Shown one piece after another: positions 1-64,000 of a stretch of 64,000 bases of DNA (the first letter of the stretch is position 1; each line of letters opens with the position of its first letter). The stretch lies in assembly GCA_964106645.2 (NCBI GenBank), contig OZ067039.1. The stretch is one strand, 5' to 3'. The position numbers were made by a program, and so were the translations under genes. The notes below the pieces were generated by a model that saw only the letters and a list, made by a program, of their open reading frames with translations, was not told the origin of the DNA and made no database searches. Origin of the DNA: Podarcis pityusensis (Eukaryota).

Positions 1-61
<61 letters not shown>

Positions 62-66
62 TGTGT
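1..66. repeat. (CT)n(GT)n compound microsatellite
   Basis: Direct reading. Confidence 0.98.
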
Positions 67-3000
67 TGTGGGCCTGAGGGAGGCATCCGCTTGGTCACAG
101 AGGTAAACAAGTGCTGTAATACGGGAGTCAGAAAATGGGTATCTTCCAACTCTCATCAGCTGCAGCCACTATAAGGAGCTGTAGTCCAATAATTGGGGGG
201 GGGGCACAGATCCCCTGCTCCTGCTGTACTAGATAGATGATTGTGCTGATTCCATAGGGACTGGGTTGAAGTCCAACAATCTGCAGAGGGTCACAAGTTC
301 CACACTGCTACTTTAGCAGAAGCTGTTAGACTCTCTGGCGAGCTGCATTTTTGCTTTCTCATGCATCTGTAATCTTTTCCTGTTTATTGGGAGGGGTTGG
401 AGTTGGGAAATCAAGTGACCTTATATAATCAAATCCAAGAGGCCAGGTGAAAATAATATTTTGGGCTACTTCAACTGATTGCAGACTGTACGGTAGAAAA
501 AAACTGCAACTGTATAAATCAGCAGTTTTAATCTTTGAAACTGCTGTTATTTATCCATGAACTAGACTGATGATGTTTATCTTGTTAGAGCGAGGGCTCC
601 ACCTATCCAAATCAAACAACCATCCATCTCATTCATTTTTCAAGAAAATAAAATGGTGCACTCATTTTTCTTTATATCATCCCATAGCAGATATATCCTT
701 TAAGGAAACAGGTACAAAACCAGCATATAACAGCCTCATTTTGCATTCTATGTATGGTCAGAATTTTAGGGCGAGAAAGATTGTAGTGTCCTCTTTACTC
801 TGACTCATGGACTAGATACAATCTGCCCCAAGAACACTTTAGGTCTTTAAAATTGCTCTTTCCTACTCAGAGCAAGAATAATAAAGGGGGGGGGGGAAAC
901 AACCTTGATTTTATTTGCTTTGCATATCACCTGCAAGACTTCACAAAAGATGAATTTCCCACATGGAAGTGACTTCTGTATAGAAAACTGCATGAAGTGC
1001 CATATATTGTTGTCATACAGGTCTTCACACAATGACCTTTATGAAACAGTACCATGGTCTTATGGAATGCAGCCCATTTTACAGCCCCAGATCCACTCAA
1101 CTCTGGTTCCTTTCTATGATGTATGTAACTCTTCCAAGAGCATACATTCATGCTATCATAGGATACCACCAAAAAGGACTTCCATGGCAGGCCAAGAGAC
1201 ATAACAACTGAATCCATGTAGGTAAAGCCATCATAGATACCAAATATCATACCTAAGGTAAAATCTTTCCCATGCAACATATTACTTCAGAAAACTATTT
1301 ATTATTGTTATTTGTATTATTAAGTGTAAAAACACTTGCAAAACAAAGTGCTGTAAAATAAAAGATAATTCCTGCATAAAACTGAAATATCAGACAAATT
1401 CTAAATTCAGGATTTGAAAATTTCCCAGAGCCAATTGATGGCTCAGGAACCAAGACAACATTTTGCAAACCATATTCACGTTTTTTAAAAAGTTATAATT
1501 GATCTAATTGATCAACAATCTTCTAAGCAGATGCCAACAGAGTCTGCTGACTTTTACTGCCTAGTTTGATTAATTCAGACTGCAAAGATAAAAAATCAGC
1601 ACATAAAACTCAAAATTGCCTCCTTTTGCGCTCTGCGTAACCTCAGGGATCTCCTCCTCTCATATGAACCAGCCTGGACCATGTGGCTGCATGTGAAGGG
1701 ACATAGTATTTTATCTTTGACTGGGACATGGTCTCTAGGATGCTTTTGGCACCTCAAGTCTATCATTGCTATGAGGCTGCTACAATCAACATGAGGTCAC
1801 CAAGGCCAAACAAGTAAACAAATTATACTAGAAGGAGTAATTTAGGCATCCTTCCACAAACAATTCCTTAAAAGTAAGAGGCATAATCTATCTCTAATGC
1901 CAAAATCAAGTCATGGATATGTAAACAGAGTTACAATTTATACTGAATCTTCAGAAGATGGAGCATTTGGTTTGCAAAGTTAGAAAACAGGGCACAAACA
2001 GTCAAACTGAAGTTAGAAGTGCATACCTTAAATGACATGCATGGAAAAAGTAAAATTATTACAAACAGAAAGAAGTGTTGTCTAATTCCACAGGAATCTG
2101 CAACTTTGGTATAAACATACTGAAAGGGCTGTTTTTAAAGAAATATAAAAGCTGTCCCAGTGTACAACAGTAAATGAAAGAAGGTTTTACTCAGTACTGG
2201 TGAGGGTGGGAAGAGAATTTGTAATTATTTTTGCCGTATATTTGCCGTATATTGAGGATGATTCAAACTGGAGAACATGAATGCAGAAGAGTAATACTTT
2301 AGACATGTTTTGAATTCTCCTTTGTAACACAGAAGAGAAGCAGAGCAACCCAATACTGCAATTGCTAAAATTATCTACCTCAAGTTATTGGAAGCTTCTG
2401 GAAACATCTGTGTAGCAAATGTTTGCTGGTTGCTCTGTTGATGTAGCAGCAACTCTACGTGCCTTCTAGGGCCTGGGGTCCTAGAAGCGGCCTGTGGATC
2501 TCTGGGCCCCTCAGAAAGTTTGAACCATGGGCCAGTGCCCCACTTGTCCCCACCCCACCCCTGCCAGCCTGTACTCTGGAGTCTAGTTCTAAATCAGTAT
2601 CTGTGACTGACCTTCAACCGTCCCAGTTCCAGTGTGGCAAATTAAGCTGCTCTTTGTCATCCTGCCTTTTAAGCTGACCAGTTTAATAGCAAATCCTATC
2701 GGGAAGCTGTGGATGGCTTTCTGCACCTTAGGGACCAGTCTTCCCCTAGTAAATGTCTCCTACCCAGCCATATCCTCAATTAGAATTCACCACATGAGTC
2801 TTGGCCATCGTAAAATGAGTTCTCCGTCCCCTGCTGTTGAACACTATTTAATGTGAATCGTGGTCACTACATGATGGCCCCCAACTGACACTGAATTGTA
2901 ACAGACAATGAAGCCACCGGGTAAGAAACTCACTGTCAGGGTACCAATCCCCTCAGCAAATATAATAATCGGAAGAGCAATTACTCCCAGTTTTTGAAGG

Positions 3001-3147
3001 GCAGAAGACTCCTTCTTCAGACTCTCTGTTTGAGAGAATATTTGACAAAACGCAGAGGCCTCTAAGGAATTTACTTCAGAATTGCCAGTTTGGAATCATT
3101 GGCTGTAAGCTGGAGGAAGTCTCGTGTGCACGCATAGACACAGACAG

Positions 3148-3150
3148 ACA

Positions 3151-3206
<56 letters not shown>
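3148..3206. repeat. (CA)n(GA)n compound microsatellite
   Basis: Direct reading. Confidence 0.98.
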
Positions 3207-3209
<3 letters not shown>

Positions 3210-4112
3210 CAGCTTACCTTACATCCTTTTCTTACTGCAACTTCATAATCCATTTAATTTCAAGATAATACTCTACAGAAGCACAGCTGCTGTGTTCTTT
3301 ACTGATTTGCTGCCTTGTTATTATTATTATTGTTATTATTATTAAAATTTGTATACTGTCCTATACCTGCAGGTCTCATAGTGGTTGCAACATAAAAACA
3401 GGATATGAAAACACAAAATACATAATAAAAACAAAAACAACCCAGTCCAAGAAATGTCATTCCCTGTAAAACTCAGCAGGGGGGCAGATGGTGGCAAAAC
3501 TAGAATATGATGACTCTACTGGTCATTGGCTCTGGTTCCACTTACTGTCGGTCTCCATGCTTTCCACCAGACCAGTGAATACCACTGTTTCTATGAGCAA
3601 CAACTCATGTCTGAGGCAACAATCTACCCTTAAGAACTTCTGAGGTAAAGCAGAACAAGAATATCCTCTGCTCAGCCAGCCCTTGCCTTCCAGGCTGCTC
3701 TAGAAACTGCTGCTAGTTAAAACCTACTCACAGGGCTGGTTGCAGTTTTTATTCACCCCACCACCACCTGAAGAAACCCCAACACATTGTTAAGCAGGTG
3801 GGTCTATGGAATGCCTATTAAAATATCCAAAATATAGATGAACTACTAGACAATGTGTACATCAAGTATAGGTGGGTTTTGCAGATGACACTGTAATGCG
3901 AAATGACACTGAAACATGTTTCTATGTGAGAGGAAAAGGAAGTTTTCTTTACAGTGGATTTCTGTTTTCTGAGTTTTCTGTACAATAGTTCTCAACGCTG
4001 GGGTGGCGCCTCTCCTTGGAGCATTGTAGGCAGGGTCAAGTTTTGATGAACAAAGATGCCTTCGCAAGGAAACAGCAGTCACTTTTTAAGGTGCCAGAGA
4101 TTTCAGACCAAA

Positions 4113-4281
4113 GGCTGTCTTTCCTTGGAGGTCTTTTTTAACCGAAGTCGGATGGCCATTTGTCAGGGATTCTTTAGCTGTGATTCCTGCACTGACATAT
4201 TGGGGACCTGAGTGAAATAAAGCCTAGCTTCACCCCTGCCTTTAGGTCCCTTCCAATTCTGCAACTCTATGATTCTATGAC
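4113..4281 (+). mobile_element. CR1 LINE 3' end fragment
   Basis: ggtcccttccaattct...(ATTCTATG)n-type tail, with upstream CR1-like ttccttggaggtcttt...ggatggccat. Confidence 0.65.
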
Positions 4282-4580
4282 TTATTTTGTGACACAACTG
4301 GGTCAGCGTAACAGAAAAAAGGAGCTGATAGCATGCTTTCTGCTGTGTTGCAGTGTCACCACAGAAGATGGTTAAAGGGTATCGTTCCAGCAATTGACTC
4401 AATAGGGTCCAAGAGGGTGTGCCTGTTCCTATTCATTGAAATACTGCCTTCTTGCATGCCGATGCATGTTAATCCTTTTCTATGTACTGATGTACATAAT
4501 CATGTGGATTAATTCGAGTGTGAAGTGGTCACAGAAATCTTGCTGCTTATTAGTGAAAATAACAGTTCAGTAACACAGCA

Positions 4581-4603
4581 TTTAATGGACTGTACAGTTT
4601 ATT
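4581..4603 (-). terminator. Candidate distal poly(A) signal cluster of GAS7 (AATAAA 4603-4598, ATTAAA 4586-4581)
   Basis: On the minus strand a U-rich region with several UGUA motifs precedes AATAAA and ATTAAA, and a GU/U-rich tract (tgctgtgttactgaactgttatttt) follows. Not confirmed by transcript data. Confidence 0.45.
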
Positions 4604-7600
4604 TTACATGAGATGAGACAAAGCTTTTCAAGTGCATAATACAAACTTGCTAAAATAGAGGAAAGTACAAAGTTTATGGAAATGTTTGTACATAAGACGG
4701 GGGGAAAAATGTATAGCAAATACCTTCAACATTTAAGGGCTAGATCTGTAAATGGAGTAAATCAGTGCAACTCCAGTGATATTAACATTTAGGAGACATA
4801 CCTGAACTGACAACAAGGCCCTTAAATTTTAACGAGTATTTATTTACCTCTTCAGCTGCAGTGTTTTAGTCATACAATTGCATGGGACAAAAAAGCCACA
4901 TTAACAGTTTTCACAATGATTAAAGGCTCACTGCTGTTATTGATACACAGAGCTTACAGTAGAATTAAGTTTTTAAATGTCTAGTCAGCCCAAAAATCTG
5001 CAGCTAAGTATTATTACAAAGTTCAAAGCCATTACTGCTGGTAGAGGACACATTTGACTGTAAAAATTTAGAAAGTGTTTAGTAAAAGGTACAGGATAAA
5101 AAGACGAGATACACAATGCCATTTTTAAAAATCTCTTTTAAAAAAAACTGTTTTGGGGAGAGCTAGTTGCTGGCCAGATCTGCCCTCCAAATTTATTATA
5201 TCTGCAAAACTGAATTGTGCACTTTCAATTTACTCATGGATGGTAAAAACAAATACATTGTGAATTTGCTTATCCATATAGCCTGTGATAAGCCTACAGT
5301 GTTTGGAAACACAAGTTTTGATAACAGGGAGTGTTGCTTTCATAAGGCTACTCTGACATGGGAGGCACACAGTGAATTCAGATTCACTGGGAAAATAGAC
5401 AAGCAAATGCAGGTAACAGAAATTTCAGTGTACACCAATTTTGGAAAGGAACACAAGGATATATTTGCCAGAAATCAAAGTCAACAATCACAGTTAAGGA
5501 TGTTTAAGGCTGCAATCCTATGCACATATCTTGGGAAAACTTCCTTCTGAGTAAATCGGCATAAACTGCAAACTCCATTGATTGCAACCAATTCACTTTG
5601 CTATTCATTAGATTGTAGCCACCTTCACTTCCTTGCTCTGCAATAAACATTATTGCTACTACATAGACATGATGAATTGGGTACTCAAACACTGAAGGTA
5701 GTCTTGAGTTTTTCCGTTAACCGTATTCAATGCACATTAGGGTCAACCGATTTAAAAATATTGACAGAGTGAAATTACTACTGTCTACAAACCCCAAACA
5801 TCCAAAAGGTTCATTACAATTTCCATTAAAAGCATCCTCTTCACTTGCAATGCTTATGTAACAGAACCACTAGAGAAGAACATCAGTTTGAAACGAATGC
5901 TGCCAAACTTGGAATCATTCTGCTTAAATGTTACTGGGCACTCGCTCAAAACTTGGCACAACCTGGGGCAAAAAAGGCCCTGCACCACTTTTTCAAGGAG
6001 TGTTATGTGATTTTCCACTAGCATTAATACTGTAAAAAATTCTATATTAAAAGTGGACTATATTAAGAGTGGACCATGAGTTCAGAAATGTAAAATCTAA
6101 TAATCTGAGGTGGATTTGTAATCTCTAAAATATTATTTTGCTGTTGGTATTCAAAATGCCCAAACTGGTTGTGCTTTAGACTTACAGCAAGATCTTGCTG
6201 GAGTTTACTTGTGATAAGAGCAGCAAAGGAAAATAACTCCCCCCCCCCAAAAAAAAATTCCAGATTGAGTATTTGAACACAACTGAAAATATGTCTGTTC
6301 TTTACATCTCTTCTAGATTAAAACCAATCTTATCCAAGATATTTCAACTTAATATAAGTTGGGGGGGGGATTTTCTATTTCTCTTCATTTCCAATTCTCT
6401 ATGCTTCCAAAACATTGGCCTTCCTGCCGCCGCCCCCTCCAAATAAGGTTCTTCTTATTTTTTTATTTTTACATGGTCCAAACGTTAGAATAAGAGCATT
6501 TAGCTAGATTTCAACAGTATTTGGCACCGTGGAGTGCATAAGGACTAAGAAAGTATCGGCAAGATATGTATCTTGCTGAAATCAATGGCATACCATTGGT
6601 TTTCTGGATCACACCATAAACAAACCAAGACAGCTGAGCAGAGAACACATCATAGAAAGGAGCCACCATATCACAATGAATTATGTAGAACACACAGCAG
6701 AGGCTCAAGACAGGCTTGCTGTAAAGTAAATTTCCAAGCACTTTAAAAAAATTGTAGTTACCTAAATCGACTTTTTAAAAAAGTATCTGTACCAATCCTG
6801 ATAGCAGGTGGAAGGTTTTCAGGAGGCATAAGGACAAAACCCCAACTTGGAAATCTGACAAAAATTGTTGTCTGAAATTAGACCACAGCGAAGTATTCTG
6901 ATGCATGTATGAGTGGGCACAGAATGAATGGACATCAAACTAAACATCAGGAAGACTCACTGCCATGTAAGTTGAAGTCCCAGTCATATGGGAATGTCAA
7001 GTTTTGGGGTGCAGTGTTCTTTGTTTCATAGCAATTATGGGATAAAAGAACTTATTGTCTTGCTCCGCAATGAACAAATGCCGCAAGACTCTCAAAACAT
7101 CACCTTAACAGACGTACACAACCATTAGTTCTACAAACACATTGGTTGACTTGCTTATACGAAAAGTGAAGGAAACTAGAGTCACACAAAGTCAAGCAGG
7201 AGAACCCCATGCAAGATCAGCAAAATGTAAAATACATGCAGTGCCACCTCCAGGCACAGTGTATGGTTACATAATGCTAAATGTGAGCGTGTACACTAGT
7301 CAAATTGCTGGGAACCTTATAAGTTTTTGCCTGCCAGATGCAACTGCATGCTATGCCTTTGAGGTTTTTAAAAAATCCACTGTAACACATCTTAGTTACT
7401 AGGTATTGTGATTTACGGACAGGATCTGAGAGACAACACCTTTGGTGCAAGTACTGATAGAGCACAATCAGTTCCGAGTTCATGCAACCAACGAATGTTC
7501 ACTGTTGGAGACATACTGAGCTCAAGGTATTAGACTGGACAAAGTCTACTTATTTACACTATTCACATATCTTTATCCACATTATATACACAAGTACTGA

Positions 7601-9114
7601 CACTCCTAAATCAAGGCCATATCTGCACTACAGATTTCAACCTGTCTGACAGTCGTCATTCACTCTTCCTAGGTAAGCCTGGGAACTGTACTTCTGAGGT
7701 GACGACTAGATATAGCTCTAACAGAGAATTCGCCATAATTTCACCCAACTATACTTTCCAGGACTCTTTGGAAGAAGATATCACTTTTAAACTAGCACGA
7801 CAAAATCACTATTAGTTTCTAATGGAAATATGTACCATGTGTAGAAGCTTCCCACTCAACACTTCCCAATGAGGGATTATTTTAGATGCTTGATGCCACC
7901 TCCACAACTGTTGTTGCAGCTATGGGGGCGAAAATCCTTGCAAGATGCATATTTTGTTATTTCCCTGCTTGATAACAAATCTGGGGCATCATGGATACAT
8001 CTGTGCTACACTTCCCTATGCCCCACTGTATCGTATAGTAATAGCCTAGTCAGCCTCTAAATTCTATAGGTCTGCTGAATTAATTTGTAAGCAAAAAAAA
8101 AAAGTGGGGGGGGGGGATCAAAAGGGAGCTTATGATCAGCAACTGCCAAACAAACTTAGATCAGTTATCAGTATCCTGAGAGTCTCATGCCATGTAGCTG
8201 TGCAAGCTAAATCTACACGAAGTTTTAAGAATCATTTTGCCCCTCGCTCCTTTCAAAATGGTTGCCTGCTCATTTCATCAGATGTTCTTTTGTCCTTGTA
8301 TTCTCAGGTTCGTGCCCTTATGCCCACCTGTCACATTTCCCCCTACTCCCACCTTTTAAAGATGGAAATGTAAGCCCTTTTGTGCTCATAGCCATCCTTA
8401 CGATGGCACTTCTGTGCTGTTTTCACATCAGAGCCGGGCTAATAATGGAACACTGGATCAGAATGCAGCTGTGAAGGCAGCCCAAGTAGCATTGCTAAGC
8501 AAAGCCTAGAACAAGTCTGCAGAAAATAGCAGAAAAGTTTGCTTTCCCTTCCCATTTCACACTATACAGAGGCCGGGCAGCTGGCAAAATTCTGAACTGG
8601 ATGTAGGAAAAAGTACACAACAGAACAACAGATGTATGAGAAGGAATTCAGAATTTTAATGATGACTTCATCCCTGTTGTAGGGGAGGGAAGGGGGTGGG
8701 GAAATAAAAAATAGAAGGATGACTGTAGAGAACTTGAGCTTCTCCACAGTTCACAAAATTGAGCTTATGGACGATATACTCTGAAAGCATACGGAATAGT
8801 CCTGAATGGCTAAAAATACCAGGGCAGGCATTGAATTTAGCAGGGATTTAGCAGGTCTTGCTTAGGAGGCCTTGCGTTTATGAAAACATTGCAACCTTAA
8901 TAAACAATAATACTAACTATGGAGTAAGCCCTACTTTACAAAGGGCTTACTTCTGAGTAAATGCATAGATTTGTTCTGTAAAAGATTACATCTAGCAGCG
9001 AGAGTAAAGCTATGTCTTAGGAACAGGTGGCATACAAAACTGGTATGTCCCTGAATAAAGTCAATGAGATTCTACAACAATTATGAAGAGACAGGTGCCC
9101 CAGCAGAATAAAGG

Positions 9115-9139
9115 GTGTGTGTGTGTGTGTGTGTGTGTG
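9115..9139. repeat. (GT)n microsatellite
   Basis: Direct reading. Confidence 0.95.
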
Positions 9140-12100
9140 AAATATAGCAGCAGCAGATGGCTACACAAGGATGTCTGGCATGGAAGATAAGCACTGTGCT
9201 TAGGTTTTATTCATAAACTACGGATCATCTTTTAACTTACTGGGCTGTATTCAATTACAGCATCCCATCAGATCAAGGATTTCCACTTGTACAATGGGTG
9301 TTCTCCCCTCCCTGCCATGCCCTCCCCAAATCTGCTCAAGATCACTGGGGGGACCCCAAGAACAGATTTATGGGATGTACAGTGGAAGGAGAGTGGAGAA
9401 CATTCTGTTGCACAAAGAGAAAACTTTGTACAGGAAGAACAAGATGCAGAGCACAATGTTGGATTCCACCCAATGGGGGGGGGCATTTTTGGATTTGCAC
9501 ATAAGAAAATAAATATGTATTTTATCAAAGTACATCCAGCTTTTTTCCCCCTTTAATTTTTTTGGGGGGGGCCCAAGAGAGTGGGGCCCTAAGCTATAGC
9601 TTTTTTAGTTTATATGTAAATCTGGCACTGCCCACAAAGCACATGCCTACTTCCTTTCCAATTGTAATTCCACTCTTTTTGTTACTGCAGGGTAATAGGA
9701 AAGGGCGTCAAATTCAAAAGGTGCCAAATTACACCAGTGGCTGGAAAGGAAGAATCGTGAGCGCCTGAGTAAGAGTGTGAACCTGATTATACCTTTTCAC
9801 TTTGGTCCTGTGGGTATTGATTGCTTGTCCCACACCTCCTGATGTCATATGCCAAACTCCAAACTACTCCACAACTCAAATGGGGAGACGCCTGGCAGGC
9901 CTAATCAGCTCTGTGGGTCAGAGGACCCCCACCACTGGCGAACACAGATTTGCATCTGGATATGCTCAGAGTTCCTGTTATAGTAACTGCCCAATGGCTT
10001 GCAGATTTGTTAAGTCCCCAAACTGTGCTTAGGAGTGTTTATTTTATTTTAAGCTGATTATCTCTTAGAGCACACTTTTTCCAGAAAAGAAACTGGAGAT
10101 GTTAGAAAGACATCCCCATAGAGCAATAAAACTCTCCTATGTGAAACTGGAAAACTGAACAAATCAGTTAGGACTTATTTCATATTGTTGAGTGTTGGCA
10201 AGTGTATAAGCCATGAGCACTGTGTGTTAAAATGACATTGAGATTAAGCAGCTAGAAAACAGATGCAACAAAAATTGGCTGTTCATGAATGGCTAATCTA
10301 ATGAAAATTCAAGTTAAATATGAACTGATATAAAAGAAGAACCTGAAGCGTGAATGGCACTTGCGAACCATCTCATGACTGCAAGTCATATAACAAATGT
10401 CATTTTTTAAAATATAAAAATAGTAGGAATGTGATCAATAGCACCCAGAAAGCAAGGACATCCAGTGAGAACACTGAGATGGCACAGGAGTTTAACAGAG
10501 GCAACGAGGTTTTGAACTTCAATTAAAGAGAAAGAACATCACAAAATTGGCATGCTGAACTTTTTTTGTTGGTCTCCTTTTAAAAGAGCATTATCATTTG
10601 AACAGCTCTCTCCTTTTAAATTTTGAGCCCATAAGTTTAGATGAGAATGAAGCACAAATCATAAAGCAGTACAGCAAAGAAAGTTTCTGAGGACAAGCCT
10701 GAGTAGAAACATGTTACACATAAAATGGCTGTCTGGTTATGGTGAAATGGTTGGGTGTAATGCTGTGATTGTTTCCCCCGAAAGGCTTTCTTAAGTCATG
10801 AAAAGCAACCATCCATTGCATCAGGTTAGGCAGAGAACCAGAAGAGCAAAGAAAGAGGCCATTTAATCTGTTCCTTGCCAACTAATTGTCTATTCAGGAT
10901 TTGCAAATCGGGGGCAAGGAAAGGGCTCAACAACCCCTTCTCCCGCTCTGCTTGCCCCTTCCTCTGTTTGAAGCCACCTATATCTACTTTACATGGCAAA
11001 AGAGAGCTTTAAGGAGAACAAGGAAGGAGAAATGAGGATGTTAGAGGGTAGTACTAATGGCTTGAACCTAATGGAACCGGCTACTCAAATCTTAGAACTC
11101 AGTGGGTGCCACTTGGTGCAAGACAGAAATTTTAAAGTGCGAACAGGCTGTATCAGCCCAGAAGAAAAAGGGAATCTGGCATATAAAAATAGCAAAAGAA
11201 ACAAACAAACCTAGCACAAGCATATTACCAATTACCTTATAGATCTGCCACATTATAAAAAGAGACTTCCAAATCAGTATATAATCTTTAGCAACGTCTG
11301 GGAGAGCTTGCTTTAAATGAGGTGGCTCCTCAAAGTAAAATTGGTAGTGCAGAGTGCAATGTGATACCTGCAGACTCTGAAGAAAAAAGGAGAAAGACAC
11401 CAGAAACATGGAGAGGGAGGATAATGGGTAGGTCACTACAGAACATAGAAAAATGAGACAATTCTTATTTGGTGCAAAGCAGCAGACACAAGAGAACAAA
11501 ATCTGTCAGGTGCTGTTGAGTATTTATGGAGAAATTGCTTAAAATATATTTTGAGAGATGGTCTGTTATTTTTCACAATTTGTGTGGGCAGTTTCACTTA
11601 TGTTGGCTGATACCTGAGAACACACGTGAAGGAAAATGAGAGGACAAGGTCTTTATCATGCAGGAGCAGACTGCTAAACAGTGACAAGAGAGAAGGCCAG
11701 GAAAAGGTAAGTGAGGGATGCTCCAGACAATGGCAAGCTGGTTGAAGGATGCACAGAATATGGAAATATGACTCTGGTTTTCAAAACAGGAAGAAGAATT
11801 GAACGGATGCCTTGGAAATCTTTTTAATGCTGGGATGTGTCCAAGTCTCAATTTCCCCACACATACCAACAGGATAAATCGTTCTTTTTGCAACCTTGAT
11901 GGTCAGTTTCTTGGGGGTAGAAAGATGAAATGTGTTTCCTATTAGAAACCTGATGTTACACAGAAAGAGGAAAAAATGATATTTCACTGGAAGTAAAGCA
12001 AGGGAAGAGTACGCAAGAATGATCAAATTAGCTGAAGTTGTGTTATAATTTATGGGGATAGTTTGCTTGACAGCACCAAACAAAACAAATGTCTCCTCTC

Positions 12101-14143
12101 CCACCTACACCTCAACCCACCCAGGCCAAAGTGAGCTCATGGAACTCCACTTATCTGCAACACCTATCATCATTCAAAAAATAAAAACATTTATTCAGTG
12201 ATTATGAGAAATCTAGTCATAGTACAGACTTAGGCATTCCAGTAAAAAGAATATTGGAATACTCAGGAATGACATAAAGGGCTATCTGCTCCTCACATTT
12301 GCTTATGACAGCTGATCAAACAAAACACTTGGCAGTATGAGGAACGAAAAGAGATCTGATAAACTCAGAGGGGAAATATTTGTTCTGTATAAATACCAAG
12401 GCAAGACAAGGCAAGACAAACGAAGAAAAAAGAGGGACAAAGAACACCGTGGTTCTTCTCCAACAGTTCTCAACATTTGGGACCTCAGGATCCATTGGGT
12501 CCATCGTCATTCACAAAAAGAGCTGCACTTCAGAATGTTAGCTTCAGAATGCATATTTGGCCGGATTTATACAATCGTTTCTAATTTACTTGTGTTGATT
12601 TTTGGCTATCACAGCATGTTGGGAGCTACATGGAACTCGGTCTTCTGAAAAGGTTTAACACAGACTGAATTCCTTGTTTTAAAATGGCTGCCATGATGGA
12701 GGAGTTCAGCAACCAAAGGCCTGTTAAAACCTCCCCAAAGAGCAGGTCCCACTTGAATGTTGCTGTGGCGTGACGCAACCAGAGAGCAATTGGATAAATC
12801 CACCTTTTGGGTAACTCATGTCTGAGGTAAGATACATTAGCTAGGAAGTTCTGCCATCTATATAGTCTGTAAACTTGTAAGTTATTTGGTGGAAAGTAAA
12901 GCTCAAGCAATGCCTTAATTAATTTGATTTGGCTACAATCTTTCAAGGGAAGCATTCAAAAAGTTCTTTGAAGACTACAGCATCAGGGTCCTAATCACTG
13001 TAGCCTTATTATCTATTCAATGGAGGACATCATTTTCTTCTGGAGAGTGCTGATAAATGTGTGCAATTCTCAGAACATTTCCTCAGGAATTGTCCCTGGC
13101 AAAGTCAAGGAGACCATGGGTGGGATTCATTGTCACGCTGTTACAAATGTTCTGCCTACACAAGCATATCAGCTTGCCAGATGGAACAATCCCCCCCTCC
13201 CACCGTGTTTTTCTGGGGGGCCCTCCTGCCTCCCAAGAACCAAATTTTGGGGGGTGCAGGAGGAGGAGATGGGGGTAAAGCCCTGCTGTAAAGCAGAAGC
13301 CCTCCTGCAGGGCTTCCACTGATAGGGTTTATTAGATGAATCCCACCCATTCAGAGTAAGTGGCTTGTGGACTACAGTCAGTGAGTACCTGAGAGGGTAT
13401 ATAAAGAAGGACCAACCTTTTCATAAGGTCACCAGACCTATTACCTCATTTTCTTTTGTACTGAAAAAGACACAATTTAACAGATGGCCTCACAACAGCA
13501 GTCTGCAGTCATGGGAGTCAGGATTTGCTAAAAAATACATATTGTACAGGCTTTACTGTTATCCTCACAACACCCCTGTGAGGTAGGTTAGATTTATGAA
13601 TGCCATTTCATAAATTGTAAAGGGAGGACAGGAGCATTTTCCTCACCCCCCCCCTTTCCATCCAATTAAGTGGCAATATTCAGGAAGATCTCACTCCTTC
13701 CAGAGTCGTGTTCAAATTCACCAGTCTCGTTTGTTTGACAGAGGCATATTGTGTCTTAGCATTGCTGTACAAACAGAGCATCATGCAAGGGGAGTAGCAT
13801 GAGATAGTCAATCACAATTGAATAGCAAAACTCTCTTTGTACCAGAAAACAACCCCTGCAGCTTATCACGAGTGCAGCAACTTCTTGGCTGCTGATAGCC
13901 AATTTTTGAAAAGAAGTATAAAGCGTGGCTTCTCAAACCTGGAATGTTCGATGTTTAAGGCAAAGCACAACAGGAAATGAAATAATGATCAAACATGACA
14001 GAAATAGTCCCTACAGGCAATAATAAATATATAAGGAAGCTGACAGCAGAACGTCTCTCTTTTCCCTACTCCTGAGGCTTTACAGAACTCTCTCGAACAT
14101 GGCTGAGACAAGGAGCCCACCACTTACAACCAGCAACAGCAGT

Positions 14144-14257
14144 CTATATCTCCATATCCACGGGTCTGATATTACCGGTTTTGTGTTCTTTTACCCACAG
14201 TTCCCTGTCTTTGGCTGGATCCACTTTCTGAAGCAACTGATCCACGGGTTCTACTGT
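14144..14257 (-). CDS. GAS7: GAS7 last coding exon: TVEPVDQLLQKVDPAKDRELWVKEHKTGNIRPVDMEI*
   Basis: Characteristic GAS7 C-terminus ...RPVDMEI. Acceptor tctttcag, TAG stop at 14146-14144. Confidence 0.97.
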   Translation of the reverse strand, partial: TVEPVDQLLQKVDPAKDRELWVKEHKTGNIRPVDMEI

Positions 14258-14644
14258 CTGAAAGACACAGAAACAACAGCAGTGTTACCATAAGAGCACA
14301 AAGGAATGCCTCATGAGACCCCCTAGCAAAACTGAACCACTTCCCCACCTCCTTCTCCCGGTTCTTCAGATTTGTTTCCTCACTGTGCTCAGACAACATT
14401 TCCAACTAGGCCGTGAGCTATTCCAAGGGTACCATTTTGAAAGAAGAGCAGACCACAGATATTACATCAAGGAGGCCAATGCATTTTAATAGATCGTTTG
14501 TTTTTTCAAGTCGTGTGGTACTTATGCCATTGTCTACACTGGAGGGCAAGAGTTTGGCGGGCTCAGTGCAACCCTAAGGCCTTGGGTTTACAAGGGCCTG
14601 TTGAAATACTGTTTCAGAAAGGAGAAAAGGCCAAGCAGACTCAC

Positions 14645-14743
14645 GCTTTGGTTGAACATATCTGTCTCGTGCCGCAACTGTGTATATTGACAAAGGTGCT
14701 GCCGAATCATCTCCACTCTCTCCACCTCTAGCCTCTCAAGCTC
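14645..14743 (-). CDS. GAS7: GAS7 coding exon (exon 13 equivalent): ELERLEVERVEMIRQHLCQYTQLRHETDMFNQS
   Basis: Matches the human GAS7 segment as recalled. Acceptor cctttcag, donor gtgagt. 99 bp. Confidence 0.97.
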
Positions 14744-15251
14744 CTGAAAGGAAACAATAAAAAATTTTCATTAAAAGATGGGGGATAAGGCAGTATACTT
14801 GAACATCAAATGAAAGGTGAGATTGCTTTATGTGAACCACCTAGAATTTCTTAGCGACTAAGAACTTCACTATTGTTCTCTAAAGAATCCATCTGAAACG
14901 AGAGCATGGATCAAACAAGAGCTGAAGCAGATGAGGGCTTTACCTGCTACCACAGCTCCTACTATGAATACCCAATCAATAGTCTCTGTAATGAGCCCTC
15001 TCAGAATGCAGGGGCCACTGTAATGATGCACAGACCAGAAAAACTGTTGCGTACACAATGTATGCTGAATTTGCCAAGATAGCTTTTTAAGGTTTAATTT
15101 TTTACTATGTTTGCTGGAAGCCGCCCAGAGCTGAACCTGAGAATGTTGTGGCAAAATCAGGCATGGGCTGAACTTTTGATAACGTTTACCAGACGGGCAC
15201 TTATCACTGAAGTTTTGCAAACATAACATGGAGAGACCCAACATGACATAC

Positions 15252-15331
15252 CAGAGAGGTGGTCACCATTTCTTCAAACCACTTTGACTGGGCTTGATTA
15301 TACAGATCCACACAGCGCATGAGGTCATCTC
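15252..15331 (-). CDS. GAS7: GAS7 coding exon (exon 12 equivalent): (G)DDLMRCVDLYNQAQSKWFEEMVTTSL
   Basis: Visible in ORF 15204..15386(-). Acceptor gttgcag, donor gtatgt. 80 bp. Confidence 0.97.
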
Positions 15332-16290
15332 CTGCAACACACAAAGCAAAGAACAGTGAGTAACTTTTCTTTGCGAGCCCACTCATCGCCCTAAAGGGTA
15401 CTTAGAAGTGAAAGTGCAGTTATCTACACGTTCCTACATGCAAGGTGTTAAGAACGAAGAGAATGTAGTGTAGCTAAATCAAACCCATTAGGAGAGAAGT
15501 GAGTGGTGATCTCTCCATCCTTATTAATAGGAGTGAAACACAGTTGTCAAACACATACTGCGGGCTCATCCAGCTGGACAGCATGCCTCACAATGGAGCA
15601 TGTTTGTAAGACAAACAGTGAGAAAGAAACCAGTCCAGTGATTTCCTACCTCCTAGGTGTGTCCTCCTCTCCCTTCAAGGAAATCTCCCCAAGTCTCCCT
15701 GGCCACAGAGGCCAAGAGTCATGAAAACATTCAGAAACTGTGCCATGGAACAAAGGGAAAAATATTGTTTCCCACTTTTTGAAATTTCAATTGGACTGAG
15801 AAACAAAAGTACAGTTCAGTGAGGAAACAAAATGGAGTTTTTGCCCCAAGCCTTGGATATTTATTTGCTATGTCAAATGGGCAATCCATGCTTGTTTTAT
15901 GGCTTCCCTTTGTTAAACTCTCTTTACTGGCCAGGAGTAGCTGTCAGGGAGCACCATATAGCTGATTTCCTCGCAGCAGAATTGCTGCCATGTACCAGAA
16001 TGGTGCGGAGGTGCAGCAGGGCAGCAGTGATGTCATATGAGCAGAGCCAATCAAGCGCCCCTGCCTAGCCCTCACTGCTACCCTCATGTTGCAGCATGCT
16101 GGCAAGCAGCAGGAAAAGCTGCTCCTCTTATCAGTTTCAGTATGGATCATTCTAATGCTGCTACTACCTGAGACCCCAAATATTGTTTTCAAGTAGAACA
16201 AATGCAGAAGAAGACCCAGGCTAATGCTGTTTTTAAATCATATGATTTTTAAAGCAAGGTTTTTGAGTCAAGTAGTAGTGAATATCTCTC

Positions 16291-16305
16291 CTGCCATCTA
16301 GTGTA
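16291..16305 (-). promoter_or_regulatory. Candidate CTCF motif (ACACTAGATGGCAG on minus strand)
   Basis: Close match by eye to the CTCF core CCASYAGRKGGCRS. No occupancy data. Confidence 0.3.
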
Positions 16306-16342
16306 CAAATCAGAGAGTATGTATTTTATAAAATGCAAATTA

Positions 16343-16601
16343 CTGTATTTTTTGCTCTATCAGACTCACTTGTTCCCTCCTAAAAAGTAAGGGGAAATGT
16401 GTGTGCGTCTTATGGAGTGAATGCAGGCTGCGCAGCTATCCCAGAAGCCAGAACAGCAAGTGGGATCGCTGCTTTCACTGCGCAGCAATCCCTCTTGTTG
16501 TTCTGGCTTCTGAGATTCAGAATATTTTTTTTCTTGTTTTCCTCCTCCAAAAACTAGCTGCGTCTTATGGTCTGGTGCATCTTATAGAGCGAAAAATATG
16601 G
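16343..16601. mobile_element. Non-autonomous Tc2/pogo-like MITE, short variant with internal hairpin
   Basis: TA|CTGTATTTTT ... AAAAATATGG|TA. Subterminal sequence similar to 23850-24446. Internal 35-bp inverted repeat at 16438-16516. Confidence 0.8.
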
Positions 16602-17040
16602 TACATGGAATCACGAAGTGTTGAATGTAGAGAGCACCTCCAGAGCTACTTTCTGCTAGTCAAATATTTAACATAAATACAAGGAAACAGAGAGGAAATG
16701 GACAAATATAATCACAGAAAGTCACATCACCGAACTAACCAGCTTCAAGGAGTGTTGACAATTTGATATACTAAACTCCTATCTGACTCTTCCAGCATTA
16801 CAAAGACCTGCATAATTGGTCACTTTTCCTTAATTGCTCTACATACTTTTCCTCCTCTCGTCTTTCAGATGTATGTAACAGTGGTCCTTTGTGGGGGGAA
16901 AGAAGCTAAATCCTGGAACTTATCAATAGCACCTAAACCTTGGGATGTCTGTAGCAAATATTTGCAATCTAACCAGAAGGAAGGAACTGTTATGAATTCA
17001 GTCCTGATCAACACCAAATGTTAAGATTCAGGGAGTTAGT

Positions 17041-17175
17041 CAGCCTTCCTCAACCTGGTGTCCATCAGATGCTGTTGGAACACAACTGTTATCATCATTG
17101 GCTATTAGCCATGCTGGCCAGGACTGATGGAAGTTGTAGTCCAACAACATCTGGAGGGCATCACATTGGGGAAGT
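17041..17175. mobile_element. hAT-like palindromic MITE (degenerate)
   Basis: cagccttcctcaacctgg...gatggaagttgtagtccaacaacatctggagggca, same family as 49159-49294. Confidence 0.65.
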
Positions 17176-17338
17176 GGAGTGAGCCAGTCAGCATTTGTGC
17201 TCTCTTTATCCTCTCACAAAACAGTGCTTCCCGAACTTAAGTTTTCTCCTTAGCTAAACAGCAGGGACTCTGTTCCATCTAACTTTCTTTTTTACACCAC
17301 TGTTCCCTGTCTTCTTAACACACGTTATCCTCACTCAC

Positions 17339-17462
17339 CAGCTTGGGTGGACTTCCGCCTAGCCTTCTTAATTTCCTCTTCTGTCTTGTTGCTGAGTTTT
17401 ATCTCCAACTGCTGTGTTTTCATCTCTAAATCCTTTTGCCTCTCCGATAATGCTTTTCGGGC
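17339..17462 (-). CDS. GAS7: GAS7 coding exon (exon 11 equivalent): ARKALSERQKDLEMKTQQLEIKLSNKTEEEIKKARRKSTQA(G)
   Basis: Coiled-coil F-BAR tip. Acceptor ttgtttcaag, donor gtgagt. 124 bp, phase 0 to phase 1. Confidence 0.96.
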
Positions 17463-17989
17463 CTTGAAACAAAAAGAAATGACCATGAAATCCTCCTCAG
17501 CAGAAAAACAATACCCATTTGCCTCCTCTTTTTCATATCCCTCCCCCCCTTTCAGAATTAATCACTGCAATATGGAACATATGCCCTTGTTGGAGGCCAT
17601 GAACCTGGAACATGAACCACGAGACACAGAGATTCTTCCTCTTCTGTGTGATAGTTTTAGCACCACAGAGAAGATTAAAGGTGCTCTTCAGAGTACTTCT
17701 TCAGATGTAGCAACTATTAAATCATTAGGAATGCTGGAGCAAACAACCTTTAATAATATCAACACTATGTTTGTCTGAGAAGTCAGCTACTTTGGCTTAA
17801 TATAGGGCACACTAAAAAGTTGAAGCATGAACTACATGCACTTGTTTCTTCAAACCGAAATAGATTTGGCAGGGGAAGAAACATAAGCTATCGTCGTCTG
17901 TTTCTGAAGGTGGCATTGCCAAGTTATCCCTAACCTTCAGGCAGCCCACTGACCCCCTCAAATGAACTCATCTGACTGCTTTGGCTTAC

Positions 17990-18118
17990 CTTTTCCACGG
18001 ATGCATACCGGCTAACCAGCTGCTTCCTCAGATCAGCAATGTGATGGTCATACTTCTTCATGTCTTTCTTGAAGTTTTCTCGGAAGTTGAGAAGGGGTTT
18101 CTCCACCTCTGCCTGGAG
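17990..18118 (-). CDS. GAS7: GAS7 coding exon (exon 10 equivalent): LQAEVEKPLLNFRENFKKDMKKYDHHIADLRKQLVSRYASVEK
   Basis: Visible in ORF 17930..18127(-). Acceptor tgtttcag, donor gtaagc. 129 bp. Confidence 0.97.
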
Positions 18119-19570
18119 CTGAAACAAAGGGCAAGGGAAATTTGGTTGAGGAAGGACTAATGGCTGATAATTGATACACCTCTATTCTGGCCATAATTTT
18201 TTCAAGGTGTATGGCATAGGAAATTTCCAGTTTGCGTAGTGTGGGTGACACACTCTATTTTTATTTATTTGTTTGTTTATTCATTCAAGTTAAATCCCAC
18301 CCATCCTTCTGAAGGAGTCCATGCTGGCAAATACATCCATAATGGAGCAATTGAGAAAAAAAGTAACCCCCCCCCCCAATTACAATTAAAAATATTTTCT
18401 CATTCACAGCATCTGGTGATTCCAGGATGCCAGGAGCACTATACTTCAAACATCAATTGGAATAGTAACAGCACCGGGGGAGAAAGTATTTTTAGCCCTG
18501 TCTCCAAGTTCTGTATTCCTGATTGAAATCTCCTCCTTGAAACTGCTATTATCCCCCCTCAGAGAAAAAGACAGATGCTTGTAACAGTATTGTATTTCCC
18601 CCAACAGGACTAGCAAGTGCAGGCGGGGTGTTGGTGGGGAATGGGTGTTCAAAAAATAAGGTGTTAAACAGCCTTTCCCCTCAGCAACGGTGTGCCAGTC
18701 AAAATGCTGCATATCCCAATTTAACAGAGAGAAAAGAGCTGGGAGATCTGGCCATGGATTTCCCGGTCACATCTGTTTTGGCTCTCAAACACAACGACAT
18801 CAGTACTGTCTGCAAAGCAGACCTATTCTGTCTCAACCAACTGCAGGAACGAAAAAGGCAACCAGGGGAAGGACATTTCCACCCCAAGTCATGACTTAGA
18901 TGCATGTGTACTACATAACCAGCCAAACACTGACTCAGTGTATATTTCAACATGTCTGCAACAATTGAAACCATGAAGCAGGCAAAATTTGTCTGCTGTC
19001 TAATCTCTTAACAACTTGATCACGAGAAGGGCAGTTATTCAGCTGAATCAATAGTCTTGGGACTGCTGAGGATTCCTTCCAGGCACAGACTGATGAAAAA
19101 AGGTCACTTGAACTAATAGTTTTCTTTCTAAAGAAGTGCTGTGATAGCATTGAAGGTAGTTAATTTCTACCCATCCCAGATTTTCAAACTGAATACCGCC
19201 CCAGCACACATATTATGCAGTAATCACACAACCCATAAACTAAACTCCACCCACATTAACTGAGCTTGCAGCCTTGAGCATTGTGATTCCAAGGAAACTG
19301 GCACATTTATCAGATGAAAATGGAAAAAAGTTATCTGCAGAACTTGTCTCTATCAGAGGATATGCACCCATTAAGTGATAATTCCACAATGTGCTAACCT
19401 ATTTTTCTGCTTATTTCTAAGCTGCTAACCTTTGAATAAGGCTGTTTATAATTTTTAATCGGAAGTGCAATTCAACGATAAAAGCTTTCAAATTTCACTA
19501 TTTTAATGCTTTAATCTCTCTCATGGACTTGACTCATAGTACTTGAAAAAGATCAACTTTGGCTGGTTCA

Positions 19571-19987
19571 AGGATGGTATTTGCCCAGATATGGAAAGAG
19601 GATGGGGTTCCAACTAAGGAAGAGTGGTTGACGAAACTGATGGATTACGCCAAAATGGCAAAATTAACAGGTGTGCTAAGAAACCAAGAGAATTTTTTTA
19701 TTATTATTAAGGAGTGGGGAATATTTGTGGAATATTTGAAAAACCATGGTATGCAACTATGTATGTTGGTAGGCTTAACTTAAAACAAAAAGTTAAAAGG
19801 ATGATTAAGATTAATTGTAGAACAATTTGAAATGGAGTAAAGTGGAAAATGCAGTGTTAAAAATTTAAATAAGAAACCACAAAAGGGGGGGAGGGAAGTC
19901 TGACATGTATTTGTATTGGAAGTACAAGACTGTAAGATGTGTATCTGTAAACTTTTGAAAACGGAAAATATTTAATAATAATAATAA
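19571..19987 (+). mobile_element. L1/Tx1-clade LINE 3' fragment with intact target-site duplication
   Basis: Peptide RMVFAQIWKEDGVPTKEEWLTKLMDYAKMAKLT is typical of the L1 ORF2 C-terminus. (AAT)n tail. Perfect 16-bp TSD AACTTTGGCTGGTTCA at 19555-19570 and 19988-20003. Confidence 0.88.
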
Positions 19988-20045
19988 AACTTTGGCTGGT
20001 TCATGCCTAAAGTTTGCATATGGTGCTTTCTTAGGAATCAATGAA

Positions 20046-20200
20046 GGGACCACAGATCAATGGCAGAGGACATGCTTTGAGTGCAGAAGGTTCAAAGTTC
20101 AAACCTAGGCATCCCCACTTAAAAAAAGGATTGCAGAACAGATTATGTAAGAGACCACTGCCAGCCAGAGTAAACAACAGTCTGTCCTGATGGAAGGCAG
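20046..20200 (+). mobile_element. Old tRNA-derived SINE fragment
   Basis: A-box-like cagatcaatggcagag and B-box-like aagttcaaacct. A related minus-strand copy lies at about 40445-40575. Confidence 0.45.
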
Positions 20201-20427
20201 CTTCCTATCAACCAGCATTAGAGGGCCACAACAGTCATTTGCTTAAATAGCTTCTGATTTTGGGAAAAAGCAACTCACTGGGATCCTTCTGTTCCTCAGA
20301 CATCTTATCCAGTTTACCCATGAAAATCCCGCAAATGCAGCTTTTATGTAAAACTGCACCCCAGTTTTCAGAAAACATGTTCTGCTGGTCTCAACCCCAC
20401 ACAGAAGATTCCTTATGAAGTGATTAC

Positions 20428-20506
20428 CTTGGAGGAAAACTTGAGGTGAACCTCTGCTTCATCAGCCAGGCTTTTCTTCAGCTGAGACCAAGACTCTCCA
20501 AGCGTC
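20428..20506 (-). CDS. GAS7: GAS7 coding exon (exon 9 equivalent), F-BAR: TLGESWSQLKKSLADEAEVHLKFSSK
   Basis: Matches the GAS7 F-BAR helix. Acceptor tgtttcag, donor gtaatc. 79 bp. Confidence 0.97.
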
Positions 20507-22866
20507 CTGAAACATATGTGACGGGTAAGAAATTTACTCATTCATTAGCATCCAATTCTCATCATTACAAACGTACGTTTCTGTTAGCAGTAGCATTCCA
20601 AATACTACACATAATGGGAATAGAAGCATTTCAGAGTGCTGAACTCAAAAGACAAAAAATGTAAATTATCTTACATAATTTTTCTCTCTAGACTCATGTT
20701 CAGATTCACATTCGGGGGAAGGAAGATGAGCATAATTATTTTCAGCAAAATCTCATCCCATTTCCCCCATCCACCCCCTGGAATAAATTACGCTCACAAT
20801 CCCTTAGTGCTGTTTAGGCTCATAATTACCATTCATTTGAGACAAACTAGCAACTTTCATACCTGTGCTCTTACTTGTAGTTATAATAATTCAGCAGAGG
20901 TAACTAATGACTTCTTCAGCTACTGATTCGAGTGTGTAATTTGATACTTTTTAAATACCAAAAGGGATAGCTTAACCATAAATTGAAGCATAATATGTAG
21001 AGTAGACATAAAATGTTGATTAGATCCAGAGTGTCTCCCATCAGACTCCAATTACATTTAGGAAGGTTTTACCTAATGAGGAGCCGTTTGGATGAGTTGT
21101 TTGTTTGTTTGTTTGTTTGTTAAGCCTCAAAATGTCAAACAATTGAAATGAGCCCATGACAACACAGAGAATTGAATTAATTTTCTCAGGTGACAGAAAA
21201 TAAACAATGTGATTTCTTTTAATAGCCTTTTCAAACATGTATTCCAAACTCTTAGTAGCTCCTCCAAGCAAAGTGTCCAATAACTTGTGAGAATTAGTCT
21301 ACTGGAGGGTATAATAACATAAGGTAACATTAGGTAATGAGCTGGAAGTTTACACGAGTTTCATCATTGAAAAAGACAGGATATAAATGTAATGAATACC
21401 AGGTGACAAAGAAAGTTAATCTGCCTTGCTACATGTCCCCCCCCCCCCCATATCACAAAATTTAAAAAGTTCCATAGCCACTGAAACAGAAGAAACGTAC
21501 AGCGTAAGTAAATGATACTGGACAGTTTGCTAGTGTCTGAAAGCCATCTTAATACTATAGACGGACATGCTGAAATCCAAAGTTTTTGTACAAGACAGGA
21601 ATTATTTTGCCTACATCTCTTTTGGAACCAGGAATTGAATGCATCCAAGCAGAAACCCAATTCACTATTTGGTATGCAGGCATGCCCCATTAAAATTCCT
21701 CTTGTCCTCCAGAGTAGAAAACGAATAAACTGTGAATTCCTGCAGTCAATATACTCTCCTCCAGGAGGACACAAACATTAAAAGGAACAAGGAATTTGTT
21801 AAGGGAGCAAACTAAGTTATCAGATGTTTGCGATTCAATTATACTCTGTGGCAAGAAACATCAAAGGGTCTGTAGAGACTCCTTAGAGGAACAAATTTAT
21901 TTAAAGGCTAACATTTATTTTGGGATATATTTTTGTACGCTAGAGTCCACCTCGTCAGATGCCACGGCGAATCTAGAATAGATGGAACTGCAAAGACTTA
22001 TAATAAAATACAAATCACATTTCTGAGTTGGAAAGGACATAAAACGTGGTCAAATCCCCATCGCAAGAAAAATCAAATGTATCAAAAGGCTACATTATAT
22101 ATGCTCATTGACCGCATTTGCAAATAACCGTAAGTCACGGTTAAAGGCTTATTTGGACTGAACAGTGTGCTAGAGCACATTGCCCAATCGCTTCCGCTCC
22201 AACTTGTCCCCTAGTGGGAGAAACAAGCCATGAAGCCTGAACCTGAGATGTGGTTTGTTTCACTCTAACAAACCATGACTACTCATCGACATAAAGCCAT
22301 TGTTTGTTGTTGGCTTGTTGATCTGGTTTATTAAAGAGAAACAAAACAGAATCCCAGTTTGGACCTAACAAGAAGCCAATGATTCATGGCTGGTTGTTCC
22401 CACTGGTGAGGCACAAAGCAGGAGTAATCAGGCAGTGTGCACTGCTCTGTCTCAATAAACCATTAACTATGGCTTACTGCTACTTGACAGCTGGCCTGCT
22501 ATACAGTTGTGCTGGATTGAAACTTCCACGGAAAGAGAAGAGGTATATTTCTCTAGGATCCTTACTTTCTCTTCTAACTTCCAAACACTTAACACATTAC
22601 TGAAGTATCAATACACTTTTTTTCTTTTCATTTTTTCAATGGATAGGTGAGCAACTGATCCTTTTCTTCCCCATCAGAGTACAAATTACAACCTTTCATT
22701 CTTGTGCTGATTTCCAAAGAAAGAAACCACACAGGATGGACCCAGGGTCCAATGTCGATCCCAGACAGAAAGCAAGAAAGAGCGGAGAAATTATTTAAGT
22801 AAAGGCACAGGTTTTATAGCTACATGGGATTTCATCCCTCTCACAATGGAAAGAATATGACCTTAC

Positions 22867-22941
22867 CCTTCTTCCTGGGCAGCCAATGAGTTTTGTGATA
22901 GTTTGGACAAGTTCTTGGCATATTCTTCCTCAATCTTTATC
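22867..22941 (-). CDS. GAS7: GAS7 coding exon (exon 8 equivalent), F-BAR: IKIEEEYAKNLSKLSQNSLAAQEE(G)
   Basis: FCH motif R..IE..YAK.L.KL. Acceptor ttctccag, donor gtaagg. 75 bp. Confidence 0.97.
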
Positions 22942-23165
22942 CTGGAGAACGGAAGAACACCAGCAGAAATATATTATTTAGAAGAACAGTATCTCACATT
23001 ACAATAGATGTTTTCACACATTGTATAACTCAACTTGCAAAACCCAACAAGCTGAGTAATCATTATTGAAAATCCTCACCAAGGTAATACAGGTCAATTC
23101 TTGTGTCTTCAACCCTAACCCCATATATCTATGGATGGAATCTATATGATGGAAAGAATAGGTTG

Positions 23166-23767
23166 TGTGTAACAGGACAAAGCAGCTCCACCTCCCTGGT
23201 ATGTGGAACCAGGTTGGGCAGCTCTTTCTGACTTGTCAAAACAGCTGAATCTAGTCCAGCTCTTACCAGAAGCCAAAGCAAGATTTCAGTTTTCTTTAAG
23301 TCAAAAAATGTATTTATGATGCAAGAGGATCCACCTGCAAGAGGATCTTTCTCTGCTACTCCTCATAGTGAGATATTCCATTGCTCTAAATAGCCCCATC
23401 AATACAAACAGGCTGATAAATAAGGTGTGATGAACAAGTAGCCCTTTGACAATCTGCTTGGTCTTCCTCAGGGTCTGAATCTTCCCCTTCCAGGTCTCCT
23501 ACCCTTCCCTTGGCATCAGACACTTCTTGAGACCCCAATTCCACCCTACTGGGATCATTCACAGACTCCTCTAGCTCCAAATCCTCAGGCTCCCCCCACT
23601 CTTCCTCCTGGCCATACCATCCCCTCCATGAAATTTCCATAGGCAAAGGCACCCCTTGCAAGAAACTCTGTTGTGCATCCAAACTCAGTGCTAAGTAGGA
23701 CTGAACCCCTCATACATTGGATTATATGTGGGGAACTCAGTCCAGCTTGGTCTGGATGTGTGAGACA
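23166..23767 (-). mobile_element. Possible degenerate solo LTR (Gypsy-like, purine-rich)
   Basis: TG...ACA-like ends, minus-strand purine-rich tract translating to acidic W/E/D-rich junk, internal AATAAA-like signal. No clear TSD. Confidence 0.35.
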
Positions 23768-23849
23768 ACTCCTCCCTGAAGGAAGCTCTCTAGTGCACCC
23801 AGTGCTTTTTTCACTTTTTCACAACATTTGAAAAAGAAAGATGCCAATA

Positions 23850-24446
23850 CCGTATTTTTTGCCCCACAGGATGCACTTTTTCCCCTCCAAAAATGAAGGG
23901 GAAATGTGTGTGCATCCTATGGGGCGAATGCAGGCTTTCGCTGAAGCCTGGAGAGCTAGCGGCATTGGTGCACACCGACCCCTCTCGCTCTCCAGACTTC
24001 AGGAAGCTATCCGCAAGCCTTGTGAGCCCGCGGGAGTTCCTGCGGGCTCACAAGGCTTGCGGGCAGCAGCCTGCAGCCCGAAGCACGAGGCACCCTCCGG
24101 AGGGCGCCCCGTGCTTCGGGCGGGTGTCCGCAAGCCTTGCGCGCCGGCGGGAGGTCCCGCTGGGCGCGCGAGGCTTGGGGCGGCAACCTGCCGCCCGAAG
24201 CACGGGGAGCCCTCCGAAGGGCGCCCCGTGCTTCAGGCGGGTGTGCGCAAGCGTTGCGCGCCCGGCGGGAGGTCCTGCCGGGCACGCGAGGCTTGGGGCG
24301 GCAGCCTGCCCTTCGGGCAGGTGTGCGCAAGGCTTGGGGCAGCAGCTGCGGCGGGGGGGGGAAATAATTTTTTTTTATTCATTCCCCCCCCCAAAAAACG
24401 AGGTGCGTCCTATGGGCCGGTGCGCCCTATAGGACGAAAAATACGG
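23850..24446. mobile_element. Non-autonomous Tc2/pogo-like (Tc1-mariner superfamily) DNA transposon with internal 117-bp GC-rich tandem repeat
   Basis: TA|CCGTATTTTT ... AAAAATACGG|TA termini with TA TSD. Repeat units start at 24011, 24128 and 24245. Ends are shared with the copy at 16343-16601. Confidence 0.85.
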
Positions 24447-26573
24447 TACTCTGTACCCTTGAGTACCTACAGAAAAAAAGCACCGAGTGCATCCAAGGTT
24501 TCTCAGTTTGGCTGCTCTTTGAAGTGCCAAAGTCAGGGCTTCAAAGCACCTCACAAACAGCAAGGAACTGTTAAAAGGAAGGCTTTTTTTCCTGATTCCA
24601 GGACTTCAAAGCAGCAAAACACTTGATGTCATTTGTTACATTACGTGACTGACAGGTGGGCAACCCCATCCACCTTTCAAGGCAGATGCTGATGCAGCTT
24701 TGGTCTGTGGAGCCACCTCTGCACTATACTAAAATCGTATCTATTTGAAATACATTCACACACCCCTCAAAAAAAACCCCAACACTGTGGGGAGCAGTGA
24801 ATAGTCTCCCAAGCAGGGGGTCAAATACACCCATAGAAAAGACAAAAAGACAGGTGCATAAACTGCTATTGTGTGTGGTTTTTTTTTTTAAAAAAAAACA
24901 ACAAACAACAACCAATCCAAACCAAACCAAACATCTCAGTGTCAAGCAAAAACAGAGTTGTACTATTTGATAAAAACTGCGGGGTGGGGGTTAGTGAGAA
25001 CGATATTGATCTATGTAAACTCCTGTTTCTTTTGTAAAGCTGTGAATGGCCTCTGCTCTCCCATTTCCATGGAAGATATGCAATATGGCTATGTAATGTA
25101 TTTATGGACACATATTTATATATTTGCCATTTTGTGCCAAAGGTTACTTTCTGTGCTCAAGAGCTGTGTGGATTTGTTGATGATCTATACTCTGTCAAAA
25201 GGATTCCCACTTATCCTTATGCTTAAGATTTTCCACTGGCACAAGATAATGTTTTCCTACCAATTCACCACTGTCCAATTGAAATGGGTAATGGTAGTGG
25301 CGCCTTCATTGTCCTCTGACCAGGCAAAGTCCACTCTTGGAACACAGTGTTCCAGTTCTCCATTGCAAGCCATAGAGAAGTAAATCTCCATCCTATTATT
25401 ATTATTTGGAAAGCTATTTATAACAGTGCTCTTTTTCTTCTAAGAGTAGTTATAAATAATGAGCAGCTATAAATAATAACTGTTTATCTTTCTCTCTCGC
25501 GCCTTCTCCTTTCACGTCCTGCATATATTTTGAGTTATTTAAACTATGTTCTAGCAGAGCAGAGGCAGACCGGATGGGGTGAGGAAAGATCCCCACCCCC
25601 CGGATGTGCTAAAGTCACAGAAGATCGTGAAGTAGAGAGAACTCAAGAGGATTTGTACTTCTATGATTCCTAAGTCTCTACAGTGAAGATTAAAATGAAC
25701 CCTTAGTAAATACAGGGACTGTACTAATATCAAACAATATGAAAAAATTAAATGCCTTGCTAGGTTGCAACCAGAATTTCTTAAATCCAACAACCCAGCT
25801 TTATGATTTCTGGAGACACAGGGATGAAAATAGAGATCCTGTGAGTATTTTTTGTTTGTTTGTTTACAGGACAATCCTGCAGAAAAATACTAGGGGAGGT
25901 CATTTTTGCTCATCCCCCCTTCCCAATACAGCCCTTGTGAACTCTGAAAATCCACTCTAGAGGGTAGGTGGACCTTCTGGAATAGCATGAAAGGGCACCC
26001 AGATGTGTGTATATAGGGATATTTATTTATTTTTTTAAAAAATCACCTCCCCACCTTCTGTCAGCCAAAGACTTCACTGGATCTAAGGTCCTTCTCTGAA
26101 GTCCTTCCATTTAAGAAGAGCAACTCCAGGCATATAGACAAATGTTATAAAGAGCAGCTCTGGGCATATAGATGTTGCTCCTCCATTCATGTATGATAAG
26201 GGACTTCTACTGTCTCCCTATTCCATTTGCAACATTTCCCACACCATTTCCAATCACCAGGAGCAGGTTTTTGATAGGTACAGGCTGCAGAAGATGTAAA
26301 AGTCCCATTCCATGAGTGTGAATTCTGTTCCTTACACAGAAGGAAAGATAGGATCCAAGCTATAGAACTGTATAGCTGGGAAACTGGATCAGACACATCA
26401 ACTGACCCTTCTGGAATTAGTTGCCAGCTGAAATTAGGCACCTACTTGATGTCTGGGTGGCTATTACTGCCTTCTTATTTAAGAAGAATTTCCTTGAAGT
26501 GTGACCCAGTCATTTACTGGAAAATTTACTGGAATATTGACTAAACAATTTTTTTAAATGGCTTCATTGTTTG

Positions 26574-27408
26574 TAATAATAATAATAATAAAATAAAATT
26601 TTACTGATATCCCGCCCTCCCCAGCCGAAGAAGGGCTCAGAGTGGCTAACAACAGTAAAAGTAAACACAGCATTCTAAAATCAATTCATTCTAAAATCAA
26701 TTCAGAATCAAATTACCGTAATGGCAACCATTGGGCTAGAGTTCTAAGAGGATTACTAAAGGAGGGGGTCAGGCTGTGCCTTGGTCAAAGGCCTGGTGGA
26801 ACAGTTTTGTCTTGCAGGCCCTGCGGAAAGATGTCAAGTCCCACAGGGCCCTAGTCTCTTGTGACAGAGTGTTCCACCAGATCGGGGCCACAGCCGAAAA
26901 AGCCCTGGCTCTGGTTGAGGCCAGCCTAACCTCCCTGTGGCCCTGGACCTCCAAGATGTTTTTGTCTGAAGACCATAAGGTCCTCCGTGGGACATACCAG
27001 GAGAGGCGGTCCCGTAGGTACGAGGGTCCTAGGCTGTATAGGGCTTTAAAGGTTAAAACCAGCACCTTAAACCTGATCCTGTACTCCACCGGGAGCCAGC
27101 TGGTATAGCACTGGGTGAATGTGATCCCGCAGCGAGGACCCGTAAGGAGTCTCGCCACGGCATTCTGCACCCGCTGGAGTTTCTGGGTCAGTCTCTAGGG
27201 CAGCCCCACGTAGAGTGAGTTACAATAATCCAGTCTGGAGGCGACCGTCGCGTGGATCACAGTGGCTAGGTCAGGGCGAGAGGGGTAAGGAGCCAACTGC
27301 TTAGCTTGGCGGAGATGAAAAAATGCCGCCTTTGTTATAGCTGCAATCTGCGCCTCCATGGAAAGGGAGGTGTCGAAGATTATATCCAAACTCTTAACAG
27401 ATGGCACT
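26574..27408 (-). mobile_element. L2-clade LINE, 5'-truncated 3' fragment (ORF2 C-terminus, frameshifted)
   Basis: Peptides SRLDYCNSLYVGLP and QNAVARLLTG...WLPVEYRIRFKVLVLTFKAL...GPSYLRDRL are typical of L2 ORF2. (ATT)n tail at 26574-26600. Confidence 0.9.
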
Positions 27409-28176
27409 AGACTCAGTATCTTTGGTATTGTATCCCATATTACCTTACTGTACATCACTTCAATAGCTTCTTACTGTTCATGAATTTATAAAAACAACAA
27501 CTGCAGCCACTGAATATTTCAAACCATCTTATTATTGAGAAAAACATACTAACTCACTTGACTTATTTTGAACCCCCTATGACAGATATAAGCATGAAGT
27601 GTTGTTGCTGCCACAGTGACACAAGCTTGTGGCCAAGTGTTGGGCAGAGGTGCATGTCGGAAAGCATGAGAAGGAGGGCAGGTAACTCTGCAGGCATACA
27701 GCATCTTTTCTGTGTGAACCACAACATCTAGGGCAGATATCATATACTATTTTACCACGAATTTCACCAAAAAATGTATGTATGTGTTTCTAAACCTGAG
27801 CATTTCTACGGTGCTAACATAGCCACAAATTGCTGAATTTGGCAATTTGAAAATGCCGACTGAAAAACTTTTTAGCTGTTGATCCTTTTGCTGAATATAA
27901 ATGCTGTGTGTTCATGTTTGGATAAACCATTTGCAAAGCTTTAGATAAATGAGCTTATGAAAGTGAGAATAAGACACTGCTGGTAGTCTGTAGGAATATA
28001 AAGTAGTCAAGACAGAACAGGCCAAGGAACCCATCCATGCTAGTATTCTCCTTCCAAATTGTCAAGATCGGGTGTGCTTAAGTAAAAGCAAGTTATTTAC
28101 TAAGGGACTAATGGAAGCAGGTGTCTCACTAACGGAGGCAGAAACCAATGAAAGAAGAAGTGAATTTCCAAGTTAC

Positions 28177-28292
28177 CTTTCTCGAATAAATTCTGCCATC
28201 TCTTTTTGCATTTGCTTTCCTTTCAGTTGTTTCTGAAGAAGAATTTCAAATCCCGAGACGGTGCTGTTTCCTTGAGGATCCTTCTTATCAGT
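28177..28292 (-). CDS. GAS7: GAS7 coding exon (exon 7 equivalent), F-BAR: TDKKDPQGNSTVSGFEILLQKQLKGKQMQKEMAEFIRE(R)
   Basis: FCH signature GF..L...LK.G.....E...F.RER. Acceptor cctttag, donor gtaact. 116 bp. Confidence 0.97.
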
Positions 28293-29578
28293 CTAAAGGA
28301 AACGTGCAGTTAGAATATATGCCACACTAGAGGCGTCAGAAGATGTGCCAAAGCACTTAGCAGCTCCGGCACGCAGCAGATATCGGAAAGTGGGCTAAGA
28401 ATTACCTCAAACGCCCCCAAGTCACAAGCTGGCAATTCTGTTCAGGATATTTTTGCCTAATGCAACAAATACAACAGCTGCTAGCGGATGTTCAAAGACG
28501 ACTTCAATAGAGCTAGCAGAATTTCCAGCAAATACCAGATCATTGCCACTAGGGGCTGCTCTGGCATATATGAAACAGGTAGTTAAACAGCAGCAGATTC
28601 TGTGTTAATAGGAATTGACAGTATTAATATAAGGGAGAAAACAACCCATGCTTGTGGCAGGGACAGATGACCAAGGTCAGAACTAGCCACATAATTTTTT
28701 TTACAAACTGGCATATAGGCTTCTCTTCCCCAGACTCTTACTCAGAATACCTCCTGGCACATCAGGGCCTACCACACAAGCCTTGCTCCCTGGACAGTTC
28801 CTACCTCTTTTCTATCCACTCTCCCCCTCCCCCGCTTATTTGTTGTTTTCCTACTGCTTCTTTATCCCTGCAGGGCAATATTGCACAGTGGGTGCTGCAA
28901 GATTTGCATTTCTGTCAACCTCTAGTTGTGCAAGAGAATTCTGACGCTGTACATCTAACATTTTGCATGCACTTGGAAATATCACATGAAATGTAAAAGA
29001 GAAAACAAAATGGTTCCTCGGATGCATGGAACTCAATTGAACTCCCCTCTGCCCTCATTCTTTGTGAAGACAACCACATTTTTTTTTATCAAGAAAGTCT
29101 AAATCATCTAATTTTATTGTTTACAAAAAAAACAACACACCTGCCGCTCAACCACAAATATTCTGGGTGTAGGAAAACTACATCCTACCCTTATATAATA
29201 TTTGTGTCTGAATGAAGCAAATCATGTTGAAGCCGAATTATGCTAAGCACTTATTACAGTACAGGGCTCCAGTCCAATTGGGTTGTGGGTTCTCGGGTGA
29301 TGATTACTCATGAGTTTTGTCCAGTGTAAATAGTTTGGCCATCTTGTTCCTTATACTATTCTCTTCTAAAGTTATTACATTTGAAGTCGCAGGGAATTCT
29401 CTTATTTCTCTAAAACAATTTTTTACAAAAGCTAAAGGATGTGTATACTGTAATCCAAAACTAAAGTCCATCAACAATCAGCTTATTAAGAGAGCTCATC
29501 CCAGCATCCTGGGGACCCCAGACCCCTTTCTGGAAAGGTCTTGCTACTTAAGATAAGAAAGGGAAATAATGGCTACAT

Positions 29579-29704
29579 CAGGCATTGGCCCTCCAGATGT
29601 TTTGAACTACAAATCCCATCATCCTTGACCACTGGTCCTGTTTGCTAGGGATGATGGGAGTTGTAGTCCCAAAACATCTGGAGGGCCGAGTTTGCCTATG
29701 CCTG
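29579..29704. mobile_element. hAT (Charlie-like) palindromic MITE
   Basis: CAGGCAT...ATGCCTG termini, internal actaca..tcccatcat / atgatgggagttgtagt palindrome. 8-bp TSD GGCTACAT/GGCTACAC. Confidence 0.8.
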
Positions 29705-30059
29705 GGCTACACTTTAACACGATGCATTTGTAGAGGACCAGATGGGATGGCAGCAAATCAGGAAGATGGTGCTTGAGCACATACATGCTGTCCAGATTTG
29801 TATGATGCTGGCTTCCGGGGTTACAAGCCCCAGAATATGACTCAACATAGGAGCCCATTGTAGTCACCCGGTCTTGTGTAATATGGCTGCAATGCAATTA
29901 GATTGTGGAGGTGGGGAAACAACTTCTCCAACATCTTATGCACCTCCTTCCAAGCTTGGATTTTAACCATGTTTGCTAACAGAGATTTTAGCAATATGCT
30001 ACGTACTGTATGAATCCCGGTTGCTGCAGTAAATAGCATATGGGTGGCTGCTCACTTAC

Positions 30060-30149
30060 CCAGAAATAATCGCAGTAGCTCCATTCAGAAGGTTTCAGCA
30101 ACTGCTGCTCTGGCATTGCGTCAGGGTGGGGGAACGTCACACAGTTTAT
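30060..30149 (-). CDS. GAS7: GAS7 coding exon (exon 6 equivalent): INCVTFPHPDAMPEQQLLKPSEWSYCDYFW
   Basis: Near-identical to the vertebrate GAS7 segment preceding the FCH/F-BAR domain. Acceptor tttgtcag, donor gtaagt. 90 bp. Confidence 0.97.
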
Positions 30150-31802
30150 CTGACAAAAAGGAAAGAGGAATACATTGGACGTGCAAAGCAGTTCAGGAAC
30201 ATGGATGCATGTAAACAAAAGCTGCATAAATGCAACACAGCTGGCTTAGGTTCTTGCTGAATGTAATGCTCGCTTTAACCAGGAGATGTCACAGAAGGCA
30301 GATGTAAGAGATTTTGTGTGGTTGAAAGTCGCTGCAATATCTAGGAAGCAGACTCTAAGCAAAACAGGGTCTCTGATCATCAAACCCTGCATGCCTGCTT
30401 CTTTTATTTAAAAAAAGAGGGAGGATAAAACTAAGAATGTGCAGTACTTATTGTAAGACTAAAAACGCAATCCTAGCTATGTCTACCTGGACTTACTTCT
30501 AAGCCCAAGTCCAAGCATGCATTGAATCCAATGGGGTTTATGGTCAGGGAAGTGGGGCTAGGATTGCGGTTTAAATCTTACTACCCTCAAAATTGTTTGG
30601 ATGTTCCTTCTTAAACAGGAACCTTCATGTTTGCCTTGCAATTTCACTTTAGTGATGAAATTCAAAAGACAACAACTTCACTAAAAATGTTTGGCTCTGT
30701 GGAAATTCCTCAAATGTTTCACCCAAACAGGAACCTCCATGTTTGCCTTATCATTTCACTTTTTGGTGAAATCTAGTAGCAGCTCTAGGTAAAACCATTT
30801 CTAACTTGGACCGGATGTCATTAAATGAGTTAAAGCTGCCTAAGGGATCTTACAAATGGAAAACCAAATTTAACACAACAGCCTATGCCAGAAGTACACA
30901 GAAGGTCCCAGTGAAGCTAATGGACACAATGGAGAGAAAACCAGATTAATAATAAAATCATTAGACTAATATTCAGATGTTGCACTTCAATGCATATTTT
31001 TTAAAAAGCGCAACTGAAAATTATTCCTCTCTGGATCCATAATTCACTAATTTAATTCATGAAGCCTGACAGAAAGCATTTATTTAAATTTATAATCCAC
31101 CCAACTGCTTCATCTTGGGACAAGAAACAGATACTATAGTGCATGCCAAAATGCAAAGTTCTCAACGGTTTAGAGAGATTAGTGGGCTTGAGCTTTGATG
31201 AAGCTTCCTAGTTAGAGAGCGACCAAAAAGACCTCCTTAAATGCCCTTACTGTGTTGTTGACAGTGTACTTGACAAACAGAAAGCACTATCAAGAAGCTA
31301 TAGGGGACATTTAAAATATAATCTGCAAGTGCTCACAAAAATTGGGAGGGAAAGGATGATCAAGTTATTGCATACAATTATTTTAAGCTATGAATCTCTT
31401 GGCCCTGTAAGGGGACTTGAGACATGTGTGTGTGATTCTCCTAATAACACCAGGACAAAATCAAGGATGTACAGGTGCCTATCTCCTTATTGCTATGGTG
31501 GCACTAAACCCAGTCCTGTTGTAGGGTACCTTGATAACCTCACTCACTGAAGAAGAAAAGGAGGGGAAGCCTTGTTCAAATGTCACCATTTTCCTGCCAG
31601 GGGAGAGGAAGAGCCTGCTTCTCTCTTTTTGAAACAAAGATGCTGGCTCTAGTGTTGGAGATGGATGGGGAAAGAACACACAGTTCAAAGAAAAATGTGT
31701 TTTTAACTAAATGTTCTCAGAAATGTGGAGGAGACGCTAGACTTGCCTCCTTTCTATAGAACCACACAACGGCTTGGATGGATGAGCAAACATACAGTAC
31801 TT

Positions 31803-31804
<2 letters not shown>

Positions 31805-31844
<40 letters not shown>
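31805..31844. repeat. (AT)n microsatellite
   Basis: Direct reading. Confidence 0.98.
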
Positions 31845-31848
<4 letters not shown>

Positions 31849-32262
31849 AACATTTTTTTAAAAAATAAACTTTTTAAATACACCCATGCAAGAAATATAA
31901 TACAAGCAGAAGACAGGGGGCTGCACATGCCATCCCGGTCCCAATAATCATCCCATGCACTTGCCACAATTGTCCAATGCAGAGTGAAGAAGGTATAAAG
32001 GCAGCTATTTGCATGCGTTCGCCTGAACTGTGCCACATGTTCAAGTGAACACAGATGGAAGCCTTATTCACACCATTCCCAACCAAAACAGTACGGCCAA
32101 GGACATGGGAAGGGGACGCTGTGAGTGGGGACGCTGTGCACAGCCCCATGTCACCTACTTGTGTTAATAGGCTCAATTGCCCAGACAAAGCTATCCAGAT
32201 TAGGGGCATGTGTGAACTTGCAATAGGCACTGCCCAACAGACAACTGGGACAGTGAAAGGTA

Positions 32263-32487
32263 CAGTGGTACCTCGGGTTACAAACACCTCGGGCTACAAA
32301 CACCTCAGGTTACAGACTCCGCTAACCCGGAAGTAGTACCTCAGGTTAAGAACTTTACCTCAGGATGAGAACAGAAATTGTGCGCTGGTGGTGCGGCAGC
32401 AGCGGGAGGCCCCATTAGCTAAAGTGGTATCTCAGGTTAAGAACGGACCTCCAGAACGAATTAAGTTAGTAACCAGAGGTACCACTG
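32263..32487. mobile_element. Tigger/pogo-like MITE
   Basis: TA|CAGTGGTACCTC ... GAGGTACCACTG|TA. Internal repeated tcaggttaagaac motifs. Confidence 0.85.
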
Positions 32488-33250
32488 TATATCTTTTCTG
32501 TTGTAGTTATGCTGACAATGCATTTGGATTTGTTTCACTTTTCCAGGGTATAGCTTGAAACACTACAAAATACCTATAAATTGGGTTGACCCGATAGCCA
32601 GATAGAACACATGCACAAAGAAGTCAAGGTGTCCAGCAGTCAAAGGTGATTCTGTAATATGAAGACTAAAAAACCATTGAGCTGGTTCAGACAATCATAT
32701 ATTGCTTTAATAAACCAAGATATGAATGAGCCTTTTCCTCTTTTCTTGCCCCTCCCTCTGGTACAAGCTATAATTAAATGAGGAAGCTTCTAACTAACTA
32801 CAGTTTCCTGTTAAGTCTGAACCAGGAAAACCTTGGAACAAGCCAGAATATTAAACAAACTTCAATTCATAGTTGAATACCCTGGCTTGTTCTAATGCTA
32901 GTAACCAGAGTTTCCCAGAATGAATAAAAACCAAAAACTAAGTTTAGAGACTTCCTGGTTTACATTGTGGCTCACTGAAAAGGAACAAAGGTGCTGGGTG
33001 TGTGGGCAAGAGGCTTGCTCATAACTTGGCTTCCTTAGGTAGAGATATGATCATCCAAATGTGGCCAGAAATTGGTCATAACCTGAATAGGAACACCACA
33101 GAAAAAGAAGTGTCCTTGCTGGTAATGCTAACAAGAGAGTGCACTGGAGTTGCTTTTATTAAATGGCAACAAGCAGAATTTTTATTTTATTTTTTGGCAG
33201 GGAGGAAAATGAACATCCATGAAAACTGGAAAGGTAACACAAAAGAAAGA

Positions 33251-33424
33251 TAAAAAAATCCTTCCAGTAGCACCTTTAAGACCAACTAAGTTAGTTCTTG
33301 GTATGAGCTTTCGTGTGCAAGCACACTTCTCATACCAAGAACTAACTTAGTTGGTCTTAAAGGTGCTACTGGAAGGATTTTTTTATTTTGACTATGGCAG
33401 ACCAACACGGCTACCTATCTGTAA
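33251..33424. mobile_element. Penelope-like retroelement insertion with inverted (head-to-head) pseudo-LTR fragments plus 3' tail
   Basis: Perfect 57-bp inverted repeat (33251-33307 / 33329-33385). 12-bp direct repeat ACAAAAGAAAGA at 33239-33250 and 33425-33436. Same family as 37855-38019. Confidence 0.8.
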
Positions 33425-33944
33425 ACAAAAGAAAGAGTGTTTCATTCAAGTCGTAGGATGGGATCACAGAAGTTATGAGACACTGGAATGCAAAGAACCA
33501 CAGCCAACATATGTAACTCTAAGCCTCTCATGAGGTTGTCAATTGCCAGAAAGGTCAACTTGCTTCATTTTCAGCAGAGAGGGTTTTAAAATATATATTT
33601 TAGCACTTGTTGGCACCTGAAGGGTGTCGCTGCATGGTGGATTATCACTTGCCTACAACATGGTTTGGAGACATTTCCAGATGTTTCAAATTTCTGATAA
33701 AACTTCTTAGCAGAGTATTTCCACTGGATGTGACCAAGTTTTAAGAGCACAATTTCTCATCCAAACTGCTGTAGGAGAAAATGCCACACTGGGAGTGTAT
33801 ATGCGAGACAGATCTTTAAGTCCTGTGTGCTGCAGCAGAGAAAACTGGAAGAGGAGCATATAAAGGAGCATTCGTGTCACAGGAAGACGCTAGGTAATTT
33901 TTAGACCTCGGACTTAATGGTCTTACATGCCTATCTTTTTAGAT

Positions 33945-34072
33945 CAGTGTCTCTCAAACTTGAGTCACCAGCTATTGTTGGACTACAGCTCCCATCATCC
34001 CACTAGCCCTGCTAGCTAGGGATGATGGGAGTTGTAGTCCAACAACAGCTGGGAACCCAATTTTGAGAAAAA
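33945..34072. mobile_element. hAT-like palindromic MITE
   Basis: gttggactacagctcccatcatccc...gggatgatgggagttgtagtccaac core palindrome. Confidence 0.7.
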
Positions 34073-34577
34073 TTACTTAGTTGTGAAACACAATCAACAT
34101 TTCTCCTCTCTCACCCACTATCCCCAGAAAGTTAGTAACTTCTGTATACTACCCATGAGAAAAATGGCTGTGTTCACACATACAGCTAAACCACAGTTTG
34201 GTGCAACAGGAATGGGCCCCTCAAGCTTATGACTACTCCTATGTGCTGTGAAGGACTTTTGACTGTGGTTTATTGACAAACAACAGTTTGCGTCGGTGTC
34301 AGAAAAGTCAAATGACTGAATGTGCTGTCCTGCAAATCTGGTAATCCCGCTTTACTGGAAGCACAAACCATAATTTGGCATTTCCAACAGTGAGACCAAC
34401 TTTGGTTGGCCTCTAAGCTACAGACAGAAGTCCTAGACTGTGATGCGCAGGGGGCAGACACAGGAGGAGGAGGCGAGAAGTGAACCAAGCAGTCCTTGAA
34501 GTTTGGCATTATGTGTGAATTCAGTCAGCTGAAAAGGGCACTTCATAACATATTTCTCAGAAGAAAGATGCAACTCC

Positions 34578-34710
34578 AGTTGACTCAGTTGGCTAGAGCA
34601 TGGTGATGGGTTCGATCCCCATATGGGCTGCCTGCATTTTCCTGCATTGCAGGGGTTTGGACCAGATGACCCCTGGGGTCCCTTTCCAACTCTACAATGC
34701 TATGATTCTA
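34578..34710 (+). mobile_element. tRNA-derived SINE with CR1-type 3' tail (POMSINE/Squam2-like)
   Basis: A box TGACTCAGTTGG (34581-34592), B box GGTTCGATCCC (34609-34619), CR1 tail ...ccaactctacaatgctatgattcta. Confidence 0.75.
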
Positions 34711-35124
34711 AGCGAACTCTTTGTGACATCCAATAGAAATCCCTTCTCAAAAAACAAGTGCTGGGATTGAGGAAAAGAGTGGGAGAGAACCTGTGGTGCG
34801 GTACGTGCATGTATGTGTTCTTTGCTGCCTCTCCAGGTCAAGCTCAGTGGTTCTGCCAAAAAATAATTTCACTGTGGTCAGGACACTGCATGGCAGATGC
34901 AACATTTGAATCCATTTGCCACTTGGATGAGATGGGCCATATAGAAAAACACCTGCACCACTGTTGCTGACCCCCCAGGAGGTGCAATATTAATGCAGAT
35001 ACTCAGAACCATGATACAGATGACCCACTTATGAGGCTGATTCCAAATATTACTGTAGCCTCAAAGAGCTTCAAAAAACGCAGTAATGATTCTTGACAAA
35101 GCCATTCACAAAGAGCAAGATTTT

Positions 35125-35281
35125 TTTATTTTATCCTGCCTTTCCTCCAAGGTGCTCAGAACAACCCCATGAATTCGGTCAGGCTGAGAGTTGGTGGGTG
35201 GCCCAGCACTGTCCAGTGAATTTCATGGCTTAGTGGGGATTTGAACCCTGGTCTCCCAAGTAACAGCACAACACTTTAACC
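35125..35281 (-). mobile_element. Older, degenerate Squam3/MIR-like SINE
   Basis: B box GGGTTCAAATCCC on the minus strand, CORE-like middle, A-rich 3' end. Confidence 0.55.
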
Positions 35282-36883
35282 CAGGGGTGCCTAACCGGGG
35301 CACCACAATGGATTGAATCATCCCTAACTCCAGCTGCAATGTAATTGTGCCTTAGGATTAAGGTAATCACCCCTTTCAGCCTTCAATTTTGTTACTACAT
35401 GTATGGCAGCTGAGCAGTAGTGATAAAACACACTGCTTCCGTTTCTTCAACTGCCTCTGACTGAATGGGGTTATCCCCACAGCTAGGTCTTCTTTACACA
35501 GCCAGTTGTTCTACAGTAACACCCCCTGGAGCCCCCTTAAGTTCTGGGTTTTGTTTTGTTTCATGTTGATGGGGTGAAGTATGGAGCGAAAAATGTCGAA
35601 ACAGCCCCAGACAGGATCTGAGGTTGCTGCTTTACATCCCTTTCAACTCAGAATAAGTGTAAGCCATTAAGAGAGTGCATTATTTCATGTGATCCACTCC
35701 ATAAAGTGCAAAATCCGGGGGGGGGGGGGGAACCTGCCTGAAGTCCAACACCCATACCAAATAAGCAGTTTTTGCTTGTGTTTTTTTCCTCTCTCTCGTT
35801 TTACAGAACCCAAACCGTGAAAGGGGGGTGAAAGAGGCAAAGGAAACACTGATGAAACATTCAAACTAAATTTCAAACCTGGGAAAACTGAGTGGCAGCA
35901 CCAAACATCAATCCTGTCACAAAGAAAACAGCACTGACACTAATCACCACCTCATATTCTAGTCCCCCCTAATGTTCTCTCCACCACCACTCCCGGTGCT
36001 CTAATTCACACTGAGATGTGTCATGTTGTTTCAACAAATTCCTTTCCACTGCTGTAGCTAGCAAAAGAGCGAACCTCACACTTCCACAGGGAAATGTCCC
36101 GTCCCCCCCGCTCTCTCGCTCTCTCTCTTAAATCATTGCAATCAAATCAAATATTTTGTTAACCATGGAGCCTGGATGGCTGGGCCAGGTTTCTGAGCAA
36201 TAATGGATAAGTTTTTGGACTTAAAGAGTCAAAAGAGGTTTGCCAGGATTCAAAGGCTTGCATCTCATCCTCTCCTACTGAGAAATATCTAGCATGTTCG
36301 CGACCTCAGCCAAAGTGCATACTACGACAACTTCACGGGGCATTTTTCAAAAAATATTCTTCATCTTTCTATGGATCTTTAGCCCCTTCAGTCATCCATC
36401 AAAGCTGCAAAGGAAGCCAGCCTTGGGGGAGAACCCTCACTGTCAACTTTTTATCATTGTGTGTGCTGCCCACAGGAACACTCCATTCTTAAGATGACTT
36501 CATTGGCTATTAATTGCTTGATCTACCCAGAAGCAACTTTGAACAAAAGGAAACACAGCTGCAACTATAATTTAAAAATCACAGCAGAAAGAAGTGCCCC
36601 CACCCTCTCCTTTTGCTTTCTGACATTTCTTTCCTGTCTCTCTTTAACAGGCTCTCTGCTAGCTTCAGCCTTTTAAAAATGGCTTCAATGCAGCTACTGC
36701 TGTGGAAAGCAGGCACCGTGTTTACATCTGGAAAACATGAGGCAGACCCTTTCACACGGATTCAACACACCAACACATACACAGACGGACTGACGGCTCT
36801 CCTGCCCTGCAATGCTACTTGCTCTGGTGACTAGATCACCATAGCAACTGGACTGGTGATCATCACGGTGGGATTCTACTTAC

Positions 36884-36937
36884 CGTGAACGTGGTCTCCT
36901 TGTTCTGCTTTCGAGTAGGTGAGGGGGACCCAGGACT
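36884..36937 (-). CDS. GAS7: GAS7 coding exon (exon 5 equivalent): SPGSPSPTRKQNKETTFT
   Basis: Resembles human NLGSSSPSKKQSKENTIT. Acceptor ctctctcctcag, donor gtaagt. 54 bp, phase 0 to phase 0. Confidence 0.93.
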
Positions 36938-36988
36938 CTGAGGAGAGAGGCAAGAGGCATCATCAAAACTGCACTCCACATCCGACAT
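36884..36988 (-). CDS. GAS7: Alternative first coding exon of short GAS7 isoform (isoform-a-like): MSDVECSFDDASCLSPQ+SPGSPSPTRKQNKETTFT
   Basis: ATG at 36988-36986 in accATG context, in frame and contiguous with exon 5. The peptide resembles the human GAS7 isoform a N-terminus MSNMENSFDDVSCLSPQ as I recall it. Summed exons give 1011 nt = 336 aa + stop. Confidence 0.85.
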
Positions 36989-37700
36989 GGTATGTATTCT
37001 GAGTTACTGGAAGGTGTATGTGTGTGCTTGTGTGTGCGTGTGTGGGAAGCAGGGGTGCTCAGTGCTTTGTGCAAGCCAAATTGGAGGAGATTCCCTTTCT
37101 GCCCTGCTTTCTGGCTTAGCCTCTTTCCATGCCCCAGAGGTGTCACAGTTCAACTCTTGCATGGGAGACTCCTGCACTGTGCTCACGAAGCAGCACACGA
37201 GCTCTGTACAGCCAGATAATTCATCCGAAACACGGCGACACCTCCCCTTCCAATCAGTGCCTAGCTTTGGAATTAACTCTTCCACTGCGTGCCAACTCTG
37301 AAGCAGGGCTCTTTAGCTACTGTGCCTAAAAGAGTTATTCGAAGCTCTGCTTTACGTTTCGCATGCAGTCCAGCTGCTGTACACAAAGGCTTCCTTTGCT
37401 GTTAGGTTCATATCGCAACTGCACACACATCTCATCCGCTCGCCCCACTGCCCCCCTCCCACTCCAGCTTTAAAAGCCGGGACTCCAGAAGCAAGGTGAG
37501 GAGGAAGTCTCTGCAGTGTTGTTGCTAACACACTGCAGGCATCCCCAAGGCTTCCTTCTGCATCCATCTGCAAATTAGCAAAAGCATCAAAACAACACAA
37601 CAAAAAAGCCACCTGCATCAGACTGACAGTGAATGGAATGACCCAAAACAGAAGTATAGTGCACATGGAGTCAGCAGCCACCTATTTTAAAGTGTTTGTT
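36989..37700 (-). promoter_or_regulatory. Putative internal promoter / 5' UTR of the short GAS7 isoform
   Basis: Lies directly upstream of the isoform-a-like ATG. No recognisable repeats, locally more CpG, GC-box-like tract cgccccactgccccctccc at about 37441-37460. The TSS cannot be placed from sequence alone. Confidence 0.5.
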
Positions 37701-37854
37701 TGGCATGCCATTCTGTCTGAGGCTACCGTGCAACAGTTAACAACATGATGGAACATGTCCTGCTTCACCATTCATTGTAACCTTATTGCTTTTATTTATG
37801 GGGGTTTTGTCCTTTGTAGTCCTTACCAGGGTTATCTCTCACAAAGAAATATTT

Positions 37855-38019
37855 GTGAGAGATATTTGAGTAATACTCCTCCCCACCTTCTCACTATATA
37901 GAAGGATCTGGCAACTTCTGTTTCAGTGTATCTGAAGAAGTGTGCTTGCACACGAAAGCTCATACCAAGAACTAACTTAGTTGGTCTTAAAGGTGCTACT
38001 GGAAGAATTTTTTTTATTT
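37855..38019 (+). mobile_element. Penelope-like retroelement (PLE) pseudo-LTR fragment containing a hammerhead ribozyme motif
   Basis: Flanked by 12-bp direct repeat AAAGAAATATTT (37843-37854 and 38020-38031). Contains CTGAAGA...GAAA core. Shares about 79 bp near-identity with the insertion at 33251-33424. Confidence 0.8.
37928..37965 (+). ncRNA. Minimal type I hammerhead ribozyme motif (PLE-associated)
   Basis: GUAU-CUGAAGA-A-GUGUGC(UU)GCACAC-GAA-AGCU-C-AUAC. Stem I GUAU/AUAC, core CUGANGA, 6-bp stem II, GAAA, palindromic AGCU helix III, UC cleavage site after C37961. Confidence 0.75.
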
Positions 38020-38265
38020 AAAGAAATATTTATGCCACACAGCCCAGTTTTACACAGAGTAACAAAAAAGTACCACAAGGACAAACATAGCACAACAACT
38101 TTATTCTAGGAAGAAGACTGCCTTAACACTCTCTGATAGAGAACAGTTCCCCCCGCATGTCTCCTTAATTTTTATGTGCAAAACTCCAGAGATCTAGAAA
38201 TGCCACAATTTCTTTAGGCACCATTTTCTACCAGCTATGACATCTCTCCCAGAAACCAGTCTATA

Positions 38266-38507
38266 CAGTGGTACCTCGGGTTACATACGCTTCAGGTTAC
38301 ATGCGCTTCAGGTTACAGACGCTGCTAACCCAGAAATAGTGCTTCAGGTTAAGAACTTTGCTTCAGGATAAGAACAGAAATCGTGCTCCGGCGGCCCGGC
38401 GGCAGCAGGAGGCCCCATTGGCTAAAGTGGTGCTTCAGGTTAAGAACAGTTTCAGGTTAAGAACAGACCTCCGGAACGAATTAAGTACTTAACCCAAGGT
38501 ACCACTG
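38266..38507. mobile_element. Tigger/pogo-like MITE (same family as 32263-32487)
   Basis: TA|CAGTGGTACCT ... AGGTACCACTG|TA. Colinear with the 32.3-kb copy. Confidence 0.85.
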
Positions 38508-40140
38508 TAGGTGCTATGGTGCCTTTTGAACACAAGCCTTCTTGCCTTTCTCTTTATGTCCCCCCCAGACAGCTGCTATTGTTCTTTAAAATATCCTCAC
38601 ATATGTGAAACGGAATCCTTCAATACCCCTCAAAGGAAGCTTCTTGCTGATCCAGAATCTGAAAATGAGTCCATTTCCCTCAGATGTTCTAATCTCATGC
38701 TGACAAGGCAAGTAAATAAATTTTTAAATATCCCTCTTTGTTAGCATTAGTTGCCCACGCATAGCAGAAAAAAGTATGCCCCAAACAGTAGATTGGCATT
38801 GGTCCAGCCGCAAAAGGAGAGCTGACGCTAGCACCTGCGGAAAGAAGAACTGTGTAATGAAGAACTCTAAATCACATTCCCTCTCCAAAATAAATGATGC
38901 TGCTTGTAACTCCCCTGAGCCTGATCTTTAAGGGGGGAAAATATGTTATGGAGTTCCCCTCTACAATGCACTTTCATAATAAACTGCTAGACACAGTAGC
39001 AAATATCAAGTCCTTGAGCTTCCAAACACTCAAGTTTTCTTGGTTAACACTGGCACACCTTAAATTCTTTCAACTACTTTCTTGAAGTCAAATTAGCAAA
39101 GCATCCTGCATTCTTGGTCTCACTCAGCTCCATGCTTTCCAAGGGGCCCACTAGGTTCCCCACTGAACCAATACAAGAGCACTCACCTGTGTTGCAAGCT
39201 GCTGATTCATTTACGGGCCTATTGCCCAAGAACTGTTGAAGCTGCCAATTAAGAACCTGCAAAGCCATTAAGTCAGAGAGTAGCTGTTCCCTGGACCCAC
39301 CAGCCATGCCCTCAAGTAAGACTAGAAAAGATCAGTAGGATCTTAAAGCTATCAAGATACTCTTGATCCAGTATCCAAAACAGATCACCATCCAGTGTAC
39401 TACAAAGAAGCAGCAGCACAAGTCAAGGTGGACTCATGCAAGAATCACCTACAGATCAAGGTCCAAGAGTTTCCAAAGTGAGATATGCAACGCTACAGGC
39501 AGCACTGTAAAGAAGGAGATGTGTTGTATACTCTCGCTTAGGAAAGGCAGAGGTGAATTACTTCCTCAACTACCTCTGCCTCTCTTCATAAAGACACTAC
39601 TGTGTGATAACAAACTACTCACAGGGGCAAAGAAGAACAACTTTGCCAACAATTTAGAACTGGCTTCTCAACCTCAGAGAGAGCAAGGGAGGAAGAGAAG
39701 ATTTCAGAAGATCACTCTCTTGGTGTGCCCACTCCAGCCATATGCTTATTTTAGAGGCAGTGAAGACACGATGCAAAATCTAGTTTTATTCTTCGCCTCT
39801 TTCCTGGTGGCATCATTAAGGGGAGGAAATGAGGGGAATGAGCAGGGAAGAAGAAGAGGGAAAAAGCACCCACACAGTCTACAAGGTCCTCAGAGCTTTT
39901 AAAACCAAGTTTTCCGTGTTCTCACATATGACCTGCTTGACCCAAACAGGGCTCAGTGAACTGAAAGGAGAAACATTTTCCGAACCATGGTCACGTAACA
40001 AATAATTGTCTTATCAATGCACACTTTCTTCTCTGACATTTTGCAACACTTTTTAGTCAGCTCTTAAGAGTTTTTTTGTGAACTACTCTCACACATGCAT
40101 GAACAACTCACCCATAGGAACACAGGAAGCTGCCTTATAG

Positions 40141-40390
40141 AGGAGGAGGAGAAGAAGAAGAGTTTGGATTTGATATCCTGCTTTATCACTACCTGAAGGA
40201 GTCTCAAAGCGGCTAACATTCTCCTTTCCCTTCCTCCCCCACAACACTCTCTCTGTGAGGTGAGTGGGGCTGAGAGAAGTGTGACTAGCCCAAGGTCACC
40301 CAGCAGCTGCATGTGGAGGAGCGGAGACGCGAACTCGGTTCCCCAGATTACGAGTCTACAGCTCTTAACCACTACACCACACTGGCTCTC
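40141..40390 (-). mobile_element. Near full-length Squam3-like tRNA-derived SINE
   Basis: 5' GAGAGCCAGTGTGGTGTAGTGG with A box at 40379-40369 and B-box variant GAGTTCGCGTC at 40336-40326. CORE-like GTGACCTTGGGCTAGTCAC, (CTT)n tail. Confidence 0.85.
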
Positions 40391-42917
40391 ACACCTCTAG
40401 AGAGTCACACCTCTAGGTCATCGAGATTCTAGCTCACTACTGTCTTCACTAACCGGCAGCTGCTGTCCAGGATTCTGGTTGGGGGTCTTTCCCCGAACCC
40501 TACCCAGAGATGCTGGGAATTGAACCTGGGGCCATATGAATGCAGAGCAAATGCCCTACCATTGAGCTATGGCCCTTCCCCACGGAATGGCTAGTTCAAT
40601 GACTTCATGGCAGTGGCTCCAGTACTGGGTTTATACAGGGAAGGTGCAGGTTCTAATCTCTGCTCAGCTACATTCCTCCCTGGGTTGTCTTGAGCAAGTC
40701 ACTATCTTGTCTTCCCAGCCCCCCTGCACACACAGAGTTGCTGTGCACGTGCTCATTTTTATTTAAATCTCAGGAGGATGGGTGGGATAAAAACAAAATA
40801 AATGTTATGAGCTGCAAACACAGCTGGAACATATTGCGTTGAAATGATGTCAGCAGATATGAAAGTGCCGTTTGATCTGCGATGGCTGTTTGCACAATAC
40901 AAGAAAGTACTTGATATTACAGCCATCAAGCGATGAACAGAAATGTGTGAGTCCCTGCCCAGGAACATTTTTTAATCATTGTTAGTGTAGAATAAGATTG
41001 AAGAAAGCTGGTTTTCGTTTTTTTAAAACAACAACAACAACAACCCAGACTTAATGTGGCTTTTCAAACTGAATGTACAGATACAGGAAATGCAAAAAAA
41101 GTCAGTGAGGGGTGGGGGTGGGGGAGGAGAAATGCAAAAATCAATTTTAGCATCATTTGCGAAATTGGCCTACGTGATTCCTTAAAGCACAGAGAACTGG
41201 GAGAAAGCAATATTCTATGAGTAGCAGTATGCAGTATGCTTGAAACAGCAACTTGCCAATGCCCTTTTGCGAGCTCATGGCTTTAAATGACCAGATTTAT
41301 TTAAACACACATGAATGACTTAACAGAGATTTGGATCTCAGGTTCAACCCTGCATTCACTCAAACATGCTAGCTCTTCATAATTCAGCTATGTCCAGCTG
41401 TCATGCCTTAGATTTCCAGAGGACCCCAAATAATGTTAATTAGTTGTTGGAAGCTACAATGAACAGTAGCTTGTACTCTACAAATGCTGTTTGCTAAGGT
41501 AAATCCCTAGATTTTCTTAGACAGCGGAAAAGCATCAGTAACCAAGAGTGCTTACAGATGGTGACAATTAAGCAGTATGCAAGCAGTGCTGTTCTGCTTT
41601 ACGCTGTAGGTGGGACAGCAATGTCTGGAATCCAAATAACATTCTATAGCCGAGTGGGAAGCCACTCCTTCCCCAACCCCAAATCTTGTGTGTAGCAATT
41701 TTCATTGGGACCATTCTGTGGGATGTACTGCAAGTTGGGATGTGCAGGGTTGTGGAGAGAGAAAAGGAACACAAAAGCAATGCTATTTGAGAAGGGCACA
41801 GTTAAAGTGATAGAGCTGATTCCGAGAGAGATGAGACAGACTATAAAGAAGGAAATTGCTAGAACAAAATCTATGAAGGCCGTAACTGGCCTGTATAAGC
41901 AAGAACAGCTGTGTGATGGATCACCTACATGGGATATGTTGCACAGTGCTTACATTGTGATAACAAACCCCAAACAAATAAAAAACAATTTTTTTCTGAG
42001 TTCTTTAAAAAAACAACCCCCCCCAAAATGGAAGCTGAATAGAGAAAAGTTGGGAGGAGGACGTTTTATCACTATGTTATGCAGACATCCCATAAACAGT
42101 GAGTGAACAAAGCATGGTTGTTCCACAATAAGTGACCAGTGTGGAAGCAGCCCAAATTACATAACAGGCTTTAATGCAAACTTCAATAATATAGTAATAA
42201 TGGCAAGAGGGGTAGAGCTATACAGATATTCAGCATATTTGAATTGAGTGGAAAAAATAAAGCTCTAGAATGTTTATGACCTAAGATTTAACTCACATAT
42301 TTCTGCCAAAAAAAAACCACCTACAAAAAAACACAACAACTTCTAACAAGTTGGTGAATTTTTTCTCCAGTACTGTAGTGGGTAAAGGAGACTTTGAGAC
42401 AGTGTGGAATGCATTGCTATGAAATATAGCTGTAATCTTCCAAGATTTAGGAAAGAATGCATGGATAATAAAAATCATCTTGATTATAGTGTCTCATGGT
42501 ACAATAGCAAGAGGATGCTCACTTAAACAGCTACAAGAAGTGCAACAAATTCCAATTCAATGTTGACAAAAAAGAAAGCACGTTGGGTACCTAGCCCGAA
42601 AAACTCCATACTACAAAATGATCACAGATGGCTAAAGTTGAGAAAGATCAATAAAAGCTTCCAGTGATAAAAATAGAAGGGGGGGAGGGGAGGGAGAGGG
42701 AGGGGGGAGAGGGAGAGAGAGTGTTCAGGAATACAAGGACTTTGAGGTTCATAGCACAATTTGGACTAAAAGACTGAACTATCATTGCTGCACTTCTAAG
42801 TGAACGAAGACTGCTTTCAGTCCTTCATCCTACTGGAAGTATTCACAAGCACTATTTCTAAACAATCATAGAAAACAAAAGCCTTCATCTACATCCAGGA
42901 ATATTTTCTGTGCTTAC

Positions 42918-43003
42918 CTGGGGATCACTGCTGACTTTGCGGAGACTCATGTGGCTTGGTTCTAGTTGGGGTACCAAAGTTCCTGGTATGTGATACCCAT
43001 TCA
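42918..43003 (-). CDS. GAS7: GAS7 coding exon (exon 4 equivalent): (V)NGYHIPGTLVPQLEPSHMSLRKVSSDPQ
   Basis: Resembles human VNGYHASGTPAHPPETAHMSVRKSTGDSQ. Acceptor tttacag, donor gtaagc. 86 bp, phase 1 to phase 0. Confidence 0.93.
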
Positions 43004-43759
43004 CTGTAAAGTAAAGATACAAAGTTTAAAAGGAGAAACTGGCGTAATTCAAAAAGATGGGGGGGAAATGGGTTTACCATCACTGAGGCTCTTCATCAAA
43101 CTTAAGTAATTTACCTGGCATACATGACCAAGTGTAAATGTATAATTCAAAATGTCACCACAAATACAGCAAGTCTACATGAAATACATAATATATCGAT
43201 CGATCGATCTATGCAGAAATACATGCAAGCAGGCAGCAATTTTAGCAACTAGAACACATCAGTTGCAAAGACATTATTGAGATAGATCAACTATAAAACA
43301 CAAGCCTCCGTAAACTCTGCAGCAAGGTCAGGCAACTCCACTTTAAATGAAATATCTAATTATCTCAAGAAATTTATGCAATAAAATTCAGTATGTCTTT
43401 ATATTTTTGAAAGTAAAACTGTCATCACGCTGTAGTTTGCATAGCCGCCAACAGGAAGTCACACCAACTACAGCATGATGATAGAACAACAGGCAGGCGA
43501 ACAAGCAAGCAGCATGGTTGGTGGCGAGTCAGGCGAGCCGATGAGGAAGGAGCAATGTTTAAAGGCAAGTAGAAGAAGGATGGCTTGGCAAACCATTCTC
43601 TGAGCCTTCTTCCCTGCCATTATACATCTCTGGAGTATTATAAAAGAACATGTAAAAACAAAAGCTCTGAGAACCTTAACACAACTTGAAAATTTATTAA
43701 GCACAATGGGTAGAGAGGGGAAAGGATGAGTTTCTAAACTGTATTCTATATTGCATAAT

Positions 43760-44582
43760 ATAGCTTACGGATATATGGAACCCCTTTAAAAGATATGGGA
43801 ACTAGATGCTGCCACACAAATTCTTCCCAAAGACTGGAAAAAAAATATCTGGGAATTGCGCTCCTTAAGATCTGCTCGCAGTTTGCTTATGGAAAACCTC
43901 TTAACATTACCTCTTAACAGGTAGTATTGCACTCCTCTGCAAATCTCAAAAAAATGTTTTCTTCTATATCACCTTATTGTTGGAGGGGTGCAATGAACTT
44001 GGTATGTATTATAATTTATGGTGGGAATTGTCAGTTGGTGCAAGATTTTTGGAATTTAATTCTGACAGAAATGATAAATATTATTAAGGAAACAATTGTT
44101 TGTTGTCCAAAATTACAGTTACTGAGTATTTTTTATGATACCAATGTAAATATATTGCCAAAATATTTTGTCTTGGCAGCACAAATAATAAATGCAACTC
44201 AATGGAGAACGGCCCAAAATCTTACACTGGGCGCTTGGTACTGCTCACTCTGGAATATAAGTATACAGTAATGTAGAAAATCAGACATAATTTGAGATTT
44301 TGACAAGGACTAGAACCTCCAGACACTTTTTATATGATTTGGCATATACAGCGGAACTGTCATTTTCAAGGCAGCCCTCGTCACAAGCCTGGGAAATCTG
44401 GAACTGTACTTTTATGATCTGATAAAAGTTGATAGTCTTTACTTGGGACTTTGTTATTTTAACTCATGTACAACCACTCACTCTATGTGTCTATTTTATA
44501 GTTTCGTTTTTCATCGTTTTTTTGTCTGTTGTTATAATTGTTCTCTCTGTTTTATATACATTATAAAATGAAATAGAAATAA
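43760..44582 (+). mobile_element. Highly degenerate L1-like LINE 3' fragment
   Basis: Residual peptides CWRG...VQDFWNLI...LAAQIINATQWR...W. T-rich 3' UTR and A-rich end. Confidence 0.55.
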
Positions 44583-44828
44583 ATTTTACCCCCCCCCCCC
44601 CAAATATCTGGAGTGACATTTAAAGGAGGGTTTGGCAAATGGCTCTGTAGAGCATCCACCTCTCTGTTAAACATTTAACAAGCTGTGACAGAACGGTGTG
44701 TGTGTTTGGGGCAAGCTGAGCAAAGGACTGGGTGAAATGTGGGGACAGGGAAAGAGGTAAAGGGGGTTGACCAAGGGCTAGCAAGCAGAGCAGGTGGGGA
44801 CAGCATCCTCTAGTACATTCATATTACT

Positions 44829-45100
44829 GTAAAGGTAAAGGGATCCCTGACAATTAAGTCCAGTCGCGAACGACTGGGGTTGCGGCACTCACCTCACTTT
44901 AAAGGCTGAGGGAGCCGGCATTTGTCCGCTTCCGCAGACAGTTTTTCTGGCTCATGTGGCCAGCATGACTAAGCCGCTTCTGGCAAAACCAGAGCAGCGC
45001 ACGGAAATGCTGTTTACCTTCCTGCCGGAGCGGTACCTATTTATCTACTTGCACTGGCATGCTTTTGAACTGCTAGGTTGGCAGGAGCAGGGAGTGAGCA
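44829..45100 (-). mobile_element. Sauria SINE (Squam1-like), 5'-truncated
   Basis: (ACCTTT)n tail seen as gtaaaggtaaagg on the plus strand. Diagnostic body motifs tcatgtggccagcatgact and gtacctatttatctacttgca. Confidence 0.85.
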
Positions 45101-45555
45101 AATTTTAGCTTATCAGGCTCCCCCACCACATCATTTTGTAGGGGACTTTGGGTGTATTACCATTTTTTTGCTCAGAAAGTATATGATGCTGTGACACCAT
45201 CTGTAAAAACAAAACCAGAATTGCATGGTAGAAAGAGATTAATGACTGATCTAGAAGCATCCCCACGCCTTTTTTGTTGCTAAAATCTGCAGTTGGCTCT
45301 CAAAGATCAGCACCATAGACTTATATAAGCACATGGTTGATAGCCAAGACAGAGCTCATGGGAGTATAGAAAAAAACATGTCCTACATGTGCCATAACTT
45401 GATCTAGGAAGTGCCATGCACTACGCTCCAAGCACCACTTTAAATACCAATCAATGGAGATGTCACAGGTATTAGCCACTTCGGTACAAACCGTGAAGAG
45501 TGTATGTGTGTTTATTTCAGGAAATCTAATGCGCGCTGCCTAATTTGCCCCCTAC

Positions 45556-45633
45556 CTGTAGGCAAGGAGTTCTTCTGTGTCACAGGGCTCTTTGGTGTCC
45601 CAGGCACACTGCTTGGCCGCTCCCAAGTAGTCT
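45556..45633 (-). CDS. GAS7: GAS7 coding exon (equivalent to human exon 3): end of WW domain plus Ser/Pro-rich linker, (E)TTWERPSSVPGTPKSPVTQKNSLPT(V)
   Basis: Minus-strand translation resembles human GAS7 ETTWERPSSSPGIPASPGSHRSSLPPTV. Acceptor tgaacag, donor gtaggg. 78 bp, phase 1 to phase 1. Confidence 0.93.
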
Positions 45634-46049
45634 CTGTTCAAAAACAACATCGATGTGAGTGTAGTCAGAATCACCAATATATACAAGAAAGATTTCCTGT
45701 CTGTCCCCCCTCCCAAAGTGGACCAAATAAATGTCCACCCTTATCAGATAAGAGATGGTTAACTCCTGTTCTGTGCTGCTTTTTATAATGCTCCCCAACT
45801 TAAGGGCAATCCTTTCAGATGGCATCACTTAAGAGCGTGCTCAGCTGGAGGCTTTCCCCTCAGGCAATCCTCACACTTACTGGAGGAAGCCACTCCACAG
45901 AACCAACACACCACTGTGGTTTCATACCTATCAGGTGTGTACAACTGGAGCACCCAGTCTGTGATAGTCAGAAAAGCTGAAAGTCCCATTTAGGTGTGCC
46001 TTTATGATACTCAGCAACCTTATTATCAGAAGAGGCTTAATTTGTATTT

Positions 46050-46480
46050 ATTTCATTTAAAATATTTATTATCCATTATTCATTGCTAAAAGAAATCCAA
46101 GAGAGGGCTGTGATACTATCAGCATATTAAAAACACAATAAGAAATTCCAGCAATAAAACCAGGAGACGGTAACTTATGACCTCAAGATCAGTACTAATA
46201 TCCATCAATTGCCCAAGTGAACAGATAAGACATTAGCAGGCACTGAAAATTCGTAAGAGCTCCCTCCTTTATTTCAGAGGTGAGGGGAATTCTATAATTT
46301 AGGCCCCACTATGGAGAAGTTTCTTCAGAATGCCACACTGTGAACTTCGGGAGGCTGTAGCACACAACCAGGAGAGCCTCCTCTAAAGATCTCAATGTAT
46401 GGGCAGGTCCGTGGGTGGGAAAAGGAGATTCCACAAGTATCCAGGCCCTTGGCTGTACAGGGCTTTAACAGTTAACATTA
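46050..46480 (-). mobile_element. Degenerate L2-clade LINE 3' fragment
   Basis: ggccccactatggagaag and ccaggcccttggctgtacagggctttaacagttaac resemble the 26.9-27.06 kb L2 segment. AT-rich tail at about 46050. Confidence 0.5.
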
Positions 46481-46861
46481 CATTTGGCTCACAGCAGCAG
46501 ATCATTAATTTGAGTCACTATTCATCAGAGCCAAGGCCTTGAATTTTGTTTTACAACCCATGGAATATGCAGAGTAAAGAGCAGATTGACCACATGCAGA
46601 GTATCTATCTTTCCTTCACCACAAGTAACTACAATCACGGTTTAATACATGTTGAAGGTTAATAGAAAGACTGTTTTTTCAGTGTACACTGCTGCTAGTC
46701 AGTATAAAAGAGATGTACACACAAAGTTCATTGGAAGTCATATTTCTTTTCTCCTGGACTCCTTTTCTTTGGAATGCATTTCCTCCCTACATTGAATTGC
46801 ATCCATTCAACAAATGGATTGCAGACTCTTACTTTTTTATTTAGATATACAGTATGAACAT

Positions 46862-46897
46862 AAAGAAAGAAAGAAGGAAGGAAGGAAGGAAGGAAGA
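46862..46897. repeat. (GAAA)n/(GAAG)n microsatellite
   Basis: Direct reading. Confidence 0.9.
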
Positions 46898-49158
46898 TTC
46901 TCTTTTAGGTTTTGCATCCTTCAGGTTTTCACGATGAATGGGGAGATTTGGGCAACAAGCAAGATTTAAACAAGGAATCACAGCAGCCACTTTCAAATGA
47001 TAATCTCCAACGGTAGGTGGTGCTGTAACTTTGAATTAGCTCTGCTTAGAGGCAGAACCACAGACAAGGCAAGGTCAATTGCTGGGCTGCAAGCAATGCA
47101 GTGCTGTGTTCTTTTTATGACTGCAGGTAGAAAAATGATTTCTCTAATGCCTACAGCTTCTGTATGCTGGCTCTATGCAGGTCAAGCATGCAATACGTGA
47201 GAAGGGGCACTGCAAGCAGCACATCAAGCTAATTTTCAAGCCAATTCTCAAAAACTACATTAACTCACATTGTGGGACACATTGCACAGGGAGGCAGCAT
47301 GGAGAAGTTAAAAAATAAGAATGCATTAATGGGTCAAACCTCACCTAGACCCCATGAGAATAGGGTTTCAAAGGTAAGGAAACATGTGACATCAGGGCTG
47401 GGGTGGGGGTAAGTGATCAGCAGCAACACCTGAAACTACAAACCAGGCATCTGGGGCAGATTGTCACTACACCTGCTAAACTCCTCTTTGCCCTCTCCTA
47501 CCAATTTTCTTTGTATAGCCCTTTGTGATTATAATGTTTTCTACACATTCCTCTTTCCTCACTAAAGGATTTGTGCTAATGGCTGATTTGTGAAGCCTGC
47601 CCAAGCCAGCTTAGGGTACTGCACTGCAGGCTGCCTTGTGATACCATTACAACATTCTCATTTGTGTACCACTGGTTTTATGCTGTAGTAATTCTTTTTT
47701 AAAAAATCAGAACGCTTTGCAATTGATAATTGCATGTATGTGTTCACAGTAATTGGGGAGTTCTCACTCAGTTGCGACACAGGATTCAGGTGCTTCTTCT
47801 CAAAGCTCTGCATTAGTTACAGGGATATCACTGCTTCTTTGCACTCTTGCAAGTGGAATAATGTGTTTCCCATCCTAGATTATCAATTCCTTGCAGAAGC
47901 ATTGACTTGGGAATGAGATGGGGATGGATGGGCCGGTCGTGCGTGCACAACATCACAACGTCATGCAATGCCCAGACATCAGGCGTGACACCATTGCATG
48001 CAAGGTCTCTAGGCATCACATGGCAACTTGGCTTCCATGACTGGTGGCTCCTCCTTTTCCTGCTGCCACCACCGTGGACGGGGGACTGCTTCCCCTCCAC
48101 TGCACGAGAGGGAGGAGCTAAGTTGCCACCACGTTCCTGTCTCCTCCGACGTGGCACAACCACTCGGCACCATCACACGTGACAGGCTCAGCTTCCATGG
48201 CCGGTGGCTCCTCCACCTCTGCTCCTCTTCCTTATAATACCCATAGTATTTTAACTTTTTTTTTTAAAGTGATGTTTACTAGCAAGGCTACCCTACTACC
48301 TACAGCGATATTGTTTTGTGACCCTCTTACTTTCCTCGAGGCTTGAACATAACACACATCTTTTTCTTTACACACATCTTTTTCTTTACATTTAATTAAG
48401 AGATGCTTTATACCAATAATTCTATTACTTCTGTACTATGCTGCAATAGTGCACACCTTGGCATAAATGCATTTTTATAAAGCAGTAAAATAAATAAAGC
48501 AATGAATCTCTCCAGTACATAGTACTCGTGATTGGAAACAGCCCTCCGGGGCCCAAAATCCTTTTATTTAAAAATGCCAGGGAAGAAACAAGTATGCAGT
48601 GACACTATCTCTAAGCTAAGGCCTCTTCCATATCTAAAGTGATAAACATGAGATTTGATATCATCAGCACCAAAGTTCCTTCTAATCGAGCCAAAACATC
48701 ACTGACACTGAATCAAGGTTAAAGCAAATATGGCACTGAAAGACAAGATCCACCTGGAAATTCCCTAACACAGGGTTGGGGAATCTTTTTTGGCTCCCAT
48801 AACACCAACTCTGGCAGGTGGGTGGAGCAGCTCACCTGTCAATCACACAACATCATTACAGGCTGTCCCAGTCACCTAACGGAATCCCTTTCACAGGGTT
48901 CCAAAGCACCTTATGGCCTAAGGGATGATTCACAAAATCCTCCGGATCAGATGTGTTCATTTCCTTCCCAAACTACAGCATATTTGTGGCGGATGAGTCA
49001 TCAATCAATTCATCATGTGTCATAATTGTACTTGCTAGCTTTCTACTCACATAAAGAAGGCTTTGCATAAAACACAGCTTTTACTGGAGTTCAAAGATCA
49101 GTCAAAACAGGAACGCAATGCAATCCATGTAGCAAGACACACCAGTCACACATAGGAC

Positions 49159-49294
49159 CAGCCTTTCTCAACCTTTGGTTCCCAGGTGTTGTTGGACTAC
49201 AACTCCCATCATTCCTAGCCAGCATGGCCTGTGGTCAGGGATGATGGGAGCTGTAGTTCAAGAACCTGTGGAGCCCCAAGGTTGAGAAAGGCTG
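49159..49294. mobile_element. hAT (Charlie-like) palindromic MITE
   Basis: CAGCCTTTCTCAACCTT ... AAGGTTGAGAAAGGCTG TIRs. Approximate 8-bp TSD cataggac/cataagga. Confidence 0.8.
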
Positions 49295-50236
49295 CATAAG
49301 GACAGTAACATAAATTGCAAATTGGCCCCAAAGTTGAATTCATCTACATAGTAAGTGACCAATTAAGCTTTTAGTCCTTATAAAATACTATTGCAAAATT
49401 GCTTGTGTGCAAGCATTTTCCTTATAAAAAGTATGGTCTCCATGCATAGTTTTCTTAAGTGCAGCCCTTTTCAAGGATACTGGCCTGGATGTTGTACAAG
49501 GTAACTAGTTTGTAGCTATCTAGTCCACACACACAGAGAGACACACACCCCACCCCAGCTCTCCTACCAAAAGGAAAAGGAAAAGATAATTCCCTCAACT
49601 GAACATTCACATTTTTAAAAAATCATCACCCTTAGTGGTGCAGAAATTGTGTTGATTCAAGTGCAAATTATTAGTCGAAGAGGTTTAAAAATATAAACCA
49701 GCATTGTAGGCAGGCAATTAGCAAGTATAATATTTTTTGTGCTCTATTTTACTTAGCATCCCATTTCCTATTTTGCTGTCTTGTGTTACGGCTTTTATTT
49801 TATGCTTGTTTGGAATGTCTGCATAATGTGAGGATGGCAACAGTGAGTCATCAGGGGTTTCGCAGCAGTGCAGAGTACACAACTGTTTGATTAAACCGTG
49901 GAAGCATTAGCACTTTGTGTGTGCATTCTGCCACTGAAGGAGGAAAGGGAAAAGGCACCCAACCACTCATATCCAGAGAGATGAAATATCAGCAATGGTT
50001 TCTCTGAAATGTGGGAGCGCAGCAACTCCTACCAAGCACAAGTGTGCAGAACTCAGATAGTACCTGCCCAGAAGGTTAAGGGAAAACAGATGTTAATTTG
50101 CTTTAAGAAATAGAAATGGTATTGTGACCAATTGTATAAGAAATTGCTGATTTCTAGGGTTACATCTCCCCTCATCCCTTCAATACATACATGCACATAT
50201 CATGCGTATACAGTTTCTGCCTTGGGGAAGAGAAAG

Positions 50237-50238
<2 letters not shown>

Positions 50239-50273
<35 letters not shown>
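50239..50273. repeat. (AAT)n microsatellite
   Basis: Direct reading. Confidence 0.97.
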
Positions 50274-50276
<3 letters not shown>

Positions 50277-51170
50277 TTCCTGGTATTAGTTACTCAAGGC
50301 TTTGCAACAAAAAGCGGTAAAATATGCACGTGAAAAATCCCCAGGCAGAAAATGTAAAAGTGACAAATCGCTGATGAATAAACCACATGACAAAGTGTGC
50401 ACAGCATCATCTTTCTGCACCATTATGACTAGTGATCCCAATCCAAACACACTTAAGCTAAACCAACAGGTCCAGCTGTAACTAAATATAAAATTTAAAT
50501 GCTCTGCATTGCTCCGTGTGACAGTTTATTGTAAGATGCCTAGAGATGTGAAATTCAGAAGGTGTGGAATAATGAGGAATCTGTTTTGTTCTGAACACAC
50601 ATTTTTTTTATCCAGAGGCCCAACATAGAGAAAAACTAGGAACTGGGGGGAGGAGAGATGGACTGAGAAAAGCTCTTATGAAACATTTTCTTTTTCAGAA
50701 TGATGAATGAAATGCTTTTTAAAAGCAGTGATTTGCAGCAACACTGTTAAACAACCAATTCACATTGCTTCAGGTCTTGTGGCTAAAAGAGTCAAAGCTA
50801 GTAATGTTAGTGATTATAGCTGTTTTACTGTATTTGACTAGATTATTAAAGAGGCAGTGCTCCTAAGATGCGATGTTGGAAATAAGTGCTGAAGAATACT
50901 AACATTTTCAGGCATTTGCCACAGGTGTGAAATCTGGCTGTCTACCAAAGACATTGTTCCTGCAAAATGGTGACACAGCCTTTATATAACACAGCCTTCT
51001 ATTTCTCCAGCATCTCACTTTCCTCAGATTCTTCTACCTGCTGCATCATTGAATGAAACTGAAGATTGTTCGCACACACGCATACAAAATCAAGGAACAG
51101 ATATGTAAAAAAAATTTTTTGGAAAAAAAACCTATTTCTTTTCTTTGGTATATGGGTTTATCACCGAAAG

Positions 51171-52010
51171 CTTCTTCTTCTTTTTCAAACTTTTATTTAT
51201 GAAATTTTAACAGCTTTTATGCACACATCGTACAGTATCCATCACTTATCTCTTTTCCTAAGACTTCCCAATCCATCTCTCTGTGGTATTCTAGGGAAAT
51301 CTTGATCTGCTGCATATCCTGATATTTCACCCATTACCACTTCAAGTCTTCCTCTTTAGATGCTATCTACTGCTCATATGTTAACTCCTACTTGTAGATT
51401 AAATTGTATATTGTATCCTCTAAAATAATCTCCAAAACACTTCCACTCTTCTCTTGTCTTTAAATCATCCTTAGTTTTGCGGTCATGGTTACTAATTCTT
51501 TGTATTCTATCAATTTCTTCTACCAAATTTCCTTTGTGGTTATTTCTTCCTCTTTCCACTTTTTGGCATATACTATTCTAGCTGCAGCAGTTGCGTACAG
51601 AAAAATATTGAGTGCCTTTTTTGGAATGTCATTACCTATTATCCCTAACAGAAAGGCCTCTGGTCTTTCGGGAAATGTGGGTTTTAGAATATTTTTTAAA
51701 TTCTGTGTGGATCATTTCCCAATACTCTCTAGCATATTTACATGACCACCACATATGGATCAGGGTTCCCTCCACCTCGTGGCACTTGGGCATAAATTAG
51801 ATCCTTTTTTATACATTTTCACTAATTTGCTGGGTGTCAAGTACCAACAGTACACCATCTTTTGTAGGTTTTCCTTAATAAGATAACAGGCAGAGAAATT
51901 TATGGTTTCCCCCCATAATTTTTCTAATACGGACAATTCTATGTTGTAACCAATATCTATGACCCATTTTGCCATTGTCGCCTTTACCATCTCATCTATT
52001 TCTATTTCTG
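51171..52010 (-). mobile_element. L1/Tx1-clade LINE 3' fragment
   Basis: Peptides KENLQKMVYCWYLTPSKLVKMYK and HMWWSC, plus EEWKCFGDY, match the L1 ORF2 C-terminal region. Tail at about 51171-51200. Confidence 0.8.
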
Positions 52011-52902
52011 CAAACTATCAATAAAGCTTTTTCTTTTTCAGAAAAAAAAATTGAGGATCATTCACTCAACTTGAGTTATGCTAGAATGTTCAAAAATTTA
52101 TTATTTACTGGGACAGCACAGGATAGAAAATTAATGAATAAATAAGGATGGTTAATTTCCCCCCACTATGACAATTACTGTGTACAATGATGAAATATGA
52201 CCAAGTTCTTCAATAATATTATAAAGTCTGATTATCCAAATGTGTTGCTGATGCATTAATTATATTAAAGATTTATTCTCTGAGCTCTGTCCCTAAAAAT
52301 TGAATTTCTTCTGTTTCTGCACGATAAATCCAAAGTCTACATACTGTTTCTAAGCCCAGATAATAAAGCTTTCATTTTGCTTACTACAGTGTCAATGGTT
52401 TCTATTTTCCCAATTAATTCTGACACTAGTTCCCCAACTCTCAAAAAATTAAAATATACTTAGGTACCTTAGCTGCAGCAACTAGAAGCTTGTCTCTCTG
52501 GACATATTTGTAATTAATGTTTAAATATACTTTTACATTTTATTTAGCGTATTTCATGCTCTTAAAGAAGTGCAGTTTAGGTGCAATGAGAGCCACTAGG
52601 TTTCACATGAAGAGTGAGGAGCCACGACCCAAGTTACAAAATGTCCAAGGGAGCAACTACAGAGGCTTCCATAGGAAGTGGTACTCAAATTAATGGTTTG
52701 CACTCTCTAAGGAGCCTTCCTCGCCAATTCTATTCCATGCTATGCTCACCTCACCTCACCACAGTTCCACAACTCAGAGAGGCCTAGTCAAGACCACAGA
52801 TCAGGGGTGGCACATCCTGGTTCGCCACTTGAGGTGAAAGAGGAAGTACTGCCTTGCCCTGCTGCTGCAGCGATGGCCGCCACCAGCACCGCAACACCTG
52901 AT

Positions 52903-53425
52903 CAGGGCCGTCTTACCCATAGGCGCTAAGGGTGTGGGGCACCCGCTCGGCGGGCTCTCAGGGGAGCCAGACCGAGAGTCCGGGGCCTGAAAGTTGAGTC
53001 CGGGGAAGAGCCTGTCTGTCAGTCGGAGCACCACGGTGGGCTCTTCTGTGCGGGGGGCTCTGAGCCGCGAGTTCGGGGGCAACCGAGCCAGCGAGACACT
53101 GAGGCGGCTGGCCGGCTCTGTCCTCCTGCGCGCCTGGGACTGGGCAACCTGGGGGGAGGGCGCGCATGGCAGATCTTTGCACCCCAGTGCTGCATATACT
53201 TAAGACAGATCTGCACCTGATCCTGCTGCCTGCACCACCCACCCTTCCGCCTCCACTGTTGGCAGAGAAGGAACGCCGGTCTCAGGAGATATCTCAGCAA
53301 TTTCGGGTGAGATCTCTGGTGAAATCGCCAAGAACTCACCCAACAGCAGAGCCAGTGGTGGCGTGTACAGGCAGGGCACCCCCAGGGCTGCAGCCTCAGC
53401 CCACCTAATGGCTGCACTGGCCCTG
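52903..53425. mobile_element. GC/CpG-rich non-autonomous DNA transposon (family uncertain)
   Basis: CAGGGCC...GGCCCTG termini, sharp GC rise against the flanks, internal palindrome around gagatctc at about 53281-53337. Confidence 0.5.
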
Positions 53426-56400
53426 CCCGGGATGACACCTCCCCCCTCCCCCAGGCTGCTCTCAACTCCCATGTTTGGCAACTGTCCTTTTGGAATGGGA
53501 CCTAACAATTCCTCTCCTCTCTAATGATTAACACCTCTGCCTCCTTCCCCCAAAGTGGGTTCATAGGCATAATCTGAACTTGCTCCTATAAGACAGACCA
53601 GGGATGGGGAATCTGCAGCCAAACAACATCTGGAGGGCCACAAGCTCCCCGTTCCTGCTTTACACAATCCAAAATGTCTTGCTTGATAAAGAGACTTTGG
53701 ATTTTGTTTTGCTATTGAAAACATACTGTTTTGAAAGGTTTGTTTTATAAATAAATAAATATATCATGGTCCTGCCAGAATTCTAGCAACAGGCTGTATA
53801 TGTCTTTGGAAAGACTGAAGTATGCCAACATTGTGCAGGGGGGGGGGGGAAATGTTATGCCAACTTGACTTTCAGGTATTGTCCTGCTGACCTATAATAT
53901 GATATGAGTCAATTAAAAACTTCATAAACAACTAGACATCTCCAATAAAATATACCAAGTTTGCAGTAGGAGCTTCACAAATGGTTCCACAGAAGCAGCG
54001 CAATATGTCCATCAGCTGTGGACTAGTGTCATGTTTCCAATATTTGTGAAAATCATGTTAACTGAATTTCATTAAAGTACAAATGAATCACGGCCATTCT
54101 GCTTTTAAGTTTCTGTGTTTTAGTTGTCAGTGCTAAATATTTACACATGCTTATCCTTTACAGTCAATATTAAAAAAAATCAACAAGCAATGATGCAAAA
54201 TCCAGATTTTGGGGAGGGAGGCATATTAATCTGATATGACTGATTTTAATAAAACTACTGATTTTGTATTTAGAAATATTTAACAAAAGCAAATCTGTTT
54301 CTTTGTGCAAGTTGCAGGCAGCGAAATTGTTGCAGAAAATCATCCTCTCCTGCCACAAAAAAAAAAAACCAACACCCACAGCCTTATATTTTCATGCTTT
54401 CAGAAAGGAAATCATACAGCTGATCCATCCTTAATTCTTACACATGAAAAGATGAAAGGAACTGGCATCCCTGACTTGCTGTTATGTAACATAAGAATCC
54501 TTGCCAACCCTGCAGTGTTACACTGCCATATACTGGCAGTAACTAAAATAACAAGGCAGTCCACAATTACAGTTCTCAGAATAGAAGAAGTCAATCAGTT
54601 TGCTTTTCCAGAAAAAAAAGCCTTATAGACAATTGGCACAAATACAGGTTGCTGGTGGCTGGTTTTGTTTTTTCCCTCTCCCCAAAGTCAATACATGTTA
54701 TACTAATAGCTCTATTCAACTGATTTGGCAAGCCTGTGAATTATTTCAGATGCTACTTAACTCCTAGGGAACTTGGGCACAGGGCAGTATCAAAGCACAT
54801 GAAATGAGTAAATTACGAGAAAATAAATATGTAAGATGGAACGGAAAACAACCGATACAGTGGATTCCAGAAGATGCACCTCTATGGGAGGCTAAGCAGC
54901 TCCTAAGCAAGAGATAATAAGGGTGTTCAGACACACAACACTATGAACTAACTGGGAAAGGGGAAGAGAGGAGCTGCGCCAGCCAGCCTGGTGGCTGCAC
55001 ATTTGGCTTCAGTAAGAACAGGCACTTTTCAAATATGGCTGCTCTACCTGAAGGGGGATTCTGATTGGCCAAGGAAGAGTCCTACTCATATGGGACCTGT
55101 TGACATTGAGGCCAAAAGCAGAGTGGCTGAAGGGACATGGCTGGTCAGTGTGAAAAGCTAGCATGATTCTGCTTCCTCCTCTAATGTTGGCTAAGTTGGG
55201 GGTGGGGTTGTATGTATCCCCTGTCTAAGGGACCACAGCTTTTTGCATTTAGGTGTCATTTGTCCCTGTCTTGTCTACATATCACTGGAGTTCACGGCTG
55301 TGATGGCAAGAAAAGCTACAGCAGGAAGACAAGCCCAAGAATGACAGAGCCTGCTCACATACTGCTTATCGTCACCGTGGAACCCTTTAACCCAGCTCTC
55401 TCCTCCATATTTCTACTCCCACTCCCTTCTGGCTCTGGGCTTCCCAACAACCTCCTCCCTCAACAGATCACGCCGCCTATCCATCTCTGGAGGGCCTAAG
55501 ATTCTTCTTCCTACATACATCTGTCTCTTTCATAATGTCTGACCTATCTCCCTCTCAGGGGCTCTCTGTCAAATGAGAATGGTCTTTGAGTCGCTCTGTA
55601 ATACCTTCTCATCACAAGGCTGTCGTCCATGTATGCCATCTCCAGGATATCATCATCATAGTCTTATCCACTCAAAAGCTTTTGAAAGCACAGGGTTGCA
55701 GGGGTCTCACAGCAGTCTCAGTGCTTTTGTAGCACTAGGTACTAGAAACGTACCTCTATAACAGAGGTGTTTCCTCAGATAGCCTTGTTCCAGAGGGATG
55801 GCAAAGGGTTTTTCTCTCCCTTGTTGTTGGTGCTATGTGTTTGAGTACAGAAGAAAAGCAAGTATGTAGGGCAAGTTCCAAAACTGCCATGGTTTACCAT
55901 GAACAAACTGGTTGTGCCTATTTTGCTCCTTTCTGCTAGCATGGGGCGGAAACGAACTGCAATCCTTGGCTTAGCATTACATTCAAACTGGGGATTGTGG
56001 CTTGTTTTCTTCCAACAAACAAACAAACCAGGATCGTTAGGTCAAGAATAATTCCTGCCTCCAGATCATGGTTTATTTGGAGCAAAACAAACCATTATTC
56101 CCAGTTCAGACTCAACACTAAGCCATAGATTGTGGCTTTTTCCCCATCCCTCTTCCATGTTACATGAGGGTATGACTGTTGTAAGGAAGGAAAACTGTAA
56201 ACTGTGGTTTACCATAATGTGCGAATAGCCAACAACCTGCAGAAATGTTCCACTGCTTTATACACTAAAATTGTAGCAGTTACATTGCAATGTTAGACCA
56301 ATGTTAGGTAAGATTTTTCTTTATTCAGATACAGGTTTATAAAGCTGCATTTGGGATGATGGGCTCTGCACCGCACCATCACCCTGCCTGGGAAACATAT

Positions 56401-57849
56401 AAGGAGCTGCTGTTTGTTGGTGACAATCAAGGGTGAAGATTTCCACTATACCTGCCCACTTCTCTACCAGGTAAATTGGGGGTGAGGGTTCTTTCTGGAA
56501 TATTTGTGGGACTGATGTTTGCTTTTAGGTCCAGGGAAAGTTGCATTATTTGTGTGTAAGGTATTTAGCTGTAAACGTTATTGCTTGTTTAAATTTGTTG
56601 TAAGTTGTATTTTATTGTATCATTTAAATTTTGCATGTATTCTTTGTAAGGCATGTCTGGGTCTTTTTATTTCTTTCTTTCTTTTTGGCCAAAATCTAAC
56701 AAAGAAATAAACCTGTAATACAATATCATACCTGTTAATTAGTTCTGGTTTCTAGCCGAAAAGGCATATGAGAAAGACCATGTAGCTGAAACGGGTGAAA
56801 AAACTGGCATCCCATTGAGACAAACAATTTGGGCAGAACAACTTAGCTGTTAAATCTGAGCTAGTCAATTCCTCTGTCAGTTTTATCACAGGCAGGAGCC
56901 GAGTTATGGACTGCGCTTGGCAGTATTCATGAGTATGCACATATTTTAGCATTTCATAAACTATTTATTTAACAAAGTGTGTTATTACTGGAATGCTATC
57001 ATCATTATTTATTATGTATATCTGCTCCCCCCAACCCCACTTTACTTTACAGTCCTAGCCAAAAGCCACAATGATCAGCACAAAAATACGATTACAACGT
57101 ACAGTATATATGGGATAAAAGTTCCAAAATAATAATAATTTGAAGAAACAGTTCACAGTGATAAAAAATGAAAATTTATGACATCCAATTTGGACCACAG
57201 CATTTTTGCATAAATCAATTGGGGAAAATACAAATATTAATATAAATATTACTAAAAGCATATGCCATTATATACATGGTGCTTTGCAGAGAATTGGACA
57301 AAAAGAAAAGGAGTGCATTCTGTATGCCAAATCTGACAAACACAATGGGTTTGTTCCCTCATGCTGTTATAGAGTTGTGCTGTTGAACTGCACCTTTTGT
57401 TTTTTATAAAGTTCAGATGGCCTGCTTAATTTATATACTGCAGCTAAGCCCTGAAGGCTATATTACAGAAGAGGCTGCAATCTGGCTGTAGGTTTTTGCT
57501 ATGACAAGCATTTTTATTTATTAAAAATTTACATCGTGTCTACTGGTCTGCTAACATGTTCCATGCTGCAGAAGTAAATAAACCAAACCACATAAAGTAA
57601 ACAGAGGAACACAACAGGAAACTGATAATTAATTAGATCCAGCAGCAGGAAACAACCAATGAAACACAAACACAAAAATACCAAAGTTAAGAGTCCTAAA
57701 GGGCTTTCTAAAAAAGCACCGCATTAGAAGTCTAGTCTCTAATGATGTATATAGAGGAGGTATGGCAAGCCAGGTGGAAGTTCCTTATTCTTGGTTCCAT
57801 TGTCAGGATGGTTGAATACTGGATAGCCCTCTGCTTTAATGCCAATAGC

Positions 57850-58300
57850 CAATGGACTTGGAACAGGGCATCTGAGAAGGCACTTAAAAGCACAGTACAG
57901 GTAGGTTGGTTATGGACCAAGCTACACCCAGGCCACAAAGGTCTTTAAAAGATCAATGTCAGCACTTGGACATGGACCTGCAAACCAACCAAGAGCCAGT
58001 GAGGTTGCTATGAAATAGGCCCCATTATATTCACTCAGGAACACCTGAGTCAACAATCTGGCAATCACATTCTATACCACTTGTAGTTTCTGAGAAAAAC
58101 TTCAAAGGCAGTCCCACAGAGCTTTATGATAATCTAGCCTGATTGAGGTATGAATGACCATGGCTAGGACATTCCTTATCCAGGTAGGAGCATGGCTTTT
58201 AAAAAACAAACTGAAACAGGCAAGAAGTATTCTTGGCCACCGTTGCCAACTGGGCATCCAGGAGCGAGTACACCAACATTGCAAATCTGAGTCTTCTTTT
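57850..58300 (-). mobile_element. Degenerate L2-clade LINE fragment
   Basis: Residual peptides VIHTSIRLDYHKAL and WLLVGLQVH-like, same region of ORF2 as the 26.6-27.4 kb copy. Confidence 0.6.
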
Positions 58301-59301
58301 AACAATCAGCACAGTATTATTCCTAACAAAGGAACTCTACTTGCAGGCCTATATCCTAAATAATTTGAAGTCATATGAAAAGCGATGAAGGCTTATATTG
58401 GCCTGTATTGGGAAATTTTCAGCATTACAGCATAGAGAGATGCTTTGAAAACACATCTAATAAGGGCAGTAAGAACAGCAACAGCAACAAATCACAAGAG
58501 GCGTTTTATGAATAATGATTTTTAATATGGGAAGACAGAGTCTGCAAAGGCACAAAGCCTTTACCTTTCAGAAATCAGCATTATTCCTGTGGCCTAGGGC
58601 GAACGGAGGGCAAAGCAGCATGGCTACTAGCTGGAATAAAGCGTGCAAAAGTATCAGAGGTCTCCTCTCTCTTCCCTAGGAGGTGGTACAGCGACTCAAT
58701 AAAATAACACATTATTGACAGCAGCAGCAACAGAAACAATTTGTACTCAAGCCCACATCCCTCATAGCTGAGAGAGCTTGCAAGGAAAGAAGAACTTAGG
58801 CCCATTGTTATATATAGCCAAACGCCTCTTTCTGAAGGAGGGCAGTCTGCCAGCTCCACTTAAAGAAGCATGGATACGCCCTGTACCAAAGAGATCATCA
58901 CCAGACTGTCACTCTCTCCCCTCTTCAAACCTTCTGCTTTTAGTTAAGATGTAAAGATTGTGGCAGGGCAACACTCTCAGCATCTTATGAGATCATGGGT
59001 TCTCATGAACCCACCGGGACATTGTAAGTTAGTCACCAGCACGAAAACACAGTGAGAGAACAGACAAAACCTCATAATCTGATCCACCAGAAGTCAAGAA
59101 GAACAGAACTAGAGGAGAGCTCCACCTCCTGACAACCACATATCTTCCCCATGGGGCTCCTACCCTTAAATTGAAAGCTCCTATTTGAGAGAGAGGAGCA
59201 ATGTGCATGATATGTTAGGTCTTTAGCAGTACAATTCAAAACACGTATATTCGGAAATAAGCTCCATTGAATTCAATGGGCTTACTACCAGGTAAGTAGC
59301 T

Positions 59302-59371
59302 CCGCAGGGGGTTGGACTAGATGACCCGGGGGTACCTTCTAACTCTACAATTCTATGATTCCATTATTCTA
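59302..59371 (+). mobile_element. CR1-type 3' tail fragment (LINE or CR1-tailed SINE)
   Basis: gcagggggttggactagatgacc...ttctaactctacaattctatgattcca. Confidence 0.7.
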
Positions 59372-60582
59372 AAGGGGTTAGGATTGCAGCTCTACTTAAG
59401 TGTCCATGAGCCCTATTTCTGAAATGTCCTCCCTCTGATATACATTTTGTGCTAACACTCCCCCCCCCTCATTTCAGAACCAATTACAAACTTATTTGCT
59501 CATCCAGGCATCCATAGGATATTAGATTTAAATCAGTCATTTTTAATGCTAGAAGTGCGACGCCCACTCTGTGTGAACCTCTAAAGATTGGTGGTTTTAA
59601 TTACTGTATTTCTCCTGCCCTTTATTTGTTTTATTGGATGCAGTTTTGTTTAAATTCTTCTAATGGAATATTTGTTTGCATTGTATCCTGTCCTGAGATT
59701 GGCTGATGAAGGGTGGGTTAGAAACAGATTCAATAAATGCTCAGTAAGTTTACTAGCCAAGAAAACTAATTGAATAAGAGAGTCTGCATTAGTACGGAGA
59801 ATGGAAACCTGTTATTGGTATAAACATCCCAGATTGATTTTTTTCACAAGCTCTTGCCGCTTGTCTTCTTATACAATATTACTCGGCCAACATCATCATA
59901 AGGTGGAAAACGCTTCGACCAGTGCTGGCAGCTTTTCATTATTCAAGAATGGGGCTTTGGATCTGAATCATCTGGGCACTAAACTGGAACTTCGAAGGCC
60001 ACTGACATGGCAAGGAGGAGGATTGTCCAGTAAGCTTCCTTGTTCTCTAGCTAGCTTGTGCCCAAACTTCACAGAGGTTGCTCAGAACTATTAGAATCTC
60101 ATAACCTATGGATGCATGTTCCTGGTCTACTTTATTCAATCCTACAGCACTGAACGTTTTCTAGTAAGGCATTTCCAAAAGTGTTTGAAGACCTAGTGGT
60201 TCCAATTTCCTACCCAACGTTTCCCCCCGCCCCCCTGTTTCCTAATGTGCTTATGAATTTAAACCCACAATGCCTGTCTATGGATGTATCCAAACTAGGG
60301 CATTAATGAGTATGGAGGTTGCTGCCTCCATGTGTGCACCTCTGCACCTTTGCCCACATGTTAGTGCTTTCAGTTTTATGCCTGTGACTTCTATCTCAAA
60401 GTTTCCCCGTCCACACTGATGGGTGGTGATGTAGGAGATGCATTCACGCAGTGTGTTGCTGTCTCCTTCCGTCAATTAATACTTCCTGAACAAGGTCCAT
60501 TGTAGACATGTGTGCAGGCATGTCTTTTCCTGTACACACACTTTAAAAAAAATGCAATATACCAAAGAACAGAAGTCAATAA

Positions 60583-60583
<1 letters not shown>

Positions 60584-60618
<35 letters not shown>
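60584..60618. repeat. (AAAT)n microsatellite
   Basis: Direct reading. Confidence 0.97.
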
Positions 60619-61785
60619 GTGTTTCACTCCAAGCCAGGCAAGGATTTCAAGGAACCGGTATGAAAGGCTCCTGCTTCCGTCTACTCCCCCTTTCCTTTCC
60701 CTTCTCCTATACCTGTAACAGGCAAATTTATTTTATTTTATTTCTAATACAGCTGTTTTGTGCAAGAGCCATCCTGAGCAAAACAAAAAGATGTAGCCTT
60801 TCTTTGTTACAAACAAAGAGAAGCTACATATTTTCCTTCAGGAAACAAAATGGAATTAAGTGTTGCAGCATTGGATGGCACCCAGTGAAACACCAACACA
60901 GGGTAAGACAAACAAACAGCTTGACTGCACCCACAGCCAGGTAACATGCAATTTTCTTCTCTTACTGGGGTTATCCACAAATTGCGCAAATTGGAAAATC
61001 TGAATTTAATAGGGGGAAAGTGCAGGCTGCCATTTGGATGAGGACATTGGAAGGATGCTGCTGAGAGAATGGGAGAGCGAGCAGCAGCTTCAAACCCATA
61101 ATAAACTCCTGTGTGGATGAGCCCTACATGCCTAACCCATTCTGTTCTTCTTTGGTTTTATATATGAGAAATCAAGGTAGCCTAGAGGGTTAAAGGGAAT
61201 CTTACCTGGATTGGTGGCAAACAATAACTCTTCTTTGTTTTAATTAACTGGCAGTCTGAGGATTTAAGCTCAAGGCTGGGGGACGGGGGAATCGTCCCCA
61301 TATTTGAAACTAGGCAGCAGGCTAGATTTTCATCTCCCTCTCTGTGTGATCACAGTACTGGTTTAGTCAGAGTAGATATGGCAAGAGCCACCACTAGACT
61401 TTGATCAAAGGTACTCACCTCTGACAGCTAAAGTAACATTCCTGAACTCCTTGGAAAGGAATGCTATGTCAGTAATTACACTGAAGCTACCCTTGTTTTA
61501 AAAAGTTGTTTTTAAAGAAGTTGCTTTTACAAGAAAACCACAGGAAAGCATAATTTGAAGAACCCCACCAGGAGCTCCTAACTCAGAACTAAAAACCCAA
61601 TCACTTCCTTGGAAACTCTTCCAAAAAGGGGGGGGGGGGGTTAGAATAGATCAAAGGAGGTCTTTCTTCTCCAAGTGCACTACTATGAAAACTGCAGTGT
61701 GAGAGAGAGCTCTGGAGAAACATTACCGATCTGTACCTGCTTTATACATGCTTGTCTTGATGGCATTTTGAGTTCAAATGCATCA

Positions 61786-62083
61786 GTAGAAGTTGAGCTT
61801 AACAATGAATCCTTGCTTGGCGGAGCTTTACCCCTGGACGCAATCACAACGAGCCTCTGAGTTTAGATACATAAGTAAGCTAAGTTTATTAAAGAAAATA
61901 CATGATCCGAGCTAACTAGCTTGCTCTTTCATCTCTGCAGAAGAGACAGACCAAAAATGTCTCCTCTCCCAAGATAAAAGAGGAGGAGGAGAAGGAGAGG
62001 AAGAAGGAAGTGAGGTCAGCAACCCTGAGAGTATCATGCTAGCACCTGAGGGATGGTCAGCCCAGGTTAAAGGACACTCTAGG
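61786..62083 (-). mobile_element. Probable solo LTR
   Basis: About 300-bp unit with minus-strand AATAAA near 61885-61890 and LTR-like layout. Terminal TG...CA and TSD are not clean. Confidence 0.4.
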
Positions 62084-63165
62084 AATGGATGGTTCCTCTC
62101 CAGGGCTGGCCCACACAAGAGGTGGGGTGAAGCAGCTGCATCAGGCAGTGGAAGCCCCCGAGGCAGCACACCACTGGTGCCCCACCAGCATCAGTGCTGA
62201 TTTTCTGCAAATCTTGCTGGAAATTGGTGCCACTTTTCTGCCAGCAACACTGGTGTGTGGTGCTGTGGCAGAGGGGCAGGGAGAGCAGGGAGGCACTTCT
62301 CATTTTGCCTCAAGCAGTGAAAGGGGACATGCTGCCCCCATCCTTCTTTCTTATCTACTTTCTCCCATGCAAACCTCCAGTCTTCAAGTATAAGCTGAGT
62401 TGCATCCCACCATATACACACTCGGAGGAGATTTGCATTAAGTGCATGTTGAGCTCAGTTCTCAATAGGTCACAGTGGATTTCCACACATGTGGCTTAAC
62501 TAGGCTTCCAGAGCCCCCCAGTGTGAAGATATGCCAGCGAAATGTCAAACCAGTTAACATTTATCTATGCTACAAAGCTATAGATATTAAGGCACCATCA
62601 TTTTATTACCATTCTCTGCTGAAAACACTGTGCACACCAGAATAGTTTCTTGGTACTCAACTAAAAGGCAGCATAAAAGCAGCAGTAATTATTATTTCAT
62701 ACCTCCAAAGAAAGATATAAGGCAGAACTATTCTGTGTGTGAAAGTATTTCAGCTTGCCAGGGGCTCTGCTGAACCTGCCCCCAACCAATTTCATGGATC
62801 ATGGGAGTAATCTTTTGCACAAGGGATCATGGGAGAGCTCTTTTGCACAAGTTCGTTAGGGATCCCAACCTTTGTCTTAGTTATAATCACAAGTTCACAG
62901 TTGGAAAATCTTGATATTGACCACAAGATGCAAACAGTAAATATGTATTGAGTTTGCCCAGTGAGATGAGATGGATAAGTTGCCGCACTTTTATCAGTTT
63001 GGCCTCCTATCAACTGACAGAAACATACGCTCTCCCATAACAAGGAGACCAGGCAGATGTTCGTTCACGCACCACCCACTGACTTATTTTATTCATGACT
63101 TGTAAAGGCATCTTAAGTTTGAACAAATCTAAAGCTAGTTCACAGAATTATTTTTTATTGCTATA

Positions 63166-63220
63166 CAGTGGAACCTCGATCATTCGACTTCTGAAGCGTT
63201 CAACAACCAAGGTTCCACTG
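63166..63220. mobile_element. Ultra-short (55 bp) Tigger-like TIR-only element
   Basis: TA|CAGTGGAACCT ... AGGTTCCACTG|TG. 11-bp perfect TIRs and a TA/TG target site. Confidence 0.65.
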
Positions 63221-64000
63221 TGCCAGTAGACCTGAGTTTAACCAGGTACACAGAGAAACTAAAATGTGCACGGATCACCACTATAATCAGCAACAATTCT
63301 TAGAATTTCAGCAGCAATTTTTTTCTGTCACCACAAACACGGGAACTGCCACTGATAATATCTGTAAACCATCGCCCACACTTCACATTTCTCCATGCAA
63401 ACACACGTGCTCATGGAAAGCTATGCCTTGTTTCACTTGGAGCAGAAATAAATTGCATAAAGCAGCCCTCAGCCATAAAGAAGAAAAATCAAGTCTTTCC
63501 GTGACACCTACCTAAACTCTAGGCCTCATTAACATTCTGTGGCATTAAAGATTTGTAATTATACCGCCCACCAAGTGGAAGCAGTATTTTCTAGTATCAT
63601 ATTTGAAAACATATGTGAGTTTGTCTTGTGCAAGAAATAAAGTGTGCATTCTTTTCTCCTTAGACTACTAATTAGAGAAGGCTCACTTGCTTTCTTTTCA
63701 AGAGAAATAATTGCTGTCTCTTTTGCCCCATCCCAAGATGTGGCCTGTTTTTATTTTATCAGATCATCACAATGAGACCACATGAGTAGATGACAAGTCT
63801 ACTGCTAAGAACTACTGCATGGTTTATAGAATGCCAGGCCAACAGCCATGTTAGCCATCTGAAACTCGTCACATAGCTGTAAAATCTAGAGAAGACATAT
63901 TATACTAGAAATGAAGGAAGTTTATGAAGAATATTTGTGTTGTCTGGTGGCGTAAACTCGCCATAAAAGTGCATTAATCAGCTAAGGCTTCTCCACACTT

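Follow-up and report, generated by a model that had tools for sequence, protein, structure and literature searches.

A perfect hairpin at 33251-33424 of the window (the whole stretch of 64,000 nucleotides of Podarcis pityusensis DNA analysed here) raises the question of how two opposed copies of one element came to be joined, and in particular whether the join, which lies beside a predicted hammerhead cut, records reverse transcription that ran to the 5' end of a ribozyme-cleaved RNA, as the initial annotation had proposed. The two arms (left, minus strand, 33251-33307; right, plus strand, 33329-33385) are reverse complements, identical at 57/57 positions around a 21-nt loop, and the unit is flanked by 12-bp, A-rich target site duplications (TSDs; ACAAAAGAAAGA, plus strand, 33239-33250 and 33425-33436) that allow no extension on either side; the anatomy first described for arms, loop and TSDs was confirmed. 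The left arm is an inverted, tailless copy that runs from the cut region of the element to its U-tract, and the inverted copy continues through the loop and a short overlap (33308-33330, minus strand), taking in GAAA, helix II and the late part of the core. The right arm is a direct copy, followed by a Penelope-type tail of 39 nt (33386-33424, plus strand), or of 35 nt if a 4-nt overlap is assigned to the arm. The tail thus adjoins the short arm, while the loop belongs with the arm that has no tail. Extended without gaps, the arms reach 61 nt at 98% identity. The insert measures 174 bp in total and consists of two short pseudo-LTR (pLTR) ends without ORF or body. As RNA, the hairpin has a predicted fold of -119.2 kcal/mol (z -15.1, equalled by 0/200 shuffles) and ranks first among the 12 inverted repeats of the window (at least 25 nt, arms at most 500 nt apart); no stable stem-loop was predicted for the tail.

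The segment 33251-33424 is a Penelope-like retrotransposon insertion and an ordinary product of its family. Inverted pLTRs with a tail of 30-40 bp are described as the typical layout of EN+ Penelope-like elements (PLEs; PMC8557442), and the origin first suggested for the locus, an inverted pseudo-LTR with a short tail, matches this published layout. The hallmarks of the class are present, namely an inverted 5'-truncated copy adjoining a direct copy, a 30-40-nt tail at one end, a TSD at an AT-rich target with an empty site, and a hammerhead motif in the pLTR, intact in a second copy and broken in the hairpin. As in the published examples, the copies stand head-to-head with 5' truncation, a one-ended tail, a TSD and a palindrome at the junction (PMC8557442; PMC3846280), whereas the lack of ORF and body and the TSD of 12 bp, compared to 8-10 bp in the rotifer examples (PMC3846280), set the hairpin apart. 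Opposite-strand hammerhead pairs, 100-700 bp apart, were noted previously in Schistosoma mansoni (PMC4209133). A MITE or other DNA transposon with terminal inverted repeats was rejected, as the 39-nt tail lies between right arm and TSD and a tailless single-arm copy is known. Retrozymes are direct tandem repeats with a hammerhead in each; this class was rejected as well, the arms being head-to-head and the hairpin holding no complete hammerhead. No complete core of a minimal type I hammerhead was found on either strand of the hairpin: the core in the inverted part is broken and CUG(A) is absent, the minus strand lacks C3 and is short of one core base, and in the predicted fold of the GAS7 strand the cut triplet is paired within the stem. 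An Rfam scan of the 64-kb window returned 0 matches at gathering score.

The intact motif is found in a second copy of the same family, direct and tailless, at 37843-38031 (plus strand; 12-bp TSDs at 37843-37854 and 38020-38031). Compared with the hairpin arms, this copy 2 shows a single aligned difference and a U-tract of another length, and its segment 37868-38019 was used as coordinate ruler for the hairpin and for the joints of other family members. Its minimal hammerhead motif (37928-37965, plus strand) comprises a helix I of 4 bp, CUGAAGA, an extra A, helix II and GAAAGCUC. The predicted cut is at 37961/37962, equivalent to 33331/33332 in the hairpin, with C17 at 37961; the numbering, which we take to be the customary one for C17 and the cut position, agrees with the description in PMC4209133. 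With CUGANGA and GAAA, a short helix I, an extra nucleotide before G10.1-C11.1 and palindromic 15.2-16.2 (AGCU), copy 2 resembles the minimal type I hammerheads of metazoan PLEs, in which helix II is likewise the longer helix (PMC4209133), whereas neither hairpin arm holds the whole core; at 5-6 bp, helix II of copy 2 is shorter than the 7-8 bp of the S. mansoni minimal hammerhead (PMC4209133). The hammerhead fold (-6.8) is not the predicted minimum (-7.8), and Rfam gave no hammerhead match on copy 2, with three weak unrelated matches. A helix between 37921-37933 and 37991-38004, predicted with pair probabilities of about 0.4-0.97, would mask helix I and C3/U4; it did not exceed shuffles (z -1.46 and -0.06). 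At its 5' junction, copy 2 opens with 10 bases (37855-37864) that are the reverse complement of the flank at 37833-37842 and, judged by their letters, are templated fold-back filler. A 72-nt intron beginning at 37855 was rejected, the letters there being the inverted copy of the flank.

The reality and age of both insertions were examined in four runs, all as contigs rather than reads, compared over 32900-38250: X1 and X2 from organism A, X3 from organism B and X8 from organism C. In X3 and X8 (flank divergence 0.8% and 3.0%, respectively), a single contig leads from 33238 directly into 33425 and one TSD remains. In X1, which may be the sample from which the window came, one contig runs from the left flank into the inverted arm (to 33276) and another from the tail (from 33401) into the right flank. 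X2, from another sample and study, has a 72-nt contig with the left junction (depth 6.1, 0 differences) and a second contig with 37 unplaced letters, the exact length of 33202-33238; this match in length, together with the filled left junction, makes it likely that X2 is heterozygous for the hairpin insertion. Since two related organisms have the site empty and organism A likely includes a heterozygote, the hairpin insertion is real and very young. The recency first read from the zero mismatches therefore stands on the empty sites, the search for which succeeded in the related organisms of X3 and X8 and likely also in X2 of organism A, but does not follow from the arms, since 0/57 mismatches by itself bounds their divergence only at less than about 5%. 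It is scarcely credible that the palindrome is an artefact of assembly: short-read assemblies do struggle with tandem and inverted Penelope structures (PMC8557442), and among the contig pieces listed none spans the central junction, whose letters consequently rest on the window sequence, but both flank junctions are present in X1 contigs, the left one recurs without differences in a separate sample and study, and the empty site retains precisely one TSD. The site of copy 2 is empty in 4/4 runs, both runs of organism A included; copy 2 is a second young insertion, rarer than the first, 4.4 kb from the hairpin and likewise with a 12-bp TSD.

The hairpin sits in an intron of GAS7. Gene identity and strand are set by a matching exon at 17981-18121 (minus strand; PDB 6IKN chain A, E 1.7e-19), and segments near 30,100 and 45,600, recognised by their motifs, are presumably the exons that flank the hairpin site. 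As the GAS7 exons are on the minus strand, the pre-mRNA carries the reverse complement of the hairpin, which folds too (33230-33445, -118 kcal/mol), and by this model a long dsRNA stem, a possible substrate of ADAR or Drosha, would form in GAS7 pre-mRNA, as the initial annotation had anticipated. With a young allele and a very abundant family, there is no sign of a selected role. The TSD and the end of the tail make an acceptor-like site in GAS7 orientation (33419-33436, minus strand, 13/15 pyrimidines); the stretch 30300-45500 has 18 sites of this kind, this one included. Further inverted repeats that would fold in the pre-mRNA as well are found at 33952-34068, 49159-49294, 16438-16516, 32261-32489, 38264-38509 and 23984-24238; these six are likely MITE-type and GC-rich repeats, and 33952-34070 stands at very high depth and matches four other places in the window. 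Minus-strand open frames at 26772-27470 resemble what we take to be the C-terminal region of a LINE reverse transcriptase. As an allele, the hairpin insertion is a young marker of an ordinary kind, and its polymorphic site allows GAS7 to be compared with and without a 57-bp stem in its intron.

At the central junction, the inverted part reaches 33330 (equivalent to 37936, inside CUGAAGA) and the direct part extends back to 33329 (equivalent to 37959), the two sharing CT at 33329-33330. Several elements of the original description are borne out by these positions: the join runs through a 'ct' microhomology (37959-37960), the right arm begins within 1-3 nt of the predicted cut, and the inverted copy of the ribozyme does break off inside CUGAAGA, although stem II and the last part of the core form the loop rather than belonging to the left arm. 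The microhomology and C17 both lie 5' of the predicted cut and the 3' cleavage product begins only at 37962, so a cleaved template cannot give either; 'cleaved RNA' and 'ct microhomology' are mutually exclusive, barring untemplated bases that match by chance. The direct arm starts before, rather than at, the first base after C17, and run-off of the reverse transcriptase at the 5' end of a cleaved RNA, as originally proposed, is not supported by this start. The hairpin is likely not a record of ribozyme cleavage.

Joints of other family members, taken from contigs rather than reads, were compared on the same ruler, using those listed by the tool's own choice: 15 of 331 joint rows, 13 of them in the element (the two in other repeats were left out). 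A further 12 of the 187 rows that carry inserted letters were listed, and every one of them lies in the element. These rows give 22 distinct joints, 20 inversions and two go-backs. Both arms reach 5' of the cut in 17/20 inversions listed, and in the remaining three both ends lie 5-31 nt 3' of it. One inversion, from 33305 to 37931, is tabulated at C17 (37961) with 28 inserted letters; by their sequence these look like a diverged antisense continuation of helix II, and this joint was left out of the 15 short-arm ends counted. None of these 15 lies within 3 nt of the cut among the joints listed; if 10% of short arms ended there, 0/15 would have P = 0.21, and a minority class of joints at the cut is possible. 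In one listed go-back, the sense segment terminates 3 nt away from the cut, at 37959. The breakpoint peak at the hammerhead cut that the initial annotation led one to look for did not appear among the joints listed, 1/20 inversions having an arm end within 3 nt. Arm ends at or after 37959 carry one extra mapping tie, and joints at the cut may be under-listed; the listed short-arm range of 37936-37956 lies near the best-resolved zone and for that reason is no evidence of clustering.

The direct arms, on the other hand, share an upstream edge, which is the part of these results worth following. Among the joints listed, 16/18 uniquely placeable starts fall in 37926-37931 (plus strand), a zone of 6 nt that lies 31-36 nt upstream of the cut, and the other two are at 37917 and 37922 (P = 1.6e-7 against a uniform distribution over 37915-37935, before a 16-fold window correction). 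Mapping ties do not create this edge, since starts from 37868 to 37932 each have one placement, and it is independent of loop size, since the partner ends spread over 21 nt. Several listed joints stand at 10-33x flank depth and may share descent from few masters. An X1 record shows 8 differences in 82 nt between the family and copy 2 upstream; starts far upstream may be hidden, as the family may diverge from copy 2 there. Also in X1, a loose end at 37869 is a near-perfect palindrome with letters unlike 37855-37867, likely an inversion junction farther upstream in the element. The summed depth at 33377, about 3,700 to 40,000x flank depth, is to be read as 'very many' and not as a copy number. 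Pattern scans for relatives gave 0 and 0 matches in viral sequences and 0 in genome contigs; the single metagenome match (L001, 1001-1046) was dismissed as chance, since it falls in coding DNA that is unrelated and has no hammerhead core.

The reading we favour, with a probability of roughly 0.7, is a young PLE insertion in which both nicked strands primed cDNA on uncleaved RNA and the opposed cDNAs were joined via the 2-nt microhomology. Following a 12-bp staggered nick, each target strand would prime its own cDNA, on separate RNAs or on tandem repeats, with the inner tail boundary (the U-tract) as the starting point of the top-strand cDNA and the outer boundary as that of the bottom-strand cDNA. 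Both would run toward the RNA 5' end near element position 37925, and host end-joining would trim the opposed cDNAs and join them through CT. Most listed joints retain the edge at 37926-31 on one arm, whereas the hairpin copy would have been trimmed beyond it, which makes the closeness of its join to the cut likely incidental. Two cDNAs are the simplest source of a structure in which the short arm bears the tail while the loop goes with the arm that lacks one. The end of the top-strand primer matches the start of the tail at 3/4 positions; the bottom-strand primer of copy 2 showed no match, and the fold-back filler of copy 2 fits the end-joining step. The proposed two-strand priming, the microhomology join and the TSD are reminiscent of L1 twin priming, in which both target strands prime cDNA and the products are joined through microhomology between TSDs. 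The two parts of a twin-primed L1 copy non-overlapping stretches of one RNA, whereas those of the hairpin overlap by 57 nt and hence need two RNAs or tandem repeats. A related parallel is PAc (Poseidon_Ac) of Anolis carolinensis, a different family studied in vitro, whose protein, a predicted dimer, nicks and extends both strands from two initiation sites, one at each boundary of the tail, takes unprocessed RNA as template, does not need cleavage for insertion, and is accompanied by no RNA-seq reads ending at the cut (PMC11167929). The hairpin family shares with PAc an AT-rich target, ends bounded by the tail, a hammerhead immediately 5' of the initiation sites and a template that is apparently uncleaved; it differs in sequence and lacks an ATG where helix II starts (PMC11167929).

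Two other origins of the join were weighed against this two-strand priming. It is highly improbable that synthesis of the tailed cDNA ended by run-off at the 5' terminus of an RNA cleaved by the hammerhead and that this cDNA then joined an inverted copy. The start of the direct arm 1-3 nt from the predicted cut invites this explanation, as do the go-back end at 37959 and the inversion row at 37961 among the joints listed, and the anole ribozyme cleaves in the presence of the protein (PMC11167929); a minority class of such events is compatible with 0/15. Run-off would nevertheless require an untemplated base that happens to equal C17 in addition to a chance 2-nt overlap, and 17/20 inversions listed pass the cut with both arms. 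In vitro, moreover, minimal hammerheads show no activity as monomers and little as dimers (PMC4209133), and the anole findings on uncleaved templates point the same way. A palindrome made from a single template, either by self-priming of an antisense transcript or by re-mobilisation of a palindromic master, is improbable to a lesser degree. Head-to-head palindromes of rotifer Penelope elements were ascribed to antisense self-priming (PMC3846280), several listed family joints stand at multi-copy depth, and the 10-nt filler of copy 2 implies that fold-back synthesis happens at these sites. A simple fold-back of either cDNA, however, cannot leave the tail on the short arm alone (fold-back of one cDNA was itself rejected on the asymmetry of the arms: the loop would then lie on the strand made first, and only the letters present in that strand could be copied back, so that neither strand alone yields this shape), and a re-mobilised master explains the hairpin only if its truncation fell precisely on the inner tail boundary, the point at which copy 2 ends too.

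Under two-strand priming, the family edge would correspond to where cDNA synthesis stopped, and the pile-up likely marks an RNA 5' end. We lean toward a TATA/initiator transcription start as the nature of that end, on the basis of a candidate TATA-like box, TATATAGA (37895-37902, plus strand, 7/8 to TATAWAWR), whose first T lies 30 nt before A37925, the A of a candidate initiator-like TTCAGT (37922-37927, plus strand). The TATAWAWR and initiator words are those we assume to be standard and were picked after the site was seen; of 127,840 window positions, 0.05% carry a TATA and initiator pair at such spacing, and 0.9% the TATA-like word by itself. In a rotifer Penelope element, the pLTR has been reported to contain a putative TATA and initiator (PMC3846280). 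Against a TATA-driven start, the Penelope promoter of Drosophila virilis is TATA-less; its intron lies 46 bp after the start site (PMC2377424). The same letters may be read as a 3' splice acceptor ending at 37926, and an edge at 37926/27 that reflects such an acceptor at the foot of helix I, with spliced or splicing-processed templates, is unlikely. Pyrimidine tract and CAG fit, and the D. virilis Penelope intron likewise ends at the 5' end of helix I (PMC4209133), but a tract with 7/10 pyrimidines is found at 3.4% of window positions, against 0.05% for TATA plus initiator, and the inserted letters at the edge differ between the joints listed, so that no constant upstream exon 1 is seen among them. 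Tentatively, and a little short of even odds, the thousands of palindromic insertions may serve as a genomic 5' RACE, their junctions mapping a TATA/initiator start 1-3 bases before helix I while a two-headed complex primes both strands at the tail boundaries near the 5' end of uncleaved RNA. If true, the ribozyme would lie right where the transcript begins, and its action would not be part of integration.

The origin of inverted pLTRs and tails and the role of the hammerhead are named as open points in the papers on these elements. The layout of the hairpin is already known; the mapping of junctions to a fixed point near helix I may be new, as no inversion-junction mapping to such a point was found in the open literature text (subscription papers and figures lying outside it) and no mapping of inversion junctions or of 5' ends of genomic copies was found in text of PMC11167929; supplementary Fig. 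S2 of that paper, a map of genomic ends, may bear on how new the edge is. If the edge holds, a single assembly would provide a base-level map of in vivo cDNA starts and stops, and the hairpin family would argue that cleavage is not the step that fixes the ends of insertions.

Follow-up and report, generated by a model that had tools for sequence, protein, structure and literature searches.

Does an intact-looking hammerhead ribozyme on the strand opposite GAS7, close to one of the promoters of the gene, cut a transcript and so take part in GAS7 control, or is it a passenger of the repeat in which it sits? The question is raised by a motif at positions 37928-37965 (+ strand) of a stretch of 64,000 nucleotides from Podarcis pityusensis (assembly GCA_964106645.2, contig OZ067039.1), hereafter the window. 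We hereby examine the motif, the insertion that contains it, the repeat family behind the insertion and the relation of all three to GAS7.

The motif and its position relative to GAS7

The GAS7 exons are on the - strand, so the motif is antisense to the gene, as an earlier note on this DNA had claimed. One exon matches human GAS7 in PDB (E 1.5e-19) and another matches the GAS7 linker family (53.9 bits). An upstream ATG, with its A at 36988, opens 35 codons that run to a donor at 36883; this coding stretch (36884-36988, - strand) was delimited by reading frame and splice signals, and RNA reads cover the shared exon 36937-36884, which is defined by an internal acceptor at 36939-38. The product of the upstream ATG is presumably isoform a, a label that comes from human GAS7; its 35-residue peptide has no match in PDB. 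From the A at 36988 to 37928 there are 940 nt, in keeping with the distance of about 0.9 kb given in the earlier note. Since a further GAS7 exon lies at ~45.5 kb, the motif falls within an intron of the long isoforms and is antisense to them.

The letters, RNAfold, a descriptor scan, the published consensus and a turtle motif were used to define 37928-37965 as a minimal type I hammerhead motif. Helix I is composed of GUAU (37928-31) and AUAC (37962-65), 4 bp. The segment C3-A9 is CUGAAGA (37932-38; C3 at 37932, A9 at 37938) and is followed by an unpaired A at 37939; helix II pairs 37940-44 with 37949-53, starting from G10.1 (37940) and C11.1 (37953). G12-A13-A14 occupy 37954-56, with G12 at 37954, and the palindrome AGCU (37957-60; A15.1 at 37957, U16.1 at 37960) stands in place of helix III. 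C17 is at 37961 and the scissile bond is 37961/37962. Reading the + strand thus bears out the core nucleotides, the 4-bp helix I and the palindrome that had been reported. The reported 6-bp stem II has to be shortened: a sixth pair would leave a loop of 2 nt, and RNAfold gives 5 bp closed by the loop CUUG.

A descriptor composed of the core, a helix II of at least 5 bp and a helix I of at least 4 bp, run on both strands of the window, finds 37928-37965 alone. The window therefore holds a single intact core, as first described, although it holds more than one copy, because a second copy, truncated in the core, lies at 33251-33424. Among 300 first-order Markov sequences as long as the window, the same descriptor matched 1. 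With both helices relaxed to at least 4 bp it matched 3 of 300, and in its loosest form (at least 3 and at least 4 bp) 8 of 300; this last form gives two sites in the window, the second being a poor one at 50889. The bare pattern CUGANGA..GAAA occurs 9 times in the window against 6.67 expected, which is not above chance. The stability of the hammerhead fold is unremarkable (z -0.07). The Rfam check that had been suggested returned no match at the gathering threshold in the 64 kb, and the 6 and 1 matches obtained at E<=10 in two scans include no hammerhead family.

A hammerhead of the Penelope-like kind

The closest published motif is the minimal hammerhead of the turtle Chrysemys picta bellii (Fig. 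S3 of Cervera and de la Pena 2014, PMC4209133), in which the core CUGAAGA with its unpaired A is identical, and which shares the G-C first pair of helix II, the arrangement GAAA-GC-U-H without loop 3 and the 4-bp helix I. By eye, two pairs differ from the turtle in a compensatory manner, pair 2 of helix I being U-A here and C-G there, and pair 4 of helix II U-A here and G-C there (PMC4209133). Loop 2 is CUUG in the window and 7 nt in the turtle, and position 17 is C and U, respectively. The window family is outside the 56 motifs listed in that paper, where the turtle entry is not marked as linked to an ORF of a Penelope-like element (PLE); metazoan PLE minimal hammerheads are described there as mostly solitary genomic copies, as is the case here (PMC4209133).

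The motif shows the features of this class: a core of the form CUGANGA ... GAAA ... UH, an unpaired base after A9 followed by the pair G10.1-C11.1, palindromic positions 15.2-16.2 without a stable helix III, a helix I of 4-5 bp and a helix II of at least 5 bp, with covariation in the two compensatory changes just described. It also has the U-rich 5' flank that is a published trait of minimal hammerheads. Judged by its motif, it belongs to the PLE minimal hammerheads, an already known kind of element. The turtle-like hammerhead family is one that we take to be Neptune.

Could such a motif be a chance match? The missing Rfam match and the ordinary fold stability are in line with chance, but the single match among 300 simulated windows, the compensatory changes relative to the turtle and the location in a repeat with PLE anatomy are not; chance, to which we assign next to no probability, is effectively refuted.

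The insertion and its empty sites

The motif lies in a 165-bp insertion (37855-38019, + strand) that is not present in three other genomes, in which contigs join 37842 to 38020. The insertion is bordered by a target-site duplication (TSD) of 12 AT-rich bp, AAAGAAATATTT, with its left copy at 37843-37854 and its right copy at 38020-38031, as found by repeat comparison and from the empty sites. The genomes compared at the locus were DNA runs X2, X4 and X11 and RNA run X23, four out of 24 candidate runs; X2 has the same species label as the run that best matches the window (X1), and X4 and X11 are from other species. In each of the three DNA runs the empty site is one contig with full flank depth and 12 letters that fit both sides, and 177 nt (165+12) are skipped in 3/3 runs, which confirms the insertion and the 12-bp TSD of the earlier note; these calls come from contigs, which can drop rare alleles, and X1 was outside the comparison. 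X2 differs from the window at 4 flank positions.

As a consequence of its absence from 3/3 other genomes, the insertion is not fixed and is no conserved feature of GAS7, and it is likely a recent passive stub of an abundant Penelope-like element. A host-domesticated intronic ribozyme would be expected to be conserved at the orthologous position, which is empty in 3/3 genomes.

The first 12 nt of the insertion (37855-37866, + strand) are junction filler and not family sequence: 37855-64 is the reverse complement of the flank 37833-42, and 2 nt follow. Snap-back synthesis at the 5' junction is the likely origin of this filler. Because 10 nt of flank were copied inverted, a 13-bp stem spans the left TSD (37833-37864). 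The remaining 153 bp (37867-38019, + strand) are a pseudo-LTR-like fragment of a repeat family that ends in a T tract without a tail; its limits come from depth and loose ends, and family sequence begins at 37867 according to loose ends in X4, X11 and X23. The window copy carries two differences from nearly all other copies, at 37877 and 38006, and these near-private differences count against a very recent age.

The repeat family and a second copy

The summed contig depth over the element, divided by the depth of single-copy flank, is 1.5e5 in X2, 4.4e4 in X4 and 1.5e5 in X11; a depth ratio is no copy number, and the size of the family is put roughly, as an order of magnitude only, at 10^4 to 10^5 copies. 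In X2, T37946 makes up about 37% of depth and A37989 about 41%, compared with about 1% or less in X4 and X11, which places the window copy in a lineage-specific subfamily. Most copies of the other genomes have A at 37946, where the window subfamily has T, and with A the helix II region is a perfect 14-nt palindrome.

A second copy (33251-33424) lies inverted 4.6 kb from the hammerhead copy and has its own 12-bp TSD (left 33239-33250, right 33425-33436, by repeat comparison), so that the TSD is 12 bp in both copies of the window. Its inverted left arm (33251-33330, - strand) starts inside the core, lacks the 5' strand of helix I and C3-G5 as well as the tail, and is identical to the first copy in 78 of 79 nt. 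The right arm (33329-33424, + strand) begins 1-3 nt upstream of the scissile bond and has a tail of 35-36 nt (~33389-33424). The arms are head-to-head, with the tail at one end only; this tail reaches 35-36 nt beyond the end point of the first copy, which itself has none, and 153 RNA reads of X23 run past 38019 into it. A similar inversion at AGCT is seen in one X11 contig. We also considered the right arm as a record of a cleaved template and rejected this, since the case is a single junction with a 2-nt microhomology, and there is no rise in family depth at 37962. The second copy would form a near-perfect hairpin of ~60 bp (-105 kcal/mol, z -22 to -24) in the GAS7 pre-mRNA, a possible substrate there for editing or dsRNA processing.

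At the hammerhead locus there is no tandem array. Head-to-tail hammerhead units do occur in single contigs of the other genomes (37966 joined to 37926 in X2 and X4, the spacers being 10 and 8 nt; 37972 joined to 37929 in X11). Of the X23 reads, 110 at 37867 and 186 at 38015 have one 13-nt flank motif in common on the two sides of the element, which suggests one expressed copy with its own TSD in that species.

Other repeats surround the two copies. A MITE-like element of ~240 bp, with 18-bp terminal inverted repeats and TA flanks, is present at 38266-38507, ~245 bp downstream of the insertion, and at 32261-32489, the two being 84-88% alike; we presume it to be of the Tc1/mariner type. A dispersed family with internal inverted arms occurs at 17066-17167, 29602-29694, 33942-34070, 49156-49294 and 53608-53638, and a GC-rich tandem repeat with a 117-bp period (23986-24336) adjoins a repeat that recurs at 16341-16429.

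Probable Penelope-like origin of the insertion

The anatomy of the two copies agrees with that of endonuclease-bearing (EN+) PLEs: the hammerhead is in a terminal repeat, the optional tail of 30-40 nt is found (35-36 nt) in the right arm of the second copy only, an inverted 5'-truncated copy lies beside a direct copy at 33251-33424, and copies are dispersed with TSDs at AT-rich sites (12 bp, with an empty site). Both the inverted truncated copy and a tail of this length confined to one end have been described for PLEs (Craig et al. 2021, PMC8557442; Arkhipova et al. 2013, PMC3846280). Insertions of canonical EN+ PLEs show, as here, 5' truncation, an optional tail, a TSD, and TATA and Inr motifs in the pLTR (PMC8557442, PMC3846280); they differ in that the window holds terminal stubs only and that its TSD has 12 bp against 8-10 bp in the rotifer.

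A further likeness is found in Poseidon PAc of Anolis carolinensis (Frangieh et al. 2024, PMC11167929), which also has a hammerhead in its pLTR. In that element the tail of 30-40 nt derives from two internal start sites of the reverse transcriptase (RT), targets are AT-rich, both target strands are extended and uncleaved RNA is the main template (PMC11167929). The sequences of helices I, II and III of PAc differ from those of the window motif, which indicates a different family; moreover, the PAc ORF starts at helix II, where the window has no long frame, and the PAc protein is known whereas only terminal stubs are present here. Polymorphic Penelope insertions are common in Anolis (PMC7561263), and PLEs are reported as not found in the birds and mammals sampled by Li et al. 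2026 (10.64898/2026.07.22.740005); together with the turtle as source of the nearest motif, this fits a non-avian reptile as host.

A Pfam scan of 59 frames (56 of the 85 stop-to-stop frames of at least 90 aa in the window, and 3 GAS7 exon frames) found neither an RT nor a GIY-YIG domain, both copies being too short to contain such an ORF. An astrovirus capsid match was dismissed as sub-threshold (17.2 of 25 bits). Hammerhead pattern scans for relatives gave 0 loci in viral contigs and 0 in metagenomes, and the loci found with a second pattern (1 metagenome, 4 prokaryote) were set aside as chance, with a GC of 0.57-0.72 and matches of just 13-17 nt. PLE origin is argued from anatomy and motif homology.

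Could the family instead be non-autonomous in its own right, as a non-LTR retrozyme or a SINE-like unit would be, and not derive from an autonomous PLE? Non-LTR retrozymes are, like the insertion, non-coding, related to pLTRs, equipped with a type I hammerhead and present in reptiles, and they are proposed to derive from pLTRs (10.64898/2026.07.22.740005). In favour of such an element, the majority of copies look like short units that start immediately upstream of helix I, and the head-to-tail 37926-37966 repeats with 8-10-nt spacers occur in single contigs of other genomes. Retrozymes are, however, defined by at least 2 tandem units (10.64898/2026.07.22.740005), each with a hammerhead, and are found as tandem arrays, whereas the two copies of the window stand alone or are inverted. 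The family also shows traits of PLEs, namely the tail, the inverted arm and copies reaching upstream of the start. An independent element is therefore improbable, and we conclude with considerable confidence that the insertion is the stub of an EN+ PLE, a 5'-truncated fragment of its pseudo-LTR.

Insertion may then have proceeded as follows. The GIY-YIG endonuclease of the element would nick an AT-rich target with a 12-nt stagger, and the RT would prime on the nick and begin within the element RNA, using the more upstream of two start sites; differential use of these sites would explain why the first copy ends at the T tract and the right arm of the second includes the tail. The RT would copy through an uncleaved hammerhead and stop 58 nt beyond the putative start site of the family, which implies a read-through or tandem transcript as template. 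The other target end would fold back, copy 10 nt of its own flank and join the cDNA. In the life cycle of the element, to which it belongs, the ribozyme would require another copy as partner, the two AGCU palindromes forming helix III, and probably the protein of the element too.

Where the copies of the family begin

The window copy retains a TATA-like box, TATATAGA (37895-37902, + strand), of putative function, 30 nt before the A (37925) of an initiator-like TTCAGT (37922-37927, + strand), where most copies of the family start. Among 24 of 304 loose-end rows, 37928 is the best supported 5' end (18, 28 and 22 contigs in X2, X4 and X11), and 37926 has 11 and 12 contigs in X4 and X11; the flanks before both are long and heterogeneous (agreement 0.40-0.45). 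A step in bin depth near 37923-37925 is seen in X2, X4 and X11, and most copies start at about 37923-37928; divergent upstream sequence of other subfamilies could mimic such a step, and short copies may be under-counted. Depth reaching 37901 is 17% in X2, 0.1% in X4 and 12% in X11, and in X4 68% of the small depth at that position has T, which perfects the TATA box. No rise in depth occurs at the scissile bond in any of the three runs, depth at 37946 and 37963 being 2.28 and 2.06 million in X2, 0.40 and 0.36 million in X4, and 1.31 and 1.26 million in X11.

TATA-initiator pairs number 5 in 128 kb (both strands), that is 2e-4 per 5-nt slot against 1e-2 for acceptor-like sites, a count that was made after the depth step was seen. 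The initiator-like site in fact overlaps an acceptor-like pyrimidine tract and CAG (37924-26), and the start could thus also be read as a splice acceptor; this is less favoured, since the flanks before 37926 and 37928 are heterogeneous and are not one shared exon.

It is about an even bet that most stubs are run-off copies of uncleaved RNA starting at 37925. On this reading, to which the same even odds apply, the pseudo-LTR would use its TATA box and initiator to start RNA at A37925, 3 nt ahead of helix I; the RT would begin 95-130 nt downstream at the tail sites and leave the RNA at its 5' end, similarly to integrated strong-stop DNA. Comparable signals exist elsewhere: in the Anolis UTR a TATA-like run can be seen by eye 31 nt ahead of an initiator-like A that is itself 14 nt upstream of C3 (PMC11167929), and rotifer pLTRs contain TATA and Inr motifs (PMC3846280). 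The Penelope of D. virilis is different, with an internal TATA-less promoter (PMC2377424) and an intron that ends at helix I. In the literature searched, figures and some supplements aside, we did not find this 5'-end pattern of PLE stubs stated, and text searches of the supplements of PMC8557442 and PMC11167929 gave 0 matches.

Cleavage, transcription and the relation to GAS7

The minimal PLE-type hammerhead was expected to cleave only as a dimer, and this is supported by agreement of the window sequence with the published traits and by the anatomy of the family. In published work on this motif type a monomer showed no cleavage, and dimers and trimers low cleavage (PMC4209133). The Anolis PLE hammerhead was cut only with the protein of the element, cutting was dispensable for insertion, and no RNA-seq ends are reported at its cleavage site (PMC11167929). 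In the folds computed here, helix I has a probability of about 0.5 in 38- and 61-nt contexts and of 0.00 in 95-, 153- and 501-nt contexts, its 5' strand pairing near 37990-38003 in the 95- and 153-nt folds; the active dimer has -11 to -13 kcal/mol against -26 to -44 kcal/mol for the best dimer. Energy models ignore tertiary contacts of the catalytic core, so that this folding argument is soft. The window copy is predicted to be unable to cut itself as a single copy.

RNA run X23 belongs to another species, one in which the DNA shows the empty site; the portion analysed was about 12% of the run. GAS7 received some 5 reads, only in bins that cover the shared exon, and their common direction suggests a stranded library. 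Between 36944 and 37836, 0 of 19 bins have reads on either strand, on what is the empty site of another species and not the allele of the window. The element itself has depths of up to 310 in one direction and 237 in the opposite one, and 92% of the 758 reads continue into other sequence, so that copies of the family appear to be read passively from both sides. No pile-up of read ends is listed at the hammerhead in X23, standard RNA-seq showing 5'-OH ends poorly.

The earlier note had proposed that a divergent transcript of the GAS7 promoter dimerises in trans and is cut at 37961/37962, thereby regulating GAS7. The geometry does fit, the motif being on the + strand 940 nt from the upstream ATG, with no AATAAA or ATTAAA on that strand from 36989 to 38714, and partners are conceivable because family RNA exists in both directions. 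This proposal is nonetheless extremely unlikely: the site is empty in 3/3 other genomes, published monomers are inactive and dimers weak in vitro (PMC4209133), cleavage in Anolis required protein (PMC11167929), folding predicts a sequestered helix I and an active dimer far weaker than the best one, antisense copies are as common as sense copies in RNA, and no X23 reads lie upstream of the shared exon (in the other species, with its empty site). A regulatory cut site is thus not supported, and a role in GAS7 control through cleavage has only a very slight probability.

A different effect would need no cleavage. The promoter of the window copy itself (TATA 37895, initiator 37925), aided by that of GAS7, might start a + strand RNA antisense to the long GAS7 pre-mRNA, which we hold to be quite unlikely; that this would be an allele-specific side effect independent of cutting is just as doubtful. 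The pair has canonical spacing and is one of few in 128 kb, most family copies begin there, the window copy retains a TATA box that only a minority of copies has (in X2, 17% of depth), similar motifs occur in rotifer pLTRs (PMC3846280), and the first poly(A) signal on the + strand is at 38715. On the other side, only 58 nt upstream of the putative start are retained, and the promoter of D. virilis Penelope is internal and TATA-less (PMC2377424). The insertion is, in our judgement, likely recent and without a role in GAS7 control.

Conclusions

The locus itself matters little: PLE-type stubs of this sort are very numerous, and this one is lacking in other individuals and species. In a reptile genome, repeat density alone leads one to expect an intact-looking ribozyme near a promoter, with two copies found here within 5 kb. 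The family is of more interest than the locus. Its tandem units of 45-51 nt could form dimers in cis and are natural candidates for active cleavage; if the family pattern holds, it points to the few tandem-core loci as the natural places for cleavage by dimers. If the reading of the stubs as run-off copies is true, the genome records the in vivo transcription start of a vertebrate PLE, and the hammerhead stays uncut on most templates, which is relevant to the question of what role PLE hammerheads play. Should the pattern hold on a full assembly, it would match, in vivo, the finding made in vitro that the template is uncleaved RNA.
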